A stretch of DNA of 600 nt from Escherichia coli. Lineage in GTDB: Bacteria > Pseudomonadota > Gammaproteobacteria > Enterobacterales > Enterobacteriaceae. A program made the translations under genes and the position numbers. Of the stretch, positions 1 to 600 are shown one piece after another. How positions within the stretch are numbered: position 1 is the stretch's first letter; each line of letters starts with the position of its first letter. A model generated the notes under the pieces. The model made no database searches. It had not been told where the DNA came from and saw only the letters and a list, made by a program, of their open reading frames with translations. The stretch lies in assembly GCF_003334405.1 (NCBI RefSeq), contig NZ_QOWM01000062.1; one strand, given 5' to 3'.

Positions 1-600
1 CCCTCATCCTCGCTGCGGATAAGTTTGCCGGTCAGGTCGTGGTGATAACGCTGTGTGCGGCCGTCAAAGCCGGTTTCCTGTATCAGCCGGTCAAGTACAT
101 CGTAACGGAAGGTGGTGTGGCTGCCGTTTTCACTGGTCAGGCGGATGACCCGTCCGGCAGCATCGTATTCCATACTGCGCGTCAGCCCGCCCTGCGTGGT
201 ACGGACGGCCTTTCCCCACGCATCGTACTGTGTCCCGTTTCTGCTGCCGTCCGGGGCAATGACGGCGGTCAGGTCACCGGCGATGTTGTATTCATACCGC
301 GTTTCATGGCCCTGCGTGTCTTTCACGGCAATTAACTGTCCACGGCTGTCGTATGCGCGGTACTGACTCAGCCCTTCCTCGCGGTGCACCGCCGTCATCT
401 GCCCGAAGCGGTCATGGTCATAACGGGTTACATAACCGGAACAGTCGGTGAAGCTCAGCAACTGACCGTAACGGCTCCACGTCATGGTTTTCCGGCTGCC
501 GGTGGCATCTTCCGTTGCGCAGGGTAAGTCACTGTGTGGATTATCATAACGGTAGCGGGTGATATCGCCGTCAGGGGCAGTTTCCTGAATCAGACGGCCC
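1..600 (-). CDS. rhs: Rhs-family YD-repeat protein, core region (internal fragment, partial at both ends; codon phase: first full codon at + strand 599-597, last full codon at 5-3)
   Basis: Seen in sequence: the reverse-complement frame beginning at + position 599 is open for all 199 codons, while the other two minus-strand frames have stops within the first ~30 nt (TGA at RC 28-30; TGA at RC 9-11). The translation contains eight YD-repeat units with the canonical Rhs pattern (e.g. GDITRYRYDNPHSDL, GYVTRYDHDRFGQMTAV, GLSQYRAYDSRGQLIAV, GHETRYEYNIAGDLTAV, TQYDAWGKAVRT, MEYDAAGRVIRLT, FRYDVLDRLIQET, RYHHDLTGKLIRS). Established knowledge: this motif and spacing define the Rhs/YD-repeat core (Pfam RHS_repeat type), and the sequence strongly resembles enterobacterial Rhs cores from memory. 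Which paralog (rhsA, B, C, etc.) cannot be resolved from an internal core fragment, so only the family symbol is given. No database search was run. Confidence 0.93.

Follow-up and report, generated by a model that had tools for sequence, protein, structure and literature searches.

The window, i.e., the entire stretch of 600 nt analyzed here, almost certainly derives from an Escherichia coli Rhs gene that belongs to the rhsA/rhsB/rhsC subfamily and is read on the minus strand; it covers the middle part of the conserved core and encodes about ten YD-repeat hairpins of the predicted protein shell. Directly observed were the sequence identity and family membership, the anatomy of the repeats, the location within the gene and the context of the K-12 loci, and no observation spoke against the assignment. 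The feature is already known: it is a textbook segment of the E. coli Rhs core. Rhs elements have been described since 1984, and the biology of their toxins, immunity proteins and shells is well understood.

Reading frame and repeat anatomy

A six-frame check identified a single frame devoid of stop codons, the minus-strand frame at offset 1, which comprises 199 codons from position 599 down to position 3 of the window; the five remaining frames contain 2-13 stops each. As the DNA has a G+C content of 59% and 32 of 5000 mononucleotide shuffles of the window also resulted in a fully open frame, the open frame on its own is only modest evidence. The decisive evidence for the Rhs frame is its repeat content rather than its openness. 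The 199-aa product contains six literal YD dipeptides compared to 1.24 expected from its composition, and six or more were reached in just 7 of 20000 residue shuffles. In addition, self-similarity of the product peaks at lags of 21, 42, and 62 residues, with a mean BLOSUM62 score of 0.33 at lag 21, while no lag in any of 1000 shuffles exceeded -0.19. Division of the product at the anchor G-[RQKD]-[LVMA] yielded nine complete units of about 21 aa and one partial unit with the pattern xGxxxRYxYDxxGRL(I/T) (Table 1).

Table 1. Features located on the 600-nt window; residues refer to the 199-aa product of the minus-strand frame.
Feature	Position	Strand	Residues	Sequence	Basis
Internal Rhs core ORF fragment, rhsA/rhsB/rhsC subfamily	1..600	-			Open frame; NF041261; TIGR01643; four to five Pfam RHS_repeat domains; exact match in rhsA and rhsB
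YD-repeat unit 1	537..599	-	1-21	GRLIQETAPDGDITRYRYDNP	Motif layout; Pfam RHS_repeat aa 1-19
Degenerate unit 2, WS in place of YD	468..536	-	22-44	HSDLPCATEDATGSRKTMTWSRY	Motif layout
YD-repeat unit 3	405..467	-	45-65	GQLLSFTDCSGYVTRYDHDRF	Pfam RHS_repeat aa 42-76; layout
YD-repeat unit 4	342..404	-	66-86	GQMTAVHREEGLSQYRAYDSR	Layout
YD-repeat unit 5	279..341	-	87-107	GQLIAVKDTQGHETRYEYNIA	Pfam RHS_repeat aa 83-119; TIGR01643 best stretch aa 83-120
YD-repeat unit 6	216..278	-	108-128	GDLTAVIAPDGSRNGTQYDAW	Layout
YD-repeat unit 7	156..215	-	129-148	GKAVRTTQGGLTRSMEYDAA	Pfam RHS_repeat aa 125-160
YD-repeat unit 8	93..155	-	149-169	GRVIRLTSENGSHTTFRYDVL	Pfam RHS_repeat aa 145-182
YD-repeat unit 9	30..92	-	170-190	DRLIQETGFDGRTQRYHHDLT	Layout
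YD-repeat unit 10, start, ended by window edge	3..29	-	191-199	GKLIRSEDE	Layout; repeat continues in full-length RhsB
Antisense ORF, 98 aa	39..335	+			No NCBIfam match at E<=1
Antisense ORF, 84 aa	112..366	+			No NCBIfam match at E<=1
Antisense ORF, 47 aa	384..527	+			No NCBIfam match at E<=1

Searches against Rhs and YD-repeat models, which had been proposed as a check in a preliminary description of the sequence, were positive throughout. The NCBIfam model NF041261 (RHS_core) matched the 199-aa peptide end to end and collinearly at profile positions 501-699 of 1261 (E=2e-117). The corresponding score of 393.6 bits does not reach the 2000 bits that this model requires for a whole protein because just 16% of the protein is located within the window; the full-length K-12 proteins RhsA and RhsB, whose genes contain the identical 600 bases, scored 2645.1 and 2643.8 bits, respectively, and are both above the cut-off. 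The YD-repeat model TIGR01643 matched three stretches of the peptide with 86.8 bits (cut-off 15.8; E=5.4e-25), and Pfam RHS_repeat (PF05593) yielded four domains at E<=5.5e-6 and a fifth at 1.1e-3. The matches to TIGR01643 and PF05593, the 21-aa periodicity and the enrichment of YD above the shuffles mark the product as an Rhs/YD-repeat protein. The preliminary description, which had reported a single stop-free minus-strand frame of 199 codons that is rich in YD repeats, was correct in both respects. Neither a start or stop of the gene nor a toxin tip, an immunity gene or a protease motif is present within the 600-base window.

The G+C content of the window rises to 67% at third-codon positions, and that of the flanking K-12 loci (10-17 kb) ranges from 46 to 54%. 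The Rhs core has been described as G+C-rich and atypical in composition, with which the composition of the window agrees (PMC2935791).

Position in the rhs genes and occurrence among E. coli genomes

Both K-12 rhsA (4134 nt) and rhsB (4236 nt) contain the window without a single mismatch at nt 1476-2075 of the gene, and the complete codons of the window (positions 599..3) encode aa 493-691 of RhsA and RhsB. This mapping bears out the earlier proposal that the window is situated wholly inside an Rhs core gene. RhsA (b3593) and RhsB (b3482), which belong to the rhsABCF subfamily or Clade I, are identical to the window at 600 of 600 bases and share the same YD anatomy. RhsC (b0700) and RhsD (b0497) are members of the same family with the same core position as the window, but here the identity is lower, i.e., 97.7% to rhsC (14 substitutions) and 80.3% to rhsD, which has been placed in a separate rhsDE subfamily (PMC2935791).

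A megablast search of the window against 5426 complete E. coli genomes resulted in matches in 3897 of them, with a median of four and a maximum of seven places per genome, and in 1639 records the best place displayed an identity of at least 99%. Many strains possess the window at 100% identity over 600/600 bases, under genes labeled rhsA, rhsB, rhsC or ‘RHS element core protein’. Exact identity to annotated rhs genes confirms that, as had been anticipated, this is a known family and not a new system, and the sequence of the window marks its source as E. coli or an organism very closely related to it. As the window matches both rhsA and rhsB exactly and the PGAP names vary, it is not assigned to a single rhs locus. 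PGAP labels for the identical 600 bases differ by strain; the names follow the tips or the loci and not the core. Plasmid-borne places accounted for 6 of the 16556 matching places.

The window could also originate from a decayed rhs copy, e.g., a pseudogene, a truncated core or a gene disrupted by an IS element, in which case the open frame would represent an undamaged stretch. Decayed copies do occur: rhsE, ybfO, yibJ, and ylbH of K-12 are rhs pseudogenes or orphan fragments of the core, and the intactness of a gene is not readable from 600 bases. However, rhsE and the K-12 orphan fragments have retained just the 3’ part of the core, and no match to the window was found in the truncated rhsE locus or the K-12 orphan core fragments, the matches being one per rhs locus. 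Among the 100%-identical matches listed, all 30 of 30 fall under coding sequences annotated as RHS core, rhsA, rhsB or rhsC, and none of these is annotated as a pseudogene. Also the differences to rhsC are mostly located at third-codon positions (8 of 14, with five amino-acid changes), as expected for a constrained coding sequence. Taken with this evidence, an origin from a decayed copy appears very improbable.

Even less credible, to the point of being negligible, is a true feature on the plus strand, i.e., an antisense ORF or a structured RNA, to which the Rhs frame would be incidental. Three plus-strand ORFs of 47-98 aa are indeed present, but no Rfam match at E<=1 was obtained for either strand of the window, and three K-12-lineage records list no feature on the plus strand within either rhsA or rhsB. 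In GC-rich coding DNA, chance alone is expected to produce long antisense ORFs; the longest open stretch in shuffled sequences had a mean length of 112 codons. The three ORFs, for which neither a family match nor a K-12 annotation was found, are most likely antisense by-products of G+C-rich coding DNA.

The site of the window corresponds to positions 8001-8600 of both K-12 locus extracts, L001 (rhsB) and L002 (rhsA). In K-12, a tract of 2513 nt (gene nt 955-3467) that contains the window has the same sequence in rhsA and rhsB, and the two genes differ at only five positions within the first 3467 nt. Judged from the sequence, the identity of this tract in two loci about 140 kb apart looks like the result of recent gene conversion or duplication. 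The name rhs, for ‘rearrangement hot spot’, goes back to RecA-dependent unequal crossing-over in which rhsA and rhsB recombine and the glyS region is duplicated (Lin et al., 1984, cited in PMC2935791 and PMC3150448). The window lies inside the perfectly identical rhsA/rhsB tract that would support such an unequal exchange. At the DNA level, the same sequence is a repeat of about 3.7 kb that is present in multiple copies and sustains RecA-dependent unequal crossing-over. This repeat mediates chromosomal duplications and can mislead both assembly and read mapping.

Predicted shell structure and toxin architecture

To place the core segment within the whole protein, the domains of full-length RhsA and RhsB from K-12 were considered. 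Pfam, with the full-length protein scanned in pieces, assigned DUF6531 to aa 46-123 and RHS_repeat matches scattered from about aa 318 to 980. The Rhs-associated core domain TIGR03696 is located outside the window at aa 1170-1247 of both proteins (83.2 bits, cut-off 32.5). PF03527 (‘RHS’, E=1.5e-15), also outside the window, directly precedes the DPIGL...DPLGL motifs, which were recognized by eye in the translations of both proteins. The tips, again outside the window, were identified by Pfam as Ntox34 in RhsA (E=1.3e-43) and DUF4329 in RhsB (E=1.2e-38). A core domain ending in the DPxGL aspartyl-protease motif, which marks the border between core and tip, a variable toxin tip and a cognate immunity gene downstream, all present in the K-12 RhsA and RhsB systems that contain the window, characterize Rhs polymorphic toxins. 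Accordingly, the suggestion in the preliminary description of such a toxin with a YD shell and a variable tip is supported by the K-12 genes with the identical 600 bases, which carry the core domain and either Ntox34 or DUF4329.

The closest solved structure is that of Tse5 from Pseudomonas aeruginosa (PDB 8cp6), which was matched by the window peptide at E=4e-45 and by full-length RhsB at 3e-127. In the Tse5 shell chain, the window peptide aligned to residues 410-600 (about 457-647 in full-length Tse5 numbering), inside the barrel, and it also aligned to six further solved Rhs shells. The Tse5 barrel is situated between an N-terminal plug (residues 48-124) and a C-terminal protease plug (1092-1168) and consists of 40 YD beta-hairpins, in which the DxxGR motif makes each turn (PMC10684867); the N-terminal plug corresponds to DUF6531. 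As the window falls inside the region of a Tse5-like barrel of YD hairpins, it is predicted to encode about ten of the hairpins that make up the shell wall. Going by the homology to solved shells and the published structures (PMC10684867, PMC8636562), these hairpins would spiral into a closed barrel around the toxin, the Rhs beta-cocoon.

In Tse5, the first 47 residues form a PAAR-like fragment that is required for secretion and is cleaved off between K47 and P48 (PMC10684867). In the alignment, the sequence PVNPLLGAK at aa 48 of RhsB coincides with the start of the cleaved Tse5 shell at P48 (PVNPMLGSK). RhsB and Tse5, which is an Rhs effector of the H1-T6SS, are alike in an N-terminal piece of about 47 aa, the shell start PVNPxLGxK with the DUF6531 plug, the YD barrel, the protease plug and the toxin tip, which suggests that RhsA and RhsB have a three-piece design of the Tse5 type. 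However, Tse5 is from another organism and carries a pore-forming C-terminal toxin in place of the Ntox34 or DUF4329 tips of the K-12 proteins. Secretion by a T6SS has been demonstrated for Tse5, while for K-12 RhsA and RhsB it is a proposed route.

Homology of the window peptide to YD beta-cocoons, at E values from 5e-35 to 1e-4, extended to RhsA of P. protegens (7q97), Rhs1/Tre23 of Photorhabdus (7pq5), Rhs of Salmonella bongori (8qja-d), Tse15 of Acinetobacter (8uy4), the Tc toxin components TcC/YenC2, and teneurins. Vibrio RhsP-type proteins and 8h8a were further YD-shell homologs, the teneurins being more distant. Solved YD-shell proteins other than Tse5 differ either in an N-terminus that is extended by prePAAR/TMD, a VgrG fusion or clade domains, or in being part of eukaryotic or insecticidal systems. 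With full-length RhsB as the query, the match to TcC was confined to the protease plug at the C-terminus.

For Rhs1, experiments have demonstrated that the toxin is encapsulated and that the protein undergoes aspartyl autoproteolysis (PMC8636562). We infer by homology that the fold, encapsulation, autocleavage and the export route also apply to the rhsA/B/C clade. In the mechanism proposed, the N-terminal PAAR-like piece of 47 residues would dock on the VgrG spike. The approximately ten YD-repeat beta-hairpins at aa 493-691 of the protein, which has about 1400 aa, would contribute to the wall of a hollow beta-barrel ‘cocoon’ around the C-terminal toxin. The plugs that close this barrel would be DUF6531 and, at the C-terminus, the Rhs-associated aspartyl protease, and autocleavage at the DPxGL motif would free the toxin tip (Ntox34 in RhsA, DUF4329 in RhsB), against which a small downstream gene would supply immunity.

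N-terminus, export and context of the K-12 loci

The N-terminus of RhsA and RhsB consists of 47 residues (MSGKPAARQGD...) ahead of PVNPLLGAK, encoded at positions 9935-10075 of the rhsB locus extract L001 on the minus strand. The Pfam PAAR_motif on aa 2-20 of RhsB did not reach significance (E=0.24) and covered only the last 19 positions of the motif, and a SalCis10 protein of 99 aa matched the RhsB N-terminus weakly (E=0.056). The 47-aa N-terminus is collinear with the PAAR-like N-terminal piece of Tse5 and the cleavage site K47|P48. It may constitute a minimal PAAR-like adaptor, encoded by a gene with no adjoining vgrG.

The preliminary description had also named delivery by a T6SS or other contact-dependent routes. 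At the level of the family, the T6SS is the best-supported putative route, but rhsA/B/C clade genes are not adjacent to vgrG: no vgrG flanks rhsA, rhsB, rhsC or rhsD in the K-12 loci, and the clade has been described in EHEC as unlinked to vgrG islands, the translocating VgrG not being known (PMC7216683). Since the genes are not adjacent to vgrG, T6SS-mediated export of the rhsA/B/C proteins is a putative route.

K-12 is not known to possess a T6SS, although an explicit statement was not obtained by the literature search. In strains without a T6SS, the rhsA/B/C proteins might not serve as secreted weapons and might act independently of this system, for example as intracellular toxin-antitoxin modules or in the cell envelope. 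Gene conversion might then preserve the near-perfect identity of the cores for a purpose unrelated to delivery. Salmonella Rhs has been reported to function as intracellular toxin-antitoxin modules (PMC7043789). Such a T6SS-independent role gains no support from the window itself, and we consider it unlikely.

The notion of a toxin/immunity hot spot, which had also been raised, fits every K-12 rhs locus; however, the context is not visible in the window, and with at least two loci per genome it is not defined which locus is meant. Downstream of the K-12 rhs genes, orphan core-plus-tip pseudogenes, genes of immunity families (Imm57, Sel1/TPR, PF15631, PF15596), and ISEc1/H-repeat transposases are located. 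Each K-12 rhs gene is also followed by a small ORF; these ORFs are yibA (at rhsA), yhhH (at rhsB), ybfB and ybbC. YibA has been reported to neutralize the toxicity of RhsA-CT (Vlazny and Hill, 1995, as cited in PMC3150448). For the window, toxin and immunity cargo is to be expected at a distance of 1.6-2.2 kb toward lower window coordinates, i.e., on the 3’ side of the gene.

YhhH is a protein of the PF15631 family and the presumed immunity gene product at rhsB. The region of the rhsB stop overlaps the start of yhhH by 29 nt (positions 5840-5868 in the rhsB locus extract L001 and 6400-6428 in L006), and rhsC abuts ybfB with an overlap of 1 nt (position 6777 in L003). Both overlaps are compatible with a possible translational coupling of toxin and immunity genes.

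Follow-up and report, generated by a model that had tools for sequence, protein, structure and literature searches.

We show here that the 600-nt stretch of DNA analysed (the window) encodes, on its minus strand, a YD repeat with a period of about 21 residues, and confirm that this repeat is real. Judged by its sequence, the window comes from the interior of an Escherichia coli rhs gene, a putative toxin container, and is identical to rhsB of strain K-12. The best explanation of the data, which we regard as almost certainly correct, is that this rhsB-identical piece encodes nine hairpin units of approximately 21 residues each, all belonging to a shell that would enclose a toxin.

Reading frame, gene identity and copies in E. 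coli

Only one of the six reading frames is open from end to end. This is the minus-strand frame 599..3, which runs through its 199 codons without a stop and encodes a peptide that starts with GRLIQETAPDGDITRYRYD and ends with HHDLTGKLIRSEDE (Table 1). The G+C content is 59% for the window and 67% at the third codon positions of this rhs frame (GC3 = 0.67). Over its 600 nt the window shows 100% DNA identity to rhsB of MG1655, where it corresponds to nucleotides 1476-2075 of the gene (L001 6001-6600) and falls inside the annotated rhsB coding sequence; RefSeq annotates rhsB alone at the matched region. In addition, the fragment matches profile positions 501-699 of the NCBIfam RHS_core model (NF041261) with E = 2e-117 and 393.6 bits, and nothing contradicts the identification of the window as a piece of an rhs gene.

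Similar sequence is widespread: of 5426 complete E. coli genomes, 3897 have a match, at a total of 16,556 places (median of 4 per genome). In MG1655, rhsA (L002) differs from the window by one synonymous base in 600 nt and encodes the identical peptide, and the RhsA and RhsB proteins are 99.7% identical over their first 1230 residues (4 differences). This near-identity of rhsA and rhsB makes the rhs loci recombination hot spots. Since the two genes are so similar, and since genes 100% identical to the window are annotated in different genomes as rhsA, rhsB, rhsC or 'RHS element core protein', the window is not assignable to one paralogue across strains.

Repeat units and the predicted shell

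The preliminary description had proposed eight YD, YN or HD units with a period of about 21 residues, placed the second residue of each dipeptide at positions 19, 61, 84, 105, 126, 146, 167 and 188, and seen a degenerate unit, WSRYGQLL (window 456..479), between the first two. Our analysis confirms each of these points, and all nine of the spans that it had assigned to units map in frame onto G...YD...G-x-L segments. Its count can be extended: eight canonical units are indeed present, but with the W-S unit the number of complete units in the published register of 21 residues rises to nine, and the trailing strand of an upstream unit precedes them (Table 1). The residues of RhsB around this upstream unit, 480-499, read PDGLELRREYDELGRLIQET, and the model strand E3-7 covers its trailing strand.

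Table 1. Coding fragment and repeat units of the window, with residues numbered along the 199-codon fragment and positions given in nucleotides of the window.
Feature	Residues	Sequence	Window position	Strand	Remarks
ORF fragment	199 codons		3..599	-	Residues 493-691 of E. coli K-12 RhsB (1411 aa), within the long YD-repeat block of the Rhs core
Upstream unit, second strand	1-8	GRLIQETA	576..599	-	Its YD (RhsB 489-490) lies outside the window
Unit 1	9-29	PDGDITRYRYDNPHSDLPCAT	513..575	-	YD at 18-19; proline-rich stretch in place of the G-R-L half
Unit 2, degenerate	32-52	ATGSRKTMTWSRYGQLLSFTD	444..506	-	W-S for Y-D at 41-42
Unit 3	51-71	TDCSGYVTRYDHDRFGQMTAV	387..449	-	YD at 60-61
Unit 4	74-94	EEGLSQYRAYDSRGQLIAVKD	318..380	-	YD at 83-84; Pfam match 83-119
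Unit 5	95-115	TQGHETRYEYNIAGDLTAVIA	255..317	-	YN at 104-105; Pfam and residue stack
Unit 6	116-136	PDGSRNGTQYDAWGKAVRTTQ	192..254	-	YD at 125-126; Pfam match 125-160
Unit 7	136-156	QGGLTRSMEYDAAGRVIRLTS	132..194	-	YD at 145-146; Pfam match 145-182
Unit 8	157-177	ENGSHTTFRYDVLDRLIQETG	69..131	-	YD at 166-167; Pfam and residue stack
Unit 9	178-198	FDGRTQRYHHDLTGKLIRSED	6..68	-	HD at 187-188; RhsB Pfam match 680-712 starts on D188

Successive D positions are separated by 23, 19, 23, 21, 21, 20, 21 and 21 residues (mean 21.1, range 19-23), and the 23-residue spacing at unit 3 arises because two extra residues precede its G. When the units are stacked on the D, a glycine stands at -8 in 8/9, a tyrosine at -1 in 7/9 (the others being W and H), an aspartate at position 0 in 7/9 and a glycine at +3 in 6/9. 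This stack agrees with the consensus reported for RhsA, xxGxxxRYxYDxxGRL(I/T)xxxx with a period of about 21 (PMC7259588).

Profile searches support the tandem arrangement that had been expected from the letters of the sequence. Pfam RHS_repeat (PF05593) returned five matches in the fragment, four of them at E <= 5.5e-6, including those at residues 83-119 (3.3e-10), 125-160 (5.5e-6) and 145-182 (1.1e-10). The fifth is a partial match at the window edge (residues 1-19, E = 0.0011), which falls on unit 1, and over residues 13-31 the confidence of the structural model described below is low. The match at residues 42-76 begins on S42 of the degenerate unit, at model position 2. Because the matches start on the Y or the D of a YD and are 35-38 residues long, one RHS_repeat match takes in two YD positions in a row. 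Only the scan of full-length RhsB reached the HD188 unit, with a match that spans 680-712 and begins at window residue 188. TIGR01643 (YD_repeat_2x) agrees with Pfam, with five stretches at E = 5.4e-25 and 86.8 bits against a cut-off of 15.8. Moreover, an HMM built from the nine units of the window and scanned on RhsB detected a continuous run at about 358-706, which contains the window and is the longest continuous run of units in the protein, and scattered units beyond it. This layout fits the blocks of 16, 3, 5 and 3 motifs published for RhsA (PMC7259588), and the run at about 358-706 is probably the block of 16.

The preliminary description had also ascribed the periodicity to the beta-hairpins of the Rhs shell, a reading that gains support from the RHS_core match, from sequence matches to solved Rhs shells and from a structural model. 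Sequence comparison matches the fragment to solved Rhs shells with E-values from 4e-45 (Tse5, 8cp6) to 2e-23 (8cp6, 8qja, 7q97, 8h8a/b, 8qjb-d, Tse15 and Tre23-Rhs 7pq5), and more weakly to teneurin-like proteins and teneurins. A single-sequence AlphaFold2 model of the fragment predicts that its 199 residues form 18 beta-strands, two in each unit. A strand ends at each of Y18, W41, H62, Y83, Y104, Y125, Y145 and Y166; at residues 18, 41, 83, 104, 125, 145 and 166 one strand of each predicted pair has the YD aromatic as its last residue. This pattern agrees, at the moderate confidence of a single-sequence model, with the published description of the solved S. bongori core, in which the YD sits at the strand-to-turn transition of the hairpins. 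The mean pLDDT of the model is 65.8; units 3-8 lie mostly at 64-82, and values fall below 50 at residues 1-8, 13-31, 33-36 and 176-182.

Among the first 38 Foldseek matches in the PDB there is no fold other than the YD shells of Rhs, Tc and teneurin proteins (E to 6.5e-11), which together with the two predicted strands per unit accords with the proposed fold, whereas the global fit of the model to solved shells is poor (TM 0.2-0.44, rmsd 12-22 A). An isolated fragment of 199 residues cannot show closure, and we attribute the low TM-scores to the failure of such an isolated strip to reproduce the curvature of the shell; the Foldseek superposition was accordingly used for the list of fold neighbours and not for geometry. 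The hairpin pattern is thus supported by the model, and the curvature is not reproduced by it.

We propose that each unit forms a beta-hairpin, in which a strand ending in (R)Y-x-Y-D leads through a tight turn into a strand that begins at G-(R/Q/K)-L-(I/T), and the glycine eight residues before the D marks the second turn. Lying side by side, these hairpins would build one continuous antiparallel sheet, and in the whole protein this sheet would wind up as a hollow, closed shell. Judging from the solved shells of homologous Rhs proteins, Tc toxins and teneurins, it may enclose the variable C-terminal toxin tip (in RhsB a DUF4329 domain), and the Rhs-associated core domain would cut the tip off at the PxxxxDPxGL junction. 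The shell would prevent the toxin from harming its producer before delivery, and the gene would be followed by a small immunity gene, a part that yhhH may play after rhsB. Our own data establish which gene this is, the repeat with its statistics, the two strands of each unit in a model and the domains of full-length RhsB; that the shell closes around the toxin, that the protein cleaves itself and that yhhH confers immunity, as well as the route of delivery, we infer from homologues and from the literature.

An older view of Rhs and WapA-type repeats takes the YD repeats to form an extended, surface-exposed filament that binds ligands or carbohydrates, and the open sheet of the AlphaFold2 model of the isolated fragment would suit such a filament. 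However, all solved homologues matched at E = 4e-45 to 2e-23 are closed shells, and RhsB possesses two features that accompany encapsulation, the DPxGL cleavage motif and the Rhs-associated core domain. We therefore consider a filament very unlikely and retain a toxin-enclosing shell as the probable context of the units.

Not all of these units are regular, and their irregularities recur in Tse5 of P. aeruginosa. The W-S unit has a Tse5 counterpart in a gap-free part of the alignment, with a W-(N/S)-R-(F/Y)-G motif (LEWNRFG in Tse5), and the two-residue extension after YD61 is likewise present in both proteins (YDHDRFG here, YDYDNEG in Tse5, within YDYDNEGRL). Together with the proline-rich half of unit 1, these irregular units are conserved position by position between the two proteins, which suggests that the 23/19/23 spacing is an old, position-specific feature of the shell and not the outcome of random decay. 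A further step, which we take only tentatively and hold to be rather doubtful, would be that the units are not interchangeable and that the irregular ones mark a fixed landmark in the structure of the shell, for example a seam or bulge, or a site that touches plug or toxin, instead of random decay of the repeat.

Protein-level and DNA-level periodicity

The repeat is a property of the protein only, and its trace in the DNA is wholly explained by the protein. According to the preliminary description, the nucleotide sequence holds no direct repeats and DNA-based repeat finders would miss the units. The second part of this claim stands, as Tandem Repeats Finder at a minimum score of 30 reported no tandem repeat in the 600-nt window; the first needs qualification, as a weak in-frame signal at 63, 126 and 186 nt is measurable. 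A repeat search with 6-nt seeds yielded only imperfect DNA matches of 11-31 nt, and the in-frame autocorrelation of DNA identity, compared with codon shuffles, gave z = 3.4 at 63 nt, 3.8 at 126 nt and 4.05 at 186 nt. At lag 63 the identity was 0.365 at codon position 1, 0.382 at position 2 and 0.281 at position 3, the codon-shuffle mean over all positions being 0.279. When synonymous codons were permuted and the protein was kept, the expected lag-63 identity was 0.357 against an observed 0.343 (z = -1.35). Because the excess appears only at the first two codon positions and the synonymous control fully reproduces it, the faint DNA periodicity is a shadow of the amino-acid repeat. We believe that codon-position and synonymous-codon controls offer a simple means to tell protein-level from DNA-level periodicity.

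These controls bear directly on the idea that the repeat stems from recent tandem duplication of a 63-nt DNA unit that could still drive slippage or recombination within the gene. The weak in-frame periodicity would fit such a duplication, as would a three-copy family of 21-nt matches with 71% identity and spacings of 57 and 63 (D1). However, the negative Tandem Repeats Finder result, the absence of any excess at the third codon position and a synonymous permutation that generates as much periodicity or more all speak against it. Moreover, rhs recombination acts between whole, near-identical paralogous cores, as the single difference in 600 nt between rhsA and rhsB illustrates, and not between units. 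The synonymous permutation excludes recent duplication, and we favour an old repeat of the protein, in which only the residues needed for hairpin geometry would have been conserved; this age and selective conservation would account for units that have no recognisable similarity in their DNA.

The longest of the DNA matches (D2) measures 31 nt at 81% identity, with its copies 507 nt apart at window 60-90 and 567-597, and encodes RLIQET(A/G)(P/F)DG twice, eight units apart. The eight-unit super-repeat prompted by this match was rejected. In RhsB 340-710 the corresponding lag of 169 residues reached z = 4.1, which does not exceed the values at further lags close to multiples of 21, such as 107, 128 and 86; because lag 169 is not special in the autocorrelation, a super-repeat has no support. 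In addition, the 60-residue neighbourhoods of the two D2 copies share only 17/60 residues.

At the level of the peptide, the self-comparison was positive for the periodicity of about 21 residues, with BLOSUM62 autocorrelation peaking at lag 21 (z = 8.0) and showing harmonics at lags 42 (6.8), 62 (6.2) and 83 (4.6), and none of 2000 residue shuffles reached z = 8.0 at any lag (largest shuffled z 4.64). The YD spacing could in principle be a chance pattern in a G+C-rich open frame, as the low identity among units and the presence of one W-S, one Y-N and one H-D might suggest, but the lag-21 peak with its harmonics, unequalled among the shuffles, and repeated HMM matches down to E = 1e-10 reduce this to a negligible probability. 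Equally negligible is a functional feature on the plus strand, be it one of the antisense ORFs present there (39..335, 98 aa, and 112..366, 84 aa) or an RNA: a coding frame rich in G+C can be expected to have long ORFs on its antisense strand, and the homology of the minus frame is overwhelming. Both candidates, ORF and RNA, were rejected, given that the plus strand bears no annotation at the matched region and neither strand of the window has an Rfam match at E <= 1; the two ORFs are most likely a side effect of the high G+C content of the coding strand.

Full-length RhsB and related systems

The domain layout of the full-length protein places the window within a complete Rhs core. RhsB matches NF041261 over profile positions 1-1261 with 2643.8 bits, against a curated cut-off of 2000, and contains DUF6531 at 46-123, RHS_repeat matches from 318 to 981 (E <= 0.001 from 361 to 892), the RHS domain (PF03527) at 1143-1179, TIGR03696 at 1170-1247 and a tip with a DUF4329 domain (E = 1.7e-39). 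The junction motif reads PISDIDPLGL at 1238 in RhsB and PVTNTDPLGL in RhsA, both outside the window. Moreover, rhsB (L001 3840-8075) shows a sharp break in composition between a core of 61.7% G+C and a C-terminal tip of 36.6%, and a G+C-rich core joined to an A+T-rich tip has been described for rhs genes (PMC2935791).

The gene, the repeat, its consensus and period and its structural meaning are all already known from the literature, so that our finding, although correct, is ordinary. The rhs elements of E. coli K-12 reportedly go back to work by Lin, Capage and Hill in 1984, and the hairpin shell became known through Tc-toxin structures in 2013 and, from 2021 on, through several structures of Rhs effectors. 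The closest known system is the core of RhsB, RhsA and RhsC of E. coli K-12 (NF041261), which represents the same gene with the same repeat consensus and no difference. Tse5 of P. aeruginosa (8cp6, 9i9y) has a homologous shell segment, in which window residues 9-198 align with Tse5 410-600 (E = 4e-45, approximately 35% identity). [quoted passage not shown] Tse5 and the other Rhs effectors differ from RhsB in their N-terminal delivery domains and toxins and are shown T6SS cargo, whereas K-12 strains are without a type VI secretion system (PMC6730261). That K-12 keeps intact Rhs genes in spite of this leaves room for a T6SS-independent role.

More distant relatives share the fold. In TcB/TcC (BC) of the ABC/Tc toxins (4igl, 4o9x, 6h6e) the same YD-hairpin shell surrounds a cleaved C-terminal toxin, but this shell is assembled from a pair of chains or from a fusion, has a TcA pentamer instead of a T6SS spike as its docking partner and shows 15-21% identity in the Foldseek alignments. 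The teneurin YD shell (6fb3, 6fay, 7bam) and its bacterial teneurin-like counterpart (9ifo) have the same repeat and spiralling sheet, and the fragment matches a bacterial teneurin-like protein by sequence at E = 7e-18 and animal teneurins at 1e-4. Teneurins differ in being eukaryotic adhesion receptors with the toxin-derived domain outside the shell and an FN-plug at the N-terminal end. Finally, WapA of B. subtilis has a 21-residue YD repeat with the consensus xxxxGxxxx(Y,F)xYDxxGxxx (PMC7259588); it is a cell-wall-associated toxin of a Gram-positive bacterium with another delivery route, and its likeness to the window is drawn from this published consensus.

The value of the window as a discovery is consequently small, and it serves instead as a useful calibration point, in that a reading made without tools correctly spotted, at the level of the protein, an ancient repeat which escapes DNA repeat finders, and placed its units accurately.

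Some minor observations concern the surroundings of the rhs genes. The N-terminus of RhsB (L001 8040-8075) reads MSGKPAARQGD and includes the literal letters PAAR; a Pfam PAAR domain was not found in RhsB 1-1200, where DUF6531 lies at 46-123. Downstream of rhsA (L002 1591-4165) lie two pseudogenised 'RHS repeat-associated core domain' fragments, which are orphan tips; among them are interspersed yibA (HEAT repeat), yibG (Sel1 repeat) and an Imm57 immunity gene with a frameshift. Displaced toxin tips and immunity genes are usually arrayed in this way. In rhsB, the tip is followed by yhhH, a lyase pseudogene and the ISAs1-family ISEc1 transposase (yhhI).

What the first reader, a model, noticed from the sequence alone, without database searches (positions are those of the whole stretch)
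1..600. GC content about 59%, above typical enterobacterial chromosome average
My hand count gives roughly 354 G+C in 600 nt (about 59%, approximate). Rhs cores in E. coli are known to be markedly GC-rich relative to the ~51% chromosome, with the C-terminal tips AT-rich, which is read as evidence of horizontal origin. The composition here fits that pattern if the host is an enterobacterium.
Basis: partly seen in the sequence, partly recalled or inferred. Interest (0 to 1): 0.25.

Follow-up and report, generated by a model that had tools for sequence, protein, structure and literature searches.

The report
GC-rich piece of E. coli Rhs core
The window is an internal piece of an Escherichia coli Rhs toxin-shell gene, and its 59% G+C is the long-known GC-rich composition of the Rhs core in a 51% G+C genome, so the finding is correct but ordinary.

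Summary
The count is exact: 354 G+C in 600 nt, 59.0%. The only open frame is on the minus strand (window 599..3, 199 aa). It is made of YD/RHS repeats and is 100% identical to codons 493-691 of rhsB in E. coli K-12 MG1655. It is 99.8% identical to rhsA and 97.7% to rhsC. On its own, 600 nt at 59% is only a mild outlier: 3.2% of non-rhs 600-nt windows in a 375-kb K-12 sample reach it, and the neighbouring nik genes do too. The signal is strong at gene scale. The four K-12 cores are 61.3-63.3% G+C over 3.7 kb, and no non-rhs 3.7-kb window exceeds 58.8%. G+C then falls to 36.5-41.3% in the tips after the PxxxxDPxGL motif. About one third of the window's excess comes from amino-acid composition and two thirds from G/C-ending synonymous codons. 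Distant YD-shell genes track host G+C; the enterobacterial clade sits 7-12 points above its flanks. Polarised substitutions show the core losing G+C. This fits the classical foreign-ancestry reading but does not prove it. All of this was already known.

The parts
3..599 (-). Internal part of an Rhs core ORF, open at both ends of the window. It encodes 199 aa, equal to codons 493-691 of K-12 RhsB (1,411 aa). By eye it holds about 9-10 YD repeats (RYRYD, TRYDHD, YRAYD, TRYEYN, TQYDAW, SMEYDAAG, FRYDVLDRL, RYHHD and others).
   Evidence: This is the only one of the six frames without a stop codon. Pfam PF05593 RHS_repeat matches five times. NCBIfam NF041261 RHS_core gives E = 2e-117 over model positions 501-699. 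The window is 100% identical to rhsB in NZ_CP032667.1 at 262107-262706. It resembles solved Rhs cocoon structures: Tse5 8cp6 at E = 4e-45 and RhsA 7q97 at E = 2e-34.
1..600 (.). The compositional feature itself: 59.0% G+C, with GC3 of 67.3% and GC2 of 48.2% in the coding frame. It is part of a 3.7-kb GC-rich block, the Rhs core, that extends beyond both ends of the window.
   Evidence: Along the rhsB CDS, 300-nt bins run 57-67% G+C up to nt 3600 and then fall to 45%, 35% and 33%.

Best explanation
The window is an internal segment of an E. coli clade-I Rhs core gene (rhsB, rhsA or rhsC type), read on the minus strand. It encodes about 9-10 YD repeats. By homology with solved Rhs effectors, these form part of the beta-sheet wall of the cocoon that encloses the variable C-terminal toxin. 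The toxin is released by autoproteolysis at the PxxxxDPxGL end of the core.

The 59% G+C is the known composition of that core. Roughly one third of the excess over host coding DNA comes from the repeat's amino-acid make-up, which is rich in Thr, Arg, Gly, Asp and Tyr and raises GC2. Roughly two thirds comes from a preference for G/C-ending synonymous codons.

The most likely cause of the synonymous part is ancestry of the enterobacterial core lineage in a GC-richer background. The core then persisted as a conserved, recombining multi-copy module while AT-rich toxin tips were swapped in from elsewhere. In E. coli the core is now slowly losing G+C.

Shown: identity, composition, the partition of the excess, the core/tip contrast, and the direction of recent substitutions. 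Inferred: the cocoon role of this particular segment, and foreign ancestry as the cause.
For: - **Identity.**. Full-length K-12 RhsB scores 2,643.8 bits against the RHS_core cut-off of 2,000.
- **Composition.** Window 59.0%; cores 61.3-63.3%; tips 36.5-41.3%; K-12 sample 50.9%.
- **Partition of the excess.** The window's coding frame (597 nt) is 58.8% G+C. The same protein written in host codon usage would be 54.7%. Host genes average 52.4%. That gives +2.3 points from amino acids and +4.1 from synonymous choice. For the whole rhsB core, observed GC3 is 72.4% against 56.7% expected.
- **The excess is not generic to YD-shell genes.** In 28 distant relatives the homologous segment tracks flank G+C (slope 0.91, r = 0.93), with a mean excess of +1.7 points. 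Four enterobacterial relatives (E. albertii twice, Trabulsiella, Rahnella) exceed their flanks by 6.6-11.8 points.
- **Not at equilibrium.** There are 77 GC->AT against 40 AT->GC polarised changes in the rhsA/B/C lineage, binomial p = 0.0008. The implied equilibrium is 47% G+C.
- **Literature.** A G+C-rich core and A+T-rich extension are described in PMC2935791, which also reports a Serratia core at 67.7% against a tip at 46.4%. [quoted passage not shown] Cocoon structures are described in PMC8765631, PMC10684867 and PMC11461821.
Against: - Under host synonymous usage the core is not atypical (z = +0.4). Its G/C-ending codons are mostly the host's common ones, so composition alone does not prove foreign origin.
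- Jackson et al. 2009 conclude that the rhs lineages are ancient and mostly predate the Enterobacteriaceae. A recent import would not be expected to coexist with that, and an old one should largely have ameliorated.
- The substitution test had no native-gene control. E. coli genes in general show a GC->AT mutational bias (my own knowledge).
- No GC-rich donor was identified.
- The enterobacterial hosts sampled span only about 50-54% G+C in the flanks, so whether the core tracks its host within the clade could not be resolved.
Confidence: 0.85

Rival explanations
1. The high G+C is intrinsic to what the gene encodes. The YD-repeat shell needs many Gly, Arg, Thr, Ala and Asp residues, and this alone makes the DNA GC-rich. 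On this view ancestry plays no part.
For: The window's GC2 is 48.2%, and only 2.2% of 180 host ORFs are as high (z = +1.84). The window is 11.1% Thr, 10.6% Arg and 10.1% Gly, against 5.3%, 5.3% and 7.9% in the host. Distant YD-shell genes average +1.7 points over their flanks.
Against: Amino-acid composition accounts for only 2.3 of the 6.4 points of excess. GC3, which amino acids do not constrain, is 67.3% in the window and 72.4% in the core, against 55-57% expected from host usage. Many distant homologues sit at host G+C.
Confidence: 0.05
2. The G+C excess is created or maintained by GC-biased gene conversion or recombination among the multi-copy cores (Rhs stands for rearrangement hot spot), not by a GC-rich donor.
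For: The cores are multi-copy (median 4 per genome) and nearly identical over 3.7 kb: rhsA and rhsB are 98.9% identical, and rhsC is 96.7-97.0% identical to rhsB and rhsA. This is compatible with conversion or recent duplication. The excess is concentrated at synonymous sites and is specific to the clade.
Against: Polarised changes in the rhsA/B/C lineage run 77 GC->AT to 40 AT->GC, with an implied equilibrium of 47% G+C. That is the opposite of what a process currently driving G+C up would produce.
Confidence: 0.06
3. There is nothing special here: 59% in 600 nt is ordinary local fluctuation in an E. coli chromosome.
For: 3.2% of non-rhs 600-nt windows reach 59% or more. The adjacent genes nikC, nikD and nikB are 58-61% G+C.
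Against: The high G+C is sustained over 3.7 kb, a scale at which no non-rhs window in 375 kb reaches 59%. It ends abruptly at the core/tip junction, falling to 35-45%. The same pattern recurs in all four K-12 copies and in relatives from E. albertii and Trabulsiella.
Confidence: 0.03
4. Translational selection explains it: the core uses G/C-ending codons because these are the host's preferred codons.
For: The enriched codons CTG, CAG, GTG, CCG, ATC, AAC, GAC and CAC are common host codons. The likelihood under host usage is slightly above the host mean (z = +0.4).
Against: The rare Arg codon CGG is enriched threefold (0.30 against 0.10), while the preferred codons CGT and GGT are depleted. K-12 rhs genes are not known to be highly expressed (my own knowledge, not tested here).
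Confidence: 0.03

Closest known systems
E. coli K-12 RhsB, RhsA and RhsC (clade-I / RhsABCF subfamily Rhs core; NCBIfam NF041261)
   Same: The nucleotide sequence is identical to rhsB, differs by 1 nt from rhsA and is 97.7% identical to rhsC. The window shares the same frame, the same YD repeats and the same GC-rich composition.
   Different: Nothing differs. The window cannot be assigned to one locus or strain, because identical copies are annotated as RhsA, RhsB or RhsC in different strains.
T6SS Rhs effectors with solved structures: P. aeruginosa Tse5 (8cp6), P. protegens RhsA (7q97), A. baumannii Tse15 (8uy4), P. laumondii Tre23 (7pq5)
   Same: The YD-repeat beta-cocoon region is homologous. 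E-values run from 4e-45 to 2e-23 and cover nearly the whole 199 aa for Tse5, RhsA and Tre23. The core-end motif and the Rhs-associated core domain are present in the full K-12 gene.
   Different: No PAAR or other T6SS-adaptor family was detected in K-12 RhsB by NCBIfam. K-12 is regarded as lacking a T6SS (my own knowledge), so its export route is unclear. Sequence identity to the solved structures was not computed; distant plasmid-borne relatives are about 24-36% identical.
Serratia marcescens clade-II rhs (SMA1610), Jackson et al. 2009
   Same: The compositional architecture is the same: core 67.7% against tip 46.4% G+C, with a low-G+C trough extending downstream.
   Different: It belongs to a different clade and a host of higher G+C. 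It was not analysed here.

Membership tests
Rhs / YD-repeat core protein (Pfam PF05593; NCBIfam NF041261 RHS_core) | Tandem YD (RHS) repeats | tested here: met
   There are five PF05593 matches, four of them with E <= 5.5e-6. TIGR01643 YD_repeat_2x gives E = 5e-25.
Rhs / YD-repeat core protein (Pfam PF05593; NCBIfam NF041261 RHS_core) | Collinear match to the RHS_core equivalog model above its curated cut-off | tested here: met
   The fragment scores 393.6 bits over model positions 501-699, and a 199-aa piece cannot reach the 2,000-bit cut-off. The identical full-length K-12 RhsB scores 2,643.8 bits over positions 1-1261.
Rhs / YD-repeat core protein (Pfam PF05593; NCBIfam NF041261 RHS_core) | Rhs-associated core domain ending in PxxxxDPxGL, followed by a variable tip | tested here: met
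   This feature lies outside the window. In K-12 rhsB the motif PISDIDPLGL is at aa 1238, and TIGR03696 matches aa 1170-1247.
Rhs / YD-repeat core protein (Pfam PF05593; NCBIfam NF041261 RHS_core) | GC-rich core of about 3.7 kb followed by an AT-rich extension | tested here: met
   Cores are 61.3-63.3% G+C and tips 36.5-41.3% in rhsA-D. The window is 59.0%.
Rhs / YD-repeat core protein (Pfam PF05593; NCBIfam NF041261 RHS_core) | Beta-cocoon fold enclosing the toxin | not tested
   No structure was predicted. There is only sequence homology to solved cocoons, with E values as low as 4e-45.
T6SS-delivered Rhs effector | N-terminal PAAR or adaptor domain, and linkage to vgrG or a T6SS cluster | tested here: inconclusive
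   NCBIfam finds no PAAR family in K-12 RhsB. No vgrG or hcp gene is annotated in the region shown around rhsB, about 10 kb on each side of the gene. Pfam was not run on the N-terminus.
Horizontally acquired DNA (compositional criteria) | G+C clearly different from the host over the length of the element | tested here: met
   The cores are about 10-12 points above the host and exceed every non-rhs 3.7-kb window in the sample.
Horizontally acquired DNA (compositional criteria) | Synonymous codon usage atypical for the host | tested here: not met
   The core scores z = +0.4 and the window z = +0.2 in likelihood under host usage. Only the tip is atypical (z = -3.95). GC3 is nevertheless high, and only 3.3% of host ORFs are as high.
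Horizontally acquired DNA (compositional criteria) | Phylogeny incongruent with the species tree, or an identifiable donor | not tested
   No tree was built. The single genome-contig scan found few close relatives.
Horizontally acquired DNA (compositional criteria) | Ongoing amelioration towards host composition | tested here: inconclusive
   There are 77 GC->AT against 40 AT->GC changes, with an implied equilibrium of 47% G+C. No native-gene control was run.

The most novel reading that the evidence does not exclude
The synonymous-site G+C excess of enterobacterial Rhs cores might not be a fading relic of a GC-rich donor. It could instead be a property maintained in this clade across hosts, for example through biased conversion among copies or selection on the DNA or mRNA of the repeat module. 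That would explain why a family said to predate the Enterobacteriaceae has not ameliorated.
Probability: 0.1. Interest if true: 0.35.

Novelty: already known. Interest (0 to 1): 0.07.

Why it matters
It matters little beyond correct annotation. The GC-rich core and AT-rich tip architecture of E. coli Rhs elements has been described since the work of Hill and colleagues in the 1990s, and it is restated in later papers (PMC2935791, PMC7259588). This check adds three things:
- Scale matters: 600 nt at 59% is only about the 97th percentile of host windows.
- The excess splits roughly 1:2 between amino-acid composition and synonymous codon choice.
- Composition marks the tip as foreign much more clearly than it marks the core.

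Tried and rejected
- **Other frames.** The plus-strand ORFs of 98 aa (39..335) and 84 aa (112..366) are shadow ORFs of a GC-rich gene. Every frame except the minus-strand one has stop codons.
- **RNA families.** An Rfam scan of the window at gathering thresholds gave no match.
- **Frame error.** The first frame reference, window:2-598:-, was off by one and gave 13 stop codons. It was corrected to window:3-599:-.
- **Plasmid collection.** A tblastn search returned mostly relatives of 36% identity or less in GC-rich Burkholderia and Ralstonia. These were not useful for testing host tracking within the clade.
- **Genome scan.** The genome-contig scan relies on exact peptide words and returned only four usable enterobacterial relatives. 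Hosts with very different G+C, such as Yersinia, Photorhabdus, Proteus and Serratia, were not recovered. Whether the core tracks its host within the clade therefore remains open.
- **Primary literature.** Wang, Zhao & Hill 1998 (PMC107404) is not held in the library. The 'acquired from a high-GC organism' view is cited only through secondary sources.
- **Biased gene conversion.** This was considered as the cause and is disfavoured by the 77:40 GC->AT excess.

Full report
**Observation**

The window contains C 177, G 177, T 146 and A 100. In 100-nt sub-windows G+C ranges from 54% to 64%.

**What the sequence is**

Five of the six reading frames have 2-13 stop codons. The minus-strand frame running from window position 599 to 3 is open throughout and encodes 199 aa. 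This translation gives:
- five Pfam RHS_repeat (PF05593) matches;
- a match to the NCBIfam equivalog RHS_core (NF041261) in register at model positions 501-699, E = 2e-117;
- matches to solved Rhs cocoon proteins: Tse5 8cp6 at E = 4e-45, a Vgr-Rhs fusion 8qja at 5e-35, and RhsA 7q97 at 2e-34.

Megablast against 5,426 complete E. coli genomes finds the window in 3,897 of them, with a median of four places per genome. Many hits are 100% identical and are annotated variously as RhsA, RhsB, RhsC or 'RHS element core protein'.

In K-12 MG1655 (NZ_CP032667.1) the window is:
- 100% identical to rhsB;
- one mismatch from rhsA;
- 97.7% identical to rhsC;
- 82.8% identical, over 487 nt, to rhsD.

It corresponds to codons 493-691 of the 1,411-aa RhsB. 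Full-length RhsB exceeds the curated RHS_core cut-off (2,643.8 bits against 2,000). It also carries the Rhs-associated core domain at aa 1170-1247.

No Rfam family matches the window. The plus-strand ORFs listed are shadows of the GC-rich gene.

**Host composition**

A 375-kb sample of the K-12 chromosome, drawn from eight regions, is 50.9% G+C.

How unusual the window is depends on scale.
- **At 600 nt.** Among 7,020 non-rhs windows the mean is 50.6%, the SD is 5.8 and the 95th percentile is 58.3%. Of these windows, 3.2% reach 59% or more. The nik operon beside rhsB is itself 53-61% G+C. The window alone is therefore only a mild outlier. It is also one of the less GC-rich parts of the core: CDS bins 1501-1800 and 1801-2100 are 56.7% and 61.0%.
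- **At 3.7 kb.** None of 6,276 non-rhs windows reaches 59%; the maximum is 58.8%. The four K-12 cores, from the start codon to PxxxxDPxGL, are 61.3-63.3% G+C with GC3 of 71.5-75.4%.
- **At the core/tip junction.** Immediately after the motif the tips fall to 36.5-41.3% G+C, with GC3 of 18-31%.

**Where the excess comes from**

In the coding frame the window has GC1/GC2/GC3 of 60.8/48.2/67.3%. The means for 180 long host ORFs are 59.3/41.3/56.5%. Only 2.2% of host ORFs have GC2 as high, and only 3.3% have GC3 as high.

I rewrote the same 199 aa using host synonymous codon frequencies. This gives 54.7% G+C, against an observed 58.8% in the coding frame and a host coding mean of 52.4%. Of the 6.4 points of excess:
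- about 2.3 points come from amino-acid composition, which is rich in Thr, Arg, Gly, Asp and Tyr;
- about 4.1 points come from synonymous codon choice.

The preferred G/C-ending codons (CTG, CAG, GTG, CCG, ATC, AAC, GAC, CAC) are mostly common E. coli codons. As a result, a likelihood score under host usage does not flag the core (z = +0.4) or the window (z = +0.2). It does strongly flag the tip (z = -3.95, lower than all 180 host ORFs). The only rare codon clearly enriched in the core is CGG, at 0.30 against 0.10.

**Testing the horizontal-origin reading**

- **Literature.** Jackson et al. 2009 (PMC2935791) describe the G+C-rich core and A+T-rich extension. They report a Serratia core at 67.7% against a tip at 46.4%. 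They also conclude that the rhs lineages are ancient and mostly predate the Enterobacteriaceae. [quoted passage not shown] The primary paper, Wang et al. 1998, was not available.
- **Cross-taxon comparison.** A scan of species-representative genomes returned 39 loci. In 28 distant relatives (24-39% aa identity; Chitinophaga, Betaproteobacteria, Planctomycetota and others) the homologous segment tracks the G+C of its 10-kb flanks. The slope is 0.91 and r = 0.93, with a mean excess of only +1.7 points (SD 2.7). That is about what amino-acid composition predicts. The four enterobacterial relatives with flanks (E. albertii twice, Trabulsiella, Rahnella; 51-88% identity) exceed their flanks by 6.6-11.8 points. 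The large excess is therefore specific to the enterobacterial clade and is not a general property of YD-shell genes.
- **Direction of change.** I polarised changes in the rhsA/B/C lineage using sites where an E. albertii homologue and rhsD agree. There are 77 GC->AT and 40 AT->GC changes (p = 0.0008). The per-site rates imply an equilibrium of about 47% G+C. The core is therefore out of equilibrium and is losing G+C. This fits amelioration of a once GC-richer sequence and argues against a process currently pushing G+C up, such as biased gene conversion.

Three caveats apply to these tests:
- no native-gene control was run for the substitution test;
- polarisation was by parsimony;
- the enterobacterial hosts sampled span only a narrow range of G+C.

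**Mechanism**

By homology with solved T6SS Rhs effectors (PMC8765631, PMC10684867 and PMC11461821), the YD repeats form the beta-cocoon that encapsulates the C-terminal toxin. The window would supply about 9-10 hairpins of the cocoon wall.

This is inferred from sequence homology. No structure was predicted. No PAAR or T6SS adaptor family was detected in K-12 RhsB by NCBIfam, so the export route in K-12 is not established here.

**Verdict**

The feature is a textbook property of E. coli Rhs elements, so it is already known and of low interest.

One open point remains. A family said to be ancient in enterobacteria still carries a 7-12 point G+C excess, and it is not clear why. My data favour a slowly decaying relic. 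I give about 10% to the alternative that the bias is actively maintained.

Noticed in passing
L009 (1393-1989) and L013 (3-386); also L011 (2129-2725): Two short contigs carry copies 99% aa-identical to the E. coli Rhs core segment. One is 2.7 kb and is filed under an Oscillospiraceae MAG. The other is 544 bp and is filed under Streptomyces griseoloalbus JCM 4480. A 3.5-kb contig from a Lentisphaerae MAG carries a copy at 75% identity and 63% G+C. These look like E. coli or enterobacterial contamination, or mis-binning, in public assemblies.
   Followed up: no
Plasmid record NZ_CP069926.1, 699-1295 (hit H21): A 5,191-bp record filed as a Klebsiella oxytoca plasmid is annotated rhsB and is 99% aa-identical to the window. 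It is probably a stray chromosomal or contaminant fragment rather than a plasmid.
   Followed up: no
L001 14278-19600 (nikR, nikE, nikD, nikC, nikB, nikA, next to rhsB): The native nik operon is 53-61% G+C. nikC is 60.9% with GC3 of 75%. A 59% window is therefore not unique in K-12, and local flanks overestimate the host's G+C.
   Followed up: partly
L001 9840-10334 (rhsB tip), 9485-9868 (yhhH), 7753-8889 (ISEc1/H-rpt transposase yhhI), 677-2299 (yhiJ/yhiL family): An AT-rich trough lies downstream of the core: tip 36.6%, yhhH 33.3% and ISEc1 transposase 41.5% G+C. A separate 37.5% G+C gene of the yhiJ/yhiL family lies further on. By codon likelihood the tip is more atypical than any of the 180 host ORFs (z = -3.95).
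   Followed up: partly
Window 1-600, compared with L001 12001-12600, L002 24117-24716 and L003 24925-25524: The window is identical in genes annotated as rhsA, rhsB or rhsC in different strains. In K-12 it differs from rhsA by a single base. The locus and strain of origin therefore cannot be determined from these 600 nt.
   Followed up: yes
Window 1-600, plus strand: G equals C (177 each), but T exceeds A (146 against 100, AT skew about -0.19). The coding (minus) strand is therefore A-rich over T, as expected for a coding strand.
   Followed up: no
Plasmid record NZ_OY757120.1, 1490-2086 (hit H22): A 7.3-kb E. coli plasmid record from a broiler carries an unannotated Rhs-core-like segment that is 64% aa-identical to the window.
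   Followed up: no

What the first reader, a model, noticed from the sequence alone, without database searches (positions are those of the whole stretch)
1..600. Likely multi-copy paralogous region: assembly and mapping ambiguity
Rhs cores typically occur in several near-identical copies per genome (kilobase-scale repeats). A 600-bp internal core fragment is probably not unique, so short-read assemblies can collapse or break here, and variants called in this window may come from mixed paralogs. Recombination between copies is a known source of rearrangements.
Basis: established knowledge. Interest (0 to 1): 0.3.

Follow-up and report, generated by a model that had tools for sequence, protein, structure and literature searches.

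The report
Multi-copy E. coli Rhs core repeat
The window is an internal piece of the E. coli Rhs toxin-shell gene, which most strains carry in about three nearly identical 3.7 kb copies, so it does confuse assembly, read mapping and variant calling, as has been known for decades.

Summary
Confirmed, and ordinary. The minus strand is one open frame of 199 codons and is 100% identical to nt 1476-2075 of E. coli K-12 rhsB (RHS_core, E 2e-117). Of 5,426 complete E. coli genomes, 3,897 hold the window, with a median of 4 places per genome, or 3 when only close copies are counted (range 1-5). In K-12, rhsA differs at 1 base, rhsC at 14, and rhsD is 80% identical. The repeat is the whole 3.7 kb core. 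rhsA and rhsB differ at one base over 3,026 bp, and that base is window position 183. About 80% of 150-nt reads touching the window are exactly identical in another copy. In strain 4/2-1 the window is exact at all three loci, and its rhsC is a mosaic carrying an rhsA/B-type tract that includes the window, which indicates gene conversion. Public draft assemblies hold thousands of partial Rhs proteins on contigs under 1.3 kb, and three contigs I inspected end inside the window. Published work documents rhs contig breaks, a false polymorphism, clustered mutation calls put down to gene conversion, and the 139 kb rhsB-rhsA duplication. Caveats: 28% of complete genomes lack the window, roughly one carrier in eight has a single close copy, and read depth (collapse) could not be tested.

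The parts
1..600 (-). Internal fragment of an Rhs core coding sequence (YD-repeat shell). It equals nt 1476-2075 (aa 493-691) of E. coli K-12 rhsB. The frame is open across the window and runs off both ends.
   Evidence: 100% identity to K-12 rhsB. RHS_core profile positions 501-699, E 2e-117.
543..599 (-). Partial YD (RHS) repeat, product residues 1-19.
   Evidence: Pfam PF05593, E 0.0011.
372..476 (-). YD (RHS) repeat, product residues 42-76.
   Evidence: Pfam PF05593, E 9.8e-08.
243..353 (-). YD (RHS) repeat, product residues 83-119.
   Evidence: Pfam PF05593, E 3.3e-10. TIGR01643 best stretch at residues 83-120.
54..227 (-). Two overlapping YD (RHS) repeat hits, product residues 125-160 and 145-182.
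   Evidence: Pfam PF05593, E 5.5e-06 and 1.1e-10.
183..183 (.). The only base that distinguishes K-12 rhsB (C on the window + strand) from rhsA (T) across 3,026 bp of core (core nt 82-3107). It is synonymous (Leu631, CTG versus CTA).
93..447 (.). Span holding the 14 sites that distinguish K-12 rhsC from rhsB: window positions 93, 186, 203, 206, 210, 266, 283, 284, 398, 402, 405, 408, 423 and 447. Eight are synonymous and six lie in five nonsynonymous codons. These are the pseudo-variants expected if paralog reads are mixed.
108..363 (.). Span holding the contig ends seen in public draft assemblies: window position 363 (L010, a 1,042 bp contig), 122 (L011, a 499 bp contig) and 108 (L012, a 5,181 bp contig that starts in the unique selB-selA-yibF flank).

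Best explanation
The window is part of the conserved, G+C-rich 3.7 kb core of E. coli Rhs genes of the rhsA/B/C type.

At the protein level it encodes about five YD repeats in the middle of the Rhs protein. By homology to solved Rhs effectors, these form part of the wall of the shell that encloses the variable C-terminal toxin.

At the DNA level the core is a dispersed repeat found at fixed chromosomal sites: nikR-rhsB-yhhH, yibF-rhsA-yibA and ybfA-rhsC-ybfB. Most carrier strains have two or three copies that are 97-100% identical. Non-reciprocal exchange between loci (gene conversion) keeps the copies alike, so the same 600 bases sit at different loci in different strains and at all three loci in some strains.

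Three consequences follow. Reads shorter than the distance to the nearest paralog-specific site cannot be placed. Short-read assemblers end contigs inside the core. Same-strand copies serve as substrates for unequal crossover, which produces the classic rhsB-rhsA tandem duplication of about 140 kb.

Shown here: identity, copy number, repeat extent, mosaic structure and broken contigs. Inferred from homology or taken from the literature: the shell function, RecA dependence, and collapse in read depth.
For: Identity and family. The PxxxxDPxGL core-end motif is at aa 1238 in RhsA, RhsB and RhsC, and core GC is 0.62 against 0.37-0.40 for the tip.

Structural homologs: the product matches solved Rhs effectors, namely Tse5 (8cp6, E 4e-45), 7q97, 8h8a and 8qja-d, and matches teneurins weakly.

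Copy number.

Repeat extent and mappability: rhsA and rhsB are identical over core 82-3107 apart from one site. 80% of 150-nt reads, 55% of 500-nt reads and 37.5% of 1,000-nt reads that touch the window are exactly identical in another K-12 copy.

Same allele at three loci. All three loci of strain 4/2-1 carry the window exactly, and its rhsA and rhsB are identical over core 19-3647.

Gene conversion: rhsC of strain 4/2-1 is rhsC-type at core 30-724 (9 of 9 informative sites), rhsA/B-type at 954-2337 (63 of 65) and rhsC-type at 2400-3705 (38 of 39). Over the tract (core 954-2337) it differs from its own rhsA and rhsB at 2 sites but from K-12 rhsC at 65. Over the flanking segments (core 1-724 and 2400-3713) it differs from K-12 rhsC at 0 and 1 sites. 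If the 30 K-12 rhsA/rhsB differences were spread evenly, 24.4 would be expected in core 82-3107 against 1 observed (Poisson P about 6e-10).

Assembly breakage: and PMC3045373.

Rearrangement: rhsB and rhsA lie on the same strand with 138,756 bp between them. This matches the 139 kb amplification found in five evolved isolates (PMC4340650). rhs-mediated structural variants were also seen in mutation-accumulation lines (PMC5289635).
Against: The source genome of the window is unknown, so its own copy number cannot be stated. Some genomes carry a single close copy, for example LR-24 with a 100% match to window 240-600, and Rosetta2-DE3. 1,529 of 5,426 complete genomes lack the window entirely.

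Read depth, and therefore collapse, was not testable.

Jackson et al. [quoted passage not shown] They also found no published report of a chromosomal rearrangement mediated by rhs elements. The conversion evidence here rests on two strains.

The direction of the exchange, and whether it happened within one genome or after DNA transfer from another strain, is not established.
Confidence: 0.93

Rival explanations
1. In the particular genome the window was taken from, this core type is single-copy. The window would then be unique and cause no assembly or mapping problem there.
For: In the spread sample, 4 of 30 carrier genomes have only one close place. These include LR-24, whose single copy matches window 240-600 at 100%, and Rosetta2-DE3. 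The lowest number of places per genome is 1.
Against: The median is 3 close copies per carrier genome, with 11,190 places in 3,880 genomes. All 40 listed records that match the full 600 bases at 100% hold 3-6 places each.
Confidence: 0.1
2. The copies are alike only because they duplicated recently or are under strong purifying selection, not because sequence passes between loci.
For: The core encodes a structurally constrained shell. The single rhsA/rhsB difference and 8 of the 14 rhsC differences in the window are synonymous, which is what constraint on the protein would give.
Against: Selection on the protein does not remove synonymous differences, yet K-12 rhsA and rhsB differ at 1 of 3,026 bases while rhsC differs at 82-83 over the same stretch. 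The rhsC-site copy of strain 4/2-1 has sharp mosaic boundaries, and copies at the same site in two strains differ more (65 sites) than paralogs within one strain (2 sites). Neither fits simple divergence after duplication.
Confidence: 0.05
3. The repeat is a mobile element such as a transposon or IS, and its copies spread by transposition.
For: ISAs1-family (H-repeat) transposase genes lie downstream of the rhsB, rhsC and rhsE loci.
Against: The repeated unit starts at the rhs start codon and ends at about nt 3713, where the PxxxxDPxGL core-end motif begins. It encodes no transposase. The copies sit at the same chromosomal sites in unrelated strains. No mobilizable plasmid carries it, and the 'plasmid' hits look like mislabelled chromosomal fragments.
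Confidence: 0.02

Closest known systems
Rhs elements rhsA, rhsB and rhsC of E. coli K-12 (RhsABCF subfamily; 'Clade I' of Jackson et al. 2009)
   Same: The window is 100% identical to rhsB nt 1476-2075, 99.83% to rhsA and 97.67% to rhsC. The chromosomal sites, the core-end motif and the GC contrast between core and tip are the same.
   Different: Nothing differs at the sequence level. Because the same allele occurs at the rhsA, rhsB or rhsC site in different strains, the window cannot be assigned to one locus.
Structurally solved Rhs effectors of type VI secretion systems (Tse5 8cp6; Rhs family protein 7q97; 8h8a; 8qja-d; Tse15; Tre23 7pq5)
   Same: The window product aligns to the central YD-repeat region of these proteins, with E values from 4e-45 to 2e-23. 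The depositors name several of these entries 'Rhs core domain'.
   Different: These are homologs from other proteins, not close relatives of the window. No structure was predicted here, and secretion of the E. coli proteins was not examined.
Other dispersed repeats that break E. coli assemblies (rRNA operons, IS elements, tufA/tufB, gadA/gadB)
   Same: PMC3045373 lists rhs elements alongside these as causes of contig breaks. Like tufA/tufB, the rhs copies appear to be kept alike by exchange between paralogs; that comparison rests on established knowledge and was not tested here.
   Different: At 3.7 kb the repeat is longer than most IS elements. It is a protein-coding core at fixed chromosomal sites, and its copy number varies between strains from 0 to 5 close copies.
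Eukaryotic teneurins (YD-repeat proteins)
   Same: They share the YD-repeat motif. Matches to teneurin chains have E values from 7e-18 to 1.5e-4.
   Different: These are distant homologs only and have no bearing on the multi-copy DNA question.

Membership tests
Rhs core protein (NCBIfam NF041261 RHS_core; YD-repeat shell) | Tandem YD / RHS repeats | tested here: met
   Five PF05593 hits, four with E at or below 5.5e-06. TIGR01643 scores 86.8 bits against a cutoff of 15.8.
Rhs core protein (NCBIfam NF041261 RHS_core; YD-repeat shell) | Whole-protein score above the curated cutoff of 2000 bits | tested here: inconclusive
   The 199-aa fragment scores 393.6 bits over profile positions 501-699. 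No 600-nt fragment can reach a whole-protein cutoff. The window is identical to part of the gene that RefSeq annotates as rhsB.
Rhs core protein (NCBIfam NF041261 RHS_core; YD-repeat shell) | Core ends at a PxxxxDPxGL motif and is followed by a variable, low-GC C-terminal tip | tested here: met
   This lies outside the window but inside the identical host genes. The motif is at aa 1238 in K-12 RhsA, RhsB and RhsC. Core GC is 0.62 and tip GC is 0.37-0.40. Nucleotide identity between the copies ends at about nt 3713.
Rhs core protein (NCBIfam NF041261 RHS_core; YD-repeat shell) | Toxin activity of the tip, with a cognate immunity gene downstream | not testable with these tools
   Small downstream genes (yhhH, yibA, ybfB) are annotated. 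Their function was not examined.
rhs dispersed repeat ('rearrangement hot spot', Lin, Capage and Hill 1984) | Two or more kilobase-scale copies of near-identical sequence in one genome | tested here: met
   K-12: 3,713 bp at 99.19% (rhsA-rhsB) and 3,732 bp at 96.84% (rhsB-rhsC). Strain 4/2-1: rhsA and rhsB are identical over core 19-3647, and the window is exact at three loci. Not met in every strain.
rhs dispersed repeat ('rearrangement hot spot', Lin, Capage and Hill 1984) | Copies in direct orientation flanking the segment that duplicates | tested here: met
   rhsB and rhsA are both on the + strand of NC_000913.3, with 138,756 bp between them. This matches the 139 kb amplification in PMC4340650.
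rhs dispersed repeat ('rearrangement hot spot', Lin, Capage and Hill 1984) | RecA-dependent unequal crossover between the copies | not testable with these tools
   Literature only: Jackson et al. 2009 describe the original recA-dependent selection, and PMC4340650 reports the amplification.
Insertion sequence or transposon | Encodes a transposase, is bounded by terminal repeats, and sits at variable insertion sites | tested here: not met
   The repeat unit is the coding core only. It occupies the same sites in unrelated strains. The inverted repeats within the window are short and imperfect.

The most novel reading that the evidence does not exclude
Exchange between Rhs cores at different chromosomal loci (gene conversion, with tracts of about 1.4-1.7 kb) may be common in natural E. 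coli. It would be frequent enough to keep the shells of rhsA, rhsB and rhsC nearly identical and to move core alleles between sites. That would run against the inference of Jackson et al. 2009 that such recombination is 'infrequent (if any)'. It would also keep long stretches of homology in place for swapping toxin tips.
Probability: 0.4. Interest if true: 0.3.

Novelty: already known. Interest (0 to 1): 0.12.

Why it matters
The value is practical rather than conceptual. Variants called in this window from short reads should be masked or treated as paralog-ambiguous. Draft assemblies will usually end contigs here. Automatic gene names (rhsA, rhsB or rhsC) cannot be trusted without the flanking genes; for example, record L015 is named rhsB but sits at the rhsC site. 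Coverage steps between rhsB and rhsA point to the well-known tandem duplication of about 140 kb. The one item that goes slightly beyond textbook knowledge is the clean gene-conversion mosaic at rhsC in strain 4/2-1.

Tried and rejected
- Chi sites as a recombination signal: there is no exact GCTGGTGG in the window, and the single one-mismatch match is at chance level.
- Repeats within the window as a source of slippage or mis-mapping: only short, imperfect direct and inverted repeats were found, the best being 31 nt at 81%. The YD periodicity shows in the protein, not the DNA.
- RNA families: no Rfam match.
- Plasmid-borne copies: the 10 'plasmid' records are all non-mobilizable. They are either megabase-sized records or small records of 2.3-19 kb. 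The two I opened are linear: one is an E. coli chromosomal fragment filed under Klebsiella oxytoca, and the other is an unannotated piece of Rhs core filed under Klebsiella pneumoniae. I rejected them as evidence of mobility and count them as further signs of assembly trouble.
- rhsE as an extra copy: the K-12 rhsE pseudogene lacks this part of the core. The orphan core fragments downstream of rhsA and rhsC cover only the 3' part of the core, from about nt 2695 onward, and not the window.
- Plus-strand ORFs (39-335 at 98 aa, 112-366 at 84 aa): these lie antisense to a strongly supported gene and were not pursued.
- The first attempt to fetch a 50,001-base stretch failed on the size limit.

Full report
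**What the window is**

Only minus-strand frame 2 is open across all 600 bases. It has 0 stops, against 2-13 in the other five frames. The 199-residue product matches NCBIfam NF041261 'RHS element core protein' at profile positions 501-699 of 1261 (E 2e-117) and the YD-repeat model TIGR01643. It also gives five Pfam RHS_repeat hits.

The DNA is 100% identical to nt 1476-2075 (aa 493-691) of the K-12 MG1655 rhsB CDS. The window GC is 0.59 and the whole core is 0.62. The C-terminal tip after the PxxxxDPxGL motif at aa 1238 drops to 0.37-0.40.

The product aligns to the central YD-repeat region of solved Rhs effectors (Tse5 8cp6 at E 4e-45, then 7q97, 8h8a and 8qja-d) and weakly to teneurins. The inference from homology is that the window encodes part of the wall of the shell around the toxin.

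Within K-12 MG1655 the window matches four loci:

| Locus | Identity | Differences |
|---|---|---|
| rhsB | 100% | none |
| rhsA | 99.83% | 1 mismatch |
| rhsC | 97.67% | 14 mismatches |
| rhsD | 80.3% over 563 nt | 99 mismatches and 5 gap openings |
| rhsE | no match | this pseudogene lacks this part of the core |

Across 5,426 complete E. coli genomes, 3,897 hold the window, at 16,556 places. The median is 4 per genome and the maximum is 7.

K-12 rhsD shares a word of 28 nt or more with the window only at positions 169-200. I therefore repeated the search with window 240-600 so that only close copies would be counted. That gave 3,880 genomes and 11,190 places, with a median of 3 and a range of 1-5.

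The refuting outcome, a single unique hit, holds only for a minority. In the spread sample, 4 of 30 genomes had one close copy, including LR-24 and Rosetta2-DE3. A further 1,529 genomes have no copy at all.

**How far the repeat extends, and what that means for read placement**

The repeated unit is the whole core. rhsB and rhsA align over 3,713 bp at 99.19% without gaps, rhsB and rhsC over 3,732 bp at 96.84%, and rhsD is about 76% identical. Identity ends at about nt 3713, where the core-end motif begins.

K-12 rhsA and rhsB differ at 30 sites, and these cluster at the two ends. Between core nt 82 and 3107 (3,026 bp) there is a single difference, and it lies inside the window at position 183. 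The window has C and rhsA has T, a synonymous change in Leu631.

The 14 rhsC-specific sites are at window positions 93, 186, 203, 206, 210, 266, 283, 284, 398, 402, 405, 408, 423 and 447. Eight are synonymous, and six lie in five nonsynonymous codons.

The share of error-free reads touching the window that are exactly identical in another K-12 copy depends on read length:

| Read length | Exactly identical in another copy |
|---|---|
| 75 nt | 89% |
| 150 nt | 80% |
| 250 nt | 71% |
| 500 nt | 55% |
| 1,000 nt | 37.5% |

If paralog reads are pooled, the 15 sites above are the pseudo-variants to expect.

**The same allele at different loci, and gene conversion**

The identical 600 bases sit at nikR-rhsB-yhhH in K-12, at kdpF-ybfA-rhsC-ybfB in strain 4/2-1, and at yibF-rhsA-yibA in strains M217 and ECCHD184.

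I fetched the other two loci of strain 4/2-1. All three of its copies carry the window exactly. Its rhsA and rhsB are identical over core 19-3647. Its rhsC shares an exact tract of 1,546 bp (core 1158-2703) with both.

At the 113 sites where K-12 rhsB and rhsC differ, the rhsC-site copy of 4/2-1 is a mosaic:

| Core positions | Type | Informative sites |
|---|---|---|
| 30-724 | rhsC-type | 9 of 9 |
| 954-2337 | rhsA/B-type | 63 of 65 |
| 2400-3705 | rhsC-type | 38 of 39 |

Over the tract (core 954-2337) it differs from its own rhsA and rhsB at 2 sites and from K-12 rhsC at 65. Over the flanking segments (core 1-724 and 2400-3713) it differs from K-12 rhsC at 0 and 1 sites. The window, at core 1476-2075, lies wholly inside the exchanged tract.

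If the 30 K-12 rhsA/rhsB differences were spread evenly, 24.4 would be expected in core 82-3107, against 1 observed (Poisson P about 6e-10). rhsC differs at 82-83 sites over the same stretch, so that region is not simply invariant.

These patterns indicate non-reciprocal exchange between loci. The direction of the exchange is inferred rather than shown. Whether it happened within one genome or after DNA transfer from another strain is also not shown.

Jackson et al. [quoted passage not shown] Their network included the variable tips. The 4/2-1 mosaic is a modest counter-example.

**Direct evidence that assemblies break here**

A search of the large protein collection with the window product returned 32 hits. 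All are partial Rhs proteins of 117-349 aa, most on contigs of 354-1,049 bp.

Six of these clusters hold 8,238 sequences. Of the 90 members listed, nearly all are annotated 'partial' and sit on contigs about three times the protein length, so each contig consists of nothing but Rhs core.

Three contigs were inspected:
- L010 (1,042 bp) is all core and starts at window position 363.
- L011 (499 bp) is all core and ends at window position 122.
- L012 (5,181 bp) runs from the unique selB-selA-yibF flank into the core and ends at window position 108.

In the plasmid collection the window hits 10 non-mobilizable records. One is a linear 5.2 kb 'Klebsiella oxytoca plasmid' that is really the E. coli kdpA-kdpF-ybfA-rhs locus cut off at core nt 2771. 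It is named rhsB although it sits at the rhsC site. Another is a linear 2,340 bp 'Klebsiella pneumoniae plasmid' with no annotated features. All but its first 2 nt align to core nt 1241-3578 of K-12 rhsA at 96.2%.

Collapse, meaning elevated read depth on such contigs, could not be tested because no reads are available.

**What the literature says**

- PMC3045373 attributes 5 of 62 common contig breaks in 454 assemblies of K-12 derivatives to rhs elements (rhsA, B, C, D and E). [quoted passage not shown] It ascribes this to unequal crossover between the 3.7 kb homologous regions and cites Lin, Capage and Hill 1984. In NC_000913.3 both genes are on the + strand with 138,756 bp between them, which fits.
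- PMC5289635 reports that repeats other than IS elements, such as rhs elements, mediated 2% of structural variants in mutation-accumulation lines.
- As a caveat, Jackson et al. 2009 state that there is no published report of a chromosomal rearrangement mediated by rhs elements, and they regard the original phenotype as an artefact of selection.

**Rivals**

- A single copy in the unknown source genome remains possible, at about 0.1.
- Similarity due only to recent duplication or purifying selection does not fit the near-absence of synonymous differences between rhsA and rhsB, nor the mosaic.
- A transposable-element explanation fails. The unit is a coding core at conserved sites with no transposase, and the nearby ISAs1-family genes are separate features.

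**Verdict**

The finding is correct in both observation and interpretation, and it describes a long-known property of E. coli Rhs elements. Its value is as a practical warning for assembly, mapping, variant calling and gene naming. Novelty: already known. Interest: low.

Noticed in passing
L007 4882-9075 (strain 4/2-1 rhsC), compared with L013 29736-33971 (its rhsB), L014 9528-13661 (its rhsA) and L004 3584-7777 (K-12 rhsC): This is a clean gene-conversion mosaic. The rhsC-site core of strain 4/2-1 carries an rhsA/B-type tract (core 954-2337, with boundaries falling in 725-953 and 2338-2399) inside an otherwise rhsC-type gene. [quoted passage not shown]
   Followed up: yes
L012 4291-5181 (draft contig MOJN01000089.1); L017 4352-7502 (closed genome 2 HS-C, NZ_CP038180.1): Some rhsA-site genes carry internal deletions of the core. 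L012 joins CDS nt 304 to nt 1376 at a short CGGAT microhomology, a 1,077-nt in-frame deletion. L017 joins nt 397 to nt 1376, a 983-nt out-of-frame deletion, and is annotated as a frameshifted 'polymorphic toxin type 34' pseudogene. Both have the same right-hand boundary. Twelve closed genomes hold both halves of the L012 junction close together, always as two aligned pieces. It is not settled whether the L012 junction is real or an assembler chimera.
   Followed up: partly
L015 1-5191 (NZ_CP069926.1); L016 1-2340 (NZ_CP069827.1): Two records filed as Klebsiella oxytoca and Klebsiella pneumoniae 'plasmids' (FDAARGOS strains) are short linear fragments. L015 is the E. coli kdpA-kdpF-ybfA-rhs locus. 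L016 is unannotated Rhs core, 96.2% identical to K-12 rhsA. They are probably contaminant or unplaced repeat contigs rather than plasmids. L015 is annotated rhsB although it sits at the rhsC site.
   Followed up: partly
L003 8836-10525, L004 10303-12861 and L006 7673-8963 (K-12 rhsB, rhsC and rhsE loci): A second family of dispersed repeats lies downstream of the rhs genes. These are ISAs1-family 'H-repeat' transposase genes (yhhI, ybfD, ybfL, ydcC), 95-98% identical over about 1.3 kb. They add further assembly ambiguity at the same loci.
   Followed up: no
L004 8149-9168; L002 9198-9650: Orphan core fragments downstream of rhsC (ybfO) and rhsA (yibJ) repeat only the 3' part of the core, at 95-97% identity. 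The 3' end of the core therefore has more copies per genome than the window does.
   Followed up: no
window 39-335 (+) and 112-366 (+): ORFs of 98 and 84 codons lie antisense to the Rhs coding frame. They are most likely chance products of a G+C-rich gene and were not tested.
   Followed up: no

Follow-up and report, generated by a model that had tools for sequence, protein, structure and literature searches.

Does a stretch of an Rhs core protein in which the spacing between canonical YD motifs is about twice the usual length, and which holds both cysteines of the fragment encoded around it, differ in any meaningful way from the rest of the YD-repeat shell? The question was raised by the first-pass annotation of a 600 bp piece of Escherichia coli DNA, the whole of which is referred to here as the window. 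That annotation regarded the stretch as probably a degenerate repeat plus a loop, and at the same time as the one part of the fragment that departs from the regular repeat pattern.

A single frame is open through the entire window (positions 1–599, minus strand). It continues past both window ends and yields a fragment of 199 amino acids upon translation. The window is part of rhsB in E. coli K-12 MG1655 (coding sequence at 3526–7761 of our locus L001), and the fragment corresponds to RhsB residues 493–691, which belong to the YD-repeat shell of the Rhs core. The nucleotide sequence of the window matches the cores of E. coli rhsA, rhsB and rhsC with 100% identity. Compared with the K-12 RhsB, RhsA and RhsC cores there is no difference, the fragment being RhsB itself. 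Of 5426 complete genomes, 3897 contain a match to the 600 bp stretch, the median copy number per genome being four. Its GC content is 59%. Two plus-strand open reading frames of 98 amino acids (39–335) and 84 amino acids (112–366) run antisense to the rhs frame and were taken as by-products of GC-rich coding DNA.

The assignment to the Rhs family is supported by several profiles. RhsB (L001, 3526–7758) scores 2643.8 bits against NCBIfam NF041261 (RHS element core protein) over profile positions 1–1261, the curated cut-off for this whole-protein HMM score being 2000 bits. The E-value for TIGR01643 is 1.4e-40, and the fragment contains five matches to the Pfam RHS_repeat family (PF05593), which places it among the YD/RHS-repeat proteins. 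Outside the window, a match to TIGR03696, the C-terminal Rhs-associated core domain, at RhsB 1170–1247 identifies the protein as an Rhs polymorphic toxin, and residues 1232–1236 read DPLGL, an instance of the DPxGL aspartyl autoprotease motif. The core (residues 1–1236) has 62% GC and the C-terminal tip that follows DPLGL has 37%, and this drop from core to tip is the classic composite architecture of Rhs elements. Near the N-terminus, the sequence P48-V49-N-P-L-L-G54-A55 can be compared with the T6SS Rhs autocleavage motif PVxxxxGE, from which it differs in ending in GA and not in GE. P48 and G54 are retained in 35/37 and 36/37 of the non-redundant relatives of RhsB, respectively.

The flagged segment covers fragment residues 20–54 (window 438–542, minus strand; RhsB 512–546) and has the sequence NPHSDLPCATEDATGSRKTMTWSRYGQLLSFTDCS; both the coordinates and the peptide are confirmed by translation. 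It is adjoined upstream by the canonical Y18-D19 (RhsB Y510-D511; window 543–548, minus strand), with Y510 conserved in 37/37 relatives, and the next canonical motif is Y60-D61 (RhsB Y552-D553; window 417–422, minus strand). Literal YD motifs occur at fragment positions 18, 60, 83, 125, 145 and 166, giving successive gaps of 42, 23, 42, 20 and 21 residues. If only literal motifs are counted, the interval of 42 residues is therefore indeed long compared with the 20–23 found elsewhere. It is nevertheless not the one irregular stretch, as a second gap of 42 residues is present in the same fragment between Y83-D84 and Y125-D126 (fragment residues 84–125; window 225–350), with Y104-N105 lying midway.

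The long interval disappears when the register of the repeats is taken into account. One of the Pfam matches (fragment 42–76) spans the second half of the segment, and its alignment places model position 2 on S42, so that W41-S42 (RhsB W533-S534; window 474–479, minus strand) occupies a degenerate YD slot. The same register is obtained from generic YD repeats. When RhsB 421–760 was aligned to the top 150 representatives from a search of 1.84 billion representative proteins (1605 aligned stretches), the W533 slot was Tyr in 779/985 cases and the S534 slot was Asp in 717/990. This background consists nearly entirely of giant YD proteins with multiple cocoons, each of which accumulates its score over many stretches that are out of register, and only P0013, P0040, P0048 and P0135 among the search representatives are orthologous. 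In the aligned stretches of the relatives, some of which are also out of register, the W533 slot contains Trp 64 times and Tyr 34 times, and the S534 slot contains Asn 44, Ser 30 and Asp 12 times. Once W41-S42 is included, successive slots in the fragment are 23, 19, 23, 21, 21, 20, 21 and 21 residues apart, and the supposedly longer repeat interval resolves into 23 + 19 residues, inside the 19–23 range of the fragment. The gap between literal motifs thus appears doubled solely because the YD of the second unit has decayed to W-S. From this spacing it follows that the segment is a repeat with an enlarged turn followed by a repeat with a decayed YD, and not an insertion.

A structural model was obtained by running AlphaFold2 on RhsB 421–760, a 340-residue piece and not a closed shell, using an alignment of 37 relatives (alignment A2). 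The model has a mean pLDDT of 94.1 and is almost entirely strand and turn. According to DSSP, the strand ITRYR leads into an extended ten-residue non-strand turn, YDNPHSDLPC (fragment 18–27; window 519–548, minus strand; residues 90–99 in query numbering, block pLDDT 91), which takes the place of the usual five-residue YDxxG turn. This is followed by the three-residue strand ATE, the turn DATGS, the strand RKTMTW (fragment 36–41; window 477–494, minus strand; E108–113 in query numbering), the turn SRYGQ, the strand LLSFT (fragment 47–51; window 447–461, minus strand; E119–123), the turn DCSGY and the strand VTRYDH (E129–134). Beyond the long turn and the short strand, the flagged segment therefore consists of regular strands of five or six residues that alternate with five-residue turns. 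In Foldseek superpositions the model reaches TM-scores of 0.91 against Tse5 (r.m.s.d. 2.4 Å), 0.89 against Pseudomonas protegens RhsA, 0.89 against the Advenella VgrG-Rhs protein (PDB entry 8QJA) and 0.83–0.84 against Tse15. Between 338 and 345 columns are aligned to RhsA and Tse5 with an r.m.s.d. of 2.4–2.6 Å, which assigns the fragment to the β-cocoon fold.

The long turn is an insertion site in alignment A2, with approximately 1–30 extra residues in Pseudomonas, Tahibacter and especially the Burkholderiales. P518 within the turn is conserved in 35/37 relatives, and the E. coli RhsB version is among the shortest in the alignment. Insertions of about 10–30 residues in the RhsB 512–518 loop (A2 columns ∼130–155) are seen in Paracidovorax, Acidovorax, Curvibacter and Comamonas, and several Paracidovorax sequences carry a cysteine immediately before the conserved proline of the long turn (WCDQP).

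That the loop does take insertions in other genera, together with the 42-residue gap between literal motifs, might suggest that the segment is a true insertion in RhsB, namely an additional loop or mini-domain that is specific to this protein and decorates the shell. We consider this very improbable and have rejected it: the E. coli version of the region is among the shortest, the Pfam and generic alignments place a full repeat within the gap, and the regular hairpins of the AlphaFold2 model superpose on RhsA and Tse5. The segment instead comprises two consecutive β-hairpin repeat units in the wall of the RhsB β-cocoon, the shell around the C-terminal toxin. The first unit combines a canonical YD with the enlarged turn YDNPHSDLPC, the length of which varies among relatives, and the second carries the YD that has decayed to W-S; relative to its close homologues, RhsB has no insertion here. 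The original description as a degenerate repeat plus a loop is thus borne out by the Pfam register, the generic slot statistics, the predicted strands and turns, and the superposition on solved shells.

The only two cysteines of the fragment, residues 27 (RhsB C519) and 53 (RhsB C545), are both located in the flagged segment, as had been noted. Their number is not unusual, since the 15 cysteines of the 1411-residue RhsB lead to an expectation of 2.1 in 199 residues, and the probability that two randomly chosen positions are no more than 26 residues apart is P = 0.245. Chance is thus enough to account for the cysteine pattern. Cys27 (codon TGC; window 519–521, minus strand) is not conserved: among 37 non-redundant relatives its slot contains Thr in ten, Ile in eight, Cys in six, Ser in five, Val in five and Ala in one. 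Ala, Cys, Thr and Ser are also found there among enterobacterial homologue fragments, which are at most 349 amino acids long, derive mostly from Enterobacteriaceae and are too closely related to serve in a conservation argument. C519 is thus unconstrained and closes the long turn.

Two cysteines within 27 residues could in principle staple an irregular stretch together, either through a disulfide or by jointly binding a metal. As C519 is variable, such an arrangement is excluded as an explanation for the segment, and we regard its probability as close to negligible: in most relatives C519 is replaced by Thr, Ile, Ser, Val or Ala while C545 is retained, and proximity of this kind is expected by chance. 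Rhs proteins moreover fold in the reducing cytoplasm. Judging from the sequences, the two cysteines probably do not act together.

The second cysteine behaves differently. Cys53 (RhsB C545; codon TGT; window 441–443, minus strand) lies in the hairpin turn T-D-C-S-G (fragment 51–55; RhsB 543–547; window 435–449, minus strand), which the AlphaFold2 model places between strands E119–123 and E129–134. To sample this turn broadly, a single genome from each of 100 044 species was scanned with the pattern [DN]RL[TVI][QEL][EQ]xGFD, which lies about 120 residues downstream; this seed does not select for the cysteine, but it confines the sample to the clade that carries the pattern. The 80 loci recovered belong to Enterobacterales, Pseudomonas, Tahibacter, Azoarcus and many Burkholderiales, and in the in-register alignments from these loci the turn reads (T)-D-C-S-(G/N/A/D) with almost no exceptions. 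Some enterobacterial-type Rhs cores were found on short contigs with unexpected labels: an Oscillospiraceae MAG (L002, 100% identical to the query), Streptomyces griseoloalbus (L003, 99%, 544 bp), a Lentisphaerae MAG (L005, 82%) and an Akkermansia muciniphila MAG (L016, 66%). These look like contamination or mis-binning rather than true distribution.

Conservation was quantified in 37 full-length sequences that are less than 80% identical to each other, 24 of which are only 31–39% identical to RhsB in this region. D544 is present in 37/37, C545 in 36/37 and S546 in 37/37, and the preceding threonine (T123 in AlphaFold2 query numbering) is almost invariant (≥90%). A level of 36/37 or higher is attained in just 75 of the 1189 core columns, and these are mostly Gly, Arg, Asp, Leu or Tyr; C545 is the sole cysteine among the near-invariant residues of the Rhs core of this clade. 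Outside the window RhsB has further, partly conserved cysteines. Two are in the N-terminal PAAR-like region, C36 in 25/37 relatives and C39 in 29/37, and a third, C1148 (24/37), lies close to the C-terminal core domain. The only relative without C545, from a Burkholderiaceae MAG (L049:5473–6513), has TDRSG with the codon CGC, a single transition away from TGC, which may reflect either a true amino-acid change or a mistake in the assembly. The first-pass annotation had regarded its observation as refuted if the segment proved standard and conserved in all Rhs cores and the cysteines did not. The segment is indeed standard and conserved in this Rhs clade and C27 is variable, but C53 is nearly invariant.

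In generic YD repeats the C545 slot is Ala in 429 and Pro in 224 of 1099 cases, which corresponds to the canonical D-(A/P)-x-G hairpin turn. C545 occupies the second position of a D-x-x-G turn, which is filled by Ala or Pro in generic repeats. A motif scan of the 20 largest generic YD proteins found DC[ST][GN] only in P0010, at an unrelated position, and in the orthologue P0013. Further turn motifs that are invariant or almost so in the clade and deviate from the generic pattern are ETGFDGR (fragment 175–181; window 57–77) and LTSENG (fragment 154–159; window 123–140). Of these, E649-N650 and G669-F670-D671 are present in 37/37 relatives and N648 in 35/37, and the motifs are common to Tse5 and partly to RhsA and Advenella VgrG-Rhs.

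The solved shells show how far the turn extends. The homologous T-D-C-S-G turn is found in four of them. The best solved relative of the fragment is Pseudomonas aeruginosa Tse5 (PDB entries 8CP6 and 9I9Y; E = 4e-45), which shares W-N in the degenerate YD slot, TDCSG (in LTDCSGQV), LTNENG and ETGFDGR. It differs in being only about 33% identical, in having Pro-Thr where RhsB has Pro-Cys at the C519 slot and in a long turn with one additional residue. P. protegens RhsA (PDB entry 7Q97) has the same shell register and L-D-C-S-G (in LDCSGYP), with the cysteine at chain index 667, but belongs to the class I prePAAR effectors and has a transmembrane domain. In Acinetobacter baumannii Tse15 (PDB entries 8UY4 and 8UXT) and Advenella VgrG-Rhs (8QJA) the YD slot is Y-N and (T/S)-D-C-S-(G/N) is kept, as YTDCSGKS and YSDCSNK, respectively, at 22–24% identity in the Foldseek alignment. 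These two proteins differ from RhsB in their N-terminal delivery domains (a clade domain and a VgrG fusion, respectively), and Tse15 retains the NENG and GFDG motifs only in part. The turn is fixed across a clade that includes E. coli RhsA–E, Tse5, P. protegens RhsA, Tse15 and Advenella VgrG-Rhs.

Two further T6SS Rhs β-cocoons built from the same YD hairpins, the Salmonella bongori PAAR-Rhs protein (PDB entries 8QJD, 8QJB and 8QJC) and Vibrio parahaemolyticus RhsP (PDB entry 8H8A), have no cysteine at this turn in the best-aligned register, where they read T-D-G-E-G (in FTDGEGN) and S-S-P-T-G (in SSPTGR), respectively. The cysteine is thus a typical feature of a single large clade and not of Rhs proteins in general. 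The Tc toxin BC cocoons (TcdB2–TccC3 and YenB/YenC2) and the teneurin YD shells belong to the same repeat and fold class but are distant (TM-scores of 0.3–0.75). The structural papers on Tse5, Tre23, Tse15 and the S. bongori and Advenella Rhs proteins do not mention this conserved cysteine, and literature searches for a conserved Rhs cysteine or for TDCSG turned up nothing pertinent; the only Rhs cysteine under discussion there is C538 of RhsA.

With a median of four near-identical copies of the 600 bp stretch per E. coli genome, the invariance of TDCSG could be thought to reflect homogenization at the DNA level, through gene conversion among Rhs cores, and not selection on the protein. The motif is, however, kept in Pseudomonas, Acinetobacter, Burkholderiales, Tahibacter and Azoarcus at 31–40% protein identity, and both TGC and TGT are in use (28 and eight relatives, respectively, against a single CGC). 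Conservation across orders together with synonymous codon variation led us to reject gene conversion, which is extremely improbable as the cause. Most likely, C545 has a site-specific packing or hydrogen-bonding role at the turn, in the middle layer of the spiral, and is not involved in chemistry. Two observations count against this purely structural reading. In the same slot of other RhsB turns Ala, Pro, Thr and Glu are tolerated, and generic turn geometry therefore fails to explain a fixed cysteine. Three adjacent invariant residues (D-C-S) at 31–40% overall identity also exceed the conservation of most wall positions.

The alternative is that the D544-C545-S546 turn is a functional site of the Rhs clade, with the thiol of C545 taking part in chemistry. 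Possible roles would be those of a nucleophile or general base in N-terminal autoproteolysis, or of a redox- or metal-dependent switch that helps to open the cocoon and release the toxin after delivery. A near-invariant D-C-S where the slot is normally Ala or Pro, and the status of C545 as the only near-invariant cysteine of the core, would fit such a role. The T6SS Rhs family as a whole has been described as undergoing N-terminal cleavage, yet S. bongori Rhs, with Gly in this slot, and RhsP, with Pro, have no cysteine here. The cysteine also goes unmentioned in the structure papers that we searched, and its homologue at 7Q97 index 667 is absent from the candidates that the authors of the P. 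protegens RhsA structure considered for the cleavage site. Near that site, at P305, these authors list only C538, H530 and H555 together with D318–320 and see no other obvious candidates (PMC8765631). The C538A variant is still cleaved at the N-terminus, and the cleavage mechanism is stated to be unknown (PMC8765631).

According to the printed alignment, C538, H530 and H555 of RhsA correspond to C478, H470 and H495 in the chain index of 7Q97. C538 is located approximately 190 residues upstream of the C545 homologue and hence is a different cysteine. RhsB retains the histidine equivalent to H530 (H349, 36/37), and as read from the RhsA alignment a cysteine at the C538 position is absent from RhsB. 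C545 itself has no histidine at −8 or +17 and thus does not form the cysteine protease-like site of class I prePAAR Rhs proteins. Overall, an active thiol, whether in autoproteolysis or in opening of the cocoon, seems unlikely to us. We are rather confident of the more conservative description of the segment as two repeat units of the wall, in which C519 is unconstrained, C545 is fixed in a turn where it probably serves packing, and the two cysteines do not cooperate.

As originally posed, the observation matters little: the segment is an ordinary and known structure in a textbook Rhs YD-repeat wall, with one drifted motif, and its gene is among the best known of E. coli. The point that remains is C545, which is kept across Enterobacterales, Pseudomonas, Acinetobacter and Burkholderiales and is not discussed in the structural papers searched. 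N-terminal cleavage of RhsA is explicitly an open matter in the literature and forms part of the question posed by this residue. If functional, C545 would bear on the processing or the opening of Rhs containers.
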